Virus record (IMG/VR): IMGVR_UViG_3300023220_000531
Location: 1-58,157 of that record
Origin: a virus
Lineage: Duplodnaviria; Caudoviricetes
Direction: 5' to 3' (one strand)
Length of the DNA: 58,157 nt
Both the position numbers and the translations under genes were made by a program. Positions 1 through 58,157 of the stretch are shown piece by piece. A model generated the notes under the pieces. That model saw only the letters and a list, made by a program, of their open reading frames with translations. It had not been told where the DNA came from and searched no databases. Every line of letters starts with the position of its first letter. The first letter of the stretch is position 1.

Positions 1-144
1 CGTAACCTCTTCGCCTCATGGATTGTTCGACGGCGCACAGATTACCGTTATTGGCGCCGGTGAGTCTCCTTATAATGTTACCGATGGTTCAGTTCTTGTT
101 ATCGATGCAACTACATTTGCTTATCTGGTTGCTGGTTCACCGGC
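1..144. repeat. Terminal direct repeat, left copy (identical to 58014-58157); circular-assembly overlap
   Basis: CGTAACCTCT...TTCACCGGC (144 nt) recurs exactly at the window end, inside a reading frame that stays open across the junction. Confidence 0.97.
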
Positions 145-613
145 AACACCGGCAACAGGAACTATTACATCTACCGGTGTTATTCCTTTGGGAAGGATAC
201 AAACATACTTTACCCGAGATCTTGACGCCGACCCGATACCAACAGCGCCTGAAATAGCCGATGTGAATACCGCTATATTGGAAATAACACCAGCAAACAC
301 TCCTGATTCCTTTGTCATCACCAGTGCGCCAACGGCATTACCTATTGATTTCACATTTACAGAGCTGACACCAGACTCGACAACAATGAGAACCGCGGTC
401 AGCGCTAACCTAGATCAATTCTTTAATGAACAGGTTGATGTGAACGTTAATATCGACCGTGACGCTTACAGGGCAGCCATATTCAATACAATAGATCCAG
501 ACACCGGTTTTACAGTCACGTCGTTTGAATTGAGCTCACCTACAGGCGATATCGCTGTTGGTACCGGTGAACTTCCAACACACGGCACAGATGACTATAC
601 GGCGCTTCCATGA
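1..613 (+). CDS. Baseplate J / Mu gp47-like wedge protein, C-terminal part (gene starts at 57022 and crosses the junction; about 534 aa in total)
   Basis: Frame of ORF 23..613 is continuous with ATG 57022 through the 144-nt overlap; C-terminus (LSSPTGDIAVGTGELPTHG) typical of baseplate J; lies between gp46-like and gp48-like genes. Confidence 0.9.
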   Translation, partial: VTSSPHGLFDGAQITVIGAGESPYNVTDGSVLVIDATTFAYLVAGSPATPATGTITSTGVIPLGRIQTYFTRDLDADPIPTAPEIADVNTAILEITPANTPDSFVITSAPTALPIDFTFTELTPDSTTMRTAVSANLDQFFNEQVDVNVNIDRDAYRAAIFNTIDPDTGFTVTSFELSSPTGDIAVGTGELPTHGTDDYTALP

Positions 614-1194
614 CAGGATTAGTAATAGACAATAAGTTACTGATTGAAACTCAAGAATCATTAGCGGCTTTTTTACCTGGTGGTGAGTTATGGGAATCTG
701 CTTTAATACCTGGTACCAATCTAAATGCCATAACGCTAGGTCTATCCGGTGTCTTGCTGGATATTCAAAGCTTTATGTTTGTCTACAACAGCGAATTTAT
801 ACCCTCTCAACCAGGTACATCTTTCCTTGAGAACTGGGAACAGGCTGTTGGTATTCCTGATGAATGTTTTCCAGGTTCGGAGGAATCAGACCGAGAAACA
901 AGGCGGTTGCATGTATTGGTTAAACTGGCTTCACTTGGTGTTCAAACCACCGACGACTTCATTAACCTAGCGACTATTTTGGGTTTTCCCGGAACTATTG
1001 TAGAATCTGGCATAGACGCGGGTGTAGCAGAACCAGAGGGACAATTTACTATCGTTGTTACTTTTCCATTTTCAGGTAACAATTTTCCTCTAATATTTCC
1101 TATACTGTTTGGTAGTGATCAATTTGCAATACTGGAATGCCTGTTTACTAAACTAAAACCAGACAATTGCGATATCGTTTTTGGAGTGGACTAA
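610..1194 (+). CDS. Mu gp48 / YmfQ (DUF2313)-like baseplate protein
   Basis: LPGGELW, LENWEQAVGIPDEC and LECLFTKLKP motifs; directly follows baseplate J. Confidence 0.85.
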   Translation: MTGLVIDNKLLIETQESLAAFLPGGELWESALIPGTNLNAITLGLSGVLLDIQSFMFVYNSEFIPSQPGTSFLENWEQAVGIPDECFPGSEESDRETRRLHVLVKLASLGVQTTDDFINLATILGFPGTIVESGIDAGVAEPEGQFTIVVTFPFSGNNFPLIFPILFGSDQFAILECLFTKLKPDNCDIVFGVD

Positions 1195-1698
1195 GTGAAA
1201 GACTTAACGCCGAAGTTTGACAATACAGGTGGACCAACAGGGCAGTTAGACGCCGATGAATTTAATGATTTTGCGAATGATGTTCAGAATGCGATAACTG
1301 AGTCAGGACAGACACTAACTGTTGCTGTAGGCGATGATAATCTCCAGACACATAAAGCAATCGCAACAGGTGGTAAACGTATTAGCAGGGCTGATGCAAC
1401 TACCGCTGCCGTTGGTGATAACGTTCAACCTGATAATTCTTCGGCCGCACTAACTGTAAAATTGCCACCGATTGCTGATTTATTCGTCGGTGCTACTGTA
1501 TTTTTCGAACAGGTAACAGATCAACTTTATTCTACGAATGCGCTAACTATTGGTAGAAACAGCCAAAGCATTGAAGGGGCTGCGCAAGACTTCGTTATGG
1601 ATTCAGGAAATGCAGATAATACAAAAATTGCCGCCGTATGGGTTGCCGGTTCAATTGGCTGGAAAATACTGGTAGTTGGCACAGTAGGAGCAACATAG
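1195..1698 (+). CDS. Short tail-fibre base/adaptor protein
   Basis: N-terminal DADEFND..QNAITESG fibre-attachment motif; C-terminal DNSSAALTVKLP...NALTIGRNSQSI...GW domain common in phage fibres. Confidence 0.7.
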   Translation: MKDLTPKFDNTGGPTGQLDADEFNDFANDVQNAITESGQTLTVAVGDDNLQTHKAIATGGKRISRADATTAAVGDNVQPDNSSAALTVKLPPIADLFVGATVFFEQVTDQLYSTNALTIGRNSQSIEGAAQDFVMDSGNADNTKIAAVWVAGSIGWKILVVGTVGAT

Positions 1699-2742
1699 AT
1701 GACAAATTTTGATGATCGGTTCGCTGGCGGTGGCGGGGCATTTTTGGGAGTTCCATATCCCAGGAAGTCCAAGACCTTGAGTAGCGGTTATAACAACACA
1801 TTTACAACTGGTGGAGGAACAATATTTCCCTTCATAGTTGGCCGAGACATTCCTGTTCCTGACACAGTGTACGCTGGTATTATTGCACCGGTCGCAAATT
1901 TAGGGGCGACTTCTGTTATAGCAAGGGGACAGCGGCCTGATGGTACATCCATATGGAGTAAAGCTTACGGCACAGCCCTTAGCGGTCGAGCTACAGGTTC
2001 TTATTACATGGATGAAGCCAGTGGTAAGCTTTATATGCTCCAGGCTGATACCGGGACCACAAATCTTAAATTTATTGATGAGATTGATATGCTACTTGGG
2101 ACAGTAGTGACAAAAGTATCACTTGTTACCGGTATCACAAGTATCAATGCTGACCACAGTTACCATTTGCGGCCAGTTACCCCAGGTTCACCGGGAACTT
2201 CAGACTGGCGGATCATACACGGTTTTGGCTCTGGACAGACTGCCGCAATGTCAGTAATTACCACAAGCAACACAATCACGACTGACAAGCAAGATTTGAA
2301 AGTAGATTCTGGTGGTACTAATCAGAGTTTTGGATTCAAGCCTCAATACATGACCGCCGATAACAAAATTATTATTGGTGATTGGTTACACGCTGACGCT
2401 GGTGCTGGTTTAGAAACCGCGGGAACAAATATTTTCTTTAATATTCAGCGAGGCCCTATGCAAATTGGTGTAATAATGCCATTTGATGGAAACATGCCTT
2501 ATCCTTTTGCGAGTTCAAGCCTTATATCAACTACCCCTATAGATATGGCACCTAATGCACTTAAAACTGCATGGATATCATCTGAGAGTTCAGTAATATT
2601 TATTGCGGATAGTGCGACGACTGCTACGGGTAGCGCTATTCAGGTGTTCGGTAAACGAGTTTTTGACAAAGTTGATTTCGATAGATGGCTGAAAGGTATC
2701 TGTGATGCGCTTAACATGCCAACAGGGGAGGCGTTTTTCTAA
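1699..2742 (+). CDS. Putative receptor-binding / tail fibre protein
   Basis: G/T/S-rich 347 aa beginning MTNFDDRFAGGGG; coupled to the fibre base gene. Confidence 0.55.
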   Translation: MTNFDDRFAGGGGAFLGVPYPRKSKTLSSGYNNTFTTGGGTIFPFIVGRDIPVPDTVYAGIIAPVANLGATSVIARGQRPDGTSIWSKAYGTALSGRATGSYYMDEASGKLYMLQADTGTTNLKFIDEIDMLLGTVVTKVSLVTGITSINADHSYHLRPVTPGSPGTSDWRIIHGFGSGQTAAMSVITTSNTITTDKQDLKVDSGGTNQSFGFKPQYMTADNKIIIGDWLHADAGAGLETAGTNIFFNIQRGPMQIGVIMPFDGNMPYPFASSSLISTTPIDMAPNALKTAWISSESSVIFIADSATTATGSAIQVFGKRVFDKVDFDRWLKGICDALNMPTGEAFF

Positions 2743-3188
2743 TGAGCAGAATAGTTTATTTCCAACATGGTAATCCTGATTATAAAGGTGAACAGGAATT
2801 TTTCGGGCCGCCCACATGGGTTGAAAAAGTAGAAAATCCTCCTGGAACTGTGATTCAGGAAGCCGGTTTTTATTGTGACTATAGTGGATCTTCTGATGAA
2901 TCAGTTTTCCCTATACACACACCTTTAGTTGTTGTTAAAGATCGAAGAACCCGTGTAACTGGCCGAGAATTAATTGCTTTGTTTGATTCCCGTGACGAAG
3001 CTATATGGGACAAGGTTGAAGGTTCTGCAGCTACAGAGGCCAAGGATTTCAGAGAGGCCGTTGCCAGAAACTTAGATCGTCGAGTAAGTTTAACAGCCAC
3101 TTTTATCACCGATGCTTTTGCCCTAATGGTTCCATCCATTTGCACTCAAGACGATATTGATTTTGTTTCTCTCGGTATTGAATTGTGA
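2742..3188 (+). CDS. Hypothetical protein, possible fibre assembly chaperone
   Basis: TAATG coupling; position after the fibre gene. Confidence 0.5.
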   Translation: MSRIVYFQHGNPDYKGEQEFFGPPTWVEKVENPPGTVIQEAGFYCDYSGSSDESVFPIHTPLVVVKDRRTRVTGRELIALFDSRDEAIWDKVEGSAATEAKDFREAVARNLDRRVSLTATFITDAFALMVPSICTQDDIDFVSLGIEL

Positions 3189-3973
3189 GACTTTTAATAT
3201 TATTGATTGCGTTGCTACCGATATCATCCTTTGGTGAATATTTCGCTAATCAATCCTATGGACCAGGGCCACAACACAAATATGACCTCGAGACGACCGA
3301 TAGCGATATTTTGCTTGTATTGGTTCACGGTGGCGGCTGGGTTCAAGGTGATAAACGAGCGGCTAATTTCGATAATGGTGAAGCAATAAAATATGTTGCT
3401 AAACGGTATGGAATCAATATAGCTTCAGTGAATTATACTCTGGCAAAGCCCGGTACACCGACCGCGCCAATCAATAAGGACGGACCCAAGCCACGGCCTA
3501 CCCATAATGTTTATATTGCTGTTACAAAGATCAAGCAACGCACAGGCGCATCGAGGGTTGTTTTACTGGGTACGTCAGCAGGCGCGAACATAGCGGCTCT
3601 CACGTATGCCTATTACAAAGATAAAATCGATGGGTTTATTGGTTTTTATGGTGTCTACGACTTGAAACGAAGCAACGACTTTAATTCAACAGTACAGGGG
3701 ATGGTCGACACTTACACCGGTGGCAGCAATCAGAAAAAGCTTACGGCATCCCCGGTTAATATCCGATTTCCAACAAAGAAATATTTATTATTCCATGGCA
3801 ATGAAGACACTGTAGTTGAATCGATACAGTCAGCACTGATGGTCGATAAAAAGCCTGGTGCTGAGTTTCATCTAATCGAAGGCAAGAATCACGGATTTAA
3901 AGTTTTCGGCGAGAAGAACGACCCAGCGCCATGGGTAGAGCGTTTAATCCGGTTCGTTTATACAGGTGAGTGA
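3185..3973 (+). CDS. Exported alpha/beta-hydrolase (HSL-family esterase/lipase)
   Basis: Signal peptide; HGGGW oxyanion motif, GTSAG nucleophile elbow, HGNEDTVV Asp, KNHGF His. Confidence 0.9.
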   Translation: MRLLILLIALLPISSFGEYFANQSYGPGPQHKYDLETTDSDILLVLVHGGGWVQGDKRAANFDNGEAIKYVAKRYGINIASVNYTLAKPGTPTAPINKDGPKPRPTHNVYIAVTKIKQRTGASRVVLLGTSAGANIAALTYAYYKDKIDGFIGFYGVYDLKRSNDFNSTVQGMVDTYTGGSNQKKLTASPVNIRFPTKKYLLFHGNEDTVVESIQSALMVDKKPGAEFHLIEGKNHGFKVFGEKNDPAPWVERLIRFVYTGE

Positions 3974-4250
3974 TATGGATAAAAAATGGTTAGTAATTTA
4001 TATGTCTTTGATTATTTCCGGTTGTGGCACTACAGGACTTGTCGATAATGATACCGAATATGTCATGGTGTCTGTCGGTTGCGCTGGTGGTTTGTCAGCT
4101 CTTTTCACTGGTGAGGTTTGCTACTGTAAAGCGACCGATTCAGTTGAAGGAAAGGAAAATGATATTGATTGGAAAATTGATTTCAACGGAAAGGACGATT
4201 GCAAAGTTATCGGTAGGTCTGAAGGTTCTTTGAACACTGAAGGTAACTAA
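3966..4250 (+). CDS. Cys-rich lipoprotein
   Basis: MDKKWLVIYMSLIISGC lipobox (ATG 3975 likely); four further Cys. Confidence 0.7.
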   Translation: MSDMDKKWLVIYMSLIISGCGTTGLVDNDTEYVMVSVGCAGGLSALFTGEVCYCKATDSVEGKENDIDWKIDFNGKDDCKVIGRSEGSLNTEGN

Positions 4251-4693
4251 TGGATTTAACAGAGCGATATTCAAGAGCTTCGAATCATCTGCTTTATATA
4301 AAAGTTGGCGGCAGTTATCAATTAGTCGCTGATTACTTCTTTCAAACATCCATTCTCCCCGGCAAAGACATCATCACAGAGCGCTTACACTTGCTGACTG
4401 ATGGCCGCATGTTCATATTGCGCGGTTATTGTTGGGATGGCACCAGTGGCCCCGTAATCGACCGTAAGACTAATATGCGAGCTGGCTGTGGCCATGATGG
4501 TCTTTATCAACTGTCTAGGATGAATAAAATTCCTTTTGAATGGTGGCCTCGGTTAGATTTAGAGTTTGCAAAAGTTCTCGATGAAGACGGAGCGTGGTCT
4601 ATAACTATATGGACAGACCTAAAAGGATTGTCACTTGCCAAAGGTAAAGCAGCGCATCCCAATAGTAGGAAAAAGAGGTACGTGGCGCCATGA
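4250..4693 (+). CDS. DUF1353-like protein
   Basis: GYCWDGTSGP...AGCGHDGLYQ motif pattern; lysis-region context. Confidence 0.65.
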   Translation: MDLTERYSRASNHLLYIKVGGSYQLVADYFFQTSILPGKDIITERLHLLTDGRMFILRGYCWDGTSGPVIDRKTNMRAGCGHDGLYQLSRMNKIPFEWWPRLDLEFAKVLDEDGAWSITIWTDLKGLSLAKGKAAHPNSRKKRYVAP

Positions 4694-5028
4694 AAAAATT
4701 ACTAACAAAGTACTGGCCGGTAACCGTTTTCGTTTTGGGCGGAATTATCTCAGCTATAGCTTACGGTGCCGAAGCGGTACACGATCACGCGAAAGCCGAG
4801 AACGCCAAACAAACAGAAAACACAAAGCAGGTCGCGCAGTCAGCTGCCGCCAGCATGAAGGCAATAGCCCTTCTGATACAGGAACAGCGCATTGCTGAAA
4901 TGAGCGATCGAAAGAACGAGATAGAATCGAAAGTCACCCAGACCGAACCAGAACGACTCCGAGTTCTCCAGATAAAAAAGAGTCTCGAGGCTGCGCGGTT
5001 GTCCGTAAAAACAATAGGATCGATGTAG
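4690..5028 (+). CDS. Membrane-anchored coiled-coil protein (lysis accessory, i-spanin- or holin-like)
   Basis: One N-terminal TM segment followed by a helical heptad region; directly upstream of the endolysin. Confidence 0.5.
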   Translation: MKKLLTKYWPVTVFVLGGIISAIAYGAEAVHDHAKAENAKQTENTKQVAQSAAASMKAIALLIQEQRIAEMSDRKNEIESKVTQTEPERLRVLQIKKSLEAARLSVKTIGSM

Positions 5029-5031
5029 ATA

Positions 5032-5520
5032 ATGGCTAAATTCGGTAAAACATCACTGCAAAGACAGGAAGGGCTCTGTATCGAACTAAAAGAAGCCTCT
5101 AACCAGGTGATTCAAGTAATCGATCATTCCATTATCTGTAGTATTCGGAGCAAAGAGGATCAAAACAAGGCCTTTAATAGCTCACCACAGCGCTCTCACA
5201 TCAAATGGCCAATGTCTAAGCACAATGTAACCTCTGAACGAACTAAGGCTGACGCCATCGACGTGTGGCCCTGGATACCAGGCTTTGGCGCCATCAGTGG
5301 CAGCAAAGAACAGATAGCGGACATAATGCTCAAGCAAAATAAAAGCAGGGTTCAGGTATTAGCATTCGTTTATAAATCGTTCGCCAGGCTATCCGGTTAT
5401 TATCAAATGGCAGGTTATGATTTAGGCTTCGATACTATCTGGGGCGGTGACTGGGACAATGACGGAAACCTTTTAGACCAAAACTTTCATGACCTCCCAC
5501 ACATAGAAATCGTTCGATAG
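5032..5520 (+). CDS. Endolysin, peptidase M15 (L-Ala-D-Glu peptidase type)
   Basis: R..E.Q, SKH....AID, WGGDW and DLPHIE zinc-peptidase motifs. Confidence 0.9.
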   Translation: MAKFGKTSLQRQEGLCIELKEASNQVIQVIDHSIICSIRSKEDQNKAFNSSPQRSHIKWPMSKHNVTSERTKADAIDVWPWIPGFGAISGSKEQIADIMLKQNKSRVQVLAFVYKSFARLSGYYQMAGYDLGFDTIWGGDWDNDGNLLDQNFHDLPHIEIVR

Positions 5521-5548
5521 TAGATTAATCCCTCTTTTTGGTTATAAT
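5521..5548 (+). promoter_or_regulatory. Putative sigma70 promoter for the peptide / membrane protein / holin unit
   Basis: TAGATT-N16-TATAAT immediately after the endolysin stop. Confidence 0.5.
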
Positions 5549-5580
5549 CACTTCATTGATTAAAACTTATAGGTATCAGT

Positions 5581-5694
5581 ATGACGCCCGAAATTGAAAC
5601 CAAACCAGATTCAATTCCTAAAGGTGGTGGTGGAGGTACCTCTGAACCGCGAGATAGAGATCGAGAAGATGATGATTTAGGTGAAGTCGAGTAA
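5581..5694 (+). CDS. 37-aa peptide MTPEIETKPDSIPKGGGGGTSEPRDRDREDDDLGEVE (not in ORF track)
   Basis: AGGT RBS and ATG; its TAA overlaps the next ATG (TAATG coupling). Confidence 0.7.
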   Translation: MTPEIETKPDSIPKGGGGGTSEPRDRDREDDDLGEVE

Positions 5695-6242
5695 TGGAAT
5701 ATTCATTCATTTTATTTGCGATCATCGCTGGTGTTGTTGCAAACCTAAGCACCTCTGATGAGAAAGTAAGACTTTGTATCATGTATGCTCAGGTATTATT
5801 ATTCGCTGGTCTTTTTGCCCACGGTACGACGGCCTGGATAAATCATAGAGATTCCATGTTACCTGCAAGCGATTGGTTGACTCGGTTTCTGGATTTTTAT
5901 CAATACCTGGTACCCGCAGCATTGAACCTCTATGCAATAACAAGGTTTCAGAAGTCAATGAACCGGGCTTATAGGCTTATTTCTATTCCATTATCGTTCA
6001 CTATTTTATACAACATCGGCGTTCCTTTAGAGTTTAAATTATTCGGGACAACCAATCTTTGGTCCGCTACTTTCATAATCCCCGCACTTTGTGCTACTGA
6101 GGTGATCTTATTACTGGTAGGTTCAGATGTCATTCGAGATAAATTTGGCGGTATTGATCGTGATGGTCATACTGTTCGAAGTACGCTTAGTCGACCTGCT
6201 AGAAACCGCAGTTTACATAGGGGTGATACACACCGTAATTAA
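5694..6242 (+). CDS. Polytopic membrane protein (about 5 TM) with a basic C-terminal tail
   Basis: Five hydrophobic segments; translationally coupled to the peptide ORF. Confidence 0.75.
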   Translation: MEYSFILFAIIAGVVANLSTSDEKVRLCIMYAQVLLFAGLFAHGTTAWINHRDSMLPASDWLTRFLDFYQYLVPAALNLYAITRFQKSMNRAYRLISIPLSFTILYNIGVPLEFKLFGTTNLWSATFIIPALCATEVILLLVGSDVIRDKFGGIDRDGHTVRSTLSRPARNRSLHRGDTHRN

Positions 6243-6297
6243 GGTGGTTGTATCGGGTATCAAAGCATTGGCCAAAGAAGCGGAGGACGACGAATAA
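6127..6297 (+). CDS. 56-aa two-TM protein overlapping the 3' end of the 5-TM gene in another frame (not in ORF track)
   Basis: GGTAGG RBS; MSFEINLAVLIVMVILFEVRLVDLLETAVYIGVIHTVIKVVVSGIKALAKEAEDDE. Confidence 0.5.
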   Translation: MSFEINLAVLIVMVILFEVRLVDLLETAVYIGVIHTVIKVVVSGIKALAKEAEDDE

Positions 6298-6335
6298 TTA
6301 TTCATGGTGCGCCTGGATAATTCGGCGTTAAATGG

Positions 6336-6653
6336 ATGTTATTAACTCAATTCATCAGTTCTTATTCTGTATACATCGATGCTGGTCTCATTGGGACATT
6401 CGGTGGCCTAGCTAATTATTTCTACTACATCGATAAACAACATTTAAAATTTAAATTCAGACATCTTTTTACCACATCAATATTGGCATTCTTCATGGGA
6501 ATTGTCGGTTATGTCTTCCTTCCCACTGGACCCAATAAGCTGGGTTACCTGATGCTGGTAGGGTTTTTCTGCTATCCAATAATTGATTTTCTTTCTAAGA
6601 ATTTGGATAGGGTATTAAAGGCGATAATTAAGCGAGGGACTTTTGGCGACTGA
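6336..6653 (+). CDS. Holin (LydA-like, 3 TM)
   Basis: GTFGGLANY motif, three TM segments, basic C-terminus. Confidence 0.75.
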   Translation: MLLTQFISSYSVYIDAGLIGTFGGLANYFYYIDKQHLKFKFRHLFTTSILAFFMGIVGYVFLPTGPNKLGYLMLVGFFCYPIIDFLSKNLDRVLKAIIKRGTFGD

Positions 6654-6803
6654 TGGAACTTTGCACCAAAATTCACCATTAACGACAATCACATCACATT
6701 TGATTCCAACCAGAACAGTCCTTTGAATATGCCTAACCGTCTCGGTGCTAAAGCTGATTAAGATCAAGAAAATTACTATTTTTATTAGTGTGGTTTTAGC
6801 CAT
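6615..6803 (-). CDS. Small exported or membrane protein, last gene of the leftward arm
   Basis: N-terminal hydrophobic segment; overlaps the HNH stop and the holin 3' end. Confidence 0.4.
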   Translation of the reverse strand: MAKTTLIKIVIFLILISFSTETVRHIQRTVLVGIKCDVIVVNGEFWCKVPSVAKSPSLNYRL

Positions 6804-7311
6804 TTAAACCAGGTCCGTTAGCCCTATGCCATGCACCGTGGCAACTGCGGCACAACCATCTTACCGACAGAAGCAATGAATAGTCGTCGTGATGGCCGTG
6901 CAATGTGTCTGTATTGTCGCATTTCGAACAATTATCCGGCCTTGTCAACCAACCACATTTTATTGCGTTGTTAACTGCGGTTTTTGCTTTAGTCTTGATT
7001 GGGTTTTTTGCGGTATATTTGGCTTTACTACGCCTGTATTCATCAGTCTTTTGATAAGCTGCCTGATAGTTTTTGTATTTGTCGCTTTTTTGATGTTTGG
7101 ACACAGTAAGATTTCTGGCTTCGCTCTTTAGATAAGCTGCTCTGACGCTCTTACCTTTAGCACTGTTCACGTATTCAGTCTCAAACTTCTTTCTACACGT
7201 CTTGCATGCATACTGAAGACCGTCTTTTGATTTGGCTCGCCTACTAAATTCAGATAGTGGAGTGGGATTTTTACAAGTGGTGCATATTTTAGTAGAATCA
7301 ATATCAGACAT
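6796..7311 (-). CDS. Zn-finger / HNH endonuclease (paralog of 13206..13703)
   Basis: CTTC...GLQYACKTC N-terminus; CSKC...HGHHDDYS...VRWLCRSCHGAWH C-terminus. Confidence 0.85.
   Translation of the reverse strand: MSDIDSTKICTTCKNPTPLSEFSRRAKSKDGLQYACKTCRKKFETEYVNSAKGKSVRAAYLKSEARNLTVSKHQKSDKYKNYQAAYQKTDEYRRSKAKYTAKNPIKTKAKTAVNNAIKCGWLTRPDNCSKCDNTDTLHGHHDDYSLLLSVRWLCRSCHGAWHRANGPGLNG
7270..7298 (+). promoter_or_regulatory. Antisense sigma70 promoter inside the HNH gene start
   Basis: TTTACA-N17-TAGAAT; same position in the paralog. Confidence 0.65.
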
Positions 7312-7375
7312 TTTGACCTCTGCTATAGGTTGAAATGATTAGAATAGAGCCAGTTGACGCTGGCTTTGTTCGTTT
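7305..7375 (+). ncRNA. Candidate antisense sRNA covering the HNH start codon and RBS
   Basis: Hairpins UUUUGACCU/AGGUUGAAA and GAAUAGAGCCAG/CUGGCUUUGUUC pair fully (with G-U) only on the + strand; covary with the paralog. Confidence 0.6.
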
Positions 7376-7384
7376 ATTATAGCA
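7376..7384 (-). promoter_or_regulatory. Extended -10 promoter of the HNH gene
   Basis: TGCTATAAT on the minus strand about 65 nt upstream of the ATG; paralog has TGTTATAAT. Confidence 0.65.
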
Positions 7385-7446
7385 TTTTTATTAAAACTGT
7401 GGTCTCAGATAATTCAAACATACATTTAGCGCCGCTCTTTATTTTT

Positions 7447-7566
7447 CTATAAGTCTGAATACTTGTCGGGGAACTCATAGAAAAACATTATCTGGTTTAG
7501 GCGTAGATACCACTTACCACCCCTTTTAAGGTGCCGACTTAACGACTGACGCGCCCCGATGTTCAT
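7447..7566 (-). CDS. Possible 39-aa ORF (MNIGARQSLSRHLKRGGKWYLRLNQIMFFYEFPDKYSDL)
   Basis: Open frame filling the gap in the operon direction; weak RBS. Confidence 0.35.
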   Translation of the reverse strand: MNIGARQSLSRHLKRGGKWYLRLNQIMFFYEFPDKYSDL

Positions 7567-7573
7567 TTAAATA

Positions 7574-7840
7574 TTACCACCAAAAAGGGAGTTCAATTTC
7601 TTCTTTCTCACAATACTCAATAATAGCTTCTTTCTCTGTAGCGCCGAATCCCATTGCATCAAACCCGTATTTGTCTCCAAAGTCGCCAGGGCTTTCCATT
7701 TCATCCCAACAAGTCCAAGGATGATCACCGCAACCAGGCGAATTCCATGTGTAAATTTTATTTACTTTTTTCCAATCGCCAAGAGTCGCTTTTTGCTGAC
7801 CAATTCCCTCGATCGATAATTGTTCATTGCTCATTTTCAA
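7574..7840 (-). CDS. Hypothetical protein
   Basis: GGAG RBS; operon orientation. Confidence 0.6.
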   Translation of the reverse strand: MKMSNEQLSIEGIGQQKATLGDWKKVNKIYTWNSPGCGDHPWTCWDEMESPGDFGDKYGFDAMGFGATEKEAIIEYCEKEEIELPFWW

Positions 7841-7905
7841 ACTCCATTACATCTTCGTAAAGATAAGTCCAGATTGTTGCCACGGTTTTATTATTAAGTT
7901 AAGTG

Positions 7906-8166
7906 TTAGAATTCCATCATGGTAGAAAGCCTACATTCGTTAGACTCTCTTTCTTCTTCTGCTTTAGGTAACCCAAGTTCATCGCACAGATCCATCAATG
8001 CACAGTCCCATGCATCCCTGAATGATATGCCTTCATCCAATAACTGCACTAAAATGCGGCTCTGTCTCGATGGCCCCAGAGCAGACAACATGCTTTTAGT
8101 GATACGAATTTCATCATCAGTAAGAATTCTTTTGGCCTTTATATAACTATCTTTCGTAATATTCAT
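7906..8166 (-). CDS. Hypothetical protein
   Basis: ATGA coupling within the leftward operon. Confidence 0.6.
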   Translation of the reverse strand: MNITKDSYIKAKRILTDDEIRITKSMLSALGPSRQSRILVQLLDEGISFRDAWDCALMDLCDELGLPKAEEERESNECRLSTMMEF

Positions 8167-8390
8167 TTTTCAAATTCCTTCGCCTGATTGTATAAATCAA
8201 CCCAAATAGCATTATCGTCTGGGCCAGAGGCTCGAATCAGTTCATCGTTATCAGTATTGTACATAGCTACATAAATAAATTTTGTTTCTTGGGGTGTGCC
8301 ATGTTGTATTGAAACGATATCCCACTTATCAAGCGGAGGCTGTTGCCATGGCAGTTTTCCGATAATCATTGGTCTTCCCATGGCCAGCAA
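8163..8390 (-). CDS. Hypothetical protein (start probably ATG 8369)
   Basis: Coupled ORF in the leftward operon. Confidence 0.55.
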   Translation of the reverse strand: MLAMGRPMIIGKLPWQQPPLDKWDIVSIQHGTPQETKFIYVAMYNTDNDELIRASGPDDNAIWVDLYNQAKEFEK

Positions 8391-8938
8391 TATCCGTCAG
8401 CCAATCCAATTACCTCAAAAGCGATAATATCGTCAGAATTCGATGAATGATTCCACCCTACTATACTATCGCCCACATTATCTATGATCCCACCCATCAC
8501 ACCCTTTCGATAAACCTTAACTTGCAATCCATTAGGTAGTGAACGTTTGCCACCCATCCAAGCGTGAATGTGATTCATTCTGGGTCTGCAACGATCAAAA
8601 GGTTTCAATCCACCAGAATTATTTGCCATTAAATACTCATCAGTTCTATTGATAGTTGCAAGTGAACCTATGCTCATAATGATGTCGCAGTGGACGTTCC
8701 AAAACTCGCAGTCGATACCTGATTTAGTGAGAACAGATAGATCAACCGGTATTAGTTTTGGTTTGATGCGCCATTGATCAGGATTGCAGTTAAACCAATC
8801 TGGATATTTAGGTCCGCATTGGCCACCCCACATATCAAGCCATTTATCACGAACAAGAATTTGAGCTTCACCACCTTCGGCAACTTGCGCATAAAACTCA
8901 GACAACCATTTTGCTTTTTCTTTAGTATTCATATTCAC
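8366..8938 (-). CDS. Hypothetical phage protein
   Basis: Trp-rich; WRIKP and W.H....DDIIAFEV motifs common in phage early genes. Confidence 0.7.
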   Translation of the reverse strand: MNMNTKEKAKWLSEFYAQVAEGGEAQILVRDKWLDMWGGQCGPKYPDWFNCNPDQWRIKPKLIPVDLSVLTKSGIDCEFWNVHCDIIMSIGSLATINRTDEYLMANNSGGLKPFDRCRPRMNHIHAWMGGKRSLPNGLQVKVYRKGVMGGIIDNVGDSIVGWNHSSNSDDIIAFEVIGLADGYCWPWEDQ

Positions 8939-9363
8939 TCCAAAGTTATAGTTAGTTCATCTGACCATTCAGATTCAAGGCCATCTTTATCGATTGTTCT
9001 AATCCGCAAAACCTTCAAACCGCCTGTAAGCCCGTTTAAGCGATGTTCTGTCAATTCTGGTGCAATGGCGTAGATAGTGCCGTTTATATCGAGCTCATAG
9101 CCAGCGATTTGATCAGGTGTGAGGATATCGCCGTTTTCTCTGCTTGTCGGGTGACTCCAGGAAACATTGATAGAAAAGTTGTTACAAGCCTTTTTGGTAA
9201 CCGTGACTCTTAAACCAGCGCCTTGAATGGTACCATCGTCAAAAACCTTGAACCGATCGACAACAGGCCGAACGATACTTACCCGAATGTTGCAGGGCAG
9301 TTGAGCGTTAAGAGCCTCTTGAATCGCTTTATATTCATTGGCTGTGTCGTAGATTACGTCCAT
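8935..9363 (-). CDS. Fibronectin type III domain protein
   Basis: VSWSHPTSRENG..L...IAGYE...RTIDKDGLESEWS Fn3 pattern. Confidence 0.75.
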   Translation of the reverse strand: MDVIYDTANEYKAIQEALNAQLPCNIRVSIVRPVVDRFKVFDDGTIQGAGLRVTVTKKACNNFSINVSWSHPTSRENGDILTPDQIAGYELDINGTIYAIAPELTEHRLNGLTGGLKVLRIRTIDKDGLESEWSDELTITLE

Positions 9364-9884
9364 GGCACTAACTCGGTATCTGCTTTTACGTATAAAGGAT
9401 GCTTCGGATTTCCATTTTTAGTGGTACCCAGGCAATAGAATTGCTCTACATTACTTTCTTCGACTAAAAGCTCAGGCCAATTCTTATCCCAATCGGCGCC
9501 GTTACCCCACCCTATAACAACTTTGTCTGAAATTTTCGTGCATACATCGACGTGGACCAAATTTTGGATCATAGAATCTCTTCTGTCCCAATCGCCGCGA
9601 ATATCCCAATCTTCAACAATTCGTCTGCATTCCTTTGATGATGGTGTTCTAAAGGGGTATAAATTTACGGCCAAAAGAGAATCAAAACCCCATTTTTTGG
9701 AGAACCCTATTATTCTTCGTAGTGTTGGGTCGTCTTGTTCGGCGTCTGCTGTAGAGGGATTCAACATAATCCAACAAATAATCTTGGATCCGTCAGACCA
9801 TTTTCTTTTCAACCACCATCGACAATTACCGGTGATTTTTGCTTTGCGTTCCATTTCCATATTATTCAACCCTCTGGATATCAT
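9354..9884 (-). CDS. DUF1643 family protein
   Basis: WIMLNPSTAD..DDPT, VNLYPFR and LGTTKNGNPKHPLY motifs. Confidence 0.9.
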   Translation of the reverse strand: MISRGLNNMEMERKAKITGNCRWWLKRKWSDGSKIICWIMLNPSTADAEQDDPTLRRIIGFSKKWGFDSLLAVNLYPFRTPSSKECRRIVEDWDIRGDWDRRDSMIQNLVHVDVCTKISDKVVIGWGNGADWDKNWPELLVEESNVEQFYCLGTTKNGNPKHPLYVKADTELVPWT

Positions 9885-9896
9885 TTAGGATGACTA

Positions 9897-10061
9897 TCAC
9901 AACTTCGATCCTATTTGATTCAGTTTGTGATTCTGTGCATCAGACAGCTCGTAATCGTCGTCATGTTCTGCAATGCTATCAATGAACTCAACCTCCCAAT
10001 CGTTTAAGTCTTCAGGGTAATCGATAGCGTCTTTGATGATCTGCTTTTGTAATCTGTTCAT
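9897..10061 (-). CDS. 54-aa acidic hypothetical protein (not in ORF track)
   Basis: MNRLQKQIIKDAIDYPEDLNDWEVEFIDSI...LSDAQ; fills the operon gap. Confidence 0.6.
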   Translation of the reverse strand: MNRLQKQIIKDAIDYPEDLNDWEVEFIDSIAEHDDDYELSDAQNHKLNQIGSKL

Positions 10062-10312
10062 TTTATGTGGGCCTTCTTCAAAAACTCTTCATACGGCATG
10101 TAATACAACGCTCTATCCATTCGTTTCGTATAACCAAGACAGTCACCACCAACAGAAATACCGTAAGGGAATAATTTGTTTCTGGATATATGCCCGGGGA
10201 TTATTTTTCCTTGATCAAAAGCCCAATCAACAACAGTTTTTAATTGTTCGAATGATTCAGCCTTAATGACAGTGGACCCATGTTCCAATGATTTATATTT
10301 TGGTTTCATCAT
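10058..10312 (-). CDS. Hypothetical protein
   Basis: Coupled ORF. Confidence 0.6.
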   Translation of the reverse strand: MMKPKYKSLEHGSTVIKAESFEQLKTVVDWAFDQGKIIPGHISRNKLFPYGISVGGDCLGYTKRMDRALYYMPYEEFLKKAHIK

Positions 10313-10998
10313 TTACTCCCCATAAAATCATCAACGTTAACATTGTGAACATCAAACTTAACCACCCAAACCCATGGATTCTCGCGCCATGAATCTTCGC
10401 CGTTTATTGATTTCCATAGTGTTGAAAATGCGCCTCTGGCATGAACTAATGCGGCGCCTTTGTTTTCTGCGTAGTGATATCGATCGGTTTCAACATCGTG
10501 AAACACGCCTTCAGACTTTGAGTCTTCTTCTGAGATATCCTGCAACCTCTCGCAAACAACGTCTGTTATTTCCAGAGTAATCCGTGAAGCCCATCGAGGC
10601 ATAAATATTGACGGTCTCCAAACGGGATCTTTCATTTGTGGAAACTGTTCTTCTGGCTTTCGTACGTCAAGCCATTTATCGGCGGCCTCCACACTGTTTT
10701 CTATGTGGATCAATACATTATCGGCCTTGAAGCGAATTCCAGAAGTAATATCGCCAACATCCGGCTTCCATGTTTCACGAACCCAGAGCAAGTCGCCAAC
10801 TTCACCATATTTACATTTAATATATTCGTCGTCATACATATCGGCGATAAACGAATAACCAGAAGGAGAACAAGCATCCTGTGAAATCAGCTCACACCTT
10901 TCAGGCTGCCGCTTCAGCTTTCGGCGAGTCATCGTTTTACTGCCATTCAGCAACGCTTGAACCATCGGTGTGCTAAATAAAATTGGTCTACTTTTCAT
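10309..10998 (-). CDS. ASCH/PUA-like domain phage protein
   Basis: RPILFSTPMVQALLNGSKTMTRR, GDLLWVRETW, WRPSIFMPRWASRI and NPWVWV motifs. Confidence 0.8.
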   Translation of the reverse strand: MKSRPILFSTPMVQALLNGSKTMTRRKLKRQPERCELISQDACSPSGYSFIADMYDDEYIKCKYGEVGDLLWVRETWKPDVGDITSGIRFKADNVLIHIENSVEAADKWLDVRKPEEQFPQMKDPVWRPSIFMPRWASRITLEITDVVCERLQDISEEDSKSEGVFHDVETDRYHYAENKGAALVHARGAFSTLWKSINGEDSWRENPWVWVVKFDVHNVNVDDFMGSK

Positions 10999-11168
10999 TA
11001 TTTTTTACCTGCTACAAAATCAATCTGTTTATGTTTGTTGAATTCATTTAGCCAAGCCGACTTCCATGGTTGCTTTTTGAACGGGCAATGGCTGACTGAT
11101 GTCGATAATCGAGCATGAGCCCAACAATCGGTGAAAGGATTGCGTCTGGACTTTTTATCCTTTGACAT
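10998..11168 (-). CDS. Rmf/CrpP-fold small protein (56 aa)
   Basis: MSKDKKSRRNPFTDCWAHARLSTSVSHCPFKKQPWKSAWLNEF matches the Rmf pattern (basic N-terminus, CP[YF]....R..WL.G[WF]). Confidence 0.55.
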   Translation of the reverse strand: MSKDKKSRRNPFTDCWAHARLSTSVSHCPFKKQPWKSAWLNEFNKHKQIDFVAGKK

Positions 11169-12375
11169 TGAGAACCTGCCGCAACCTATAAACAATTTCA
11201 ACAAGGTCATCTTGAGCCGCCATAACAGCGCCGATATCTTTGTAAGCTGCTGGGCTTTCATCGAGGACGTCTTTGTCTAGCCTTGCTTCAATTCCTTCCA
11301 TAGCAGCTGCATGCTGTTCGAGAGTAATCTCCCTGTTTGCTTGGGTTCGCGACATTACACGACCTGCACCATGAGAACAGCTACAGAAAGAGTCTTTGTT
11401 GCCTAACCCTCGAACGATGAACGACCCTGTACCCATTGAGCCAGGTATAATCCCTAAATCGCCTGTGCGAGCCCTAACGGCCCCTTTACGAGTGATCCAC
11501 ACGTTTGAACCGTAATGATTTTCGCGGCTGATGTAGTTGTGATGGCAGTTAACCGCTTGGTCGGTGACTGAGAACTCTGGCAAGGATTTATGCAGTACAC
11601 TTAAAATTGCCTCCATCATTGCCTTTCTATTTTCCAAAGCATAATCCTGCGCCCACCCAACTGCATTAACGTAATCGTCAAATAATTCTGTGTGCTCCAC
11701 CAGGTAAGACAGGTCTTTATCCGCGAGATACTTATCAATGTGGTATCGTTCCATTTCTTCCTTAGCTTTCTGGATGAAATAAGTACCGATTCTATTGCCG
11801 ACACCTCTTGATCCAGAATGCAGCATAATCCAAACAGCGTCATTTTCATCAAGGCATAATTCGATAAAATGATTACCGGTTCCAAGCGTTCCCATGTGAG
11901 ACCAGTTATTAAATGATTTGGCCTTTGGATGCTTTGTCAAAATATCGCAGTAACGGTAATACAGCGCATCCCATCGCTTTATATGAGGGTTATTGTCTCC
12001 CCATCTGCCGCGATCATTTTTGCCACCGTTATCAGTTCTGCCATGGGGAACGGCTTGTTCAATCTGACATCTTATTTCGTGAAGATTATCTGGCAACTGA
12101 TCGGCTCTCAACGTGGTCTGGTAGGCCATCATTCCACAACCTATATCGACACCTACAGCAGCTGGGACAATAGCTCCCTTGGTAGCTATCACTGATCCGA
12201 TAGTCGCACCCATACCCCAGTGCACATCAGGCATAGCGGCAACGTGTTTGTGAATAAATGGAAGGGATGCGACATTTTCTAGCTGTTCCTCTGCGCGCAC
12301 ATCCAGCAATACACCGTTAGTCCAATGCTTAATTGGCACGTTTTTAGTTTCTTTGTAAATATATCCGCCCATCAC
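11155..12375 (-). CDS. rtcB: RNA ligase RtcB (2',3'-cyclic or 3'-phosphate to 5'-OH)
   Basis: MPDVH, VGVDIGCG, GTGNHF, HSGSRG, HHNY, RKGA, PGSMG, SHGAGR and DESPAAYK motifs; strongly E. coli RtcB-like. Confidence 0.97.
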   Translation of the reverse strand: MMGGYIYKETKNVPIKHWTNGVLLDVRAEEQLENVASLPFIHKHVAAMPDVHWGMGATIGSVIATKGAIVPAAVGVDIGCGMMAYQTTLRADQLPDNLHEIRCQIEQAVPHGRTDNGGKNDRGRWGDNNPHIKRWDALYYRYCDILTKHPKAKSFNNWSHMGTLGTGNHFIELCLDENDAVWIMLHSGSRGVGNRIGTYFIQKAKEEMERYHIDKYLADKDLSYLVEHTELFDDYVNAVGWAQDYALENRKAMMEAILSVLHKSLPEFSVTDQAVNCHHNYISRENHYGSNVWITRKGAVRARTGDLGIIPGSMGTGSFIVRGLGNKDSFCSCSHGAGRVMSRTQANREITLEQHAAAMEGIEARLDKDVLDESPAAYKDIGAVMAAQDDLVEIVYRLRQVLNVKG

Positions 12376-12390
12376 TGTCTCCTTTAATTT

Positions 12391-12669
12391 TTAGATTCTG
12401 CCACGACTATCGCCACGTATTATTCGCTCACAATGAGTTACCGATATTTCAAACATGTCCGCTATATATCTGCGCGTCATTTGATTCTTCAGCTGGATTT
12501 TGCGGTCTTTGAGTTTTTCAATATCGATATCAATTTCATTTATCTCTTCTTGGCACGAATCGTGATAATCAAGCATCAATGTGACATCGTCATTGGTAAG
12601 TTTAGCGCTGCCATTTCGTTCACCAACGGCGTAATCTCTGTCTAGTTTTTTTGTGTAGGCGGTTCTCAC
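12391..12669 (-). CDS. HTH protein with a GERNGSAKL motif (HNH-associated DNA-binding tail, no nuclease domain)
   Basis: GERNGSAKLT, a coiled coil, then RYIADMFEISVTHCERII HTH. Confidence 0.6.
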   Translation of the reverse strand: MRTAYTKKLDRDYAVGERNGSAKLTNDDVTLMLDYHDSCQEEINEIDIDIEKLKDRKIQLKNQMTRRYIADMFEISVTHCERIIRGDSRGRI

Positions 12670-12884
12670 TTGATGCTATCCGGACTATCTATCAATTCGC
12701 AGAGTGTAGCTTTTGCCTGCAAAAAACAGTAACTGGATAAATAAGACGTTTTCGAACAAACCTCGACCTCCTCTTTAACCAATGCCAGCTGATCGGAAGT
12801 GCATACATAATCGACCAGTGTTGTTTCTTTTCGCATGCAACCGCCGACAAAGAACGCAATCAAAATAATTATCGTGACTCTCAT
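12666..12884 (-). CDS. Small Cys-rich lipoprotein
   Basis: Lipobox FVGGC; AAGGTG RBS. Confidence 0.75.
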   Translation of the reverse strand: MRVTIIILIAFFVGGCMRKETTLVDYVCTSDQLALVKEEVEVCSKTSYLSSYCFLQAKATLCELIDSPDSIK

Positions 12885-12964
12885 GATTTCACCTTCACTG
12901 AAAAGTTAAATTTAATTATGGCACCGAACAGGCGGTGCAATTGTTAACGTTTCATTACAATAAT

Positions 12965-13171
12965 TTAACATTCACCAATTGGACCCGCAGCACCATAACC
13001 TCTGGTACCATGGGTTATGATAAATTTGTGCCCTTCAATGCATTCGATGAAATAGTTAATACCAAGCTCTGATTTCTTCCAGTTTCGTTCGGTAGTCTGT
13101 TTTCGCCTATCCTCATCCGCTTTACATCCGATAAGCGCAAATAACAACACAATAAATATTACCTTTTTCAT
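12965..13171 (-). CDS. Small lipoprotein
   Basis: MKKVIFIVLLFALIGC lipobox; CIEGHKF motif. Confidence 0.8.
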   Translation of the reverse strand: MKKVIFIVLLFALIGCKADEDRRKQTTERNWKKSELGINYFIECIEGHKFIITHGTRGYGAAGPIGEC

Positions 13172-13205
13172 AATTTCACCTTTTAATTCAGTCAGTTGTC
13201 TTTGA

Positions 13206-13703
13206 TTAACCGTTTAACCCAGGCCCGTTTTCAGCGTGCCAAGCAATATGACAGGTGCGGCACAGCCAGCGCACCACTAACGGTAGAGCGTAATCGTCAT
13301 GGTGAGCCTGTATCTTTCCTGTGCTAGGGCATTCCTCACATGTGGTAGGTTTTTCCATTCTGCCATCACGTATTGCGTTATTGATTGAGTTTTGGGCTTT
13401 TATCTTGATTGGGTTGGCTGATTGATATTTGGCGTCATATCTGCACTGAACAAGCTTCCCCGCCGCTGTCTTGCGATATTTGGCATGAGAGCGCTTTCCA
13501 GCATCAGTCTTGGCATATTTGGTACTAGCCTTGGCTTGAGTAGCTTTGCCTGCCTCTGTCTTCGCATATCTGGATTGAGAAGCGCGACTGCATCCTTTGC
13601 AAGCAGATTGCAGTCCATCTTTTCTGCCGGAGTGCTTATTGAACTCAGAAAGTGGCTTATATGTACACTGGGAACATTTTTTAGTAACATTCGTTTCAGG
13701 CAT
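13206..13703 (-). CDS. Zn-finger / HNH endonuclease (paralog of 6796..7311)
   Basis: CSQC..DGLQSACKGC; CEEC..AHHDDY..VRWLCRTCHIAWH; identical NGPGLNG C-terminus. Confidence 0.85.
   Translation of the reverse strand: MPETNVTKKCSQCTYKPLSEFNKHSGRKDGLQSACKGCSRASQSRYAKTEAGKATQAKASTKYAKTDAGKRSHAKYRKTAAGKLVQCRYDAKYQSANPIKIKAQNSINNAIRDGRMEKPTTCEECPSTGKIQAHHDDYALPLVVRWLCRTCHIAWHAENGPGLNG
13662..13690 (+). promoter_or_regulatory. Antisense sigma70-like promoter inside the HNH gene start
   Basis: TGTACA-N17-TAACAT, at the same distance from the start codon as in the paralog. Confidence 0.55.
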
Positions 13704-13765
13704 TTTAACCTCTGCTTTAGGTTGAAATTGTTAGGGCGGGTCCAGCACTAACTGGATCTGTCCGA
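13697..13765 (+). ncRNA. Candidate antisense sRNA covering the HNH start codon and RBS
   Basis: Hairpins UUUUAACCU/AGGUUGAAA and GGGCGGGUCCAG/CUGGAUCUGUCC fully paired only on the + strand. Confidence 0.6.
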
Positions 13766-13774
13766 ATTATAACA
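13766..13774 (-). promoter_or_regulatory. Extended -10 promoter of the second HNH gene
   Basis: TGTTATAAT on the minus strand. Confidence 0.65.
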
Positions 13775-13858
13775 TAATCCAGCTTACTGTTGATTCTTCC
13801 TCTGAACATTTAATGCAAATCTGTTTTACTTATAACTACAGGCTCTATATCAGATAAA

Positions 13859-14263
13859 CTAATAGTCCGACAAAAGACGATTAATTTTGTCTTCAGCTTT
13901 TATGTCATCTTCATTCTTTCGTGCTTCCAGGTCTAAACGTGAAGCGGCCAAGTCAGCCATCCGACCATCAACAGCATCCATAAAATCCACTTCCCATTGA
14001 CCGTGATGCAGCCACCCATAAGTTTCGGTCCATCCCAGTTGTCCACCTGTGACGCCATAAACCTCTACCATATTTATATTGGTTGGCGGGTTTTGAGTAT
14101 ATTGCACCAGAGCATCTTCGCCTTTTGGCAAAAGATATATTTGGAATGTGGCTCCACGCGCATGCCATCCAGGAAGTAAGTAAAGTCGGCCTATCTGTTT
14201 CGGTGATGAAAATAATTTATAAAATTTGTCTGCGCCTATCATACTATTCTCCAATAAGGTCAT
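13859..14263 (-). CDS. Hypothetical protein
   Basis: GGAG RBS; operon orientation. Confidence 0.6.
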   Translation of the reverse strand: MTLLENSMIGADKFYKLFSSPKQIGRLYLLPGWHARGATFQIYLLPKGEDALVQYTQNPPTNINMVEVYGVTGGQLGWTETYGWLHHGQWEVDFMDAVDGRMADLAASRLDLEARKNEDDIKAEDKINRLLSDY

Positions 14264-14546
14264 TAGTTATTTGTAAAAGTTCGTACTCGGTACCGTATGC
14301 CTTTTGAAACACTTTCTTTCCATCACCATGGCGTGATATCCATCTAGGCGGCTTATCGTTATCTTTTTGCTGGTGGTGCTTGGCACACAGAGGGATAGTT
14401 AATTGATGGCAGCCAGGCTTTACCTGGCCAGAAATATGATGAATCGCTGGCGGCGTATGCATTGCCAATCTGGTAACACAAATCACGCAACCTAAGTCCC
14501 GCAATTTAACGCCTCGTGCTTTGTCGGCTTTGGTTAGGGCTCTCAT
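14244..14546 (-). CDS. Ref-like (recombination enhancement) HNH nuclease
   Basis: LGCVIC...IHHISG..K.GCH..TIPLCAKHHQ...F...YGTE.ELL; ATG 14546. Confidence 0.8.
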   Translation of the reverse strand: MRALTKADKARGVKLRDLGCVICVTRLAMHTPPAIHHISGQVKPGCHQLTIPLCAKHHQQKDNDKPPRWISRHGDGKKVFQKAYGTEYELLQITNDLIGE

Positions 14547-14737
14547 GAACGTGCCCCGTAATATCCAGACACATAAGCAAATATTGCCCATTCAGGCCAA
14601 TCATTACGTTTTACTAATGCATGAATCTTACCGTATCGAACTATCGCCTCTTCAAACGAAATAGAACCATATCGGTGTTTGTCTCGCTGACCCTTTGAAT
14701 AAAAATAACCTTTTCCGCTTCTTGTATTCATAATCAC
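14543..14737 (-). CDS. Hypothetical protein (weak Rmf-like pattern)
   Basis: GAGG RBS; Y.KG..D...W...AY.SGY. Confidence 0.55.
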   Translation of the reverse strand: MIMNTRSGKGYFYSKGQRDKHRYGSISFEEAIVRYGKIHALVKRNDWPEWAIFAYVSGYYGARS

Positions 14738-14738
14738 C

Positions 14739-15263
14739 TCAATATCTTCGCCGTTCTTGCCCGTGGTTTTTGTGGTAGCCTAGCTTTAACTCCATTGACT
14801 TTCTTGCACAACATGCTTCGAAAAAATCTTTAAATAAGCCTATATGAATTTTCTGGCCATCGTTGCCTATCTCGGCCTGCCATTTCGAGACTTTGGAAAC
14901 TAAGTGAACACCTGTTACGCCTGATCTGTTGGCAGTCGCTATTACCCTGTTTTTCATATTTTCACTGTGACCAGCTTTCAGCAGATTGCATATTCTGTTA
15001 TCAGACCTTATGCCATTTGAATGGTCAATCTGATCTGGCCACTGTCGAGTGACGTAAAAGAATGCAAGCCTGTGTGCACGATAAGGTTCACTGTCAACAA
15101 TAATTGTTATGTATCCTCTATCATTTACCGAGCCTGCAATAGATCCTTTAGCTGCACTTCCTCTTGATGTTTTCCACACAAAAATACCAAACTGAGGGCT
15201 ATAAAAAAGGAGTTCTTTTAATCGTTCTTGAGTTATATTTTTATCAGTCATGTGAGTTCTCAC
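14739..15263 (-). CDS. HNH homing endonuclease with a C-terminal AP2-like domain
   Basis: YRAHRLAF, IDHSNGIRSDNRICNL, NRSGVTGV..KWQAEI..IGLF. Confidence 0.9.
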   Translation of the reverse strand: MRTHMTDKNITQERLKELLFYSPQFGIFVWKTSRGSAAKGSIAGSVNDRGYITIIVDSEPYRAHRLAFFYVTRQWPDQIDHSNGIRSDNRICNLLKAGHSENMKNRVIATANRSGVTGVHLVSKVSKWQAEIGNDGQKIHIGLFKDFFEACCARKSMELKLGYHKNHGQERRRY

Positions 15264-15427
15264 TGATTCGATTCAATATGTGCAACGCAGCCTAGTAGGA
15301 CTATGTTGAATAATTCAGACTTATCCTTGTGCCAGTTCGCCAGTGTCTGAGGGCTTTGGCCTGTGAGCTCTGAGACTTGTTTTAATCCCTTTAGCCCTAA
15401 TAATTTCGCTTGCTGTGATGGAGTCAT
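15260..15427 (-). CDS. Small HTH regulator
   Basis: MTPSQQAKLLGLKGLKQVSELTGQSPQTLANW HTH. Confidence 0.7.
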   Translation of the reverse strand: MTPSQQAKLLGLKGLKQVSELTGQSPQTLANWHKDKSELFNIVLLGCVAHIESNQ

Positions 15428-15526
15428 ATACTTTTTTCCATTTCCGATAAATTGTCTTTCTCTCATGACCGTTTGGGAGATTATGGAACTGACTAAACAG
15501 CTCCTTTTCTCTCAACTCAAGGCCGA

Positions 15527-15661
15527 TCACTTGGCCGCTTCTCTCACTAGGAACCAAGTCCAGTCATCTTTAGCGAATAATTTGTTTGCTATTTCCTGGT
15601 TTGTTTTGTTAGTTGATTCGGCTACTTTAGCGATTGCTTGGTTAAGTTCTGATTTTGACAT
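15527..15661 (-). CDS. 44-aa hypothetical protein (not in ORF track)
   Basis: MSKSELNQAIAKVAESTNKTNQEIANKLFAKDDWTWFLVREAAK; lies downstream of its own promoter. Confidence 0.6.
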   Translation of the reverse strand: MSKSELNQAIAKVAESTNKTNQEIANKLFAKDDWTWFLVREAAK

Positions 15662-15693
15662 TTTTATTTGCTCTGTTTGTTTAAGTTGTAATT

Positions 15694-15721
15694 ATTATAA
15701 CAAACTATTTGGTTAATTCAA
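15694..15721 (-). promoter_or_regulatory. sigma70 promoter with operator-like repeats
   Basis: TTGAAT-N16-TATAAT with extended TG; ACAA(AC/T)TATTTG repeats nearby. Confidence 0.6.
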
Positions 15722-15744
15722 GCAAAACATACAATTATTTGTTA

Positions 15745-16197
15745 TTAATACGGGTTATTCAGTATTGCACTGAAATCAACACCTTTATTTGTGTAAACTT
15801 TTATCACTGTATCAATGTACTCCCGACACTGCCTTATTCCCATGCAAGAGGTAACCGGAAATTCCAGCGATGGGATCATTAACGAAAGCTTTGTATCGTA
15901 ATCAAGAGGCCTTATTACCATGTCGTATTTAGCCCGATAGTCGACATCATCCCGGCGCATGATAGGAACGCCGAGAGTAAGCTTGCATTCAGCTCTGGCA
16001 TGAAGAGAATCACCGCCGTAAAGCTGCTCACCTATCCTTGAGTAAAGCTCGAAGGTCATTCTGCGCTGATCGTCTGACATGTCCTTGCCAACTCTCCACG
16101 AAAAAGTTACCTGTTCTTGTCCTTCGCAAACAGATTGAACCCTATTGATAAAACCGTTCAGGCTGTTTACGTCGGTGACTCGGTATGTTTCAGACAT
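15745..16197 (-). CDS. NinB/YbcN-like recombination mediator
   Basis: S.DQ..M..LY..I...CKL..GVPI...PVTS.M.I.Q..EYID pattern. Confidence 0.65.
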   Translation of the reverse strand: MSETYRVTDVNSLNGFINRVQSVCEGQEQVTFSWRVGKDMSDDQRRMTFELYSRIGEQLYGGDSLHARAECKLTLGVPIMRRDDVDYRAKYDMVIRPLDYDTKLSLMIPSLEFPVTSCMGIRQCREYIDTVIKVYTNKGVDFSAILNNPY

Positions 16198-16520
16198 TAT
16201 TCACCAACCACTTTATCTATTGTAAAAATCTGTCCCTTAAATTTATTTAGTACCCTGGAAACCATCACATCAATATCACTCTCAGCGAATATTTTTTGGT
16301 ATCCGTCATTGGTATCCCAATCAATAAAATAAAAGAGTTCCCCGATCGCTTGAACGATATAACCGCCAACACTGTCAGAGCCGATAAAATAACAAAGGTG
16401 TAATTGTTTTCTCCCTTTTCCCCAGTTCGATTTTGCTACACTTCCTCTAACTGCATCAGGGAATATACCAGTCAATCGTTCGCGTATTTCTTCTATGTCA
16501 TCAACAGTTTTCATTAGCAT
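16197..16520 (-). CDS. Hypothetical protein
   Basis: Coupled ORF. Confidence 0.6.
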   Translation of the reverse strand: MLMKTVDDIEEIRERLTGIFPDAVRGSVAKSNWGKGRKQLHLCYFIGSDSVGGYIVQAIGELFYFIDWDTNDGYQKIFAESDIDVMVSRVLNKFKGQIFTIDKVVGE

Positions 16521-16951
16521 TCCATCATTATTACGCGCGTTATCTTGTAGTATTTATGCCAGAAAACATCTTCCCATTCACCAGACTCTTCGAGCGTTAC
16601 TATTGTGGACCCTTCTTTTGGCAAGATATCAAAATTCAAATCGTTTTCTATGCAGTCGGTGATTAGAGAAATATCGTCAACGCCACCGATCGAGGATAAA
16701 TCTAGCGCACCAATAAATGAACTAAGGTGAACGCTGTATTCTCCTTCTTTGGGATCACAATCTAGTTCTGTACCAATAATGACTTGGACGGTGTTTATTT
16801 CTCTGTCTTCAATTTTCTGTTTTACTATTTCGATATCATTATTAAGTGGAGCATGAAACGGTTCGTTAAAATCTTCTTCGCTCATACCGTCATTAAGAAA
16901 ATCGCCGCCAATTTCATCGCTTTCAGGCTCGTTGTTGTCTTGTTCACACAT
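16514..16951 (-). CDS. Highly acidic hypothetical protein
   Basis: About 36 D/E versus about 8 K/R in 145 aa; AAGG RBS. Confidence 0.65.
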   Translation of the reverse strand: MCEQDNNEPESDEIGGDFLNDGMSEEDFNEPFHAPLNNDIEIVKQKIEDREINTVQVIIGTELDCDPKEGEYSVHLSSFIGALDLSSIGGVDDISLITDCIENDLNFDILPKEGSTIVTLEESGEWEDVFWHKYYKITRVIMMEC

Positions 16952-17010
16952 GGTTATTACCTTGATTAAAAGTGCCCGTTCATGCTGACCCGGGCTAGGA
17001 CCTGGACTAG

Positions 17011-18291
17011 TTAAGCCTCGTACTTACCATCGACAATAACTATTTCTTGTGGCTCGATATCGCCGCGGCTTACCCTGGTAGATAAGACTTGAATTCCTTC
17101 GCCGTTAAATAGTGTTTGAAGCTTTAGAAAATCATCCTTCGACATTGATTCAACACCATCCATTCGAACAACCTTCAGTGGATGGGCTTTTATATCCTCA
17201 ATGGCAAGCGCTGCGCATACCAGCATTTGCTCTGATTCACCGAGGTTTGAAAGAAGACAGTCATTGTATATAACGTTGCCGTCTTCAATGGTTAGCCCAG
17301 GGATAGGCCAAGCGGCTGATTCTAGCGCTTTGGATTTAATCTCGACCATTTCTCTAACGTCCACGTCAGCTTTTCTATGGGCTTCAACCGCTTGTTCGTG
17401 ACGCTCTGATTGATCAAGCCAATTTTTATGAGTAGATGCTGTCTCGTTGATTTGTTGAGAATTGTTAATCTGTCCAGTTACTTCGTCGGTGTCGTGGTCT
17501 ACCAATTTCGCAACGGCTTCATTCCCTGATTTTATCCGAGATATGAGGGTTTCATATGTGGCCTTTGCGCCGTTAAGCTCGCATTCTTTTTCTATCAACT
17601 CCTTTTTTATCGCTTCGATATCGTCAACTATTTCGTTTATATTTTCTTCTTCGTCGGTTTTCTTATCGACAAGCCCAGCAAGGAAATCACGAGTTTTTTG
17701 ATTATCGGCATTGGTTACTTGCATCTTATCGCGACTAGAAATCAGTTCAGAAATATCAACGGCTTCTGCCTTTTCTGGTTCTTCACCGACCTTTAATAAT
17801 TCGGCTTTTCTGTGCAAATCCAACCGCTCTTCACTAAGCGATTCAATTTTGTTTTCAGTCTCGGTTAAATCGATATCGAGCTTTGCAGACTTCAGAAGCG
17901 TTTCACTTTGCGCCTTTGGTTTTAAACTCATTATCTGATGAGGATTGACAGACAGATCACTAATCATTTTTTTGAAATCAGAGACTGTAATGGTGGACTT
18001 TTTACCCTTCTCATTGATTGCTGTCAGGGTCACATTTGAGCCACTAGGCGTTGTTTTTCGCTCGGCGTATATAGTTTTGCTACCATCACTCAAAGTAACC
18101 GCTATGGTGCCTTTCTTTTCGCCATGGCGTAACATATCGCTACGCTTAGACAAAATATCGTGAAGAGCTGTTATCGCTGTTGTTTTTCCTGTGCCGGTAC
18201 CACCAGACATTTCCAGGTTGTTACCGTTTAAATTTACGTCAAAGCATTCAATGACGCCTGTATTTACTATTTGTATCGATGTTATTTGCAT
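17011..18291 (-). CDS. Rad50/SbcC/RecN-like coiled-coil ATPase
   Basis: Walker A GGTGTGKT, long coiled coil, degenerate signature LGESEQ, Walker B VVRMDGVE. Confidence 0.85.
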   Translation of the reverse strand: MQITSIQIVNTGVIECFDVNLNGNNLEMSGGTGTGKTTAITALHDILSKRSDMLRHGEKKGTIAVTLSDGSKTIYAERKTTPSGSNVTLTAINEKGKKSTITVSDFKKMISDLSVNPHQIMSLKPKAQSETLLKSAKLDIDLTETENKIESLSEERLDLHRKAELLKVGEEPEKAEAVDISELISSRDKMQVTNADNQKTRDFLAGLVDKKTDEEENINEIVDDIEAIKKELIEKECELNGAKATYETLISRIKSGNEAVAKLVDHDTDEVTGQINNSQQINETASTHKNWLDQSERHEQAVEAHRKADVDVREMVEIKSKALESAAWPIPGLTIEDGNVIYNDCLLSNLGESEQMLVCAALAIEDIKAHPLKVVRMDGVESMSKDDFLKLQTLFNGEGIQVLSTRVSRGDIEPQEIVIVDGKYEA

Positions 18292-18296
18292 TTTTA

Positions 18297-18935
18297 TTAC
18301 TCCGATAAAAGGATTTTATAGCTTTCGACTAGGGTGTTAAATTCAAGCAATTCTATTTCCATTGCTTCAATAAAGGTTTCGTCGCGCTCGACTCGAATAA
18401 TGGTCAAGTCTTTGCCAATTGATTTAAGCGCAGGGCAATATAAAACGAAGTCAGACCACTTGCGGCCGGTGATCCATAATTGGCCTTGAACTTGGTCTTC
18501 GCAGCTTGAGATATCGCCATTCAAAAGAATTGGCATTAATGATTTAGGGCTGATGAAACATTTGTATTCAGAGCTTCCGTCATTACCAATAAGGCCATCA
18601 GCGCTGGCACCAAATAACCGATCGTCAGTAAAAACTATTCCTGTGTGCTCGATTAGCATCCCAATCTTTTGCTCATGAAGAAACCTGGCTTCAGGCTCTA
18701 ACTCTCTACCCCGGCGCATTTCAAAGGTGTCAAACTTATCCTCTGAGAGCAGTTCACCGCTAATACGCTCAACGGCTAACCTGAAGGCATATTCTCGCGC
18801 CTTGCCTGTAAAATCACCCTTGTTAGCTCCAGACTTTAACCGCTTTCGGCATTCCTCGAAGTTGCTGGCCGTGATACATCCAGAACGTTCTATAAACCAT
18901 TCCTCAGATCCTTGCTCGCAATCTATGACTATCAT
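18297..18935 (-). CDS. YqaJ / lambda-exonuclease family recombination nuclease
   Basis: QGSEEW..R.G.ITAS, RGRELEPEAR, GASADG, EYKC and QVQGQLW motifs. Confidence 0.93.
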   Translation of the reverse strand: MIVIDCEQGSEEWFIERSGCITASNFEECRKRLKSGANKGDFTGKAREYAFRLAVERISGELLSEDKFDTFEMRRGRELEPEARFLHEQKIGMLIEHTGIVFTDDRLFGASADGLIGNDGSSEYKCFISPKSLMPILLNGDISSCEDQVQGQLWITGRKWSDFVLYCPALKSIGKDLTIIRVERDETFIEAMEIELLEFNTLVESYKILLSE

Positions 18936-19705
18936 GCCTCTTTCTCCATTAGTGATTTAAGGTGGTTCATGCAGGCGTCGTACCTAACCGCCCAAAGCTC
19001 TTCTACTTTATTCACCCGCGCTTTTTTGCAAATGTAATCATAATCTTCACCAACAGCCTTTGCGGCACCTATAAGCTTTTTAACCTGTTCTGGCGTGACT
19101 GTTGGTTGGGTTGGTGGATTTCCGTCTTTGTCTTCTTCGGCTACTGCAATGTTAAATATCATACAAAAAAGATATCTCCTCCCATACGACAATGTGGATC
19201 CAGCGGCATGCACCCCAGTTTTATTAGCGGTTCCCTTTATTCCAGAACCATCAGGTGGCAAGTCTAAAAAATAGTGTTTACTGTGGCCAGCGTTGTGCAT
19301 TACTTCGCAGGTAACGCGAATGTAGGTTTCTATTGGAGAAATATCTGTTCCAAATGAAAGCGCGAAACCGTTTCTAGTGTAAGTTGATTGAGTAGTGATA
19401 AGAATGCTTTCAAATTTTGCATAACTACTATTGGTTTGTTTGTTTTCGGCATCCTTTACAACCGTTGGCATTTCTTCCTGGCAGATAGCCATCGATTTTT
19501 TATATGATTGGACAGCGTCGCGCTCAACCATATCAACATGCATGACCATTAAGCGCTCCATCTTATCGACATCGCTATTTGGGTCAGATGCCACTTTCTG
19601 AATGATAGATAAAATCGCGCCTGCGTTATCCATCACTACAGCAACATCTTTGCTTTCTTCTGCAACAAGTACTTCTGATTCAATTACTTCTGATTCAAAT
19701 TCCAT
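18932..19705 (-). CDS. erf: ERF family single-strand annealing protein
   Basis: KDAEN...SYA, GSTLSYGRRY..FNIA..EDKDG. Confidence 0.9.
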   Translation of the reverse strand: MEFESEVIESEVLVAEESKDVAVVMDNAGAILSIIQKVASDPNSDVDKMERLMVMHVDMVERDAVQSYKKSMAICQEEMPTVVKDAENKQTNSSYAKFESILITTQSTYTRNGFALSFGTDISPIETYIRVTCEVMHNAGHSKHYFLDLPPDGSGIKGTANKTGVHAAGSTLSYGRRYLFCMIFNIAVAEEDKDGNPPTQPTVTPEQVKKLIGAAKAVGEDYDYICKKARVNKVEELWAVRYDACMNHLKSLMEKEA

Positions 19706-19786
19706 TGTTATTTCCTCTATAAAAACTACATTTTACTATCGTTTGCGGGATTGAATTATTACCATCACGTTAAACTTTTGTAATGT

Positions 19787-20215
19787 TTACATTGCCAATC
19801 GGCTAATCGCATCACTCATGCAGCCTTCACAATGAATGGTATCTACTGGTGCGGCATAGTCACCTTCTCCAGACTCATCAACCCGAAGACAATCGCCACA
19901 GTAGAAACAGTTAATTATTTCGCCTCTTTCCGACTTGTCCTCCCTTAAATCCATATCGTCGGTAATATCGTCTATATCCTCTACTTCATCTTCATGAAAT
20001 TCTTTTGGTGTAAAACTTCGGAGGAAAGCAGCTTTATTTTCATGTTGAATAATTTCGTTTTCTGACAGTAATCGACCGTTATCAGCTTTTACTTTATAAC
20101 CTTTTCTTGCGGTGCCATTTTTTACGTGATCAATCGCAGCAGCCAATGACTCACCTTTATTCAATTGATAGATTCCATGGTCATTAAGCAGCTCTCTTGC
20201 TTCAGATATATTCAA
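19787..20215 (-). CDS. Hypothetical protein with a C-terminal Zn ribbon
   Basis: CFYC...HCEGC; GAGGGG RBS. Confidence 0.6.
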   Translation of the reverse strand: MNISEARELLNDHGIYQLNKGESLAAAIDHVKNGTARKGYKVKADNGRLLSENEIIQHENKAAFLRSFTPKEFHEDEVEDIDDITDDMDLREDKSERGEIINCFYCGDCLRVDESGEGDYAAPVDTIHCEGCMSDAISRLAM

Positions 20216-20400
20216 GATTCTTCCCCTCTATAATATGCATAAGCACCAATACACTTATTAACGATTTGCACGTTCAAAAATATCGACCTGTTCTGCTCTT
20301 TCTCGGTCAACCTGCATGTCATGCGCTTTTTACGAAGGACAATCAATTCCTGCATATCGGCATCGTTCATTATTATGTTTATCTCAACCCGATTACTCAT
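20212..20400 (-). CDS. Hypothetical protein (ATG 20400)
   Basis: GGGGG RBS; avoids a long overlap with the upstream gene. Confidence 0.55.
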   Translation of the reverse strand: MSNRVEINIIMNDADMQELIVLRKKRMTCRLTEKEQNRSIFLNVQIVNKCIGAYAYYRGEES

Positions 20401-20614
20401 AAATCCCCCAATCTTCAGCAGTGTCTTTATCTTCGGCGCAAAGTTTGCAGCATCCGCTATCCTTATGATCGTGGACAATTGCCATATCCCGGACAACAAA
20501 CCGTTTTTCACACTCTTCACATTTGAATTCCATCTGGTTTCTATCCATGCCTGAATTTAGTTGCCAAAGGTCGTCGGCTTCCCTGGCTCTATCCATTTGA
20601 AGTTCGTGGTTCAT
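20393..20614 (-). CDS. Zn-finger small protein
   Basis: CEEC...CKLC; ATGA coupling. Confidence 0.6.
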   Translation of the reverse strand: MNHELQMDRAREADDLWQLNSGMDRNQMEFKCEECEKRFVVRDMAIVHDHKDSGCCKLCAEDKDTAEDWGIYE

Positions 20615-20850
20615 AGTAGTGATCCTTGTACTTCGTTGGATGAATCAATAACGGTTATCTTGGTTTCCAATATGCTTCTATAGCTGATAGCCAGAACCGC
20701 ACCACAACCTCCGTCTTCTCCATTTTCAGGCAATGCACATTGGTAAGTCGTGCCAACACTCCAGGCGCTTTCGATCTTACTGACGTTTAATTGCTTAAGC
20801 TGTTGCTTCTGGCAAACAGGACATTCAATTTGTATTTTTGCGGGGATCAT
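20611..20850 (-). CDS. Zn-ribbon protein, first gene of the leftward arm
   Basis: CPVC...C...GCG; GAGG RBS. Confidence 0.65.
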   Translation of the reverse strand: MIPAKIQIECPVCQKQQLKQLNVSKIESAWSVGTTYQCALPENGEDGGCGAVLAISYRSILETKITVIDSSNEVQGSLL

Positions 20851-20880
20851 TTTCTTTGCCTCGTTTATTTGTATGAAGCA

Positions 20881-20916
20881 ATATTAATTGACATTAAGTG
20901 ATTATGCAAGTATATT
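20881..20916. promoter_or_regulatory. Overlapping divergent sigma70 promoters (PL/PR-like)
   Basis: + strand TTGACA(20888)-N17-TATATT; - strand TTGCAT(20909)-N17-TAATAT. Confidence 0.8.
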
Positions 20917-20958
20917 TGGTAATAAATATTAATTAACGTTAACTATAGAGGCAACAGA

Positions 20959-21153
20959 ATGAACAACAAAGACAGAATGACGACAGTTGAAGCGGCTGAA
21001 TATTTAGGCTTAAGCACTGGGAGTCTTAGTAATATGAGAAGTATTGGAAATGGACCTGATTTTTATAAAATGGGTGGAATATTCTATAAACAAACTGATC
21101 TTGACATATTCATTGAAAGTAGAAGGCGTTCAAGCTCTAGTAAAAAAGGATAG
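20959..21153 (+). CDS. Excisionase/AlpA-like HTH DNA-binding protein
   Basis: MTTVEAAEYLGLS..SL.NMR..G.GPDFYK...FY...DLD.FI. Confidence 0.85.
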   Translation: MNNKDRMTTVEAAEYLGLSTGSLSNMRSIGNGPDFYKMGGIFYKQTDLDIFIESRRRSSSSKKG

Positions 21154-21159
21154 CCTTAC

Positions 21160-21459
21160 ATGAAATACCGAGGCCACAACGCCAAGCGTGACGCTAATGA
21201 GCCAGAAATAGTTGACGCTCTTCGTGCTATTGGTTGCAGCGTTGAATACCTCAGTAAGCCATTAGACCTGCTTGTAGGCTATCGAGGTGTAACGTTTCTT
21301 ATCGAGGTAAAAGGCGAGAAAGGCACATTAACCAAAGATCAGAAAGAGTTTTTACCTACTTGGCGAGGACAGTTGGCCGTTGTGCGAACATCTGACCAGG
21401 CCATTGGCGTTGTCACCGGAAAATACAAAGATCGCGGCTCAAAAATTCACTTTAGTTAA
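21160..21459 (+). CDS. VRR-NUC / PD-(D/E)XK nuclease (Holliday junction resolvase-like)
   Basis: KRDANEPEIV.AL, PLDLLVG...LIEVK...LT.DQ..F. Confidence 0.85.
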   Translation: MKYRGHNAKRDANEPEIVDALRAIGCSVEYLSKPLDLLVGYRGVTFLIEVKGEKGTLTKDQKEFLPTWRGQLAVVRTSDQAIGVVTGKYKDRGSKIHFS

Positions 21460-21465
21460 CGGGGA

Positions 21466-21732
21466 ATGAATATGTTTAGGCTCATAAAACAATACGATAA
21501 CTCTGGTCTTGAACTAGGTGAAACAATAACGCTGCCAGATGATAGGTTTATTTATGCCGATACAAAGAAAACGCACTGCGATGCTGAATTCTTTAGAGAC
21601 TGGCCAGAATTTTTTGAAGAATTAGAAGAACCTGCCAACCGAACGATTGCCGTTTTAGGAGATAAATATGAGAGCGAGAGATGTAGCATTAGCTTTGAAT
21701 ATGGGTGTGCAGTACCAATGCTCTATAAATAA
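21466..21732 (+). CDS. Hypothetical protein
   Basis: GGGG RBS; WPEFFEE motif. Confidence 0.6.
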   Translation: MNMFRLIKQYDNSGLELGETITLPDDRFIYADTKKTHCDAEFFRDWPEFFEELEEPANRTIAVLGDKYESERCSISFEYGCAVPMLYK

Positions 21733-21909
21733 GATCGGTGAAAGTCATAAGTGCAATCAAGGTTGCGGAGAAGGCTGGTGTGGTAGAAACGAAGATATTC
21801 ACCAGCAAAAGCTGCTCAGGTTGATGGGAGTGGAAAACAAAGATCTTGAGAGAATTTAATAATGTACTTTTAACGATTTAATTGATCCAAATCAAACAAG
21901 GAATAAATA

Positions 21910-22080
21910 ATGAAACAATCAATCAGTCAATACATAGCCGCTAATTACATCTCTATAGCCCAATTTGCACGCATACACGGAGTTTACCCGCAGTCAGTAA
22001 CGAAGTGGATCAATAAGGGATATATAGTTGTCGATGGGGCTCTATACAGCCCTAGGCGTAAGCTGTGTGATCGCCATTAA
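21910..22080 (+). CDS. 56-aa Cro-like HTH protein (not in ORF track)
   Basis: SIAQFARIHGVYPQSVTKWINKG HTH; AAGGA RBS. Confidence 0.75.
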   Translation: MKQSISQYIAANYISIAQFARIHGVYPQSVTKWINKGYIVVDGALYSPRRKLCDRH

Positions 22081-22108
22081 AATTAATGTACTTTGACGGG
22101 AGTTAAAA

Positions 22109-22423
22109 ATGACCGAGAAAATAAAGATTTCTGATAAAGAGCTACTTTCGATGTGGCGACACAGTTGCGGCAAAGCTCGCTCTGATTTATACGAAGCCGC
22201 CACACACGAAAAAGGTCCTTATTCGTTAACAGTCCCCAGCCTTTCTTTAAGAATTTTTGCCGAAATGGTCCAGGCCAAGACAGAGCAGTCGATTAATGAC
22301 AACGCCGAATGGGTTTGCCCTGAATGCAACGACAAAGGCACCTACCAGGAAATCAGAACGCCGATCGATAGAGGTGTGGATTCGTGTCCTGAATGCGGCA
22401 CTGAAGTTAAACCCATATTATAA
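22109..22423 (+). CDS. Zn-ribbon hypothetical protein
   Basis: CPEC...CPECG; GGGAG RBS. Confidence 0.65.
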   Translation: MTEKIKISDKELLSMWRHSCGKARSDLYEAATHEKGPYSLTVPSLSLRIFAEMVQAKTEQSINDNAEWVCPECNDKGTYQEIRTPIDRGVDSCPECGTEVKPIL

Positions 22424-22446
22424 AATTGTACGGAGGGAGAAGTTAG

Positions 22447-22644
22447 ATGAGTGAATACCTATTTAAAATTTCGGTGGTAGCAAGCAATCAATGGCAAAAG
22501 AAAATGAAACCTGTATATGCTGTTTCTACAGATAAAGAAAGCGCGAAAAAATATGTTGAAATACACCTTAGATTTCCTTATCACGCTGGCAAGGTGACGC
22601 AACTTGGTAAGGCGCTAGGGTCAAAAATGTTCAGTGGTAATTAG
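22447..22644 (+). CDS. Hypothetical protein
   Basis: GGAGGGAG RBS. Confidence 0.6.
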   Translation: MSEYLFKISVVASNQWQKKMKPVYAVSTDKESAKKYVEIHLRFPYHAGKVTQLGKALGSKMFSGN

Positions 22645-22693
22645 TTTAAATGTACTTTTAACGCTTTAACCCACCAACCAACAGAGGCGGTGA

Positions 22694-22888
22694 ATGATGG
22701 AACCTGAAAAATTCGACGAATTGTACCCAATTGGGACTAAATTTAAATATTACCCTATCTTCGGCAGTCCAGAGTTTGAAGAAGTTGAAACTCGCTCGAT
22801 TGCATGGGCACTTGGACATGGCGAGGTGGTAGTAAAAGTAACTGGGCGAACTAGTGGCGTATGTATCAGCCATCTTGTTCAGATATAG
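22694..22888 (+). CDS. Small phage protein
   Basis: F...YPIGT.F.Y....TRS.AW.LGHG..VVKV pattern. Confidence 0.65.
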   Translation: MMEPEKFDELYPIGTKFKYYPIFGSPEFEEVETRSIAWALGHGEVVVKVTGRTSGVCISHLVQI

Positions 22889-22897
22889 GAGATCGTA

Positions 22898-23122
22898 ATG
22901 AAATGCAATAAATGTGACAGCTGCGGTGGTAAAAAGACTTATGAAAATCAGGTTTTCATGCCTATCAACGGCAAGGTTAGAAATATTGACTGGTGCATCC
23001 ACAGTATCGTTGCGGCGCTGAATGCCTCGGGGATATATACTTCTGCTTGCTGCTGTGGTCACGGTAAACAGGATGGCCGTATTGACCTGGAAGATGGGCG
23101 AATATTGATTATAAAGAAATGA
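22898..23122 (+). CDS. Cys-rich hypothetical protein
   Basis: ID.CI..IV.ALN..G..T..CCCGHG; AGGAG RBS. Confidence 0.65.
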   Translation: MKCNKCDSCGGKKTYENQVFMPINGKVRNIDWCIHSIVAALNASGIYTSACCCGHGKQDGRIDLEDGRILIIKK

Positions 23123-23126
23123 GGAA

Positions 23127-23450
23127 ATGATTATGAGTCATGTAGCAGATATTATTTTAATCACTATGATAGAGGATGGCGCTGATACTGAAGACGGTCA
23201 TCCTAATGCCGACAAACTCAACGACTATCTAAAGGAAAACCATAACGGAGCGAATCTGGTTATGGTAGATGGATATGCTGGCGGAAATAAACATATGCAG
23301 TGCGATGTTTTCATGGCAGCAATTAACTATTTGAATATAAAGGATTTTGTAAAGTCATTCCAGGGAATAGACTGGGAGTATCCAGAAGGTTCTCAGTTGC
23401 TGATTAAGGATGAACATGATGATAAATTCACTGTATACAATAAGGAATAA
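23127..23450 (+). CDS. Hypothetical protein
   Basis: GAGG RBS; GG.K.MQCDV..AA.NY pattern. Confidence 0.65.
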   Translation: MIMSHVADIILITMIEDGADTEDGHPNADKLNDYLKENHNGANLVMVDGYAGGNKHMQCDVFMAAINYLNIKDFVKSFQGIDWEYPEGSQLLIKDEHDDKFTVYNKE

Positions 23451-23452
23451 CC

Positions 23453-23689
23453 ATGTTTTGCGAAGAATGCGGCGGCGTTACAGATGTTATCGATAGCAGG
23501 CCTAATGTCACGCTTGGTCATGCTAAAGACATGCAAATAAAGGTTACTAGGCGAAGAATAGCCTGTAGGCATTGTGGCCATAGATCAACAACTTACGAGT
23601 TATATTCAAAAGATGTGGAGAATATTCACCCAAAAAGTGAAGCCGAGAAAATACTCGATAGGATATCGGATTTAATTAACAATCCGTAA
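23453..23689 (+). CDS. NrdR N-terminal-like Zn-ribbon protein
   Basis: MFCEECGG.T.VIDSR...RRR.C..CG.R.TTYE. Confidence 0.75.
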   Translation: MFCEECGGVTDVIDSRPNVTLGHAKDMQIKVTRRRIACRHCGHRSTTYELYSKDVENIHPKSEAEKILDRISDLINNP

Positions 23690-23699
23690 CGTTCACCAC

Positions 23700-23727
23700 T
23701 TGACTATTTGGGTGGTTGGATTAGTAT
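23700..23727 (+). promoter_or_regulatory. Putative sigma70 promoter of the replication operon
   Basis: TTGACT-N16-TAGTAT. Confidence 0.5.
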
Positions 23728-23733
23728 CTATAA

Positions 23734-23792
23734 CGCGGCTTATCTTTGAGTAGCTCTTGAAGAAACAGCCTACCACCAGTCGGGTTGCCGCG
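23734..23792 (+). ncRNA. Candidate C4/CI-like structured regulatory RNA
   Basis: CGCGGC/GCCGCG closing stem with two internal hairpins; loop CCAGUC complementary to two downstream GACTGG sites. Confidence 0.5.
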
Positions 23793-23829
23793 CATTCTAA
23801 CGACTGGAATCTACAGACTGGCTATCGAT

Positions 23830-24579
23830 ATGAATAAATTTCAATTAGAAGCACTTCACACTAAAGATCTTACCGCGTTAAAAAATCAGATATCTGCCGT
23901 ATTAAATTCAAGGAAAAAAGAAGAAAAATACAGGCGGAAACTTAAACTAGCGAGGGAGCATGAAGGCTTCACGCTGGAAACAGATGAAGAAATAATGAAG
24001 CAAAATTCATCTGGGTTATTTTCTATCCCTAAATATTACGCAAGCAAGCACACAGCAAAAGAAATTTACCTACCTTCCCTAATCAACCAAAACTGGTCTG
24101 GCATCTACAAGGATGGAGGATCTAATGATGAGTTCTATGTGTATGCCCACGTTGACCCATCATCAAAACAATTCACCACAAGGCCTATGTGTGGAGGAAA
24201 TTACGGAGGAACACCGTTTTATATCGGTAAAGGTAGTGGAGATCGTGCACATGATTTAAAAAGGAACCAGGGACACGGTAAAAAAATAACTGAACTGATA
24301 AAAAAGGGGGTTAGTAAGGATTTAATTCCGTACATAATATTTTCTGGTTTGTCTGAAAGTAAAGCATACGAGCTAGAATCGAAATTGATCTATTTTTTTG
24401 GAACGATATACAACAAAGAATCGTCCAAACATGGTGTTTTATTGAATCTGGACATACCAAAAACACCTAACTTTATCTCTGAAATGAAAGAATATAATAA
24501 ACCTGACAGGAAAAAGCACAAAACCAATAAAAAAATAGCTTTCTCCGCATCGCTTTCAGATGTTGGGGGTAATAAATAA
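23830..24579 (+). CDS. LEM-3-like GIY-YIG endonuclease
   Basis: FYVYAH...PFYIGKGSG.R...AYELE..LI...G...L.N; ATG 23830 likely. Confidence 0.85.
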   Translation: MNKFQLEALHTKDLTALKNQISAVLNSRKKEEKYRRKLKLAREHEGFTLETDEEIMKQNSSGLFSIPKYYASKHTAKEIYLPSLINQNWSGIYKDGGSNDEFYVYAHVDPSSKQFTTRPMCGGNYGGTPFYIGKGSGDRAHDLKRNQGHGKKITELIKKGVSKDLIPYIIFSGLSESKAYELESKLIYFFGTIYNKESSKHGVLLNLDIPKTPNFISEMKEYNKPDRKKHKTNKKIAFSASLSDVGGNK

Positions 24580-24902
24580 TGACCACAGGATATAGAAGTA
24601 CAATTTTAGAATGCCCAGTTTGCTACGATGATATGGTTTTCCTCGAGCATATTTCTGGTAATTCCTTCGTTAAATGCAAAAGCCTTTGTGATCCAATACT
24701 TATTCACAAGCATCTGGCTAAACTCGAACCACCAGAACCAAAGAAAAAACCTCTATCAGAACTTGTTTCAGATCAATTTTTCATGGATGTTATTTCATAT
24801 GCTCGCAGCATAGGAAAGGAGATATCGGACGCAGATTTAAAGCATGAACTGATTATCTGGAAGCGAACCAAGGCGACCAGGGAGGCCAATAAAAATGGCT
24901 AA
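24579..24902 (+). CDS. Hypothetical protein
   Basis: TAATG coupling; CPVC..C..C. Confidence 0.55.
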   Translation: MTTGYRSTILECPVCYDDMVFLEHISGNSFVKCKSLCDPILIHKHLAKLEPPEPKKKPLSELVSDQFFMDVISYARSIGKEISDADLKHELIIWKRTKATREANKNG

Positions 24903-25647
24903 AGGTTGGGCTAAAATTGATAGAAGAATTACCGGTCATTGGTTATGGAAAAGCGAACCATTCAGTAAAGCGCAGGCGTGGATAGATTTGATATTAAGCG
25001 CCAATCACACACCGACTAAAATAAACATAAAGGGAACTATCATCCCGTTGTCGATAGGCGATCAAGCAAGATCAGAAATCACATTATCTAAAACCTGGTT
25101 ATGGTCCAGAGGAAAGGTTAGACGGTTCTTAAAGCTACTCGAAAAAGACGGAATGATAATACAACAGGCGGGACACCTGACAAGCGTTATAAGTATTTGT
25201 AATTACACGACTTATCAGGACAGCGCATCAGTCAACGGTACAACTAATAGTACATCTGGCGGTACAACAGGCGGACAACAGGCGGGACACAGTAAAGAAT
25301 TTAAGAATGAAAAGAAAAACAATACTTCGGAAGAAACCGAAGGTGATGTAAAAAATATATGTGACAAGGATGTTGAATTAGCAGAATGGATTTATGACAA
25401 GATTCTTATACGCATCCCTAAAACTAAAAAACCTAATTTTAATAAATGGGCTGACACCGTACGACTAATGAGACAACAAGATAAATTCACTCATCGTGAA
25501 ATAGCTGAGGTTTTCAAATGGGCCAACAACGATGGATTTTGGGGAGGAATTATCCTTAGCCCAACCAACCTAAGAAAACAATTTGCACAATTACACGCCA
25601 AAGCAAACCCAAAACAACCAGAACAAGAAACGGAAAATCTATTATGA
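24895..25647 (+). CDS. Replication initiator (lambda O / DnaD-like)
   Basis: GW.K.DR....HW.W...AWIDL..ANH, HTH region, C-terminal WA..D.FW...ILSP..LRK. Confidence 0.88.
   Translation: MAKGWAKIDRRITGHWLWKSEPFSKAQAWIDLILSANHTPTKINIKGTIIPLSIGDQARSEITLSKTWLWSRGKVRRFLKLLEKDGMIIQQAGHLTSVISICNYTTYQDSASVNGTTNSTSGGTTGGQQAGHSKEFKNEKKNNTSEETEGDVKNICDKDVELAEWIYDKILIRIPKTKKPNFNKWADTVRLMRQQDKFTHREIAEVFKWANNDGFWGGIILSPTNLRKQFAQLHAKANPKQPEQETENLL
25161..25325 (+). repeat. Iteron-like repeats (GGTACAAC / ACAACAGGCGG, about 12-nt period) plus an A-rich tract; probable origin
   Basis: ACAACAGGCGGGACAC at 25161 and 25275; array at 25236-25290 inside the initiator gene, as in lambda ori. Confidence 0.65.
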
Positions 25648-26624
25648 ACATGGTCATACCTCAGTTCGATTATAACGACAAAGAGTTAATTGCTTTTATC
25701 GGCCATCAAGAATCACAAAGGATAAAAACGACCGTTGATTATAGAGATTCAGTGGCCGAAAGATTAAAAAACGGCAGGGTTCTTAGAGGCGATAAATTGC
25801 CATGGGGTAAAACTCATGAGTATATCGCTTTTGCTGAAGGCCAGGTTTCAATATGGGCAGGTATCAACGGGCACAAAAAATCTATGCTGCTGAGTATGGT
25901 TATGATGTGGTTCTCAAGGATTGCACCAGCTGGAATAGCGTCTTTTGAAATGCCAGTTATCGACACCATGGAAAGATTGATATCACAGGCCGCAGGTTGC
26001 AGCCCCGCCAAACAATTCGGACAGGATTGGCTAACATGGGGTGAGAATAAATTATTCTTCTATGACCAGCTAGATACGGTACCCACTGAAAGGGTTTTAG
26101 GTGTTATTTACTACATGGCCACCCAGTGTGGATGCAAGCATGTAATGATCGATTCATTAGCTAAATGCGGAGTATCTGCCAACGACAAAGACGCTGAAAA
26201 AAGATTTATTGAATTGCTTGTGGCCACAGCAAAGGCACTTAAGATTCATATACATTTGGTTGCTCACGTTCGAAAACCCCCACAAGGTGGTGATGAATAC
26301 ATTCCACAAAGGTTTGATATACGTGGAGCTGGTGAGCTTACAGACCTTGTTGATAATGTTCTGGTTGTTTGGGCTGACAAGAAACGAGAAAAGCTAAAGC
26401 GTAAAGAGCTTTCCTCAAATACCCTAACCGACAGCGAAAGAGAATATTTAGACAGCAGGCCTGATCAGCGTTTAGTTGTAAGAAAACAAAGAAATTGGTT
26501 CTGGGAAGATACAGTTGCTCTTTGGTTTGACGATGACTCATTGCAATTTATGGGTGACAACACAAGAGGACCAATGGGTTTCGACATACAACAAATCGAA
26601 GGCGATCTTTACGGTGGACGTTAA
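25644..26624 (+). CDS. DnaB / T7 gp4-type replicative helicase (no primase domain)
   Basis: WAGINGHKKS, ASFEM, MIDSL, HLVAHVRK, DIRGAG..D..DNV and KQR motifs. Confidence 0.88.
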   Translation: MNMVIPQFDYNDKELIAFIGHQESQRIKTTVDYRDSVAERLKNGRVLRGDKLPWGKTHEYIAFAEGQVSIWAGINGHKKSMLLSMVMMWFSRIAPAGIASFEMPVIDTMERLISQAAGCSPAKQFGQDWLTWGENKLFFYDQLDTVPTERVLGVIYYMATQCGCKHVMIDSLAKCGVSANDKDAEKRFIELLVATAKALKIHIHLVAHVRKPPQGGDEYIPQRFDIRGAGELTDLVDNVLVVWADKKREKLKRKELSSNTLTDSEREYLDSRPDQRLVVRKQRNWFWEDTVALWFDDDSLQFMGDNTRGPMGFDIQQIEGDLYGGR

Positions 26625-27117
26625 ATCAATGCAGTCTGCATTTTACCAGCACACATTTCAACGCTATGAGATTGTCGCACCGAATATCTTTCTCGATTGG
26701 CGTTTCAATGAAATGGATATTATTGCCATCCGGAAAAGTGGTTTTATCGATGAGATTGAGATAAAGACAAGCAAAGCGGATTTCAAGGCAGATTTTAAAA
26801 AGACGGTGACTGTTCTTGACGGCTGCCGAGAAGCTGGAGGTTTCAAAATACCAAACAACGTCGAGCGCCTAAAGCATGATTGCCTGGTAGAAGGATTAAA
26901 TTATTGTAACTATTTCTCGTTTCTAATTCCTGTAGAGTTGGTAGACGAAGTAACCATTCCTAATTACGCAGGGCTTTACATTGCCAGAACCGACCGGGAT
27001 GGAATTGTCAGGGTACATGAGGAAAAACCAGCGATACGACTCCATACGCGCAAAGCAAGCGAGAAACAAAAATACCAGATTGGTAGAAAAATGGCTTACA
27101 GGTATTGGCAGAAATGA
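26614..27117 (+). CDS. MmcB-like PD-(D/E)XK nuclease
   Basis: EMD.....SG...EIEIKTSKADFKADFKK, NYFSF..P, YAGLY. Confidence 0.75.
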   Translation: MDVKSMQSAFYQHTFQRYEIVAPNIFLDWRFNEMDIIAIRKSGFIDEIEIKTSKADFKADFKKTVTVLDGCREAGGFKIPNNVERLKHDCLVEGLNYCNYFSFLIPVELVDEVTIPNYAGLYIARTDRDGIVRVHEEKPAIRLHTRKASEKQKYQIGRKMAYRYWQK

Positions 27118-27302
27118 CAACACAAGATATTAAAAATGGTCTTTTCTTCTGCGTAACGATGAAAGACCTTAAATTATATATATCTGCCATGCATAAAATG
27201 AGCAGAGAAAGTGAACTGAATTTTACATTTTCTGAATGGTTTGAAATTGATCAGGCTGTTAAGGAAACCGAAGAAATCCTGATTAACAGGGTTTTACACT
27301 AA
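27114..27302 (+). CDS. Hypothetical protein
   Basis: ATGA coupling. Confidence 0.5.
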   Translation: MTTQDIKNGLFFCVTMKDLKLYISAMHKMSRESELNFTFSEWFEIDQAVKETEEILINRVLH

Positions 27303-27317
27303 CCGCAAGGTGATTTT

Positions 27318-27731
27318 ATGACTAACGAAGAGGGTGGAAAAATGAACGGTGGTCTAAGCGTAGTAGAAATAGCACGACAGGAGCTGGGGGAGGATTTTGA
27401 TTTTAACCAGAATGCCAACCCCGGCGAATTCGAGCCAGAAGAAGGGCTTCACAATATAACCGACGAAGAGTTTAAAGAATACTTTCGTTTGCGTGATGAA
27501 ATACAGGAACAGCGGGACGTATTGAGCGATAGGCTGGCATTAGGCAAGGCGCTGCTTGTTGGTCGAGGTGCTGATTCTCTGGGCTTAAACTCAGCCTATG
27601 GCCGCTGGAAGACCGACGAACATAAACGTAAAAAGTTCGATCAAACCTACATGCGCATTACAAAGTTAATGGGCGTACAGCATCAAGAGGATTTGCCTTT
27701 GTTCGATGAAGAAACTGAAGGCGAAGATTAA
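27318..27731 (+). CDS. GapR/DUF2312-like DNA-binding protein
   Basis: Coiled coil, RG.D...L...Y...K.D...R......Y....LG, then a C-terminal LPLF motif. Confidence 0.5.
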   Translation: MTNEEGGKMNGGLSVVEIARQELGEDFDFNQNANPGEFEPEEGLHNITDEEFKEYFRLRDEIQEQRDVLSDRLALGKALLVGRGADSLGLNSAYGRWKTDEHKRKKFDQTYMRITKLMGVQHQEDLPLFDEETEGED

Positions 27732-27762
27732 TTCATTCTGCCATGGACGGCACCAATAAGAG

Positions 27763-28047
27763 GTGTTTATGAATATTGACCAAGAACCGAAATATGATGC
27801 AATCGACGGTAAAATAGTTAATCGTGCAACCGGTGAGACTATACCAGATGACGAGCCTATTATGATTTTCAGGGCAAAAGATCTTAAATCTATCGGCGCA
27901 ATAAACAATTACAAAACTTCCCTTATGAATACTGACCACAGATCTATTGTTCACAAAAGATTGCTTCAGTTTATCGATTGGCAATATAAAAACCATGGCA
28001 AAGTTATGGAACCAGATTCAGACAAGAGTCTTTTAGATAATGATTGA
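27763..28047 (+). CDS. Hypothetical protein
   Basis: GAGG RBS; IPDDEPIMIFRAKD motif. Confidence 0.7.
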   Translation: MFMNIDQEPKYDAIDGKIVNRATGETIPDDEPIMIFRAKDLKSIGAINNYKTSLMNTDHRSIVHKRLLQFIDWQYKNHGKVMEPDSDKSLLDND

Positions 28048-28168
28048 GCCAACAGAAAGCCAACTAGAAAAATGCGCCTTTTTTGGCTGGTTCTACGAGG
28101 GAGACTGCCTATTTAGACGGGGCCAGTATATTGGCTACTTCACCGAGTCTGGTTTTGTGAAAGAGTAA
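28040..28168 (+). CDS. 42-aa hypothetical protein (not in ORF track)
   Basis: MIEPTESQLEKCAFFGWFYEGDCLFRRGQYIGYFTESGFVKE; overlaps the upstream stop. Confidence 0.45.
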   Translation: MIEPTESQLEKCAFFGWFYEGDCLFRRGQYIGYFTESGFVKE

Positions 28169-28300
28169 CAAAATATTTTACCGATAATGACCGCTAGACC
28201 AAAAACGATAGGGTTTTTTATTACCATTCGTTCACAAACCACATCTTACCAATTCTCTATGTAATACTTGGTGCAAGTTAAATAACTCAGGAATAATAAA

Positions 28301-29557
28301 TTGATTTACGGTTCAGTTTGTAGCGGGATAGAAGCGGCCAGTTGTGCATGGGAGCCATTAGGCTGGAAGGCTGCTTTTTTATCCGATATAGAGAAATTCC
28401 CCCGGGCAGTGCTTAAACATCATTATCCTGAAATCCCGCTACACGGCGACTTTACAACAATAGGCGAAAAAGATTATGGACCAATTGACCTTCTTGTCGG
28501 AGGAACCCCATGTCAAAGCTTCTCAATCGCTGGACTCAGAAATGGGATGGAAGACGACCGCGGTAACTTGGCGATCGAGTATCTTAAATTGGCTGATCGC
28601 AAAAGGCCCAAATGGATGGCTTGGGAAAACGTGCCCGGCGTCTTGTCATCTAACAAAGGAAGGGATTTTGGAGCCTTCCTCGGAGGGTTGGTCGAACTCG
28701 GGTATGGGTTCAGCTACAGAATTCTTGACGCTCAGTTCTTCGGAGTTCCACAAAGGCGTAGACGTGTGTTCGTTGTCGGATATCTTGGAGACTGGCGACC
28801 TGCCGCAGCGGTATTATTTGAGCGCGAAAGCTTGCAAAGGAATCCTAAACCGAGCCGAAAAGAGAGGGAAAATATTACCTCGTTTACTACAGGAAGCTTT
28901 GGAGGCTACAAACCAGGTGTCGGAACTTTAAGGGCCAGAACTGGTGATGTGGGTGGTGGATCTGAAACACTAATCACTGGAACGCTTTTGAATAACGGAA
29001 AGGCCGCTGGTAGCACAACACAACAGTGCCCAGAGAATGGAATGTTCGTCGTTCACGGCACTCAAGACCCTGATGTAAACATTGATCTTGCTCATCCATT
29101 AGGCAGGAATAACGGCGCTGAAAACGCTGTTGCTTTTACCCAGAATTCACGCGATGAAGTTCGATTGATTGGAGGTGATGGCGATATAGCTGGTTCATTG
29201 TCAGCGAATGAGGGGATGAAACAAAGAACTTATGTCGCCGCGTTCAAGGCTGGTCAGGGTTCAAAAGCTGGTGGAATCGGTTTCTCGATCGAGCAGGCAC
29301 CAACATTAACTTCATCGGATAGCGGAACGCAGGCAGCACCAGCACTCCTAAAAAATAATAAGGTTCGGCGCCTAACTCCAATTGAATGCGAAAGACTTCA
29401 AGGATTCCCAGACAATTGGACCAAAATACCCTGGAGAAATAAAACCGTAGCGGATTGTCCAGACGGACCACGATACCGAGCAATAGGAAACTCAATGGCT
29501 GTACCGGTGATGTCCTGGATAGGAAAAAGAATTGATATGGTTGATAAATTATTATGA
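28301..29557 (+). CDS. dcm: C5 DNA cytosine methyltransferase (orphan)
   Basis: Motif I SVCSGIEA, IV GGTPCQSFS, VI WENV, VIII PQRRRRVF, IX RRLTPIECERLQGFPD, X YRAIGNSMAV. Confidence 0.95.
   Translation: MIYGSVCSGIEAASCAWEPLGWKAAFLSDIEKFPRAVLKHHYPEIPLHGDFTTIGEKDYGPIDLLVGGTPCQSFSIAGLRNGMEDDRGNLAIEYLKLADRKRPKWMAWENVPGVLSSNKGRDFGAFLGGLVELGYGFSYRILDAQFFGVPQRRRRVFVVGYLGDWRPAAAVLFERESLQRNPKPSRKERENITSFTTGSFGGYKPGVGTLRARTGDVGGGSETLITGTLLNNGKAAGSTTQQCPENGMFVVHGTQDPDVNIDLAHPLGRNNGAENAVAFTQNSRDEVRLIGGDGDIAGSLSANEGMKQRTYVAAFKAGQGSKAGGIGFSIEQAPTLTSSDSGTQAAPALLKNNKVRRLTPIECERLQGFPDNWTKIPWRNKTVADCPDGPRYRAIGNSMAVPVMSWIGKRIDMVDKLL
28476..28931 (+). CDS. Nested +1-frame gene inside the methylase (putative methylase beta subunit)
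   Basis: 151-aa open frame with ATG; contains SLSDILE..LPQRYYLS.KAC.GIL.RA.KRGK.LP. Confidence 0.65.
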   Translation: MDQLTFLSEEPHVKASQSLDSEMGWKTTAVTWRSSILNWLIAKGPNGWLGKTCPASCHLTKEGILEPSSEGWSNSGMGSATEFLTLSSSEFHKGVDVCSLSDILETGDLPQRYYLSAKACKGILNRAEKRGKILPRLLQEALEATNQVSEL

Positions 29558-29775
29558 TTGACCAAATTCTATTAGGGGCCCTGGGCGCATCAGCCATATT
29601 GCTCATCCAGCATCGAGAAGAAAGTAAGCGTAAATTTGCGCCGATACTCGGATTACTGGCACAACCTTTTTGGCTATACACAACATTCATGCATCAGCAA
29701 TGGGCAATATTTGGATTATCGTTTTTCTATGCCTACGCCTGGTGGACCGGATTTAAACAACATTGGAGAAATTAA
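29554..29775 (+). CDS. 3-TM membrane protein (PnuC/SemiSWEET half-transporter-like)
   Basis: Three TM segments; QPFW.Y.....QW motif. Confidence 0.6.
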   Translation: MIDQILLGALGASAILLIQHREESKRKFAPILGLLAQPFWLYTTFMHQQWAIFGLSFFYAYAWWTGFKQHWRN

Positions 29776-29776
29776 A

Positions 29777-29983
29777 GTGAGTAAGTTAAACCAACTACAC
29801 ATGTTATTTGAGCGAATAGCCAGCCATCAAGACGTTGAGGTTATTCATGCTACAGCGCAATCCGGGATAGAGCTCATACGCGAAATGATGACAAACAACG
29901 ATATTTTATTGGGAGCCATTGAAGAACTTGAATCCATGGCCCTGGATATGCACACTAGTAAGCGAAAGGTTGACGCAGGCTAA
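29777..29983 (+). CDS. Hypothetical protein (GTG 29777)
   Basis: GGAG RBS; C-terminal part of track ORF 29636..29983. Confidence 0.5.
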   Translation: MSKLNQLHMLFERIASHQDVEVIHATAQSGIELIREMMTNNDILLGAIEELESMALDMHTSKRKVDAG

Positions 29984-29998
29984 GTCAGCAATTATATT
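29970..29998 (+). promoter_or_regulatory. sigma70 promoter of the exported-protein moron
   Basis: TTGACG-N17-TATATT. Confidence 0.7.
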
Positions 29999-30046
29999 TA
30001 AGTTCTCTGGAACTTGATTCGATTAACCCAGAAAGGAGTACCAACA

Positions 30047-30424
30047 TTGAAAAAGATTAGAGTGGTAATCACTTGCGGTATTATGGCCGCTGCGCTTAGT
30101 CACTTGCCCGCAATGGCAAATGACATTGATATTGTGACGATGCAAAAGGTTGTGGCAAATGAGTTGATGCTCATTCCTGCTCTAGACCTGAAAATTGTGC
30201 CATCACACGAAACAAACTTTCCTACGATCGACAGCATAGAAATTCTGGTCCAGGCCAGTACCGAAGAGTTTGGCGGTGCTCTTCAGTTTGAATCTAATAT
30301 ATCAGCGGCAACCGATTACAGCGAACCCACAGAGACGATGCTAACCCTCGATACCGAATCTGGTGCAGTCGATACAACCTTTGAACAGCGCGTTGGAACT
30401 GTCCCGTTTCGCTGGCAAAGCTGA
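30047..30424 (+). CDS. Exported acidic protein (Sec signal peptide)
   Basis: AAAGGAG RBS with TTG start; MKKIRVVITCGIMAAALSHLPAMA signal ending in AxA. Confidence 0.7.
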   Translation: MKKIRVVITCGIMAAALSHLPAMANDIDIVTMQKVVANELMLIPALDLKIVPSHETNFPTIDSIEILVQASTEEFGGALQFESNISAATDYSEPTETMLTLDTESGAVDTTFEQRVGTVPFRWQS

Positions 30425-30463
30425 AACTAAAAATGTAGATTAACGTCTTGGCGACGTAATCAG

Positions 30464-30493
30464 AAAAGGCTTCGAATAATTCGAGGCTTTTTT
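30464..30493 (+). terminator. Rho-independent terminator
   Basis: GGCTTCGAA-TAA-TTCGAGGC followed by TTTTTT; the A-run upstream suggests it works in both directions. Confidence 0.85.
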
Positions 30494-30539
30494 CATTCTG
30501 AATTTCCGCTATACTCTTCGCATTGTAATGGAGGTTTGA

Positions 30540-31400
30540 ATGACAGTACCCAATAATGTAGAAGAGACTAGTACAACAACTGGTACAGCAGCAATGGTTC
30601 TTCTTGGCGCGGTATCTGACGCTATAACTTGGTCAGCAGGTTTGGGAGCTTCGCGTAGATCAAATTACAGTATCATTCATCAAACAACAAGTGAATACGA
30701 AAACGGTACTGGATATATTGACGGTTCAGGAGATCTAGTAAGAGAGTTCGTAACAGACAGTTCAAACTCAAATAATATTGTAACTTTAACTACTGGAACT
30801 AAGAATGTATTAATTAGCCCATTAATACCTGGTCAAGTTGCTCCAGCTTACGGTATTAGCGATTTAGGGTTTGCGACTGCAAAGATACTAATGCCCGCCA
30901 ATGTTGTTGGAACATCTACGGTGGCTATTGTAGCGAACCGAATATACTACATACCTTTTGTGGTTATTAGGCCGGTTGCTGTAGACACAATTGGTATTGC
31001 TATAACCACGGGCGCAGGCTCCGCACCCCCTACCAATAAGATTCATTTAGCCCTTTATGATGTGGACCCTAATACAGGTGACCCCGGCTTTAAGCTATTT
31101 GAAAAGACAGACTTAGCACCAAATGCAACAGGACAGATAACAGGAACATTCACAGAGTTTACCCTACAACCGGGTCTATACTTTAGTGCTTTCTGGTGTG
31201 ATACAACCCCCACGGTGAGAGCACAGACTACCGTGGCACCACAGGTGTCAACAAATGCAGGAGATACAACAGCACTTACCATAACTACTTTCCATTTTCG
31301 CCCAGATCAATCTAGTTTATCAAGCCTTCCAACCACAGGTGATGCCAACGATGCAAGCAGCGGATCTTTCCCTCCAATAGTATTTCTAGGCCATTCATAA
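30540..31400 (+). CDS. Fibre-like virion protein
   Basis: N-terminal V.ETSTTTGT..LLGAV...E.G.G...SSNSNN.V....GTK.V domain seen in phage fibres; beta-rich C-terminal domain; GGAGG RBS. Confidence 0.65.
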   Translation: MTVPNNVEETSTTTGTAAMVLLGAVSDAITWSAGLGASRRSNYSIIHQTTSEYENGTGYIDGSGDLVREFVTDSSNSNNIVTLTTGTKNVLISPLIPGQVAPAYGISDLGFATAKILMPANVVGTSTVAIVANRIYYIPFVVIRPVAVDTIGIAITTGAGSAPPTNKIHLALYDVDPNTGDPGFKLFEKTDLAPNATGQITGTFTEFTLQPGLYFSAFWCDTTPTVRAQTTVAPQVSTNAGDTTALTITTFHFRPDQSSLSSLPTTGDANDASSGSFPPIVFLGHS

Positions 31401-31831
31401 TGATTAATTATAACTGCGCACATGACGGGATTAACGAAGAGATTGCTCGCCAAGGTTACAAGAAATTCAGTAGAGATGGGGTGTGGTGGGCAGACGATGA
31501 AGTTGCAGTTCAAGCTATAATTGATAACTTTGATCATGTGGCATACGCAAAGCCGTTAACTAAAACCCGCATAATCAAAGAGGCGAGTAAGCGAGTTGCT
31601 GAAATCTACCCGTTTATAAACCCTGAAAAAGAAGAAGCTATTGGGTTATATGAGTTTGCGATTGATTTGTATTTATCAACTATTCCAGCAGCGAGAGAAG
31701 TGCTATCAGGAAGGCTTTTACAATTTAAAAATATTCACGACAAGGCGCAGGCAGCAATAGCTGTTATTGAAGCTTCAACTGATTGGCAGTTTATTCTAGA
31801 TTACGACGCTGTAACCGGTCCGGGGTGGTAA
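31400..31831 (+). CDS. Putative fibre assembly chaperone
   Basis: Helical, ends YD....GW like Tfa-type chaperones; TAATG coupling. Confidence 0.5.
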   Translation: MINYNCAHDGINEEIARQGYKKFSRDGVWWADDEVAVQAIIDNFDHVAYAKPLTKTRIIKEASKRVAEIYPFINPEKEEAIGLYEFAIDLYLSTIPAAREVLSGRLLQFKNIHDKAQAAIAVIEASTDWQFILDYDAVTGPGW

Positions 31832-32353
31832 ATGGCTACAGGTCAGGGGCGATTCGGTTTAAGGCCGTTCGGTAGCGGTCGTTTTAGTTCTTTAGTTGAG
31901 GATGGCGGTACAGCTGGAGCCACAGGAACACTAGTTCCTACTTCTACCGAAGCCCAAATAGTCAGCGGTGGAAGAACACTAATCCTGACTCTCACGGATG
32001 ATACATGGGTAGCAGCCGGGGCGACATTTAACGCTCAACGACAGAATATTATTGACGGATTAGACAGCGCTCAATCTGAAACATTTGGTTGGAACAACGA
32101 GGTAAGGGATAACGAGGTAGTAACGGCGGTAGTAAGAACGTCTTCTACAGTGGTAACAATCACACTGACAGCATCAGCCAGCTATGATATTACCGCTACA
32201 GAGACAATTACAGCTACAATTCCCAATACAGCGTTAGTTACGGGGACTTCTGATATAATAGCGACACCGACATTCACAGTAACCCCAGCTGTTTTAAATT
32301 TCCCTTTAATAGAAACTCAACGAATAGTGAGACACAGTGGAAGATTCCATTAA
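31832..32353 (+). CDS. Thr-rich beta-sandwich virion protein
   Basis: N-terminal FG..PFG...FSSL motif; Ig-like T/V/A-rich body. Confidence 0.55.
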   Translation: MATGQGRFGLRPFGSGRFSSLVEDGGTAGATGTLVPTSTEAQIVSGGRTLILTLTDDTWVAAGATFNAQRQNIIDGLDSAQSETFGWNNEVRDNEVVTAVVRTSSTVVTITLTASASYDITATETITATIPNTALVTGTSDIIATPTFTVTPAVLNFPLIETQRIVRHSGRFH

Positions 32354-32654
32354 AATAGCCTTAAAACGCGGTATATGGTCTTGCGCCATTCATCAAATAC
32401 GAGTGAGGGCAGATCGGGATAGTGTGCTAATATTGATAGCGGATAAGATGGTTAGCTTCACTACCCCAGCTGCGCATAGAGCTGGCTTTTCTCTTGTAAA
32501 ATTAGCAGGGCGTGCGCTTCCCGGAGAATTTGTTATAATGTCAATCAACGGGTCAGATTTAGATTTGTTGCCTGAACATGCTTTAAAGGTCGGTGGTGCA
32601 TTATTACGCAAAGCCGATGATGTTGATGATTACCAATTGAGGAAAAACCAATGA
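32337..32654 (+). CDS. Hypothetical protein with an internal duplication
   Basis: Two similar halves (P.A.R.G..L.K.A / PE.A.K.G..L.RKA). Confidence 0.55.
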   Translation: MEDSIKIALKRGIWSCAIHQIRVRADRDSVLILIADKMVSFTTPAAHRAGFSLVKLAGRALPGEFVIMSINGSDLDLLPEHALKVGGALLRKADDVDDYQLRKNQ

Positions 32655-33112
32655 TCGGTCGTTTATATACAGTATCCGTCGGCTCACAAGCACAGACAGC
32701 CGCCAAAACACTTATCGAAATCGCGAGCGCAGCTGATTCAGTGACGCTTGTTGAGCGTTTGTGGATTAATCAAACCTCATTCGATACTTCCGAAAACCTG
32801 GGGACAAAAACCCAGCGTATCACTACGACTGGCACCGGGACCGCCACAGTGCCCGAACCATTGCAAGCTGGCGATGCGGCCTTTGGTGGCGTGGTAGAGA
32901 CTAACTCTACAGTAGAACCCACTTATACCGCTGGAACCGAGATTCTTGAGAACGGTTTCAATGTTCTGTCTGGTTATTTATGGACGCCAGCTAATGACGA
33001 TGAAATTATTGCGATTTCTCCTTCGGCCTTGGTAGGGATGAACTTGGACGTAGCCCCCAGCGCGAGCATGAATTTCAGTTATGGTTGTACATTGCGCGAA
33101 ATAGGCGGCTAA
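32651..33112 (+). CDS. Beta-rich structural-like protein
   Basis: GAGG RBS; T/A/S-rich; ends in a typical ..REIG strand. Confidence 0.6.
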   Translation: MIGRLYTVSVGSQAQTAAKTLIEIASAADSVTLVERLWINQTSFDTSENLGTKTQRITTTGTGTATVPEPLQAGDAAFGGVVETNSTVEPTYTAGTEILENGFNVLSGYLWTPANDDEIIAISPSALVGMNLDVAPSASMNFSYGCTLREIGG

Positions 33113-33113
33113 T

Positions 33114-33962
33114 ATGTCCTTTGTCGTCTACAGGGTCGAGAGTAGGCGATTAAAGACCCCGACATCTATACCGTGGGCTGAACAGGCGCCGGCTGTTGCT
33201 GTTCCTTACCCTAGCTATCTGGAAAAGATAGCGATTCGTCGTGATCCATTAAAACGGAACGTTCTGGATGTAGAGCTTAACGTCTTTCCGTCTGCCCCCG
33301 TAGATTCATCCACATTCCTACCTGCTTGGTTCAATCAGAAAGAAAATAGATCTAATTTCGATACACGTCGATTAGATCCGACTCAATTAGATGAATATCC
33401 AGTCTTTGTTGATTCATCGACATTCCTTCCTGCATGGTTGTCTAAAGCTGCCAATCAGGTAGAATTTGATATAAACAAACAAGAAACACCTGAACTGAAT
33501 GAATATCCGGTTACGCCTGTTGACGCATCTGCCTTTATGCCAGCCTGGCTGTTGAAGCCAGCTAACCAATCAAGCTTTGATATAACCAGGCAGGAAGATC
33601 CAGAATTAAATGAATATCCTTTTGATCCTGCATTTTTATCAGGATTCTATCCGGGATCTGCATTAGCAAAAGCCAATAAGGTATGGTTTAGGCGCAAGCA
33701 TCAAGAAGTTCAAGAGTTTAACCTGTGGCCTGCAACGCCACCGACACCAGAGCAGCCACTCACAGCGTTTTTGCTGAAAAAGGCAAACATTTTAGAACCG
33801 CAAATACGTATACTACAATTAATCGAACCGCTATTTGTTGAATCTATTGTGCCACCTGTCATTATCAGGCATTGTCTGGTTAATGGATTATCGATTTTTG
33901 CCGTTGCCAGAGGACCGGTTCAAATTAAACCTGTAGCTTCTGGTGATGTGGAGATATGTTAA
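33114..33962 (+). CDS. Pro-rich protein with about 37-aa tandem repeats
   Basis: VDSSTFLPAW...N...FD.....P.L.EYP three times, plus degenerate copies. Confidence 0.7.
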   Translation: MSFVVYRVESRRLKTPTSIPWAEQAPAVAVPYPSYLEKIAIRRDPLKRNVLDVELNVFPSAPVDSSTFLPAWFNQKENRSNFDTRRLDPTQLDEYPVFVDSSTFLPAWLSKAANQVEFDINKQETPELNEYPVTPVDASAFMPAWLLKPANQSSFDITRQEDPELNEYPFDPAFLSGFYPGSALAKANKVWFRRKHQEVQEFNLWPATPPTPEQPLTAFLLKKANILEPQIRILQLIEPLFVESIVPPVIIRHCLVNGLSIFAVARGPVQIKPVASGDVEIC

Positions 33963-34298
33963 ATGTCTAATCAGTTTTTAGAATTAAACACGAACGCCAT
34001 TAGAGTCAATGGGCTTCAGTTTGAAGATGAAAAAGGTGTCTTGAATTTCGATAACGTTGCCACTGTGCAAGTGACCTTAAAAAAAGATGGGATAAATGTT
34101 CTTCCAGATGTTTGGCCATTAAACGTGCCTTATATTGCCACAACAAATGGAATCTACTACGCATCTTTCGATGCCGCACTTCAGATAGTAGATGGCGACG
34201 TGGTTGAAACCACAGTTGAATCTTCCAGCGTTAATGCGATTGGCAATTGGCGAGAAGATGTAAGAGTTTATACAAGGCCTCTTGACGGCTCACCCTAA
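33963..34298 (+). CDS. BppU-like Ig-fold adaptor protein
   Basis: ATVQVTL...G..V....WP....Y.....G.Y pattern. Confidence 0.55.
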   Translation: MSNQFLELNTNAIRVNGLQFEDEKGVLNFDNVATVQVTLKKDGINVLPDVWPLNVPYIATTNGIYYASFDAALQIVDGDVVETTVESSSVNAIGNWREDVRVYTRPLDGSP

Positions 34299-34301
34299 AA
34301 G

Positions 34302-34330
34302 TTGACATTGTACGACATTACGTCCATATT
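34302..34330 (+). promoter_or_regulatory. sigma70 promoter with GACATT direct repeats
   Basis: TTGACA-N17-CATATT. Confidence 0.65.
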
Positions 34331-34362
34331 TAGATCTCTTTTAATCAAACGAGATCATTATT

Positions 34363-34581
34363 ATGAGTTTCACACATCGATTAAATTCAAGAGTTACCCT
34401 TTCTGAAAGCGGCGAAACTGGTAAAGTTGTTGGCAGGGCTCAGTACACTACAGCCGATAATTCATACTATATCCGATACAAAGCTGCAGACGGCCGACAG
34501 GTTGAGTCCTGGTGGACAGAAGGCGCCATTGCCGACAAACCCAAAAAGAAAGCGGCCATAAAGAAGGCGGCTAAAAAGTAA
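34363..34581 (+). CDS. Small SH3-like protein with a Lys/Ala tail
   Basis: SGETGKVVGRAQY....Y..RY.AADGR..E.WW. Confidence 0.7.
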   Translation: MSFTHRLNSRVTLSESGETGKVVGRAQYTTADNSYYIRYKAADGRQVESWWTEGAIADKPKKKAAIKKAAKK

Positions 34582-34772
34582 TGAATAAAGCGCTCCCTCA
34601 ATCGTTGTCTAGTTACCTACAAAAGGAACTTGGTATTACCCGGGCAGAATTTTCACGTCTCGAGAAAACACCAATGCCAACATTGAGGGATCGCTGGAAT
34701 ACTGAACGCGGTAGAAAATCAATCGAAGATGCGGTGTTTGTCCGTAAGCATAAGGGGATTGATATTGAATAA
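34581..34772 (+). CDS. Small HTH regulator
   Basis: GITRAEFSRLEKTPMPTLRDRW. Confidence 0.6.
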   Translation: MNKALPQSLSSYLQKELGITRAEFSRLEKTPMPTLRDRWNTERGRKSIEDAVFVRKHKGIDIE

Positions 34773-34998
34773 AATCACTATTTGGATAGCAATGGATTCT
34801 GACCATCGTATAGATGTAAAGTCTTCGATATTGGAAAACAACGGTGCATCTGTTTTATTTAGTCGTGAATGGTGGTCATATGGCGGTGATAGTGAATTCT
34901 ATTTTTATGCCCAGACAGAAGAAGCCGCAAAAAAAGCATTGAAAATCAGACTCCAAGAAAAAATAAATAAATATCAAAAAGTTATAGAGGGTTTGTAA
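34765..34998 (+). CDS. Hypothetical protein
   Basis: AAGGGG RBS with TTG start. Confidence 0.5.
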   Translation: MNKITIWIAMDSDHRIDVKSSILENNGASVLFSREWWSYGGDSEFYFYAQTEEAAKKALKIRLQEKINKYQKVIEGL

Positions 34999-35192
34999 TG
35001 AATAATCGCATACCACCAGAGCCACCAACACCACCTGAAGGCCGGTTAGTGTGTGGCGCTTGCGGTTATAGCGCTCCGAAGTCAGAATTCAATCACGATG
35101 TTTGGCATAAACCTGAATTGATAACGATGTGCATATTGTTTTCACTGTTTCCCTTGTCAGTAATAATTATTGTTTTGACGGAGATTTTTTGA
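34998..35192 (+). CDS. Small membrane protein
   Basis: TAATG coupling; C-terminal TM segment. Confidence 0.5.
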   Translation: MNNRIPPEPPTPPEGRLVCGACGYSAPKSEFNHDVWHKPELITMCILFSLFPLSVIIIVLTEIF

Positions 35193-35377
35193 TGATCAAG
35201 CTATTCAAAAGGCCAGAAAGACAGCCACGAATCGTTATGTTTGATCCATCAAAAGTAAACATGCCAAGTGAAAGGCACGCAAACCAATTGGAATTAGATC
35301 AAATTCGAAAGGCTAGACTTGAAGCAATCGTTGAAATATTCGGCATTAATCGTAAATACCTTGGGAAGTCAGAATGA
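35192..35377 (+). CDS. Hypothetical protein
   Basis: GGAG RBS; TGATG coupling. Confidence 0.5.
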   Translation: MIKLFKRPERQPRIVMFDPSKVNMPSERHANQLELDQIRKARLEAIVEIFGINRKYLGKSE

Positions 35378-35718
35378 AAACCACACAGCAAGCCGCTGAA
35401 AACCTTACCAAAGCATGTAGGGAATTTGCCAGAGTAGTACGAAAAGCTTTGTTCTGTTCCAGGGGTATTCATTGTCGCATGAAATACGACAGCGGTTTTA
35501 AACATGATTTTCTCGGCGCCGGCACTTGTCAGGATTGCGGTAAGAAAAATGAGAGTAGAATTCCTCCTGCCATGCCAAGAGTTAAAACAACGCCAAGCCA
35601 TGAATTTGAAGAAGGTCGTTACATAGTGACTGGTGCTAAATACATCGGCGAAGGAAAATGGAAAGGCATGATAAACGGTGTCGAAAGTGAGCTTATAATT
35701 GTCAAGGAATTGCAATAA
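35374..35718 (+). CDS. Hypothetical protein
   Basis: ATGA coupling; C..G.H...C..CG. Confidence 0.55.
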   Translation: MKTTQQAAENLTKACREFARVVRKALFCSRGIHCRMKYDSGFKHDFLGAGTCQDCGKKNESRIPPAMPRVKTTPSHEFEEGRYIVTGAKYIGEGKWKGMINGVESELIIVKELQ

Positions 35719-35747
35719 ATTATTTGCCTTATTATTAGGAGACAAGC

Positions 35748-35969
35748 ATGCCATCAATATCGAACGAACAGTACATAGAAAATGCAGTCAGAAATAGATA
35801 TCAGGGTTACAGGATGATAAAAACTCCGGCGTCAAAAGAAAAGCTAGAATGTGTAAAACAAATGAACAGCAAGATAGTAACTATGGACCAGGTACACACA
35901 TTCGCACAAGAAACAGCAAAGCAGATAGGTTTTTCTGGTCATTTTGAGCTGAAATTTGAATCATTGTGA
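35748..35969 (+). CDS. Hypothetical protein
   Basis: AGGAG RBS. Confidence 0.55.
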   Translation: MPSISNEQYIENAVRNRYQGYRMIKTPASKEKLECVKQMNSKIVTMDQVHTFAQETAKQIGFSGHFELKFESL

Positions 35970-36157
35970 TAGTCACCGAAGAAGAAGCCAAAAAGATGTT
36001 TTGCCCTATTGTCGGTGGTAAGTGTGTTGCTTCTGAGTGTATGGGATGGGAACAAGACTATGACTTTATTCTTGGTTCTGATTCAGAATATCCATTTGTA
36101 CCTAAGGCAGAAAAAACCCCAAATGGTAAAGGCTATTGTAGAGTGATCAAGAAATGA
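35966..36157 (+). CDS. Cys-rich hypothetical protein
   Basis: TEEEAK..CP...C..S.CM.W...GYC. Confidence 0.6.
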   Translation: MIVTEEEAKKMFCPIVGGKCVASECMGWEQDYDFILGSDSEYPFVPKAEKTPNGKGYCRVIKK

Positions 36158-36447
36158 AACGTGATATCCAGCCAAAATATGAACAAGGCATATACAAACG
36201 ATTCAATTGGTTTCAGTGGGATGAATGTTGTAATTGCCATAAAGAATTCAGGCGTGAAGATGGTTGGCGGTTTCTAGCCGGTCCATTCTGTGGAGGTAAA
36301 GGCCACTGGAATTATATTTGTGAATCATGTGCACCAACCAAACAAGACGCGCATAAAATGGCCATTAGCGGGTGTTACATGCCCAAAAGACCACCTCCCC
36401 CAGCATGCCCACCACAAAAAAGCGGGATTGGAGCGACAATCGTATGA
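36154..36447 (+). CDS. Zn-finger hypothetical protein
   Basis: C..C.KEFRRE.GW...C..CAP. Confidence 0.6.
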   Translation: MKRDIQPKYEQGIYKRFNWFQWDECCNCHKEFRREDGWRFLAGPFCGGKGHWNYICESCAPTKQDAHKMAISGCYMPKRPPPPACPPQKSGIGATIV

Positions 36448-36469
36448 AAACAATAAGGGCTATGAAGTA

Positions 36470-36970
36470 ATGAGCCAGCAGAATCCAACAATCACACAGG
36501 CCAATAAATACGCTAAGAACTTTATTCTCTATGGGGATATGTCAAAAGCTTTTATGGTCGCATTTCCTGATTCCAAATTAAAGCCAGCAGGTGTAAATAC
36601 TAAAGCCTCAGCAATTCATAAAACAGTTGAGATTCAGTTGAGAATTGAAGCCTTGCAGCTGGCAGCCAAGAAAGCAGCTGAGAAAAAGTTTGCTTTGACC
36701 ACCAATGACCTACAAAAAACTCTCTCTAAGGTGATGAAAAAAGGACTGTCTGACAAAAAAGATAAGCATGGAAATAAATCTGCACAAAACCTTTCAGCTG
36801 TCGTATCAGCAATAAAAGAAGTCAATTTAATGAATGGCAACCATGCCAAAATACAAGCTAATATAGAACTTACCCCGGGCGATGGCGCAAGTATGGAAAT
36901 GAAAGTAACAAGCGATCCGAAAGAATCTGGTAAGGCATACCAGGCAATGTTGAACGGCAATAATGAATGA
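36470..36970 (+). CDS. terS: Terminase small subunit
   Basis: Helical, basic protein directly upstream of and overlapping TerL; ATG 36470 likely. Confidence 0.7.
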   Translation: MSQQNPTITQANKYAKNFILYGDMSKAFMVAFPDSKLKPAGVNTKASAIHKTVEIQLRIEALQLAAKKAAEKKFALTTNDLQKTLSKVMKKGLSDKKDKHGNKSAQNLSAVVSAIKEVNLMNGNHAKIQANIELTPGDGASMEMKVTSDPKESGKAYQAMLNGNNE

Positions 36971-38546
36971 TTTCGATTTCAAGAACCCAGATTACCCAGC
37001 TGTATTCGAGGAAAGGGCCAGGCGGTTAACATGGCTTAGGGCCAACCCTGAACAACTTGGTCACTTAAAATTCTATTACAAAGAAAATATAGCGCAATTC
37101 ATCACTGATTGGGGCATGACTTATGACCCTAGAAACGCTAATACTAAATACCCTTCAATCCTCCCGTTCATACTTTTTCAACGACAAATCGAATTCATCG
37201 AAGAGTTAATTTATTGTTGGCAGAACAATCTACCTCTTGTCGTGCCAAAGTCTCGAGAAATGGGTTTGAGCTGGTTATGTATCGGTGCTGCATGTTCTAT
37301 TGCGCTTCTTAATGATGGGTTTGTTGCTGGTTTTGGGAGTCGTACAGCCGAATATGTGGATAAGATAGGATTTCCCAAGTCATTGTTTTATAAAGCCAGA
37401 ATGTTCTTGAAATTCCTTCCTGTTGAGTTTCGTGGTGGTTTCGATGAAAAGCGACATGCACCACATATGCGAATCAACATACCTGATACCGGTTCATATT
37501 TAACTGGTGAGGCAGGGGATAATATAGGCCGCGGTGACAGGACTTCTATTTATTTTATTGATGAAAGCTCTCATCTTGAAAGACCTCACTTAATCGAAGC
37601 ATCGTTATCACAAACTACTAATTGCCGCATCGACGTATCAACTGTGAATGGCACTGATAATCCTTTTTATACAAAAGTTATTGGTGGAAAAATACGCTCT
37701 TTCCCATTCCATTGGCGCGAGGATCCCAGAAAAGACCAAGCCTGGTATGACAAACAGGTAGAAGAACTCGACCCGGTTACGATAGCCCAAGAAATAGACA
37801 TGGATTTCCAGGCATCAAAAGAAGGAATCATTATCCCCAGCAAATGGGTACAGGCTGCTATTGGTGCACATAAAAAGCTCGGTATTGAGCCAACAGGGAC
37901 AAGGCAAGGGGCAATGGATGTTGCCGATAGGGGTAAAGATAAAAACGCCTTCTCAGGTAGATATGGTTTTTTACTGGAATTTCTAGAATCGTGGAGCGGC
38001 AAGGATGCAACAGAGGATATTTTTGAATCGGTAGAAAAGGTATTCGTGATATGTGACACCGAAGATTACGATTTATTTTATTACGAGTCAGATGGTCTTG
38101 GCGCCGGTGTCCGTGGTGACGCGAGAGTTATCAATGAAAGGCGTAAAGAAGAAGATCAAAAACAAATAGCGGTCGCATCATTTAGGGCATCAGGTGAGGT
38201 GGTGGATCCAAAGAAAGAAATGGTGAAGGGTCGAAAAAATAAAGACTATTTTTACAATCACAAGGCCCAGGGATGGTGGTGGCTGAGGATTCTATTCCAG
38301 AATACTTGGCGAGCACTACAGGGTAAACCGTACGATATTGATAAAATTATATCAATTGATGAGAATTTGGCAGAACTTCAGAAGCTATGTACTGAATTAT
38401 CGCAACCGACCTATTCACTAAAAAACGGTAAAATACTAGTTAACAAACAACCAGACGGATCCTTGTCGCCAAATTTGGCAGACTCGGTTATGATTAATTA
38501 CGCGCCTGTTAAGCTAGGAAGAGAAGTCAGAGTTGTAGTTATATAA
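36963..38546 (+). CDS. terL: Terminase large subunit
   Basis: KSREMGLSW Walker A, GRGDR, FIDE Walker B, VST, nuclease MDVAD..D, ESDGLG and SPNLADS. Confidence 0.95.
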   Translation: MNDFDFKNPDYPAVFEERARRLTWLRANPEQLGHLKFYYKENIAQFITDWGMTYDPRNANTKYPSILPFILFQRQIEFIEELIYCWQNNLPLVVPKSREMGLSWLCIGAACSIALLNDGFVAGFGSRTAEYVDKIGFPKSLFYKARMFLKFLPVEFRGGFDEKRHAPHMRINIPDTGSYLTGEAGDNIGRGDRTSIYFIDESSHLERPHLIEASLSQTTNCRIDVSTVNGTDNPFYTKVIGGKIRSFPFHWREDPRKDQAWYDKQVEELDPVTIAQEIDMDFQASKEGIIIPSKWVQAAIGAHKKLGIEPTGTRQGAMDVADRGKDKNAFSGRYGFLLEFLESWSGKDATEDIFESVEKVFVICDTEDYDLFYYESDGLGAGVRGDARVINERRKEEDQKQIAVASFRASGEVVDPKKEMVKGRKNKDYFYNHKAQGWWWLRILFQNTWRALQGKPYDIDKIISIDENLAELQKLCTELSQPTYSLKNGKILVNKQPDGSLSPNLADSVMINYAPVKLGREVRVVVI

Positions 38547-38555
38547 GAGGTTAAA

Positions 38556-38864
38556 ATGACAACAGAAAACACACAAATTCAATACGATATTTTGTTAACA
38601 AAAATAATTTCAATAGCAATATTCACCGGGCTTATCGTGTCGGTATTTCACGCACAATCTATTTATGTGCTATTGTTGCAAATATCCAGCGTTATTGGCG
38701 TGTTTTGTCTAATGGGTTATTTGTTTATGGCAACGATGTTTTTAAATGCATGCAGCGTCAAAAACGACACATTAGCAAATCGTTTCAAAATGGCTGCAAC
38801 GTGCTTTCAGTGGGCTTCTGCGTTGATGTCTTCGGTGGTAACAATACTACTTACAATTATATAG
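38556..38864 (+). CDS. 3-TM membrane protein between terL and portal
   Basis: GAGG RBS; three hydrophobic segments. Confidence 0.6.
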   Translation: MTTENTQIQYDILLTKIISIAIFTGLIVSVFHAQSIYVLLLQISSVIGVFCLMGYLFMATMFLNACSVKNDTLANRFKMAATCFQWASALMSSVVTILLTII

Positions 38865-38874
38865 AGCTTCTGAA

Positions 38875-40278
38875 ATGCTGCTTGATCCCCGAGAAACTAA
38901 AGCAAACCCTACTCCCATCGAGTATAAATCATCCTTTCCGATTACGTCTTTTCATGAATTTCTTTCCAATGGTGGGAATAATGACCTGGCAAACATCGTC
39001 GCTATCAAAATGTACATGGATGCAATGCCGTTTTTCAATGCGGTCGATATGCGGGCCCGTAACTTTGCCCAGATACCAATTCGAGTATGGGATAAATCAA
39101 AGAATGAATTTATTGATGACCATCCAGTATTAAAATTACTGGAAAATCCTAACGCCGATGTCACCGGTACAGAATTTTTATACCAGTATTCGAGCTACTT
39201 TGATATCACTGGTGATTCATTTTTATTTGCTGGTGGTCGAGTTGAGAACCCGCCTCTTGAAGTCGCTACCATACCGCCTCATAGCATTACATTTTCAACA
39301 GGCCGAAGATTTGGACTACTTCACGTACCTGATTCGATTACTTTTTCACAGCAAGGCCACGGTGCTGCTAAATTTGTCTCTGAAGATGTTAACGGAACTA
39401 TTCGATTCTATGGTGACGAAGGAAAAGAGCTTTGGCACACCAGGCAGTTCAATCCACTCAGATCAGCCACTAATTTCTGGGGCATGAGCCGAGCAAAGCC
39501 AACCTTTCTCGAGATACAGCAATACTTAAGCGGCAATAATACCAACTGGTCTATGCTGAAACGCGGATCCCGCATATCAATGGCATGGGTTAATAAACGG
39601 GAGCAAGAGCTCTCAGAAAAACAGTGGTCAAGGATCCAGGAAGAAGCGCAGAAATATTCCGGTGATATGAACGTTGGTGGCACACCTGTACTCGATGGCA
39701 TGGAAGTTACAGCCATGTCTCAAACAAACCGAGATATGGAATTCAAAGACCTTCAGGAAGCCATGTTATCAAGAGTATCAACGGTTTACGGTATTCCTCT
39801 GCCGCTATTGCTCGACAAATCCATGACGCTAAGCAATATGGAAACGTCAATGCTGCAGCTATTCGACAATGCGGTTATTCCGTTAACGAATTATCTGTAT
39901 GACGAATTAACCCGGTTTATCTTGAAACGATATCCCGACAGTGAGGATTTAGAGTTCAGGTTCAACGAAGGCGATATAACAGCGCTTCGGGTTCGCATCA
40001 TTGAAAACGCCGATCGACAGAACAAGATTAATGTTAATACCATCGATGAGATACGAACTCTCATTGGCGATGAAGCACTTGCATCCGGTGGTGATGTGAT
40101 AATGAGACCTGCGACACTGATTCCTGTTGGTAGTGACGGTTTCACCGATGACAATCTACCAAAGCCAACGGCGAGTAAATTTAGAGAGTTAATGACTGAG
40201 GTTAAAACTCTTGATGGTGACCGTGTTTATTCTGATGAGGTTATACAATCCATATGTGAGGAACGGGGTTTAACCTAA
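38875..40278 (+). CDS. Portal protein (HK97 family)
   Basis: HP.LKLL.NPN, G.S, DMEF, YGIP..L, N.E and T.DE.R motifs. Confidence 0.93.
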   Translation: MLLDPRETKANPTPIEYKSSFPITSFHEFLSNGGNNDLANIVAIKMYMDAMPFFNAVDMRARNFAQIPIRVWDKSKNEFIDDHPVLKLLENPNADVTGTEFLYQYSSYFDITGDSFLFAGGRVENPPLEVATIPPHSITFSTGRRFGLLHVPDSITFSQQGHGAAKFVSEDVNGTIRFYGDEGKELWHTRQFNPLRSATNFWGMSRAKPTFLEIQQYLSGNNTNWSMLKRGSRISMAWVNKREQELSEKQWSRIQEEAQKYSGDMNVGGTPVLDGMEVTAMSQTNRDMEFKDLQEAMLSRVSTVYGIPLPLLLDKSMTLSNMETSMLQLFDNAVIPLTNYLYDELTRFILKRYPDSEDLEFRFNEGDITALRVRIIENADRQNKINVNTIDEIRTLIGDEALASGGDVIMRPATLIPVGSDGFTDDNLPKPTASKFRELMTEVKTLDGDRVYSDEVIQSICEERGLT

Positions 40279-41150
40279 TGCCCCTAAACACCACCGATGA
40301 AGAACTCCGATTAGCCGCTGCCAATGACCTGGCACAAAAGCTAAAACTCGAACGCCGACAGATAATCGAATTAAGAGAATTATTCCGGAATATGTCGGCA
40401 GATATGTTTGCCTTCGTATCAGAGACAGGCAATGCGCCACAGGCCACAGCTTACACCGATGATCTACGTGGAATTCTATCCAAGCAAGGCAGGCGCACAG
40501 GAGCAGCGTTTAGCGGTCAAGTCGTTGATTTCTTGGATGAAGCGGATGAAGACGAATCTATTATTGAAGAACTTGCTATCATTGCTGCTGTATCTGGATT
40601 AACTGTTGCAGACATTCTTGCCAAACTTAGAAACGATGTCCGCGTAAAAGATCAGGAATTTATAGCCGATCAGGTTACTCGAGACACCGCTTTTATCACT
40701 CGAACCAACCAAAATGAAATGGACGCGGCCGTTGCATCTGCCCGGGCCACTATAATCGAAGATGGCAAAGTGCCAACCAATGCTGAAGTCGCCAGGATAG
40801 CCTCAAAGGATTTCAGGAACAGAGGTTTTGGCAGGTCACCGACAATAGCTGCTACCTTTACACAAAAAATTGCTGAAGGCGTTAAGAGTATTGAGAGAGA
40901 TTTATTCTTTTCTGCTAGAAACGGTTTCCCTGCTGTTACAGCTAACATTGCACAAATCGTTGAAATTGAAATATGGGTAACTGTCGGTGATGAAGTAGTC
41001 AGAGTATCGCATGTAGTCGTTGATTTTACTGAAAAAGTAGACGGTGGATTCATAGTGCAAGGAGAGTTTTTAAGGTTTCCAGGTGACCCAAATGGGAGCG
41101 CATCTAATATTATTAACTGTCGTTGTTCCGTTTTGCTAGTAATCGAGTAA
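40278..41150 (+). CDS. Minor head protein (Mu gpF / SPP1 gp7-like)
   Basis: W.TVGD.VVR.SH...F.V.GE.L.FPGDP......INCRC. Confidence 0.88.
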   Translation: MPLNTTDEELRLAAANDLAQKLKLERRQIIELRELFRNMSADMFAFVSETGNAPQATAYTDDLRGILSKQGRRTGAAFSGQVVDFLDEADEDESIIEELAIIAAVSGLTVADILAKLRNDVRVKDQEFIADQVTRDTAFITRTNQNEMDAAVASARATIIEDGKVPTNAEVARIASKDFRNRGFGRSPTIAATFTQKIAEGVKSIERDLFFSARNGFPAVTANIAQIVEIEIWVTVGDEVVRVSHVVVDFTEKVDGGFIVQGEFLRFPGDPNGSASNIINCRCSVLLVIE

Positions 41151-41210
41151 CAATCAAACTTGCAAATTTATACTTTCGGGTCAATAATTGCCAAAACTCA
41201 GGAATTAAAA

Positions 41211-41966
41211 ATGAAACCAAAGCGCAAAGATCTAGACACGAAAGAAGTGCATTTCATTGATGTTGCCTTTGAGGTGAAGTCGATTCATGATCTTGACGAC
41301 GAGTTTTTCCGCTTTGAAGGCCTGGCCAGTACCTTTGGCAATATAGATTTAGTGGATGACATTGTTGTTCGCGGTGCGTTTAAAGAATCCCTTGAAACTA
41401 AAACACCTATTGTTCTTTGGCAGCATGATTCACACAGACCTCTTGGCATGCCAGAAGAAATCAGGGAGACGGAAGACGGTTTATTCCTGAAAGCAAAATT
41501 ACCCAAAGCTGATACGTTCGTTTCAGGTCGTGTTATCCCTCAAATCAAAGTCGGCTCTATTCGCTCTATGTCCATCGGATTTAGAATTGTTGAGCGTGAA
41601 TTTACCGATGAAGGAATTCGTTTACTCAAAAAGGTTGATTTGCTCGAGGTGTCATTGGTGACTTTCCCCGCAAATACTATGGCCAGAGTATCCGGGTTCA
41701 AGAACGACGAAACTTTTTACAACGTGGAGGATATTAAAACCTTCACGAAACGAGATCTCGAAAAGGCACTGAGAGAGTCAGGCGCTTTTTCAAAAGATGC
41801 AGCACAATTGATCGTAAAAGACTTCACGGAACAGGGCGAGCCTGCTGGTGATGATGATAGCGATTTCGAATCAATGCTTTCTAGTATGTCCGATTCAATG
41901 GACAATCACTTAAAAGCGTCCGCATTATCAAAAATTACCCACAAGGTGAGTTCCCATGGAAGTTAA
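41211..41966 (+). CDS. HK97-family prohead protease
   Basis: FEGLASTFGN.D, LWQHD, SIGF and EVSLVTFPAN; ATG 41211 with AGGA RBS. Confidence 0.95.
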   Translation: MKPKRKDLDTKEVHFIDVAFEVKSIHDLDDEFFRFEGLASTFGNIDLVDDIVVRGAFKESLETKTPIVLWQHDSHRPLGMPEEIRETEDGLFLKAKLPKADTFVSGRVIPQIKVGSIRSMSIGFRIVEREFTDEGIRLLKKVDLLEVSLVTFPANTMARVSGFKNDETFYNVEDIKTFTKRDLEKALRESGAFSKDAAQLIVKDFTEQGEPAGDDDSDFESMLSSMSDSMDNHLKASALSKITHKVSSHGS

Positions 41967-43275
41967 AGAGATTACAGAAATAAATGAAAAGATGGGCAAA
42001 GTCCTGGAGTCTGCGACCGAAGCTCAAAAAATGGCTCAAGAAGCTGTCGATAAGTCTGGTGAAGTCGACGTGATTGTAAAAGCTGCTATTGAAAAAGCCG
42101 CAGAAGCTTCTGCCAAATCTGCTGAGGAAATGCAGGCTCTTACGCTTAAATTCGAAGCTGCTGAAAAAACATCTGAGTACATCGAGAAGATGGTTTCTCG
42201 TTTAGGTGGCGGCGAAGGCGGCGACGAACAGAAAGAACTATCTCAGAAAGCCGGTGATCAAATGTCACGTTATATGCGTACTGGTCGACCACTGGATGAT
42301 GATGTTGTAAAAGGCATTATCGAGCTTCAGCTGAAAGATGGCTTGTTTGGCGTTGAGGATCACGTTCGTGAGAATGAGATTAAAACACTTATTGCAGGCA
42401 ACAATCCCCAAGGCGGTTATTTCATACGTCCAGAGCGTTCAGCAACTATGCTTCAGCGCATTTTTGAAACTTCTCCAGTTCGTAGTATTGCCAACATCGA
42501 AACAACCAGTTCTGATTCATTAGAATTTTTGATTGATGACGACGAAGCTACTAGTGGTGGTTGGGTTGGTGAGACTTCATCTCGCGGTGACACTGATACC
42601 CCAGAAATCGGACTATTGACCATTCCAGCTCATGAGCAATTTGCACAGCCTAAAGCTACGCAAAAAATGCTCGATGATGCCGGTTTCGATATTGAATCCT
42701 GGTTGAGTGGCAAAGTAACTAACAAGATGACGCGCGTTGAAAATACCGCTTTTGTTGTTGGTGACGGTAGCCAGAAACCCAAAGGGTTCTTGGCATTACC
42801 AGCCTGGGCTGCTCCTGGTGTTTATGAGCGAAATGCTATAGAGCAAATCAACTCTGGTTCTGCTGGTGCGTTTACTGGAGACGGTGTTAAAGAGCTTCAG
42901 AATTCTCTGATAGAGGTATACCAGGCCAATGCAGTATTCACTATCAAGCGAGCATCTTGGCAGCAAATTATCACTCTGAAGGATGGTAACGGCGCTTACT
43001 TGCTTGAGCCTCGTTCACTTAAGATCGGTGATGAGCTTACCCTTCTGGGCAAGCGCGTTATGTTCATGGATGATATGGCGGCTATCGGTGCAAATGCTTT
43101 GGCAATGGCTTACGGTGATTTCGGCATTGGTTATACCATTGTTGACCGCATCGGCTTCCGCGTAATTCGTGATGAAGTGACAGCTAAACCTTTCATAAAA
43201 TTCTACACTACAAAAAGAACTGGTGGTGCTCCGACTTCCTATGAGTCAATTAAGGTCCAGAAACTAGCAGCCTAA
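41956..43275 (+). CDS. Major capsid protein (HK97 fold, with delta domain)
   Basis: GGY..P, TQKMLDD, GDG..KPKG, LKDGNG.YL, YGDF..GY.IVDR and KFYTTKRTGG. Confidence 0.96.
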   Translation: MEVKEITEINEKMGKVLESATEAQKMAQEAVDKSGEVDVIVKAAIEKAAEASAKSAEEMQALTLKFEAAEKTSEYIEKMVSRLGGGEGGDEQKELSQKAGDQMSRYMRTGRPLDDDVVKGIIELQLKDGLFGVEDHVRENEIKTLIAGNNPQGGYFIRPERSATMLQRIFETSPVRSIANIETTSSDSLEFLIDDDEATSGGWVGETSSRGDTDTPEIGLLTIPAHEQFAQPKATQKMLDDAGFDIESWLSGKVTNKMTRVENTAFVVGDGSQKPKGFLALPAWAAPGVYERNAIEQINSGSAGAFTGDGVKELQNSLIEVYQANAVFTIKRASWQQIITLKDGNGAYLLEPRSLKIGDELTLLGKRVMFMDDMAAIGANALAMAYGDFGIGYTIVDRIGFRVIRDEVTAKPFIKFYTTKRTGGAPTSYESIKVQKLAA

Positions 43276-43294
43276 TTTTAGGTTATTATTTTAA

Positions 43295-43308
43295 GGGGTT
43301 TCGGCCCC
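43295..43308 (+). terminator. GC hairpin with a UUCG loop after the capsid gene (stabiliser or weak terminator)
   Basis: GGGGT-TTCG-GCCCC with no U tract. Confidence 0.45.
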
Positions 43309-43327
43309 GCTAAATGAGGAAAAGATC

Positions 43328-43735
43328 ATGGCTGTTAAAGATATTCGCAGCAATGTAAAACAAACAGTCGCTTTGACAGCGATTATTTCATCCGACACCA
43401 CTACCAATGGCGCCGTTTTGGATACAGCTGATTTTGAGCTTGGTCTAATGTTTGCCCTTGATATCACTGCATTTACCGATGGTAGCTATACATTGCTGCT
43501 TGAAGAAGACGATGTTATTGGTTTTGGTAGTTCAAGTGTTATTTCTGGTGATCAATTGATTGGCTCGCTTCCTGTGGTTGCAGCTGCATCGGTCGAAGGC
43601 GCAGACCTACTGACTGTCGGTGTTATCAGCAACAAGAAGTTTGTTCGTGCCAGCATTGTATCGACTGGTACGACTTCTGGTGCAACAGCAAATGTTATTG
43701 CTACGCAAGTTGCCGAGAATATGCCAACTAGCTAA
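43328..43735 (+). CDS. Head decoration / cement protein
   Basis: TNGAVLDT..F...KKFVRA.IV pattern; follows the capsid gene. Confidence 0.7.
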   Translation: MAVKDIRSNVKQTVALTAIISSDTTTNGAVLDTADFELGLMFALDITAFTDGSYTLLLEEDDVIGFGSSSVISGDQLIGSLPVVAAASVEGADLLTVGVISNKKFVRASIVSTGTTSGATANVIATQVAENMPTS

Positions 43736-43783
43736 ATTTAAACCATTGATATACGGGGCTTAACGGCCCCTGGTTTAATTTAA
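43733..43783 (+). terminator. Long hairpin after the decoration gene
   Basis: AAACCA..GGGGC-TTAACG-GCCCC-TGGTTT. Confidence 0.5.
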
Positions 43784-43794
43784 AGGACACTCCT

Positions 43795-44064
43795 ATGAAG
43801 CGTATCAAAGCTACTAAAACAATCCCCTATGCGCATGACGGCGCACCACACTTGGATCATGTTAATCTTGTTGAGGGTGAGGAAATTGAAGTTACTGATT
43901 CAATGGCATTATCTATTATCGCCAACGAACACGGACATTTAGCAGACTCTGTTGCAGACACCGTAGAAAACAAAGTCGTTGAACCTGAATCGAAAGAGAA
44001 AGGTCTGGACGTAGACGACAAAGAACAGGGCAAGAAAGGAAATAAGCAAAAGAATTCGAAGTAA
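43795..44064 (+). CDS. Small head-region protein
   Basis: AAGGA RBS; typical post-capsid small gene with a charged tail. Confidence 0.65.
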   Translation: MKRIKATKTIPYAHDGAPHLDHVNLVEGEEIEVTDSMALSIIANEHGHLADSVADTVENKVVEPESKEKGLDVDDKEQGKKGNKQKNSK

Positions 44065-44104
44065 ACTTATTCATTAATGAATTTTTAATTCAACAGGAAC
44101 TATT

Positions 44105-44551
44105 ATGTCAGGCGAAAATGTAGACAATAGATTTGAACAGCCAGCAGGCGGAAGCACTGATAATCCACTAGTTCTAGGCGGAACTGTTAAAACACCTGCC
44201 GGCGCCGACTTGAAAACAAAACTAGCTACTGTTGCTATCGGTGATATATCGTCATCTGGTAGTGTTTGGGTTGTCCCTGGTATTGCTGGTACCATCCAAA
44301 AGATCAGTAACGTCATTGATACGACTATCACCACAGCGAATGCTGGACTGACTTTCGAGATTGGCGGGAATGCGGTTACAGATGCGGCGATCACCATTGC
44401 GTTTTCGGGATCCCTGCCTGGTACCGTAGATCAGTCTACTCCGTCTGCGCTGAATGTGGTTGCAGCAAACGAAGCCATTGAGATCATCAAGGACGGTAAT
44501 AGTACTGTCGCTTCAAACGGTGTAGTTACTTTTGAGATACTGCCTTCCTAA
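44105..44551 (+). CDS. Structural protein (head fibre / decoration-like)
   Basis: AGGA RBS; beta-rich T/V/G/A composition. Confidence 0.6.
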   Translation: MSGENVDNRFEQPAGGSTDNPLVLGGTVKTPAGADLKTKLATVAIGDISSSGSVWVVPGIAGTIQKISNVIDTTITTANAGLTFEIGGNAVTDAAITIAFSGSLPGTVDQSTPSALNVVAANEAIEIIKDGNSTVASNGVVTFEILPS

Positions 44552-45231
44552 TGAGAATCGCTCCAGCACAACATCGGGCTTACACGTATAAGGTTACGGT
44601 AGGCCCTGCTAAAAGCGCGGTATCACTCACTGCACTAAAAACACACCTTAAAGTTTCTGGTACAAATCAAGATACATTGATTTCGATTTATATGAATTCA
44701 GCTATAGATTATGCTGAAAAATTCACACGCAGAGATTTCATTACTCGGACGTACGAAACATTCAGAGATTTCTTTCCCGGGGTGTCCGAAGGCTATTATC
44801 AATTCGGCGACAATCCATCATTTGGAAACTTTTCATTCAACGGTGGTAATCTCGGGTTTGAAATAAGGCGCTCACCTCTTCAAACCATTGAAAAAATCCA
44901 ATACCTAGTAAGTAATGTTTTAACCCTGGTCGATTCATCGATTTTTTATAATACAATCGAAGAAGATTACTCAGAGGTTTTAACGTTTGATTCCAACGAA
45001 TGGCCAACGAATGCCGATCGACGCTTACAATCTGTAGTGATCACGTTTAAGGCTGGTTTCGGTGATGCCGATAGTGATATGCCACCATGGATAGCTGAAG
45101 GGGTATTTCAACACGTCGCTGAAATGTTTGCCAATAGAGGCGATTGCGGCGAGTTAGGTGATAAGCAAGGTTTGTTTTTACCACATACAGCCAGGTTGAT
45201 CTATCTACAAAACCGAATCGAAAACCTATAA
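44551..45231 (+). CDS. Head-tail connector (gp6 / phiE125 gp8-like)
   Basis: VSL..LK.HLKV...D.LI....AE.FT.R, WP......V.ITFKAGFG, P......VA.MF.NRG. Confidence 0.88.
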   Translation: MRIAPAQHRAYTYKVTVGPAKSAVSLTALKTHLKVSGTNQDTLISIYMNSAIDYAEKFTRRDFITRTYETFRDFFPGVSEGYYQFGDNPSFGNFSFNGGNLGFEIRRSPLQTIEKIQYLVSNVLTLVDSSIFYNTIEEDYSEVLTFDSNEWPTNADRRLQSVVITFKAGFGDADSDMPPWIAEGVFQHVAEMFANRGDCGELGDKQGLFLPHTARLIYLQNRIENL

Positions 45232-45324
45232 AACACTTCACAGCGCACTTCAATTGACATGTACTTGTACTTATTCCAAAAATAGCCCATATTTCAATTG
45301 TGCCTAACAAATGGAAATTAAAAT

Positions 45325-47115
45325 ATGAGAATTTTAAATAGATTTAACTTATTCATTGCCGCCGTTCTATCCTCTGCGGTTAGCTTTTCTGATACATCAA
45401 TCATAGCGGTCAATCAGGACGATTGGACTGATATATCCTCATCCTCACCAACGGCTTTTATTACTAATACGTCTGTTTGTGATGCCCGTTATGTGGAAGC
45501 ATTGGTTAAGCCTTCTACAGCATCGAAAGAAGGCCACCTTTTACACGCTAACGACCAAATCACCTATTCTATTGCCCCGGGCAATAATGTATTCGTAAGA
45601 ACAATTAATTGCATTGGTACGGTTACGGTAAGCCCTGGTGATACTTTCTCTACCGGTGGTGGTGGTGAAAGCTCGGTTAATATCGTCGGTCCATTGTCGT
45701 CTTTTGGCGAAGTAACCATTGCAGCACCCTTCCCTATCGCACAAATTACAGCGGCCTATGGTCTACTGGACAAAACAGAAAGCTTTTTATTCAGTGGTGG
45801 CACAACAAAGGCTGAGAACTCTTTATTTGTGACGTCCAGCGGCACTGATGCTGCAGGATCTGCGTTTTTGCTCACACGTAGACAAGTAGCTTATCGAGCT
45901 GGACAGGGGCTTATAGCAAGATTCACGTCCATTTTTGATACTCCGGTTGTTGATAATACTCAAGTTGCGGGTCTGATAATCAACACGGATAACCTGACAT
46001 TTGGTTTTGTCGGTGAAAATTTTGGCATTCTTTATCAACACGGCGGCGAGTCGGAGATAGAAGAACTAACAATTACGACACCCGCTGGTGGATCTGAAAA
46101 TGCGACGGTGACGGTCGATGGTACACCGTTCACTGTGCCTTTAACGGTGGGAACCGTTCAACATAACGCCTTTGAGATTGCGGAATCACTCAACGCGCAA
46201 GTCGCAAATTATGATTTTACATCTAATGATGACCAAGTTGTAGCGAGATCGGTTGTATTCGGCGACAATCTTTCGTTTGCCTTCAGTAGCTCAACAGCTG
46301 TCGCGGCTTGGGTACAGGTAGAGGCAGGACTTGCGCCAACAGCTGAATTTATACCCCAGCCAACATGGAATGTCGATACACGAATAAGCGCAGATCCTGA
46401 AGTTAATCTGGATCCGCTAGTGGGGAATGTTTATCAGATACAAATGCAATACCTCGGCTTTGGTGGTATAGAATTTTACGTTGAAGATGCTAAAACAGCT
46501 CAACTTGTACTCGTTCACCGAATCAAATTTGCCAATACTTCACTAACGACTTCAGTAACAAACCCTACTTTTAGGGTTGGATGGGCTTCGGCCAATGCTG
46601 GGAATACGACGAATATTGAGGTCAAAGGCGGTTCAGCATCAGGTTTTATTGAAGGAATAATGCTACGCACAGAATCACCGCGCGCTGCAGAGAATACAAA
46701 CGCAAGCGTTCCCGTCGGATCATTTGTTAATATTTTAACGATTAGAAACCGAATAGCCTTTGGCACACGTCGCAACAGGGCAGAAGTTTTCGGATTAAGC
46801 CTTACAGCCGCTACTGATTCAGTAAAAGCTGCCATAATAGAAGTAACTGTTGGCGCCTCGATAACAGGTGATCTTGATTTCCAATATATCGACAAAAGTA
46901 ATTCTGTTGTAGAAATAGCTGATGATCCCGGTACTGTCACAGGTGGAAAACTAGTGGCGAGCTTTATTGTTCCCTCTTCTTCTGGTGTTGTTGTAAACTT
47001 GGAAGAACTGGCATCACTGATATTGCCTGGTGAAGTACTAACTATCAGCAGTCAGATTACAACAGGCTCACCATCGTCAGTCAGTACTTCAATTATTTGG
47101 CAAGAGGATTTGTAA
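45325..47115 (+). CDS. 596-aa beta-rich virion-like protein with a signal-peptide-like N-terminus
   Basis: YRAGQG..RFT, Q..WN.D, N.YQI..QYLGFG...F and W.E C-terminus resemble a widespread phage structural family. Confidence 0.65.
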   Translation: MRILNRFNLFIAAVLSSAVSFSDTSIIAVNQDDWTDISSSSPTAFITNTSVCDARYVEALVKPSTASKEGHLLHANDQITYSIAPGNNVFVRTINCIGTVTVSPGDTFSTGGGGESSVNIVGPLSSFGEVTIAAPFPIAQITAAYGLLDKTESFLFSGGTTKAENSLFVTSSGTDAAGSAFLLTRRQVAYRAGQGLIARFTSIFDTPVVDNTQVAGLIINTDNLTFGFVGENFGILYQHGGESEIEELTITTPAGGSENATVTVDGTPFTVPLTVGTVQHNAFEIAESLNAQVANYDFTSNDDQVVARSVVFGDNLSFAFSSSTAVAAWVQVEAGLAPTAEFIPQPTWNVDTRISADPEVNLDPLVGNVYQIQMQYLGFGGIEFYVEDAKTAQLVLVHRIKFANTSLTTSVTNPTFRVGWASANAGNTTNIEVKGGSASGFIEGIMLRTESPRAAENTNASVPVGSFVNILTIRNRIAFGTRRNRAEVFGLSLTAATDSVKAAIIEVTVGASITGDLDFQYIDKSNSVVEIADDPGTVTGGKLVASFIVPSSSGVVVNLEELASLILPGEVLTISSQITTGSPSSVSTSIIWQEDL

Positions 47116-47292
47116 GTGACTCAGTACGCAGAATTCTATGTAGATGATCCAGAATCAGGTGAATTGGTATTAATATATCGTACCGAATGTGAACCATTTA
47201 CTAATATATTGCCGGATGCTGAATCAAAAGATGGAGCTGAGTTATTTTCGATAATTGATGGAAAACCTATAAGTTGGCACGAGGATATTTGA
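47116..47292 (+). CDS. 58-aa acidic protein (not in ORF track)
   Basis: GAGG RBS with GTG start; exactly fills the gap between neighbours. Confidence 0.6.
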   Translation: MTQYAEFYVDDPESGELVLIYRTECEPFTNILPDAESKDGAELFSIIDGKPISWHEDI

Positions 47293-47685
47293 ATGCCTAA
47301 GTGTGTAAAGATCAGGCGAAAGCATAGACAGATTTGTATCGGCGACCTTGATAAAATCATCGATATACAGAATCGTTCGCTTGATGATGGTTTTGACAAC
47401 GATACCGAGCTTGAAGAATTCACCACTTTCCTTTCTCCATGGTCGATGCTGGAAACAGTTAAAGGTATTTTTGTTGTCGATGAGGTCAATGGCGGCGATA
47501 TCGAAGTAACTCACAGGTTTACTATCCGGTTTCCTGACGATGCTATAACTGGTGAGAATTGGATACTTTTCAAGGAAAAGCGTTATTCGATTCTAAGCCA
47601 GCAAAACTTTGAAGAGCTCGACGAGTTTTTACAATTGCTATGCGTAGAGAAGGGATCCAAAGATCGGAAGGCTGCCAGTGCTTAA
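47293..47685 (+). CDS. Head closure / head-tail adaptor (SPP1 gp16-like)
   Basis: IGDL...I.IQ...W.......THRFTIR...I....I......Y.I...L.L.C.E. Confidence 0.85.
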   Translation: MPKCVKIRRKHRQICIGDLDKIIDIQNRSLDDGFDNDTELEEFTTFLSPWSMLETVKGIFVVDEVNGGDIEVTHRFTIRFPDDAITGENWILFKEKRYSILSQQNFEELDEFLQLLCVEKGSKDRKAASA

Positions 47686-48139
47686 ACCTGGACCTAGAAA
47701 CAAAAAGGCTTTTATTGCCATCGAAGAATTGGAAAAGAGAACAGAAAGAGGTTTAAGACAGGGATTCTTTGAACTTGGCGACGATCTAAACACCGAACTA
47801 TCTAAACAAATGCTTGCAAAAAATAAGCGCGGTCGTGTTTACGTCCGTCGAATCCGAGGCGGTACACGTCGAAGGCATAAATCATCAGCACCAGGCCAAA
47901 CACCGGCAAACCGAACTGGTACAATGCGCAGAGCAAGAGGTTATCAACTTTTTGGTTCAGATCAGCTAGAATGGGGTATAAGATCAGGCAAGGGTGCTGA
48001 TTACGCTAAATTTCTAGAAAGCGGTACCGGTCGAATGTCAGCAAGACCAGGATTAAGAAACACTGTGAGAGCAACCCAACGTAATGCGCATAATGACTTT
48101 TCAAAAAACATTGAAAGAGAATTAACCAAACTGCCATGA
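47678..48139 (+). CDS. HK97 gp10-like tail completion protein
   Basis: H.SSAPG..PA.RTG, YA.FLE.GT..M.ARP. Confidence 0.85.
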   Translation: MLKPGPRNKKAFIAIEELEKRTERGLRQGFFELGDDLNTELSKQMLAKNKRGRVYVRRIRGGTRRRHKSSAPGQTPANRTGTMRRARGYQLFGSDQLEWGIRSGKGADYAKFLESGTGRMSARPGLRNTVRATQRNAHNDFSKNIERELTKLP

Positions 48140-49236
48140 AAGCCAGAGATATCGAGAGCAGATTACAAGACGAATTACCCCAATTAACCAACCGGTTTAC
48201 CCGGGAAGTATCGCTCGTTTCGATTATTCCTTCAGGTACTACAGCCACAGCGACCACATCGGCCGCGCATGGTAAAAGTGTCGGTGATCTTGTTTATGTT
48301 ATCGGTGCATTTGCTCCTGTAGTGATAACGTCAATTACGCGCGTAGGCACAACAGCAACAGTTATCACATCTACAAATCACGATTTAACAGAAAACTTCT
48401 TTGATACCATTACAATCGACGGTGCAACTGAATCAGAATTTAATGGCACATTTGATTTCAAGTTAACCGGAAAAGTATTAAATCGTAAAAAGTTTACATT
48501 TCAAGTTGCTGATTCTGGTCCTACGTCGTCAACCGGCAGCCCTGTTTTAGTTAATCCGGGCTCACCATTTGGCTACAACGGAAAACTAACACTGACCGGC
48601 GTTCCCAGTGCCACATCATTTACATATGATTTAACTTTAGCTTTAACCGAACCAGCTAACGTCGATACTGCATCAGTTGTTTTAGGATTGAGGATTTATT
48701 CAGCAATTACCCCAGAAAGAGCAAAAGAAGTTTTTGAATCTTCAGATGTATCTGGTGATGAATTGGTTGCTATTATAGTCGTTGGAGACATAACGGCTTC
48801 AAGATCAAGATCATCACTGAATGACGGTGTTGATTCAGGTGGCGTATCTGGGGATAACAGACAGCAAATATTAAATCCATACAATGTTTTTATGTTTCAA
48901 AAAGTTACTGATACAACGTCTGCAGCTGATCAAAGAGATACAATGGATGACATGGTTAGATTTGTGATCCGTTCGTTAGTAGGATGGGCGCCAAAAAGCA
49001 ATTACAATGTCGACTCTGGTAATGTGTCTAGATTTGTTAATGCTGGAGTCGATGAATACACACGGGCACTCTACGTTCACGGCGTAGAATTCCAATTAAT
49101 TGAAGAAATTACAAGCGGCGATTTGGCAATTGAACCCTTTAATGTGGCATTTCGCGATATTGCTGGTACTATTACTACAGATCAGGGCGAACAACCGCTG
49201 CTGGATGACATAAATTTAGACCAAGAACCCTTGTGA
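48136..49236 (+). CDS. Tail terminator-like protein with inserted FCCH-like beta domains
   Basis: Position before the sheath gene; SITRVGTTATV.T...H.L...I.GA....FNG.F......FTF repeats. Confidence 0.65.
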   Translation: MKARDIESRLQDELPQLTNRFTREVSLVSIIPSGTTATATTSAAHGKSVGDLVYVIGAFAPVVITSITRVGTTATVITSTNHDLTENFFDTITIDGATESEFNGTFDFKLTGKVLNRKKFTFQVADSGPTSSTGSPVLVNPGSPFGYNGKLTLTGVPSATSFTYDLTLALTEPANVDTASVVLGLRIYSAITPERAKEVFESSDVSGDELVAIIVVGDITASRSRSSLNDGVDSGGVSGDNRQQILNPYNVFMFQKVTDTTSAADQRDTMDDMVRFVIRSLVGWAPKSNYNVDSGNVSRFVNAGVDEYTRALYVHGVEFQLIEEITSGDLAIEPFNVAFRDIAGTITTDQGEQPLLDDINLDQEPL

Positions 49237-49243
49237 GATTATT

Positions 49244-49456
49244 ATGACTTGTAAAGATTGCCATGTTGAATTAGAAATCAATGTCGATCTTCCTGGCTAT
49301 CCCAAAGGAACAAAGATCAAAGTCAGTGCGAATAAAGGTATTCCTACTTCAAAGTATTGGAGAGACCGAATTAAAGATTCTGATATCGACGGTTGCGTTT
49401 CAGTAGTTGTGAAAAAGACAGCCAAATCACCTAAACCCTCCGGAGCCGAATCATAA
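49244..49456 (+). CDS. Small pre-sheath protein (Mu gp38 / DUF2635-like)
   Basis: YWR.RIKD motif; position. Confidence 0.6.
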   Translation: MTCKDCHVELEINVDLPGYPKGTKIKVSANKGIPTSKYWRDRIKDSDIDGCVSVVVKKTAKSPKPSGAES

Positions 49457-51021
49457 TGACCGAAATAAGCTTCCCCGAAACTACAACATCTTTAACCGGT
49501 GCTGTTGTTAACGTTAGTAACGAACCACAACGGATACTAGTTGCCAGCCAAAAGACGGCTGCAGGTACTGCTGTTTCTGGTGCGTTAAATACCAATATTC
49601 AAGCCGACGCTGATACATTGGCTGGTATTACCTCGATGGGTGCCGCTGTTGTTCGTGGTATTCGCAGGGCCAATACTGATACTGCTGTTGATTCCATATT
49701 CCTTGATGATGCGACCGGTACGGCTGCAACAGGCACAATTGTTTATGCAGGAACTGCAACGGCCGCTGGTGAATTGACAGCTATTACCGGGTCCCAGAGA
49801 AATAACAAATTATCAATCGCTGTAGCTGTCGGTGATACTGCTACCGTTATCGGCGACGCGCTTGTTGCAGCAATTATTGCCAACCTTCGCGCTCCCGTGA
49901 CTGGTATTAATACAGCTGGTAGCGTGGCACTTACAGCTGAAAATGATGGAACAGAGGGTAACGGAATTCATCTAGAAGTCGGTGATACCGTTGCTGGAAT
50001 AACTCAAACTGTAACAGCTATGACTGGTGGTGCTACAGATCCAACACTGACAGGTATATTCGATGTCATCGGCGATACCCGGTACCAGGCTATTGTTTGG
50101 AGTTGGTCAAACAGTCTTGCTGAATTAGTTACACTAGTTGACGATCGATTTAATGTTACTGATGATATTTTGGATGCCTTAGGCCATGTTGCCGCTTCAG
50201 ACACATTATCAAATCACTTAATCGTTGCTGGAGCTCAAAATACTTTCATTAATTACCACGCTCCAAAGCTGATTAGTACTGCAACCATCAAAGGCAATGA
50301 TCGAGGTGAACTACCTTATGTATTGGCAGGTTATGCCGGTGCACTGCGAAGCGTTAAATTAACCGTAGGCGCTTCAATCGCTGACTTGAACGTTGGCGAA
50401 TCCGGTTTAGATGGTATCGGTGGACCTGCTTTGGCCTCAAGGCCTTTGGCAAATACACCGGTGAATGCTTTATTGCCATCAGTACAAGGAATCGGGTGGA
50501 CTAGGCTGGAGATAAAACAGCTGAGAGATGCCGGAATGTCGGTCATGGGAAATAACAAGGCCGGTAATAAAGTTGTTTTAGGTCAGCAAATGACGCTAAG
50601 AACAACTGATTCAGCTGGCAACCCAGACAATTCATTTAAGTTTGTAAGCTTTTTTGATACCTCGACAGGTATTAGAGAGTTTTATGATAGCAACCTGAGA
50701 TCTGAATATGCTCAATCCAGGCTGACTGGCGGCGATGTTGTTGCTGGTCGACCAATGGTTAATCAAATATTATTTGAAGCGAAATTAACCGAGTTATTCA
50801 CCATTCTTTCCGAGGCTGGATTTGTTCTTACCCAAGCCGGACAACTTGCGCTTAACTTCTTCATTGCAAACATGGTTGTTACAGTCAATCTACAAACCGG
50901 AACTATTACCTGGTCCGTAAAAACTCCAATCAACGTACAGCTTCGAAATATTAACGGTGTAATTGAAATCGTTTTCGATGTTGTTGAAAGCTCAGGCGTA
51001 ACTGAAACAGAGGAAGCGTAA
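49456..51021 (+). CDS. Tail sheath protein (Mu gpL-like)
   Basis: ATGTI...GTAT.AG, V.LTA...G..GN, M.GGATDP, T.RTTD.AG.PD. Confidence 0.93.
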   Translation: MTEISFPETTTSLTGAVVNVSNEPQRILVASQKTAAGTAVSGALNTNIQADADTLAGITSMGAAVVRGIRRANTDTAVDSIFLDDATGTAATGTIVYAGTATAAGELTAITGSQRNNKLSIAVAVGDTATVIGDALVAAIIANLRAPVTGINTAGSVALTAENDGTEGNGIHLEVGDTVAGITQTVTAMTGGATDPTLTGIFDVIGDTRYQAIVWSWSNSLAELVTLVDDRFNVTDDILDALGHVAASDTLSNHLIVAGAQNTFINYHAPKLISTATIKGNDRGELPYVLAGYAGALRSVKLTVGASIADLNVGESGLDGIGGPALASRPLANTPVNALLPSVQGIGWTRLEIKQLRDAGMSVMGNNKAGNKVVLGQQMTLRTTDSAGNPDNSFKFVSFFDTSTGIREFYDSNLRSEYAQSRLTGGDVVAGRPMVNQILFEAKLTELFTILSEAGFVLTQAGQLALNFFIANMVVTVNLQTGTITWSVKTPINVQLRNINGVIEIVFDVVESSGVTETEEA

Positions 51022-51023
51022 AA

Positions 51024-51419
51024 ATGTCTATTGCGAATGATACGATTACGGTAAACGGTAACCCTGTTGCCATTAAGCCTAATTCTTTCAAGTACAAGCG
51101 CGGCGTAGCCAAATCGAAGGTTCGAACTGTTGTTGTTGGCAATGTCCGCACACAGGATTTCTCTCAAGATTTCGAAGACTCCATGGCTATGGTATCGTTT
51201 ATTTTGCTTCCAAGTGTAGAAAACGAAGGTTTGATTGATGGTTGGCAGGATGCTCTTAATACCAACACGGTAACTGATACAGGCATTGAAACGGTTAGCG
51301 GTGTTGAACAGTCATTCCGAAGGACATTTAAAAACGCTTCCGTTGTCGATGATCCAGAGCGCGCCCACGGTGCCGATGGTGAAATACCAATAGAATTCCA
51401 AGCTGATCAGGCGGTTTAA
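51024..51419 (+). CDS. Tail tube protein
   Basis: 131 aa directly after the sheath gene; C-terminal DGEIPIEF. Confidence 0.85.
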   Translation: MSIANDTITVNGNPVAIKPNSFKYKRGVAKSKVRTVVVGNVRTQDFSQDFEDSMAMVSFILLPSVENEGLIDGWQDALNTNTVTDTGIETVSGVEQSFRRTFKNASVVDDPERAHGADGEIPIEFQADQAV

Positions 51420-51420
51420 T

Positions 51421-51909
51421 ATGAGTGTCGACGTTATTTTAGACGATGGCTTTAAGTATCATTTTAATGGTGAAGATGTAACAGCCAAACTTATTCGTAT
51501 CGCTCCTTTCTCAATGAAGCAATTAGATAAAGCTGATCCGATAAGAGAGATTTATTCTCACTCTATGGCCAATATGCAAATGAGGCTTACGGAAGAAGAA
51601 AAAGCCGAGATTGAAAAAGCACAGGAAATCGCAGCCGATAAAGCAGAGAAAGCCGATAAAAAGGAAGAAAAAGAAAAAAAGCTTGAAGTTGCAGATGGAA
51701 AGGCACTTTTATCGTTGTTTAGAATGCATTGTGATAAAGGTGATGCATCTAGAATGTCTTTGTATATGAAAGCTTTGCTTACCTCGGGCGTTGCTTATAT
51801 CGACGGTGAAAATGATCACAAGTTAAACGGCGCCAACATCGATGATATGACCCCGGGTGACTTCGACAAGCTTGCGGGGGAATATCTGGGAAATTTTATC
51901 AATTCGTAA
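51421..51909 (+). CDS. Tail assembly chaperone (gpG-like)
   Basis: Between tube and tape measure genes; ends at a slippery site. Confidence 0.8.
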   Translation: MSVDVILDDGFKYHFNGEDVTAKLIRIAPFSMKQLDKADPIREIYSHSMANMQMRLTEEEKAEIEKAQEIAADKAEKADKKEEKEKKLEVADGKALLSLFRMHCDKGDASRMSLYMKALLTSGVAYIDGENDHKLNGANIDDMTPGDFDKLAGEYLGNFINS

Positions 51910-52088
51910 CTCTAGAAAGGGGTTACGATGATTTAATGCTAAACTGTTACAAAATCGCTAGGTTCACCAACGGCGGTTCACCAGTAGAAAGATTAATTAA
52001 CCTGCCACTCGATGAGCTTTTTTCTGAAATAAACATTGTAAACAAAGCCGCTGAACAAGAAAAAGCCATAGTAGACAGAACGAGGTAA
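51888..52088 (+). other. Programmed -1 frameshift site GGGAAATTTT and gpGT extension
   Basis: G-GGA-AAT and A-AAT-TTT slippery heptamers in frame; the -1 frame is open to TAA 52088 (..FYQFVTLERGYDDLMLNCYKIARF..). Confidence 0.8.
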
Positions 52089-52092
52089 CAAA

Positions 52093-53691
52093 ATGGCTTT
52101 CGATGTTTCGTGGATCTTCACAGCCAAGAACAAATACTCCAAAGAAGCAAAGAAGATTGCTGCCGATACTGCCAAAATTAATAAAGAGGCAAAGGCGGCA
52201 ACCGGCGCCCTATTGAGAAAAGGTTCTGCTTTACGTAAATTAAAAGCAGCTGCGATAATTGCTAAAAGAAAGTTACGCGATTACCGAAAAGAAACCACTT
52301 TAACAACCCGCGCTTCTTCACAACTAGTAACTCAATTAAAAACGTTTGCTGTGACGGCTGTAGCAGGTCTCGGTCTGTTAAAAATCATCCAGGAGGGTGC
52401 CAAGTTTCAAGATTCAATGGCCGACTTGTCAGCGATAACCGGTGCTGTTGGTAAGGATTTTGATTTTCTAAAAGGCAAAGTTAAGGAATTAGCTATTAGT
52501 TCCCGCGTGTTACCGACAGATGTAGCATTGGCATTCAAATCTGTTGCTTCCGCAAAACCCGAGTTACTTGAAAACACAGAACTATTATCTAAAGTCACAG
52601 AGAAAGTTCTGTTGTTGAAAAACGCTGCTGGTATTGAAATGGAAGAGGCGGTAAATACCGTTGCCCGGGGATTAAATATTTTCGGAGCTGAAGCTGATCA
52701 GGCAGGGAAGTTTGTTGATATCCTGGCTGCCGGTGCCAAATTTGGTTCATCGGAAATAAGAAACACTGGAGAGGCTTTGTTGATCGCTGGTGGTTCAGCT
52801 GTCGACGCCGGTTTGAGTTTCACGGAATTAAACGCAGCAATCCAGGTTGTTGCGAAAGGTGGTTTTGTTGCCAGCCAAGCCGGTACTGGACTACAGGCGA
52901 TATTCATAAAGCTGACCAAAGCAGGATTCGATTTCAAAAAGCTCGGTGTTGATGGCGTCATGTCTCAAGTTGCCGATATGCTTGATAGAACAGAAGGTTC
53001 AGCAGCCAAGGCACAATTAAAATCAAAATTATTCGGTGAAGAGCATCAGAAAATTGCAGGCGCATTGCTTAGAAATATCCCACTAATTACTGAATTGAAC
53101 GAAAAGCTTAAAACTACAGGGATTGCGACCGAACAAGCTAGGGTAAGAATGGCAACGTTTAATTCTGGTGTGGAAGGGATGAAAGTTAAGCTTTCTCTTT
53201 TAGCCTCTGGAATTTTTGACAAGACACTTCCCGCGATCGGTTTTCTTACCGGTGGAGTGAATAGCTTTTTATCCAGTCTAGATGAATCCGATATCGAGCT
53301 TTTTAGTTTATTGCTAACAGGTCTTGCGGCGGCCGCTGGTGCTGTCGGTTTAGCGTTTGCCGCTGCATTCAAACTTATACTATTTGTCGTAAAACCTGTT
53401 TTTGCTGTATTAAAAGGAATAGCAACAGTCGTCGGGCAAGTAACAGCTGCATTTGCAACGCTAGATTTCAGTCAATTTGATCTGGGTGGAGCGTTCGATC
53501 TTGGTGGAAGATTCCTTGGACTTGGCGAAGCATCCCCTTCAGTAAGCCCTGCTGTGTCGTCAGCAAGCGCAAATGCAACTGTTAGCGGTGAGATAGTCGT
53601 TAGAGATTCAGGCGGCAATGTCGAATCAGTGAGCTCTGACGGTAATTTCCAGGGCGCTCAAGGCAATATCGGTCTAGGATTAGCAGGATGA
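52093..53691 (+). CDS. Tape measure protein (TP901 family)
   Basis: F..SMADLSAITGA, DILAAGAKFG, AGTGL and LFG.E motifs. Confidence 0.92.
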   Translation: MAFDVSWIFTAKNKYSKEAKKIAADTAKINKEAKAATGALLRKGSALRKLKAAAIIAKRKLRDYRKETTLTTRASSQLVTQLKTFAVTAVAGLGLLKIIQEGAKFQDSMADLSAITGAVGKDFDFLKGKVKELAISSRVLPTDVALAFKSVASAKPELLENTELLSKVTEKVLLLKNAAGIEMEEAVNTVARGLNIFGAEADQAGKFVDILAAGAKFGSSEIRNTGEALLIAGGSAVDAGLSFTELNAAIQVVAKGGFVASQAGTGLQAIFIKLTKAGFDFKKLGVDGVMSQVADMLDRTEGSAAKAQLKSKLFGEEHQKIAGALLRNIPLITELNEKLKTTGIATEQARVRMATFNSGVEGMKVKLSLLASGIFDKTLPAIGFLTGGVNSFLSSLDESDIELFSLLLTGLAAAAGAVGLAFAAAFKLILFVVKPVFAVLKGIATVVGQVTAAFATLDFSQFDLGGAFDLGGRFLGLGEASPSVSPAVSSASANATVSGEIVVRDSGGNVESVSSDGNFQGAQGNIGLGLAG

Positions 53692-54632
53692 CAATAGAGC
53701 AGCTTCATACAGCCTCGTTCAAAGGCGTTACATTTCCTTGTACTGTTTCACAAACAAGGGTTGGTCGCGCTCAAATTATCCACAGGTTCATCAACAGCAA
53801 CAAAAATTCTATCGAAGATCAAGGTTTAGATCCTCGAGGGTATAGCTTGACTGCCGTTATTAGCGGGACTAATTATTTGCAAGACCGCGATAGATTGCTT
53901 GCAACGATCGAAGAAGGTGGAAAAGGAACTTTAATTCATCCGTTTTATGGTCGAATAGAAAACATTGTTGCATTTCCTGTCACCATCGAGGAAAAAATGA
54001 GTGCCCTGGGAAGGGTAGAAATCCCGCTTGTTTTTGAACTGGATGAATCTGAAGGCATCCCAACAAAGCTTATTAATTCCAGTAGTGAGATCAGCCAGAA
54101 AAAATTGAAGGTCTTGGATTCTTTTTCTACCGAAGTAAAAGATAAGTTCAAAGTAACCAGCACAGCGACCGGTAATTTCGAATCTGCTAAAAACAAACTG
54201 GATGGCTTTGTTATTTCGTTGATCAAAAACGTGACTACTGCAACTATCTCAGGTGGATTGGCTAACGGTTTCAAGGCCGCTGTTAATGATTTCTCATCCA
54301 ATATTAATCTCTTGATTAACAATCCTGAAGAGTTAGGTATACAAATGACTGATTTGATGGGTGACATTTCCAATTTATACGACGAACCAGAGCAAATATT
54401 AGAGGTCTCAGGACGTTTTTTTGATTTTGGTGACGATGACACACCTATTGTTGAAACCACCACAGGACTCACTGAGAGGGCTTTAAACAACAGCACATTG
54501 AACAAGACTATCCAAGGATCGGCATTAGCTGTAGCCTATGAAGCTGCAGGCCTTATTGAATACGGCACTGTGGAAGAGATAGATTCGGTTTCCAATAATC
54601 TGGAATCAATTTTTGAAAAGGTGGTGGCATGA
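53688..54632 (+). CDS. DNA circularization protein (Mu gpN / gp43) N-terminal part
   Basis: ASFKGV.F, GR....H, ED.G, RD.LL..E..G.GTLIHPFYG. Confidence 0.9.
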   Translation: MTIEQLHTASFKGVTFPCTVSQTRVGRAQIIHRFINSNKNSIEDQGLDPRGYSLTAVISGTNYLQDRDRLLATIEEGGKGTLIHPFYGRIENIVAFPVTIEEKMSALGRVEIPLVFELDESEGIPTKLINSSSEISQKKLKVLDSFSTEVKDKFKVTSTATGNFESAKNKLDGFVISLIKNVTTATISGGLANGFKAAVNDFSSNINLLINNPEELGIQMTDLMGDISNLYDEPEQILEVSGRFFDFGDDDTPIVETTTGLTERALNNSTLNKTIQGSALAVAYEAAGLIEYGTVEEIDSVSNNLESIFEKVVA

Positions 54633-54871
54633 GCTTAAGTTTGGAAGTCATTAACAGCCTGGATGATATTAGAGTTGTCACTCAAGCGGTTTTGAATGAT
54701 CAAAAATTATCAGCAAGGAGGATTGACCAGGTAGAAGTTAATACCCAGCCTATCAGTTTGATTGCCTATGCTTTTTATGGTGAAAGCACATTAACCGAAG
54801 ACTTAATCGCTTTGAACAAGGACATCAACGTATCGTATTACAGTGGCGAAGTTGATATATTGACCGCATGA
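54629..54871 (+). CDS. LysM-like C-terminal part of Mu gpN encoded as a separate gene
   Basis: P..LIAY.FYG......LI.LN; GGTGG RBS and ATGA overlap. Confidence 0.7.
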   Translation: MSLSLEVINSLDDIRVVTQAVLNDQKLSARRIDQVEVNTQPISLIAYAFYGESTLTEDLIALNKDINVSYYSGEVDILTA

Positions 54872-55962
54872 TCACTATAGAAGCCGATGGTATTCAATAC
54901 GAAAGACTCATTTCAGTTGAGTGTGGTGCTTCACTGGGTGCTCTGGTCAGAGATTTCACAATAGTTATTGCCAGGCCAAATGATAGAGCGCTTCCTTTTA
55001 CTGGTGGTGAAGCCGTAAAGGTTGTTATTGATAACGAATTATTTATTGATGGTAATATTTTCGCAGTGGCACCGGGTTATTCCAAAGACGCTCATACCAT
55101 CATTATGACAGGTCGAAGCAAAGCGGCTAATTTCATTGATTCATCGTTACTCCCTTTCTCGATATTGACCGATATTTCATTAGAAGCAGCTATTCAAAAA
55201 GCTCTTTCTCAGCTTAAATCAACACTGTCTATCGTCAACAATGTTTCAGGCCTTGCCGATTTCTCACAGACCGAGGATAAAATTGGGGCAAGCGTTGGCG
55301 AAAACGCATTTGAATACGCCAATAAACTGGCATTAAAAAGACAGGTGCTTTTGACCTCCGATGCATCTGGCAATATTGTTATCGATCGAACCGGAATAGA
55401 AGAGTTGAGGGTTACTTTAACTAATCTCTTTGGTGGCGGCGGAAATATAATCGATGGTTCTGCCTCTTACGACATATCCAGGCGTTACGATAAATATTTT
55501 GTTCAATCGCAACTCAACGAATCGGCCAGTATTTTTGCAGGCTCACTAAACCCTGAAGAATCAGTTAATCAAGTCGGTAGCGCAGAAGATCAAACGATGA
55601 TTGATTTTGGTCTTAATCGACAGCTGGTAAAAAAGGCAGAAAAGGCTTCATCGTCTGAACAGTGTCAATCCCGGGCAACATGGGAAGGGAATATACGACG
55701 CGCCAAAAGCCGTGACTATTCCGTTACCGTTCAAGGTGTCAGGCCAAAGGATGGAAAGATTTGGGAGATCAATAAATTGGTCCCTGTTAATGACGAATAT
55801 GCCGGTTTAAATGAGATCATGCTTATCGATAGTGTACGCTTTCATCAGAGCAGATCAGGCGGCACTTTAGCAAAACTTTCACTTGTTGATAGAAATTCCT
55901 ATAATGTTTCATTACAAGAACCACCACCAGTAAAAAAGAAGGATAGTCCATTTGGCATTTGA
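54868..55962 (+). CDS. Baseplate hub (Mu gpP / gp44-like)
   Basis: GRSK....DSS, GE.AF.....A..R..L.SD..G, RA.WE..R, V.G......W..N..V. Confidence 0.92.
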   Translation: MITIEADGIQYERLISVECGASLGALVRDFTIVIARPNDRALPFTGGEAVKVVIDNELFIDGNIFAVAPGYSKDAHTIIMTGRSKAANFIDSSLLPFSILTDISLEAAIQKALSQLKSTLSIVNNVSGLADFSQTEDKIGASVGENAFEYANKLALKRQVLLTSDASGNIVIDRTGIEELRVTLTNLFGGGGNIIDGSASYDISRRYDKYFVQSQLNESASIFAGSLNPEESVNQVGSAEDQTMIDFGLNRQLVKKAEKASSSEQCQSRATWEGNIRRAKSRDYSVTVQGVRPKDGKIWEINKLVPVNDEYAGLNEIMLIDSVRFHQSRSGGTLAKLSLVDRNSYNVSLQEPPPVKKKDSPFGI

Positions 55963-56572
55963 TCGCGCTAATATCACAAAAGAAGGAACTGACGACCAAG
56001 ACGTTAGGATCCAGCAGTACGCAAAAAACGGTGATGTCGATGACGCTGAAATCTGGGCGCCTTATGGTTTATCGTATAATCTCCCAGAAAATTCTCTGTG
56101 TTTATTTGCTCAAATTGGCGGCGATGACGGCAATATTATTTTATTACCGGATCGGTCACAGGACAGAGTTAAGAATTTAAAGCGAGGTGAAGTTGCTTTA
56201 TTCAATCCTTTAACAAAAAGCCGCATGGTGTTCAGGCTTAATGGCGATATCGAGATTGTTACTGAGGGGGAAAGTGGCGACAGATTAACCACTATTAAAA
56301 AAGACGAAATCATGACGGTTGGTGGTGATAAAACGGTCACCGTTACCGGCGACGATACATTGACTGTTGCGGGTAAGATGACCATTACCGTTACCGGTGA
56401 TTGTGACTTAAAAGCGGCTAGTGTTAATATTGATGCCAGCGTTACTAATTTAGGTGTAGGCGGTAACGCAATAGCCAGGCTTGGTGATGCTGTTCAGGTG
56501 ACAGGTGTTCAATCTGGTGCAAGTACTGCGACAGGCACTATTACCAGCGCTGGAGTTAATAAAAGCATATGA
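55952..56572 (+). CDS. Baseplate spike (Mu gp45 / gpV-like)
   Basis: PYG....P, L..GEVALF, beta-helix V.GD repeats. Confidence 0.88.
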   Translation: MAFDRANITKEGTDDQDVRIQQYAKNGDVDDAEIWAPYGLSYNLPENSLCLFAQIGGDDGNIILLPDRSQDRVKNLKRGEVALFNPLTKSRMVFRLNGDIEIVTEGESGDRLTTIKKDEIMTVGGDKTVTVTGDDTLTVAGKMTITVTGDCDLKAASVNIDASVTNLGVGGNAIARLGDAVQVTGVQSGASTATGTITSAGVNKSI

Positions 56573-57021
56573 CAGACGCAATATTAGTCAGACCAAAAGG
56601 TAAAACATGGGATTTCACTATTGCTTCCGATGGTGGTATTGAAACTGAATCGTTTTTCGATACTGCTATATTGACATCGCTTTATGAAGAAAAGCGCGCC
56701 TCTAGCTCTGAAGTTGAAAGACCAGAACTCAGAAGGGGTTGGATTGGTAACGAATCCACTCCAGATTTTGAGCGAGGTTCCAAGCTTTGGTTATTCTCTC
56801 AGTCAAGGCTTACCAGATCCGTAATCAATGGTATTATTTCAGCAGCGAACGAAGCTTTGGCGTGGCTTGTAGAACAAGACTATGCTTTAAGCGTTACCAG
56901 CGATGTCGAATTGTCCAACGGAACAGTAAATTTATTGATTCGATTGGAAAGACCTGATGGGCAAATAGACAAAAGATTGTTGCCGCTATGGGATCGCAGC
57001 GGAATAACCGAGACTGAATAA
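56569..57021 (+). CDS. Baseplate protein Mu gp46-like
   Basis: TA...SL...RA, RGW.G, GSKLWL, A.EAL.WL. Confidence 0.92.
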   Translation: MTDAILVRPKGKTWDFTIASDGGIETESFFDTAILTSLYEEKRASSSEVERPELRRGWIGNESTPDFERGSKLWLFSQSRLTRSVINGIISAANEALAWLVEQDYALSVTSDVELSNGTVNLLIRLERPDGQIDKRLLPLWDRSGITETE

Positions 57022-58157
57022 ATGGCCTTCGAAGATAATTTACCGCAATCAGCCGATGAAATGGTGCAAAAGTCACTCACTGACGTTCAGCGTGAACTTG
57101 AAAAAGTACCTAATGAAAACAAGCCTAATGCTTTTCTCGAGGCCAATTGGTTAAGAGCTATTCCAGTCGCCGGGGCTAATAGAACATTTGATAACGTTCT
57201 CCAGTTGAAAGAAGCTATCAAGCTAAACATGCCTGATACTGCTGAGGATGAATTTGTTGATCGCTGGGGCTCCATTTACATCAGCGACAGAACAGCGGCT
57301 ACAGGTGCAGTTGGTAATGTTGCATCTACAGGCGTTGCAGCTTCAATAATCCCAATATCAACAGTTTATCAATTATCTGGTATTCAGTATTCAACGACTT
57401 CTGCAACCACTATTACCGCGCAAAGCTTGTCTGTGGCCAGCATTACCCGACTAGACACAATTGTAACTGTCACCACTGTTGATGATCACTTACTTGGATC
57501 AAACGTTGAAGTAACTATCGTTGATGCCGTAGAGACTGAATATAACGGCCCTCAGGAAATACAGGTTACCGGTGCAAAAACGTTTACATTTCCCATTGCA
57601 ACAACACCAACGTCACCAGCGACAGGAACAATAACCGCTGATTTCACCTCCGGCAGCGTACCGTTACAAGCGTTGGTTCCTGTCAACCCTGATGATCCTT
57701 TTGGCGCTGCAACAAACCAATTATTAGATGCTCCCCTTTCCCTTGCTTCACCTATTGCCGGTGTTGATAACGTCGCCAATGTTGATTTCGGTCAATTAGC
57801 TGGTGGAGCAGACCAGGAAACAGACGCCGAATACAAACAACGTTACATCGATAAAATAAGAGATCCCGTTTCTCATTTTGCAACATCCGATATCGATCAA
57901 CAGATTAGAGCTGAAGTGCCAGGCGTTACCCGGACATTTATTCAAAAATCTGGGCAGCAAATAGGATCCAACAGCATTGTTTCAATTAATCGATTCGATG
58001 TCTTTGCAAAAGTCGTAACCTCTTCGCCTCATGGATTGTTCGACGGCGCACAGATTACCGTTATTGGCGCCGGTGAGTCTCCTTATAATGTTACCGATGG
58101 TTCAGTTCTTGTTATCGATGCAACTACATTTGCTTATCTGGTTGCTGGTTCACCGGC
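57022..58157 (+). CDS. Baseplate J / Mu gp47-like, N-terminal part (continues to 613; missed by the ORF track)
   Basis: ATG 57022 directly after the gp46 stop; PDTA....DRWG, R.AA..A.G.V, GGAD.ETD.EY..R motifs; open to the window end. Confidence 0.9.
   Translation, partial: MAFEDNLPQSADEMVQKSLTDVQRELEKVPNENKPNAFLEANWLRAIPVAGANRTFDNVLQLKEAIKLNMPDTAEDEFVDRWGSIYISDRTAATGAVGNVASTGVAASIIPISTVYQLSGIQYSTTSATTITAQSLSVASITRLDTIVTVTTVDDHLLGSNVEVTIVDAVETEYNGPQEIQVTGAKTFTFPIATTPTSPATGTITADFTSGSVPLQALVPVNPDDPFGAATNQLLDAPLSLASPIAGVDNVANVDFGQLAGGADQETDAEYKQRYIDKIRDPVSHFATSDIDQQIRAEVPGVTRTFIQKSGQQIGSNSIVSINRFDVFAKVVTSSPHGLFDGAQITVIGAGESPYNVTDGSVLVIDATTFAYLVAGSP
58014..58157. repeat. Terminal direct repeat, right copy
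   Basis: Identical to 1-144. Confidence 0.97.

Follow-up and report, generated by a model that had tools for sequence, protein, structure and literature searches.

Comparison with related genomes indicates that three small genes in the lysis cluster of an uncultured myovirus, encoding a 37-aa micro-protein (pep37), a 182-aa protein with five predicted transmembrane (TM) helices (TM182) and an overprinted 56-aa membrane protein (orf56), are real genes under purifying selection that have stayed together as a unit in three lineages of a single myovirus group. Our tentatively favoured reading is that the unit may serve the lysis cluster as an accessory membrane module with a promoter of its own, akin to an antiholin or co-holin. 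Accessory membrane proteins decide the burst time of a phage, but almost nothing is known of them beyond a handful of model phages, and most are unannotated. The whole stretch of DNA analysed, here called the window, is a complete metagenome-derived myovirus genome of 58 kb (58,157 nucleotides). The positions of the lysis cluster features are listed in Table 1.

Table 1. Features of the lysis cluster in their order along the plus strand, positions 4690-6653 of the window.
Feature	Position (strand)	Product length	Description
Rz-like i-spanin candidate	4690..5028 (+)		N-terminal TM segment, followed by a charged, probably helical region
Endolysin	5032..5520 (+)		Cytoplasmic (no TM or SAR segment), L-Ala-D-Glu-peptidase-like; phrog_465, E 7.7e-16
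Promoter-like element	5521..5548 (+)		TAGATT, 16-nt spacer, perfect -10 box TATAAT at 5543-5548
pep37	5581..5694 (+)	37 aa	Unannotated hydrophilic micro-ORF; AGG 7 nt before the ATG
TM182	5694..6242 (+)	182 aa	Predicted inner-membrane protein; disordered basic tail from about residue 153
orf56	6127..6297 (+)	56 aa	Unannotated membrane-protein ORF in the +1 frame over the TM182 tail; acidic C-terminus
LydA-like holin candidate	6336..6653 (+)	105 aa	Last gene of the rightward block

All open reading frames named in the initial annotation (the endolysin and those of 37, 182, 56 and 105 aa) were recovered where it had placed them. The combination of peptide, 5-TM and overprinted ORFs that it described inside a lysis cluster was found again in both lineages, besides the window, in which the DNA context of the TM182 family was examined. 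The close relative L002 (62% identical) keeps the TATAAT box, the coupled micro-ORF, a 182-aa protein, the +1 overprinted ORF, and the LydA-like holin. The arrangement is beyond chance; every one of these elements is kept in L002 with the same coupling and frame. The more distant genomes G001 and G002 do not differ at the locus and were counted as one lineage. They carry a TATAAT box, a 22-aa Pro/Lys-rich micro-ORF (pep22) with an ATGA overlap, a 160-aa 5-TM protein (TM160), and a 53-aa TM ORF (orf52) overprinted in the +1 frame with the same offset as in the window (373 mod 3 = 433 mod 3 = 1). In all three lineages, the unit is positioned within or at the end of a run of lysis genes, and what follows it is a small membrane protein whose C-terminus is charged. 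The unit is kept despite the exchange of both endolysin and holin. The DNA substitutions between the window and L002, the one genome pair from which the selection statistics were calculated, show purifying selection on pep37, the TM182 core, orf56, and the holin candidate. The genes of the neighbourhood form a mosaic of envelope-active functions that includes a secreted esterase and a lipoprotein, as well as a class-3 lipase in L002 and PagL in G002. Searches of NCBIfam and Rfam returned nothing relevant, and the motif GGNTATAATCA was not enriched in the genome (6 matches versus 4.7 expected). No RNA dataset was listed as containing the region, and one sediment-metagenome DNA run contained 5% of the sampled words.

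The stop codon of pep37 overlaps the start of TM182 (TAATG at 5694). An overlap of this kind between the micro-ORF and the 5-TM gene (TAATG or ATGA) is kept in all three lineages, with no clear Shine-Dalgarno sequence ahead of the 5-TM start. An upstream short ORF that is rich in Pro and Lys (and in part Gly) and translationally coupled was thus present, as the initial annotation had asked of homologs, in two of the two lineages (L002 and G001/G002). The acidic tail that it had ascribed to the peptide is present in the window, but not in L002, where the peptide is net basic, nor in G002; the net charge of the micro-protein is opposite in the two close relatives. The peptide is 37 aa long in the window, 34 aa in L002, and 22 aa in G002. 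The core KP-S-PKG-GG-TS-PRDR, with 18 invariant columns, is shared by pep37 and the L002 ORF. The 28 codons of the core comprise nine synonymous and 11 non-synonymous differences and eight identical codons, the substitutions are distributed as 6, 9, and 17 by codon position (p=0.048), and pN/pS is 0.254/0.709. No family match was found for pep37 in Pfam, PHROG, or NCBIfam, and it contains neither Cys nor, according to its hydropathy, a hydrophobic or signal-peptide-like segment.

The approximately five TM segments first ascribed to TM182 agree with the AlphaFold2 model (pLDDT 77, residues 153-182 disordered), which contains five helices, of which hydropathy clearly shows four. We infer an N-out/C-in topology. 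The TM182 family is rare, with four relatives among 1.84 billion protein representatives; relatives P0002-P0004 are known from ENA or Logan only and have no counterpart among the viral contigs, and scans of metagenomes and genomes gave no record other than that of L002. The residues C28, R52, D60, N78, Y93, P99, E113, E136, G143, and R148 are invariant in the family. The most conserved hydrophilic part is the putative periplasmic loop, which includes R52 and D60 and has the pattern RD..P.SD, and helix 5 carries an invariant Glu. The core of the protein has a pN/pS of 0.208/0.786 relative to L002. TM182 has no match in Pfam, PHROG, NCBIfam, or the PDB sequences, the last searched with profile A1 (TM182 residues 1-155) up to an E value of 10. 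A Foldseek search of the PDB gave no match at E <= 0.001, and the best match in BFVD was to unnamed phage proteins (E 0.021, TM 0.61). VIA-align comparison with 48,161 chains reached a best Z of 10.6, for designed helical bundles, which is below the approximately 13 expected for helical bundles. The best ESM Atlas scores were 0.86 for TM182 and 0.81 for TM160, with a lead threshold of 0.9. Homology between TM182 and TM160 is weak (hhalign P=0.02, probability 2.4%). The real score of profile A1 against TM160 was reached by 2 of 2000 and 1 of 2000 shuffles, the same profile found no match in G002 at E values up to 1, and for the reverse profile A7 against TM182, 136 of 2000 shuffles matched the real score.

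The overprinted orf56 is 72% identical to a 54-aa ORF of L002 (orf54). Within the 116-nt overlap, pN/pS is 0.139/0.506 in the orf56 frame and 0.287/0.073 in the TM182 frame, and therefore orf56 is the constrained gene of the two. The substitutions in the overlap are distributed as 9, 2, and 15 by orf56 codon position (chi-square p=0.0076, versus L002). In TM160, 32 of the 36 columns of the tail are invariant versus 79 of 124 in the core (Fisher p=0.0037), as is expected for dual coding. The real score of profile A5 against orf52 was reached by none of 2000 residue shuffles and by 13 of 2000 segment-preserving shuffles (hhalign P 9.9e-5), and orf56-type proteins have the core motif LET..YIG.I. 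Whether orf56 has the two TM segments originally proposed is uncertain: hydropathy shows two hydrophobic stretches, but AlphaFold2 predicts one continuous helix (residues 2-55, pLDDT 90.6), and the G001/G002 counterpart has the second stretch only. In the orf56 frame of the window, a TAG is located two codons before the ATG, whereas L002 has no stop in those two codons. Fusion by frameshifting or readthrough is unlikely, because in both close genomes a stop precedes the TM182 start by a few codons in its own frame. orf56 is missing from a collection of 5.8 billion proteins and has therefore been called by no gene caller. Gene callers miss it, but the evolutionary evidence that it is coding is clear, and the 5-TM gene on which it is overprinted is rare and in turn fed by a coupled micro-ORF. 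Lysis clusters of uncultured phages thus contain coding capacity that is invisible to standard annotation.

The promoter proposed upstream of pep37 is partly borne out: its -10 box TATAAT is perfect and conserved, but the -35 box TAGATT is weak, matching three of the six consensus positions. A consensus promoter scan of the genome, which found eight sites versus 11.5 expected, did not list the site at 5521-5548. The sequence TATAAT is rare in the genome, with 15 occurrences on the plus strand versus approximately 33 expected. L002 has TGGAAT-N16-TATAAT at the equivalent place, and in G002 a TATAAT lies 31 nt upstream of the micro-ORF. The sigma-70-type -10 box of the unit resembles those that precede leftward, presumably early genes (7381 and 13771, minus strand). 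Early expression of the unit would therefore fit, which is unusual for lysis genes.

The 105-aa protein downstream of orf56 matches the LydA holin family PF16083 with an E value of 1e-5 and 26.0 bits (25.5 in a six-frame search), whereas the Pfam gathering cut-off is 28.4. PF16083 is listed in precomputed annotation for five of the seven members of its protein family, the 105-aa protein among them. It also matches phrog_785 holin (E 0.0041) and is 67% identical in L002. Beyond these matches, its candidacy as a holin comes from its TM content and its place as the last gene behind a cytoplasmic endolysin. In a search with PF16083 and PF11351, the LydA-like protein was the sole match to either family in the window genome and in G006. 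The expectation that homologs keep a holin downstream held in L002, where it is LydA-like, but not in G001/G002, where an unrelated 97-aa membrane protein follows the unit; identification of that protein in G002 as a LydA-like holin was ruled out. Instead, a GTA-type holin lies two genes upstream of the G001/G002 unit. In G002, a strong GTA_holin_3TM adjoins an endolysin-like gene, and the unit is in the same gene run as this holin and a DUF5675 protein. The position of the endolysin is occupied by an Amidase_2 enzyme in L002 and by the DUF5675 protein in G002. The window endolysin has a weak match to the L-alanyl-D-glutamate peptidase of PDB 2mxz (E 0.009), and the i-spanin candidate matches the Rz-like spanins phrog_8821 and phrog_1026 (E 5.8e-4 and 1.8e-3).

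Among known lysis regulators, LysA of phage P2 has four predicted TM domains, delays lysis, and is a separate-gene antiholin (PMC3091744); the P2 genome record annotates it as 'nonessential; affects timing of lysis'. TM182 is likewise a non-enzymatic multi-pass inner-membrane protein with its own gene in a myovirus lysis cluster: its five helices are encoded between the endolysin and the holin candidate, and it also belongs to the lysis run in G002. However, it has no sequence relationship to P2 LysA (hhalign with A1, P=0.28, probability 0.2%) and differs from it by its five helices, long basic tail, coupled upstream micro-ORF, and overprinted gene. Phage P1 uses multiple cooperating holin-like proteins, namely the LydA holin, the LydB antiholin, LydC, and LydD/lydE; in its lysis operon, lydD overlaps lydE, and one holin-like gene has its own promoter (PMC9025707). 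The window resembles P1 in combining a LydA-family holin candidate with further small membrane proteins and overlapping small genes, but TM182 and orf56 are not homologous to the P1 accessory proteins (no PHROG or Pfam matches), and the P1 endolysin is of the SAR type whereas that of the window is cytoplasmic.

As in Rz/Rz1, the 3' part of a gene for a membrane protein contains, in the +1 frame, another gene of the lysis cluster. Unlike in Rz/Rz1, the gene overprinted by orf56 encodes a 5-TM protein rather than a type II i-spanin. Neither orf56 nor L002 orf54 contains a Cys; orf56 therefore has no lipobox and is not an o-spanin. With T4 RI/RIII, the unit shares the combination of candidate holin-timing regulators of which one would be a membrane or periplasmic component and one small and cytoplasmic. 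In contrast to RI/RIII, it has no PHROG match, the predicted TM182 structure has short loops and no globular periplasmic domain, and there is no evidence of a superinfection signal. A small peptide gene adjoining the gene for a multi-pass membrane protein of approximately 180 aa is also reminiscent of AgrB/AgrD. AgrD-type precursors have a membrane-binding amphipathic leader, a ring-closing Cys (or Ser), and a conserved acidic tail. However, pep37 has neither an amphipathic leader nor a Cys for ring formation, the two genes stand in the opposite order, and AgrC and AgrA genes are missing.

We infer that the 5-TM and overprinted proteins assist in lysis control as accessory proteins resembling antiholins or co-holins. 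The operon-like unit, with its own conserved -10 box, would encode the micro-protein, the 5-TM protein, and the overprinted membrane protein. The stop/start overlap of the hydrophilic 22-37-aa micro-protein would deliver ribosomes to the 5-TM gene, and the micro-ORF would mainly set the level of 5-TM translation, while its product perhaps binds to the cytoplasmic face of the 5-TM protein. The latter would be located in the inner membrane, with a basic cytoplasmic tail and the conserved RD..P.SD loop in the periplasm. Together, the 5-TM and overprinted proteins may tune when the holin, or the membrane potential that the holin needs, gives way. The case for a role in lysis is one of gene position, as the unit is located between a cytoplasmic endolysin and the sole holin-family match in two complete genomes; it has no homology to known holin, antiholin, or releasin families in Pfam, PHROG, or NCBIfam. 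Since the unit occurs alongside holins of two unrelated families and endolysins of three unrelated types, it cannot be specific to the LydA-like holin as a partner. Should the unit control lysis timing, it would be a holin-independent timing module.

The same independence from holin and endolysin type, the conserved TATAAT box shared with the presumed early leftward genes, and the envelope-active surroundings would also suit a membrane module without lysis control, such as one for superinfection exclusion or another envelope-directed function, which has its own host-type promoter and merely sits in a variable envelope-gene region beside the lysis genes. We consider this unlikely: the unit is found in or at the end of the lysis run in three of three lineages, with the charged-C-terminus membrane protein behind it, which in two complete genomes provides the sole match to a holin family, and the unit matches no PHROG exclusion family. 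If it nevertheless does not control lysis timing, the unit represents a new class of phage envelope genes. It is more doubtful still that the holin which forms the hole is TM182, on its own or together with orf56, and that the LydA-like protein is an accessory or pinholin-type partner. Such a role would be consistent with the several TM helices of TM182 and its basic, highly charged C-terminal tail, with its location right behind a cytoplasmic endolysin, which needs a large-hole holin, and with the sub-cut-off LydA match of the 105-aa protein, but G002 has a strong GTA_holin_3TM as well as the unit, and the tail sequence is without constraint of its own. A length of 160-182 aa with five helices also exceeds the classical holin classes, which counts against TM182 as a holin. 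Similarly slim is the prospect of the unit being a portable sensor for lysis timing, with its own promoter, that gates whichever holin the phage carries. In such a sensor, the RD..P.SD loop and the intramembrane Glu of the 5-TM protein would read an envelope or membrane-potential cue, with the overprinted single-helix protein as a membrane partner and the coupled micro-protein as a cytoplasmic modulator. It would amount to a lysis-inhibition-like control that has no relation to T4 RI/RIII and could pass from one holin family to another.

Two further explanations concern the micro-ORF. It could be a translational leader only, coupling ribosomes to the 5-TM gene that lacks a Shine-Dalgarno sequence, with a functionless peptide product. 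The conservation of the overlap in all three lineages and the variable length and charge of the peptide agree with this, but the 18 invariant columns, the nine synonymous-only codon changes, and the pN/pS of the core point to selection at the amino-acid level. Moreover, the Pro/Lys-rich composition persists in G002, where the real score of profile A4 (pep37) against pep22 was reached by 6 of 2000 shuffles, and we regard the leader-only explanation as improbable. At the other extreme, the initial annotation had suggested a signal-responsive lysis-timing or phage-communication module in which the peptide is a ligand or precursor and the 5-TM protein its processor or sensor. Pairing of a peptide with a membrane protein is indeed conserved in three lineages, and the putative periplasmic loop of TM182 could be a sensing site. 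Nevertheless, a ligand-receptor or Agr-like system is highly improbable: pep37 has no hydrophobic segment to serve as a signal peptide or anchor and no Cys, its net charge is reversed between close relatives, and its counterpart in the third lineage is just 22 aa long. When TM182 and three of its relatives were scanned against Pfam at E values up to 10, no family was matched, AgrB included, and no fold likeness of TM182 to peptidases or receptors rose above the helical-bundle background. The nearby genes encode a spanin-like protein, the endolysin, the holin candidate, and an HNH-like endonuclease, with no kinase, regulator, or receptor among them.

Several candidate relatives were rejected. 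In the genome G003, the capsid protein of which is 48% identical, the equivalent place is without such a unit, and tail-fibre genes run into the terminase there. Multi-TM genes directly upstream of distant LydA-like genes, PhiW-14 gp220 and Cygsa01_16, show no detectable relationship to TM182 (hhalign P 0.15 and 0.34, respectively). A scan of genome contigs with the holin relative P0010 produced a spurious match inside a GGDEF-type protein of a Nitrosomonas MAG. The esterase-based search for relatives gave six loci beyond L002; in one of them, L014, a 617-aa ORF carries the esterase as its C-terminal domain, and the sequence around this ORF is GC-rich and unrelated-looking.

The 58,157-bp window is flanked by direct terminal repeats, as a complete virus record, and encodes a tail sheath, a portal, and a major head protein; the phage is therefore a myovirus. 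Against 50,697 phage records, neither megablast of window positions 4200–7400 nor tblastn of the 182-aa five-helix membrane protein TM182 gave a close match. All ORFs of the initial annotation were recovered at its coordinates, and the run from the Rz-like spanin candidate and endolysin through TATAAT to the holin candidate was located. The unit, composed of a 37-aa micro-ORF (pep37), TM182, and an overprinted 56-aa membrane-protein ORF (orf56), sits at the distal end of a rightward structural and lysis block, and convergent leftward genes come next. In two complete genomes, the window and its close relative G006, the unit is positioned directly between the cytoplasmic endolysin and the sole holin-family match. 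The window endolysin also weakly matches an L-Ala-D-Glu peptidase structure (E 0.009).

Lysis-gene run of the window
Feature	Position	Strand	Match or remark
Rz-like i-spanin candidate	4690–5028	+	PHROG E 5.8e-4
Endolysin (M15-like peptidase)	5032–5520	+	phrog_465 E 7.7e-16
TAGATT-N16-TATAAT promoter-like element	5521–5548	+	
pep37	5581–5694	+	
TM182	5694–6242	+	start inside TAATG overlap
orf56	6127–6297	+	+1 frame
LydA-like holin candidate, 105 aa	6336–6653	+	LydA family, 26.0 bits vs Pfam cut-off 28.4

The close relative is a second complete genome of 55,965 bp (loci L002–L004) that encodes TM182 at 62% identity. Its lysis locus, L002, repeats the block of the window in order and frame. A TATAAT spaced by 16 nt from a weak -35 element comes first; the 34-aa ORF after it terminates in TAATG and leads into a 182-aa protein, which is overprinted in the +1 frame by an ORF of 54 aa, and a holin candidate of 105 aa closes the block. 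The L002 endolysin is an Amidase_2 enzyme, other than that of the window, and the Rz-like proteins are identical in 25 of 124 columns (~20%). Judged from these comparisons, turnover is much faster in the 5′ half of the lysis cluster than in the unit.

The endolysin position is occupied in three related phages by the M15-like peptidase of the window, the Amidase_2 enzyme (L002 3440–3835), and a DUF5675 protein (L034 10147–10623, the lysis locus of the more distant relative G002). No lipobox ORF is present inside or adjoining the window Rz-like gene, and the o-spanin partner is therefore either a separated 94-aa gene or missing. The 94-aa ORF (window 3966–4250, +), located two genes 5′ of the Rz-like gene, carries a lipoprotein-type signal (…LIISGC…) and has a counterpart in L002 at 2244–2519.

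Substitution statistics for orf56, the TM182 tail, and pep37 were obtained from a single genome pair, the window and L002. The 26 differences in the 116-nt overlap are distributed 9/2/15 over orf56 codon positions 1/2/3 (p=0.0076), and pN/pS is 0.139/0.506 in the orf56 frame, versus 0.287/0.073 in the TM182 frame over identical DNA. Therefore, orf56 is the constrained gene in the overlap; in the TM182 tail, only length and basic character are preserved, with 18 of 37 residues identical. Since orf56 is absent from a collection of 5.8 billion proteins, it is called by no gene caller. It was modelled as a single continuous helix (pLDDT 90.6), and its hydropathy profile contains two hydrophobic stretches. 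It lacks cysteines and thus does not belong to an Rz/Rz1 pair.

Pep37 and its L002 counterpart share 18 invariant columns with the core KP-S-PKG-GG-TS-PRDR. The 28 aligned codons include 9 with synonymous-only and 11 with non-synonymous differences (pN/pS 0.254/0.709; codon-position bias p=0.048). Given these figures, it is quite unlikely that the micro-ORF is a coupling leader only, a separate question that cuts across the other readings of the unit. The peptide is hydrophilic, contains no cysteine, and has no hydrophobic segment fit for a signal peptide or anchor; its net charge is acidic in the window and basic in L002.

The AlphaFold2 model of TM182, built from five sequences (pLDDT 77, pTM 0.66), contains helices at residues 4–18, 22–55, 61–86, 91–117, and 128–151, followed by a disordered tail (153–182). 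The charge distribution places the basic 84–94 loop and the basic tail inside, which points to an N-out/C-in topology of the modelled protein. The family has four relatives among 1,835,955,588 representatives, and its invariant residues include R52 and D60, both in a putative periplasmic loop, N78 (helix 3), and E136 (helix 5). Pep37, TM182, and orf56 have no match in Pfam, PHROGs, or NCBIfam, permissive thresholds included; TM182 has no outstanding match among solved or predicted viral folds, and the ESM Atlas adds nothing.

A search with the major head protein yielded 15 loci, and five records were then screened with TM182 and holin profiles, with no match in any of them. The syntenic region was inspected in three long records, G001, G002, and G003. 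The capsid proteins of G001 and G002 are 68% identical to that of the window, and the two records represent one lineage because no difference was found between them in 1,000 nt of the locus. In G003 (capsid 48%), nothing comparable to the unit is present at the corresponding position. The G002 lysis run starts after conserved tail genes with a DUF5675 protein and a GTA_holin_3TM holin (Pfam E 2e-19; phrog_3427 E 2.5e-35). Two small genes separate the holin from a TATAAT, which is followed by a Pro/Lys-rich ORF of 22 aa; the stop codon of this ORF overlaps (ATGA) the start of the gene for TM160, a protein of 160 aa that has a charged tail and five hydrophobic segments. In the +1 frame, with an offset equal to that of the window, the TM160 tail is overlain by a TM ORF of 53 aa. 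Next come a 97-aa TM-plus-charged-helix protein and convergent genes. The 97-aa protein (L034 12451–12744; phrog_13707 E 1.5e-6) has one TM segment, a highly charged C-terminal helix, and weak matches to holin PHROGs (E 0.018–0.033). The start of its gene overlaps the overprinted ORF at its 3′ end as well as the stop codon of TM160, so that three frames are in use within ~60 nt.

In the four known TM160 sequences, 32 of 36 columns are invariant in the overlapped tail versus 79 of 124 in the core (Fisher p=0.0037), a pattern that would be expected of dual coding. The orf56 profile aligns with the small ORF of G002 (hhalign P 9.9e-5, 58% probability); out of 2000 shuffles of each kind, none of the residue shuffles and 13 of the segment-preserving ones attained the real score. 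The two ORFs have a common motif, LET..YIG.I, and share only the second hydrophobic stretch; the C-terminus is acidic in the window and basic in G002. The score of the TM182 profile against TM160, in an alignment spanning helix 3 and the following basic loop, was reached by 2 of 2000 residue and 1 of 2000 segment-preserving shuffles. Against homology of the two proteins stand the hhalign P of 0.02 and the reverse profile from the TM160 side, the real score of which was reached by 136 of 2000 shuffles; the TM182 profile had no match in G002 at E up to 1. For the peptide profile and the 22-aa ORF, 6 of 2000 shuffles reached the real score. Part by part, the apparent relatedness of the window and G002 units is modest and above controls. 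The units are probably orthologues, for which the common architecture is a stronger argument than the sequence. The micro-ORF, the 5-TM protein, and the small TM protein overprinted on it form a conserved unit that always lies within the lysis gene run.

A consensus promoter scan did not list the promoter-like element of the window, and 8 promoter-like sites were found in 3000–8000 versus 11.5 from shuffles. In each lineage, 3 of the 6 positions of the -35 hexamer agree with the consensus. A perfect TATAAT is located 31–41 nt 5′ of the micro-ORF in all three lineages, and the hexamer is under-represented in the window (15 and 16 copies per strand versus ~33 from base composition), which makes a separate transcription start of the unit plausible. 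Copies right upstream of gene starts include those at 5543 (+) and, for leftward genes, at 7381 and 13771 (-).

We tentatively propose that the unit serves lysis control as an accessory module, similar in kind to antiholins or co-holins. Precedents come from P2, whose antiholin LysA is encoded by a separate gene and has four TM segments (PMC3091744), and from P1, where several holin-like proteins cooperate and small genes overlap (PMC9025707); a study of Mu shows that lysis-cluster membrane proteins of new classes are still being discovered (PMC9239132). In its action, the unit would most resemble the accessory sets of the P2 LysA type or the P1 type, but it belongs to neither: LysA aligns to the TM182 profile with hhalign P=0.28, and the unit has no PHROG or Pfam match. 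Distant LydA-like genes were found in seven records from five distinct phages. In three of the five, a multi-TM gene lies directly 5′ of the LydA-like gene and overlaps it: PhiW-14 gp220, Cygsa01_16, and an unannotated 117-aa ORF in Ralstonia phage RSP15 (L010 2116–2469), which overlaps the start of ORF006. Two Acinetobacter phages have no overlapping upstream multi-TM gene, and gp220 and Cygsa01_16 have no detectable relationship to TM182. Since the unit occurs alongside holins of two unrelated families and endolysins of three unrelated types, it cannot be dedicated to the LydA-like protein. If it acts in lysis, its action must be general, directed at the membrane potential or at holins as a class.

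For membrane proteins kept among lysis genes in each lineage, a membrane function outside lysis, such as superinfection exclusion, is unlikely. With holin-family genes encoded in the same runs, it is very unlikely that the multi-helix TM182 is the true holin. The initial annotation envisaged a signal-responsive lysis-timing or communication module, in which the peptide may be the ligand or precursor and the 5-TM protein a processor or sensor acting on the holin. The unit itself is real and kept in three lineages, but its reading as a signalling module is highly improbable: three hallmarks of Agr were checked, and an Agr-type system was rejected, as there is no AgrB match, no AgrD-like peptide feature, and no kinase or regulator gene nearby. 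Full-text literature searches found neither the TM182 family nor such a unit described, which says little for so rare a family.

Envelope-lipid enzymes are grouped right upstream of the lysis genes in this phage group, and may be outer-membrane disruptors or receptor modifiers. The window encodes a signal-peptide-bearing alpha/beta-hydrolase esterase (3185–3973, +; BD-FAE E 3e-14), L002 a class-3 lipase (2402–3115; E 1.2e-11) where the window has a 147-aa gene, and G002 a PagL-like lipid A deacylase (L034 9683–10165; E 4.7e-5). In the leftward block, an HNH-like endonuclease gene (6796–7311, -; phrog_2340 E 3.4e-37) is preceded on its strand (7311–7400, -) by TGCTATAAT and a 13-bp stem-loop (7342–7371), possibly an early promoter and its 5′ hairpin. 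The leftward block also contains a gene for an RtcB-type tRNA/RNA ligase (11155–12375, -; phrog_1075 E 3e-147), which may counter host tRNA-cleaving defence.

Follow-up and report, generated by a model that had tools for sequence, protein, structure and literature searches.

A predicted cis-antisense RNA opposite the translation start of two putative HNH-type nuclease genes in a phage genome

The two paralogous nuclease genes of this viral genome are each headed by a short cassette that is most likely, judged from its sequence, a new member of the cis-antisense translational repressor RNAs of the RepX, SymR and PtaRNA1 kind. The cassette folds better on the strand opposite to the gene, its stems covary, a conserved -10 hexamer faces the gene from within its first codons, and it resembles RepX, SymR and PtaRNA1. 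From these features we infer that an antisense RNA is made, that it ends behind its second hairpin and that it represses the nuclease gene; for production and repression together we estimate a probability of about 0.68. A first-pass annotation of this DNA had predicted an antisense RNA of ~70 nt over the ribosome-binding site (RBS) and start codon. That prediction gained support from the G.U strand bias, the covariation, the conserved -10 element and sub-threshold matches to Rfam.

The window, that is, the whole stretch of 58,157 bases that was analysed, comes from an uncultured phage; the record is complete, with direct repeats at its termini. Its genes run on the plus strand to ~6.6 kb, on the minus strand from 6.6 to ~23 kb, and on the plus strand again thereafter. 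Both nuclease genes lie in the minus strand arm, co-directional with their neighbors. The same arm also carries an RtcB-type ligase gene. Megablast against phages revealed no close relatives in which presence or absence of the cassette could be compared, and the neighboring genes used as queries found relatives of at most 49% identity, or none. A search of viral contigs with copy 1 returned nothing; with copy 2 it returned 11 loci at 34-48% identity. Among metagenome contigs, the leader pattern scan found no match and protein alignment found 22 loci, all distant. The features of the two copies are as follows.

Copy 1
6796..7311, minus strand: open reading frame (ORF) of a Zn-finger/HNH-type endonuclease, 171 aa (ORF list; phrog_2340, E 3.4e-37)
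7376..7384, minus strand: sense extended -10 element TGCTATAAT (read from the sequence)
7270..7298, plus strand: antisense sigma70-like promoter TTTACA-17-TAGAAT, within codons 5-14 (promoter scan, 10/12)
7305..7380, plus strand: predicted antisense RNA of ~70-76 nt, its ends estimated from promoter and hairpin geometry
7309..7337, plus strand: stem-loop A, 11 bp, 2 of them G.U (fold)
7342..7371, plus strand: stem-loop B, 13 bp, followed by GUUUAUUAUA, terminator-like (fold and terminator scan)
Copy 2
13206..13703, minus strand: ORF of a Zn-finger/HNH-type endonuclease, 165 aa (ORF list; phrog_2340, E 3e-42)
13766-13774, minus strand: sense extended -10 element TGTTATAAT (read from the sequence)
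13766..13793, minus strand: sense promoter TCAACA-16-TATAAT with TG (promoter scan, 10/12)
13662..13690, plus strand: weak antisense promoter candidate TGTACA-17-TAACAT (read from the sequence, 8/12)
13697..13767, plus strand: predicted antisense RNA (fold, PtaRNA1 match and model R1)
13699-13732, plus strand: stem-loop A (fold)
13733, plus strand: linker U13733, within the GUUAG core of the family at 13731-13735 (fold)
13734-13763, plus strand: stem-loop B (fold)

The proteins encoded by the two copies are 43% identical (E 3e-48), and both matched phrog_2340, annotated as 'endonuclease'. An alignment of eight homologues showed four invariant N-terminal Cys residues, together with invariant HH..Y, WLC and H...H motifs. 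The AlphaFold model of the copy 2 protein had a pLDDT of 91. Its C-terminal domain aligned weakly with the Gme HNH protein 4h9d_B (Z 5.4, rmsd 3.9, 68 aligned residues), and residues ~90-165 aligned, also weakly, with T5 SciA (Z 4.1) and McrA (Z 3.5). The Pfam scan of both proteins at E<=0.1 gave no HNH model and just two weak, unrelated matches. For copy 2, comparison of the protein with PDB sequences gave no match, and a Foldseek search of the model against the PDB gave nothing at E<=0.001. Because the structural alignments are weak and these searches returned no HNH model or PDB match, the HNH-type identity of both window proteins is just likely.

The nucleotide similarity between the two loci in blastn extends from the CTAA core (7342 in copy 1, 13734 in copy 2) to the stop codons, and none was found in the flanks. 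Immediately upstream of the ATG, 27 of 31 nt are identical, far above the level in the coding region. This agrees with the first-pass description of paralogous genes with a common leader and unrelated flanks. The extended -10 element ascribed to both leaders was also present, at 7376-7384 and 13766-13774. In both copies it lies a few bases upstream of a 12-13-bp hairpin, and a second hairpin covers the Shine-Dalgarno (SD) sequence and the AUG. In copy 1, the sense -10 element precedes the base of stem-loop B by 4 nt; this promoter was unreported by the scan because its -35 element is poor. Stem-loop A of copy 1 is complementary to the SD sequence (7317-7320) and the AUG (7309-7311), with CCUCUGC forming the loop. 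The terminator scan found a terminator-like tail after stem B in copy 1 only.

Seen from the gene side, the cassette consists of a -10 element (TATAAT or TAGAAT), a long hairpin of free sequence, and the segment CTAACCAAnTCAACCT-N7-RGGTC...ATGGCT. Its core (CTAACCAAnTCAACCT...AGGTC...ATGGCT) thus lies between the sense -10 element and an opposite-strand TANNNT. Leader pattern scans found the same architecture elsewhere, and in all it was seen in other phage contigs, in a phage-like plasmid and in a metagenome-assembled genome (MAG). The genes behind it, as assigned by Pfam, were these.

L074: GIY-YIG plus NUMOD3 gene
L073/L075: HNH_3 gene
L035 with its identical copies, and L045: Rha gene
L033 and L055: Bro-N gene
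L058b, and L098/L099 (MAG contig): ORFs matching no Pfam family

The first-pass notion of a unit specific to HNH genes thus did not hold, since elsewhere the same cassette also precedes genes of the GIY-YIG, Bro-N and Rha types. The covariance model R1, built on stem A and the linker, gave exactly two matches in the window, at 58.2 bits for copy 1 and 52.1 bits for copy 2, with the next best at 8.8 bits; the 58-kb genome has these two copies only. Applied to 98 other loci, R1 recovered members outside its training set, including two more in L075 (33.4 and 23.8 bits) and one in L009 (20.9 bits). The L009 cassette heads a second, unrelated HNH gene that adjoins a homologue of the window's nuclease. 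Another member, L101 (29.9 bits), had first been found by BLAST and is located on a 41-kb plasmid of Pusillimonas sp. T7-7, in a stretch that bears phage head genes. When the leader of a relative was compared with plasmids by blastn, the Pusillimonas record was the sole match. The cassette of L101 heads a 247-aa protein with an N-terminal zinc-finger region 35% identical to that of the window proteins. The distant homologues of the window nuclease in L001-L010 have a leader of another type. Several of these homologues directly follow the end of an ssb-like gene.

The number of cassettes was low throughout: five other records had a single cassette each, and L075 had three. One to three copies per record ruled out a general multi-copy promoter cassette. 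L045 and L058b have the promoter and hairpin in common, but not the gene, whereas L035 and L045 have the gene in common, but not the promoter and hairpin. Since the gene and the promoter with its hairpin are shared separately, the conserved core behaves as a recombination joint.

The structure of the leader depended strongly on the strand. In copy 1, the 76-nt plus strand segment folded to -29.0 kcal/mol (z -5.72), compared with -15.9 kcal/mol (z -2.47) for the sense strand. The corresponding values in copy 2 were -30.2 kcal/mol (z -4.71) and -14.8 kcal/mol (z -0.89). None of 200 shuffles matched the plus strand fold of either copy. Between the two copies, five of the 12 pairs of stem B are the same, two have both partners replaced, and five have one partner replaced via G.U. 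All pairs are retained on the plus strand, while the sense strand would carry two and three A.C mismatches in the two copies. These observations bore out two earlier claims, namely that the hairpins pair completely only on the antisense strand, as seen in the folds and the G.U positions, and that the upstream stem differs between the copies with its pairing kept (seven of 12 pairs differ, and all pair on the plus strand).

The same preference was observed across the family. The minimum free energy (MFE) of the antisense strand was below that of the sense strand in all 15 distinct cassettes; examples among the relatives are -37.2 vs -19.7, -43.7 vs -30.9 and -36.6 vs -25.2. Covariation on both strands, which had been suggested as a check, favored the antisense strand. 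In stem A (11 sequences, 154 cells), 89.0% of the cells were paired on the antisense strand vs 69.5% on the sense strand, and one position was G.U in all 11 sequences. In an alignment of 15 distinct sequences, which was fitted to the covariance model and hence leans towards it, seven of the 14 pairs of stem A were changed on both sides, and none of 500 shuffles reached any of five measures. Some of the conservation at stem A positions thus reflects how members were ascertained, since most relatives were found by window-derived patterns; five members came through the covariance model or BLAST instead. Stem B was scored by a strand-symmetric rule that treats G.U and A.C alike, leaving out the misregistered row of L074. 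On the antisense strand it showed ten internal G.U pairs, no internal A.C, and two A.C beside the loop.

These data also bear on a simpler reading, in which the leader acts on the mRNA only: hairpin B would be a 5' stabilizer, the second hairpin would hide the RBS, and no antisense RNA would be made. Hairpins over the RBS are indeed present on the sense strand of all members, though weaker (-4.6 to -8.6 kcal/mol), and may have some role on the mRNA itself; the sense leader of copy 1 has some excess of structure (z -2.47). RBS-sequestering hairpins are moreover a published pattern at phage endonuclease genes; for homing endonuclease genes of T4, Aeh1 and marine phages, a structured leader directly upstream is described as limiting translation (PMC2677866). 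However, each non-Watson-Crick position within the stems reads A.C on the sense and G.U on the antisense strand, and the sense fold of copy 2 is no better than its shuffles (z -0.89). The T4 and Aeh1 leaders act on the sense strand and are served by the late promoter TATAAATA, in contrast to the opposite-strand pairing and the two sigma70-like promoters here. A leader of that type was ruled out, because TATAAATA occurs in neither window leader and the pairing favors the other strand. We consider action on the mRNA only to be unlikely, although it is the foremost of the alternatives.

The opposite-strand hexamer was the second element shared by the cassettes. In copy 1, TAGAAT precedes AGACAU by 7 nt, and in copy 2, TAACAT precedes AGGCAU by the same distance. 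Of the 13 gene contexts, 11 have a TANNNT on the antisense strand 6 nt (seven cases) or 7 nt (four cases) upstream of AGNCAU, the complement of codons 1-2. At the other 43 offsets, TANNNT occurred six times altogether. The two contexts without it are L073 (TAGACG) and L075b (TATTGC). The hexamer falls within unrelated ORFs and in two reading frames, that of the window copies differing from that of the others, which suggests a constraint at the nucleotide level. The codon CTA, which is rare in E. coli, is fixed by the hexamer in L073 and L074, two relatives that are richer in GC. This conserved TANNNT looks like a candidate -10 element, and an RNA initiated from it would have its 5' end at the foot of stem A. 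Its presence inside unrelated ORFs would be unexplained if the leader acted on the mRNA only. A convincing antisense -35 element was seen in copy 1 only; in most relatives neither a -35 nor a TG is convincing. Of the antisense sigma70 promoter at identical spacing proposed for both copies, the copy 1 element (10/12) and the equal spacing stood, but the copy 2 element proved weaker, at 8/12, and was unreported by the promoter scan.

The position of this hexamer is also relevant to the idea that the plus strand hairpins are an insulator, a one-way terminator shielding the upstream genes with no regulatory pairing. Stem B of copy 1 with GUUUAUUAUA does score as a plus strand terminator, and one relative (L075, at 8050) has a U7 tail. 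On the other hand, many members have no U tract. The insulator also leaves unexplained why stem A, with its covariation, lies exactly over the SD and AUG, and why a conserved -10 element is positioned such that an RNA would start where stem A begins. This explanation seems improbable, and slightly more so than the preceding one.

Returning to the antisense RNA, we propose that the cassette is bounded by two facing promoters ~80-90 bp apart. The sense extended -10 element would start the mRNA at the base of hairpin B. The opposite-strand promoter, with its -10 element in nuclease codons 5-7, would start an antisense RNA of 70-80 nt roughly opposite codon 2. Two stem-loops would form in this RNA, with stem-loop A complementary to the start codon, the spacer and the SD sequence. 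They would be joined by a short linker, AUUA in copy 1, and in copy 2 GUUAG, which is shared with the stems. Stem-loop B might serve as both terminator and stabilizer, its tail overlapping the sense -10 element. The RNA would have full complementarity to the 5' UTR and the beginning of the nuclease mRNA, and by pairing with them might block ribosome loading; the pairing might perhaps also trigger cleavage of the duplex. Initiation would then be blocked on any transcript carrying the gene, including read-through from upstream, and antisense transcription would end at the 3' hairpin, close to the sense -10 element, sparing the upstream genes. A potentially self-damaging nuclease might thus be kept low whichever promoter made its mRNA. 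The facing promoters may add transcriptional interference. With such an arrangement, the nuclease gene could reside in the phage genome at low cost.

Searches against known RNA families pointed in the same direction, all of them below the family cut-offs. At gathering thresholds, Rfam gave no matches in the whole window. At a relaxed threshold, every family that aligned to the whole cassette was a cis-antisense RNA, all sub-threshold; the Rfam check raised earlier was thus empty at the gathering cut-offs and uniform below them. The full PtaRNA1 model (RF01811) matched copy 2 with 34.8 bits, below the gathering score of 47 (E 1.2e-5 in the 201-nt search, 8.5e-7 per genome). It matched L074 with 25.7 bits, and gave no match to copy 1 at E<=10. 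The best Rfam match to copy 1 was ctRNA_pND324 on the antisense strand (24.9 bits, E 0.086). Plasmid_R1162 (RF00043; cut-off 55) scored 32.6 bits on L074, 30.3 on L073/L075 and 25.9 on L101, with no match in the window. SymR (RF01809; cut-off 61) scored 28.9 bits on the antisense strand of L101, again with no match in the window. The printed RF00043 consensus, which seems to be written in the mRNA sense, contains CUAACCA, GGAG and AUGGCU; CUAACCA and AUGGCU are common to the cassette core. Because no cut-off was reached, we placed the element in no named Rfam family. It may be distantly related to the RepX, SymR and PtaRNA1 RNAs. A DNA structure, in which a template-strand hairpin served recombination, nicking or homing instead of RNA control, would suit the conserved core as a swap point (L045/L058b, L035/L045) and the tolerance of G.T pairs in DNA, but it is very improbable, given the matches to RNA covariance models of known antisense RNAs, the promoters placed at both cassette ends, and no evidence of single-stranded intermediates in a phage with direct terminal repeats.

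Most of what is known about how phages render their own free-standing homing endonuclease genes harmless comes from the T4 type, which relies on sense-strand hairpins and late promoters. If the present reading is true, an antisense RNA cassette on HNH, GIY-YIG, Bro-N and Rha genes would be a second general solution, and it would link three RNA families that are catalogued separately. The cassette could also be an annotation marker for selfish genes in uncultured phages. The antisense idea is directly testable on a 300-bp fragment. We found no description of antisense control of phage homing endonucleases in a literature search that covered mainly open-access journals.

Portable units of promoter plus stem-loop have been described as the PeSL cassettes of T4-type phages, which flank accessory genes and act as recombination points (PMC2839356; PMC4122927). 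In PeSL, the promoter comes after the stem-loop, which terminates transcription from upstream, and the cassettes are dense in hyperplastic regions (PMC2839356). The present cassette may likewise be a portable promoter and stem-loop unit; PeSL was ruled out by the hairpins being downstream of the -10 element here and by the one to three copies per record.

The arrangement had not been recognized as a described one in the first-pass annotation, but the architecture is already known from RepX of R1162, SymR and PtaRNA1. FinP/traJ is similar in having a short two-hairpin antisense RNA with a promoter that faces the target's and an RBS that is covered. In P22 sar/ant, a short two-hairpin antisense RNA with a facing promoter also covers the RBS of its target. 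FinP and P22 sar differ from the present cassette in their partner proteins, and neither gave a sequence or model match here. SymE is chromosomal and SOS-controlled, and the SymE/SymR pair would be the analogue for the idea that the cassette is an addiction module. SymR is like the putative RNA described here in being a cis-antisense RNA on a translation initiation region; it represses SymE by pairing with this region of the mRNA of a non-membrane toxin (PMC2943612). PtaRNA1, an antisense RNA of 72 nt with two hairpins, covers the start of its partner ORF and has spread by horizontal transfer. PtaRNA1/XCV2162 is presented as a putative type I toxin-antitoxin pair, described computationally only (PMC5367252). 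Its partner belongs to the XCV2162/Plasmid_toxin family, whereas the partner here is an HNH-type nuclease and the Pfam scan was without that family.

For RepX, the copy-control RNA of the IncQ plasmids pRSF1010/R1162, we followed PMC8136791, on which all statements about this RNA rest. According to that source, RepX is 75 nt long and antisense to the repA-repC RBS and start codon; it has two stem-loops joined by a GUUA linker, and its short 3' tail has no run of U. RepX mutations led to a higher copy number, and FinP and RepX are alike in fold and length (PMC8136791). At odds with this account, a table in a review gives IncQ no antisense system (PMC12361487). The cassette resembles RepX in being antisense to the RBS and start codon and in its two stem-loops, and the GUUA linker of RepX compares with GUUAG at the junction in copy 2 and in the family consensus. 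It differs in the inner part of stem A and in its target, which for RepX is a plasmid replication operon, not a phage nuclease. We tentatively suggest, as a possibility that we would not favor at present, that RepX, SymR, PtaRNA1 and the phage cassettes are one ancient, portable module of facing promoters and antisense RNA that extends over the first ~6 codons and has its conserved core as the site of recombination. With such a module as their standard harness, self-damaging selfish genes (HNH and GIY-YIG homing endonucleases, Bro/Rha-type genes, plasmid rep genes and type I toxins) might establish themselves in new phages, plasmids and chromosomes.

Compensated changes distinguished the hairpin B stems of the GIY-YIG cassette (L074, 1892-1925) from those of the cassette on the Pusillimonas sp. 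T7-7 plasmid (L101, 1505-1538). The loop of this hairpin, GUGCUnCCAACAC on the sense strand, was kept between the GIY-YIG cassette and the plasmid HNH cassette, and this conserved loop may be a site of loop-loop contact. Compensated changes also made up the differences in stem B between two cassettes of a single MAG contig, which are spaced 761 bp apart and head identical 57-aa ORFs.

Cassettes on the MAG contig
4982-5062 (L098), cassette heading a 57-aa ORF
5743-5823 (L099), cassette heading a 57-aa ORF

This contig is rich in repeated palindromes, which were the source of spurious mir-1265 matches. Immediately upstream of the Rha-gene cassette, a tRNA gene (48.3 bits) was located on the opposite strand (L035, 3422-3492; L058, 4473-4543).

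Downstream of each of the two HNH genes in the window lay a small ORF whose N-terminus is hydrophobic.

Genes near the window cassettes
6615-6803, minus strand, 62-aa small ORF after the copy 1 HNH gene
12965-13171, minus strand, 68-aa small ORF after the copy 2 HNH gene
11155-12375, minus strand, RtcB-type RNA ligase gene (phrog_1075, E 3e-147)

The 62-aa ORF overlapped the copy 1 stop codon and started within ATGGCTAA. The 68-aa ORF began with MKKVIFIVLLFALIGC, a stretch resembling a lipoprotein signal. Neither ORF matched a family in PHROG or NCBIfam. The RtcB-type ligase shared up to 67% identity with the RtcB proteins encoded by large phages of Mesorhizobium, Erythrobacter and Sphingobium.

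In four other loci (L002, L003, L005 and L009, around 1400-1500), a gene ending in ...D(D)IPF*, which resembles an ssb tail, immediately preceded a distant homologue of the window nuclease. The leader of these homologues was unlike that in the window, with a TATA-like box within a hairpin and AGGAG after it.

The consensus of the Rfam Plasmid_R1162 model (RF00043) reads GGAG...AUGGCU, and it matched the GIY-YIG and HNH_3 (L073) cassettes on the mRNA-sense strand. For these reasons, RF00043 may be modelled on the repA-leader strand and not on RepX itself, the 75-nt antisense RNA of IncQ plasmids over the repA start.
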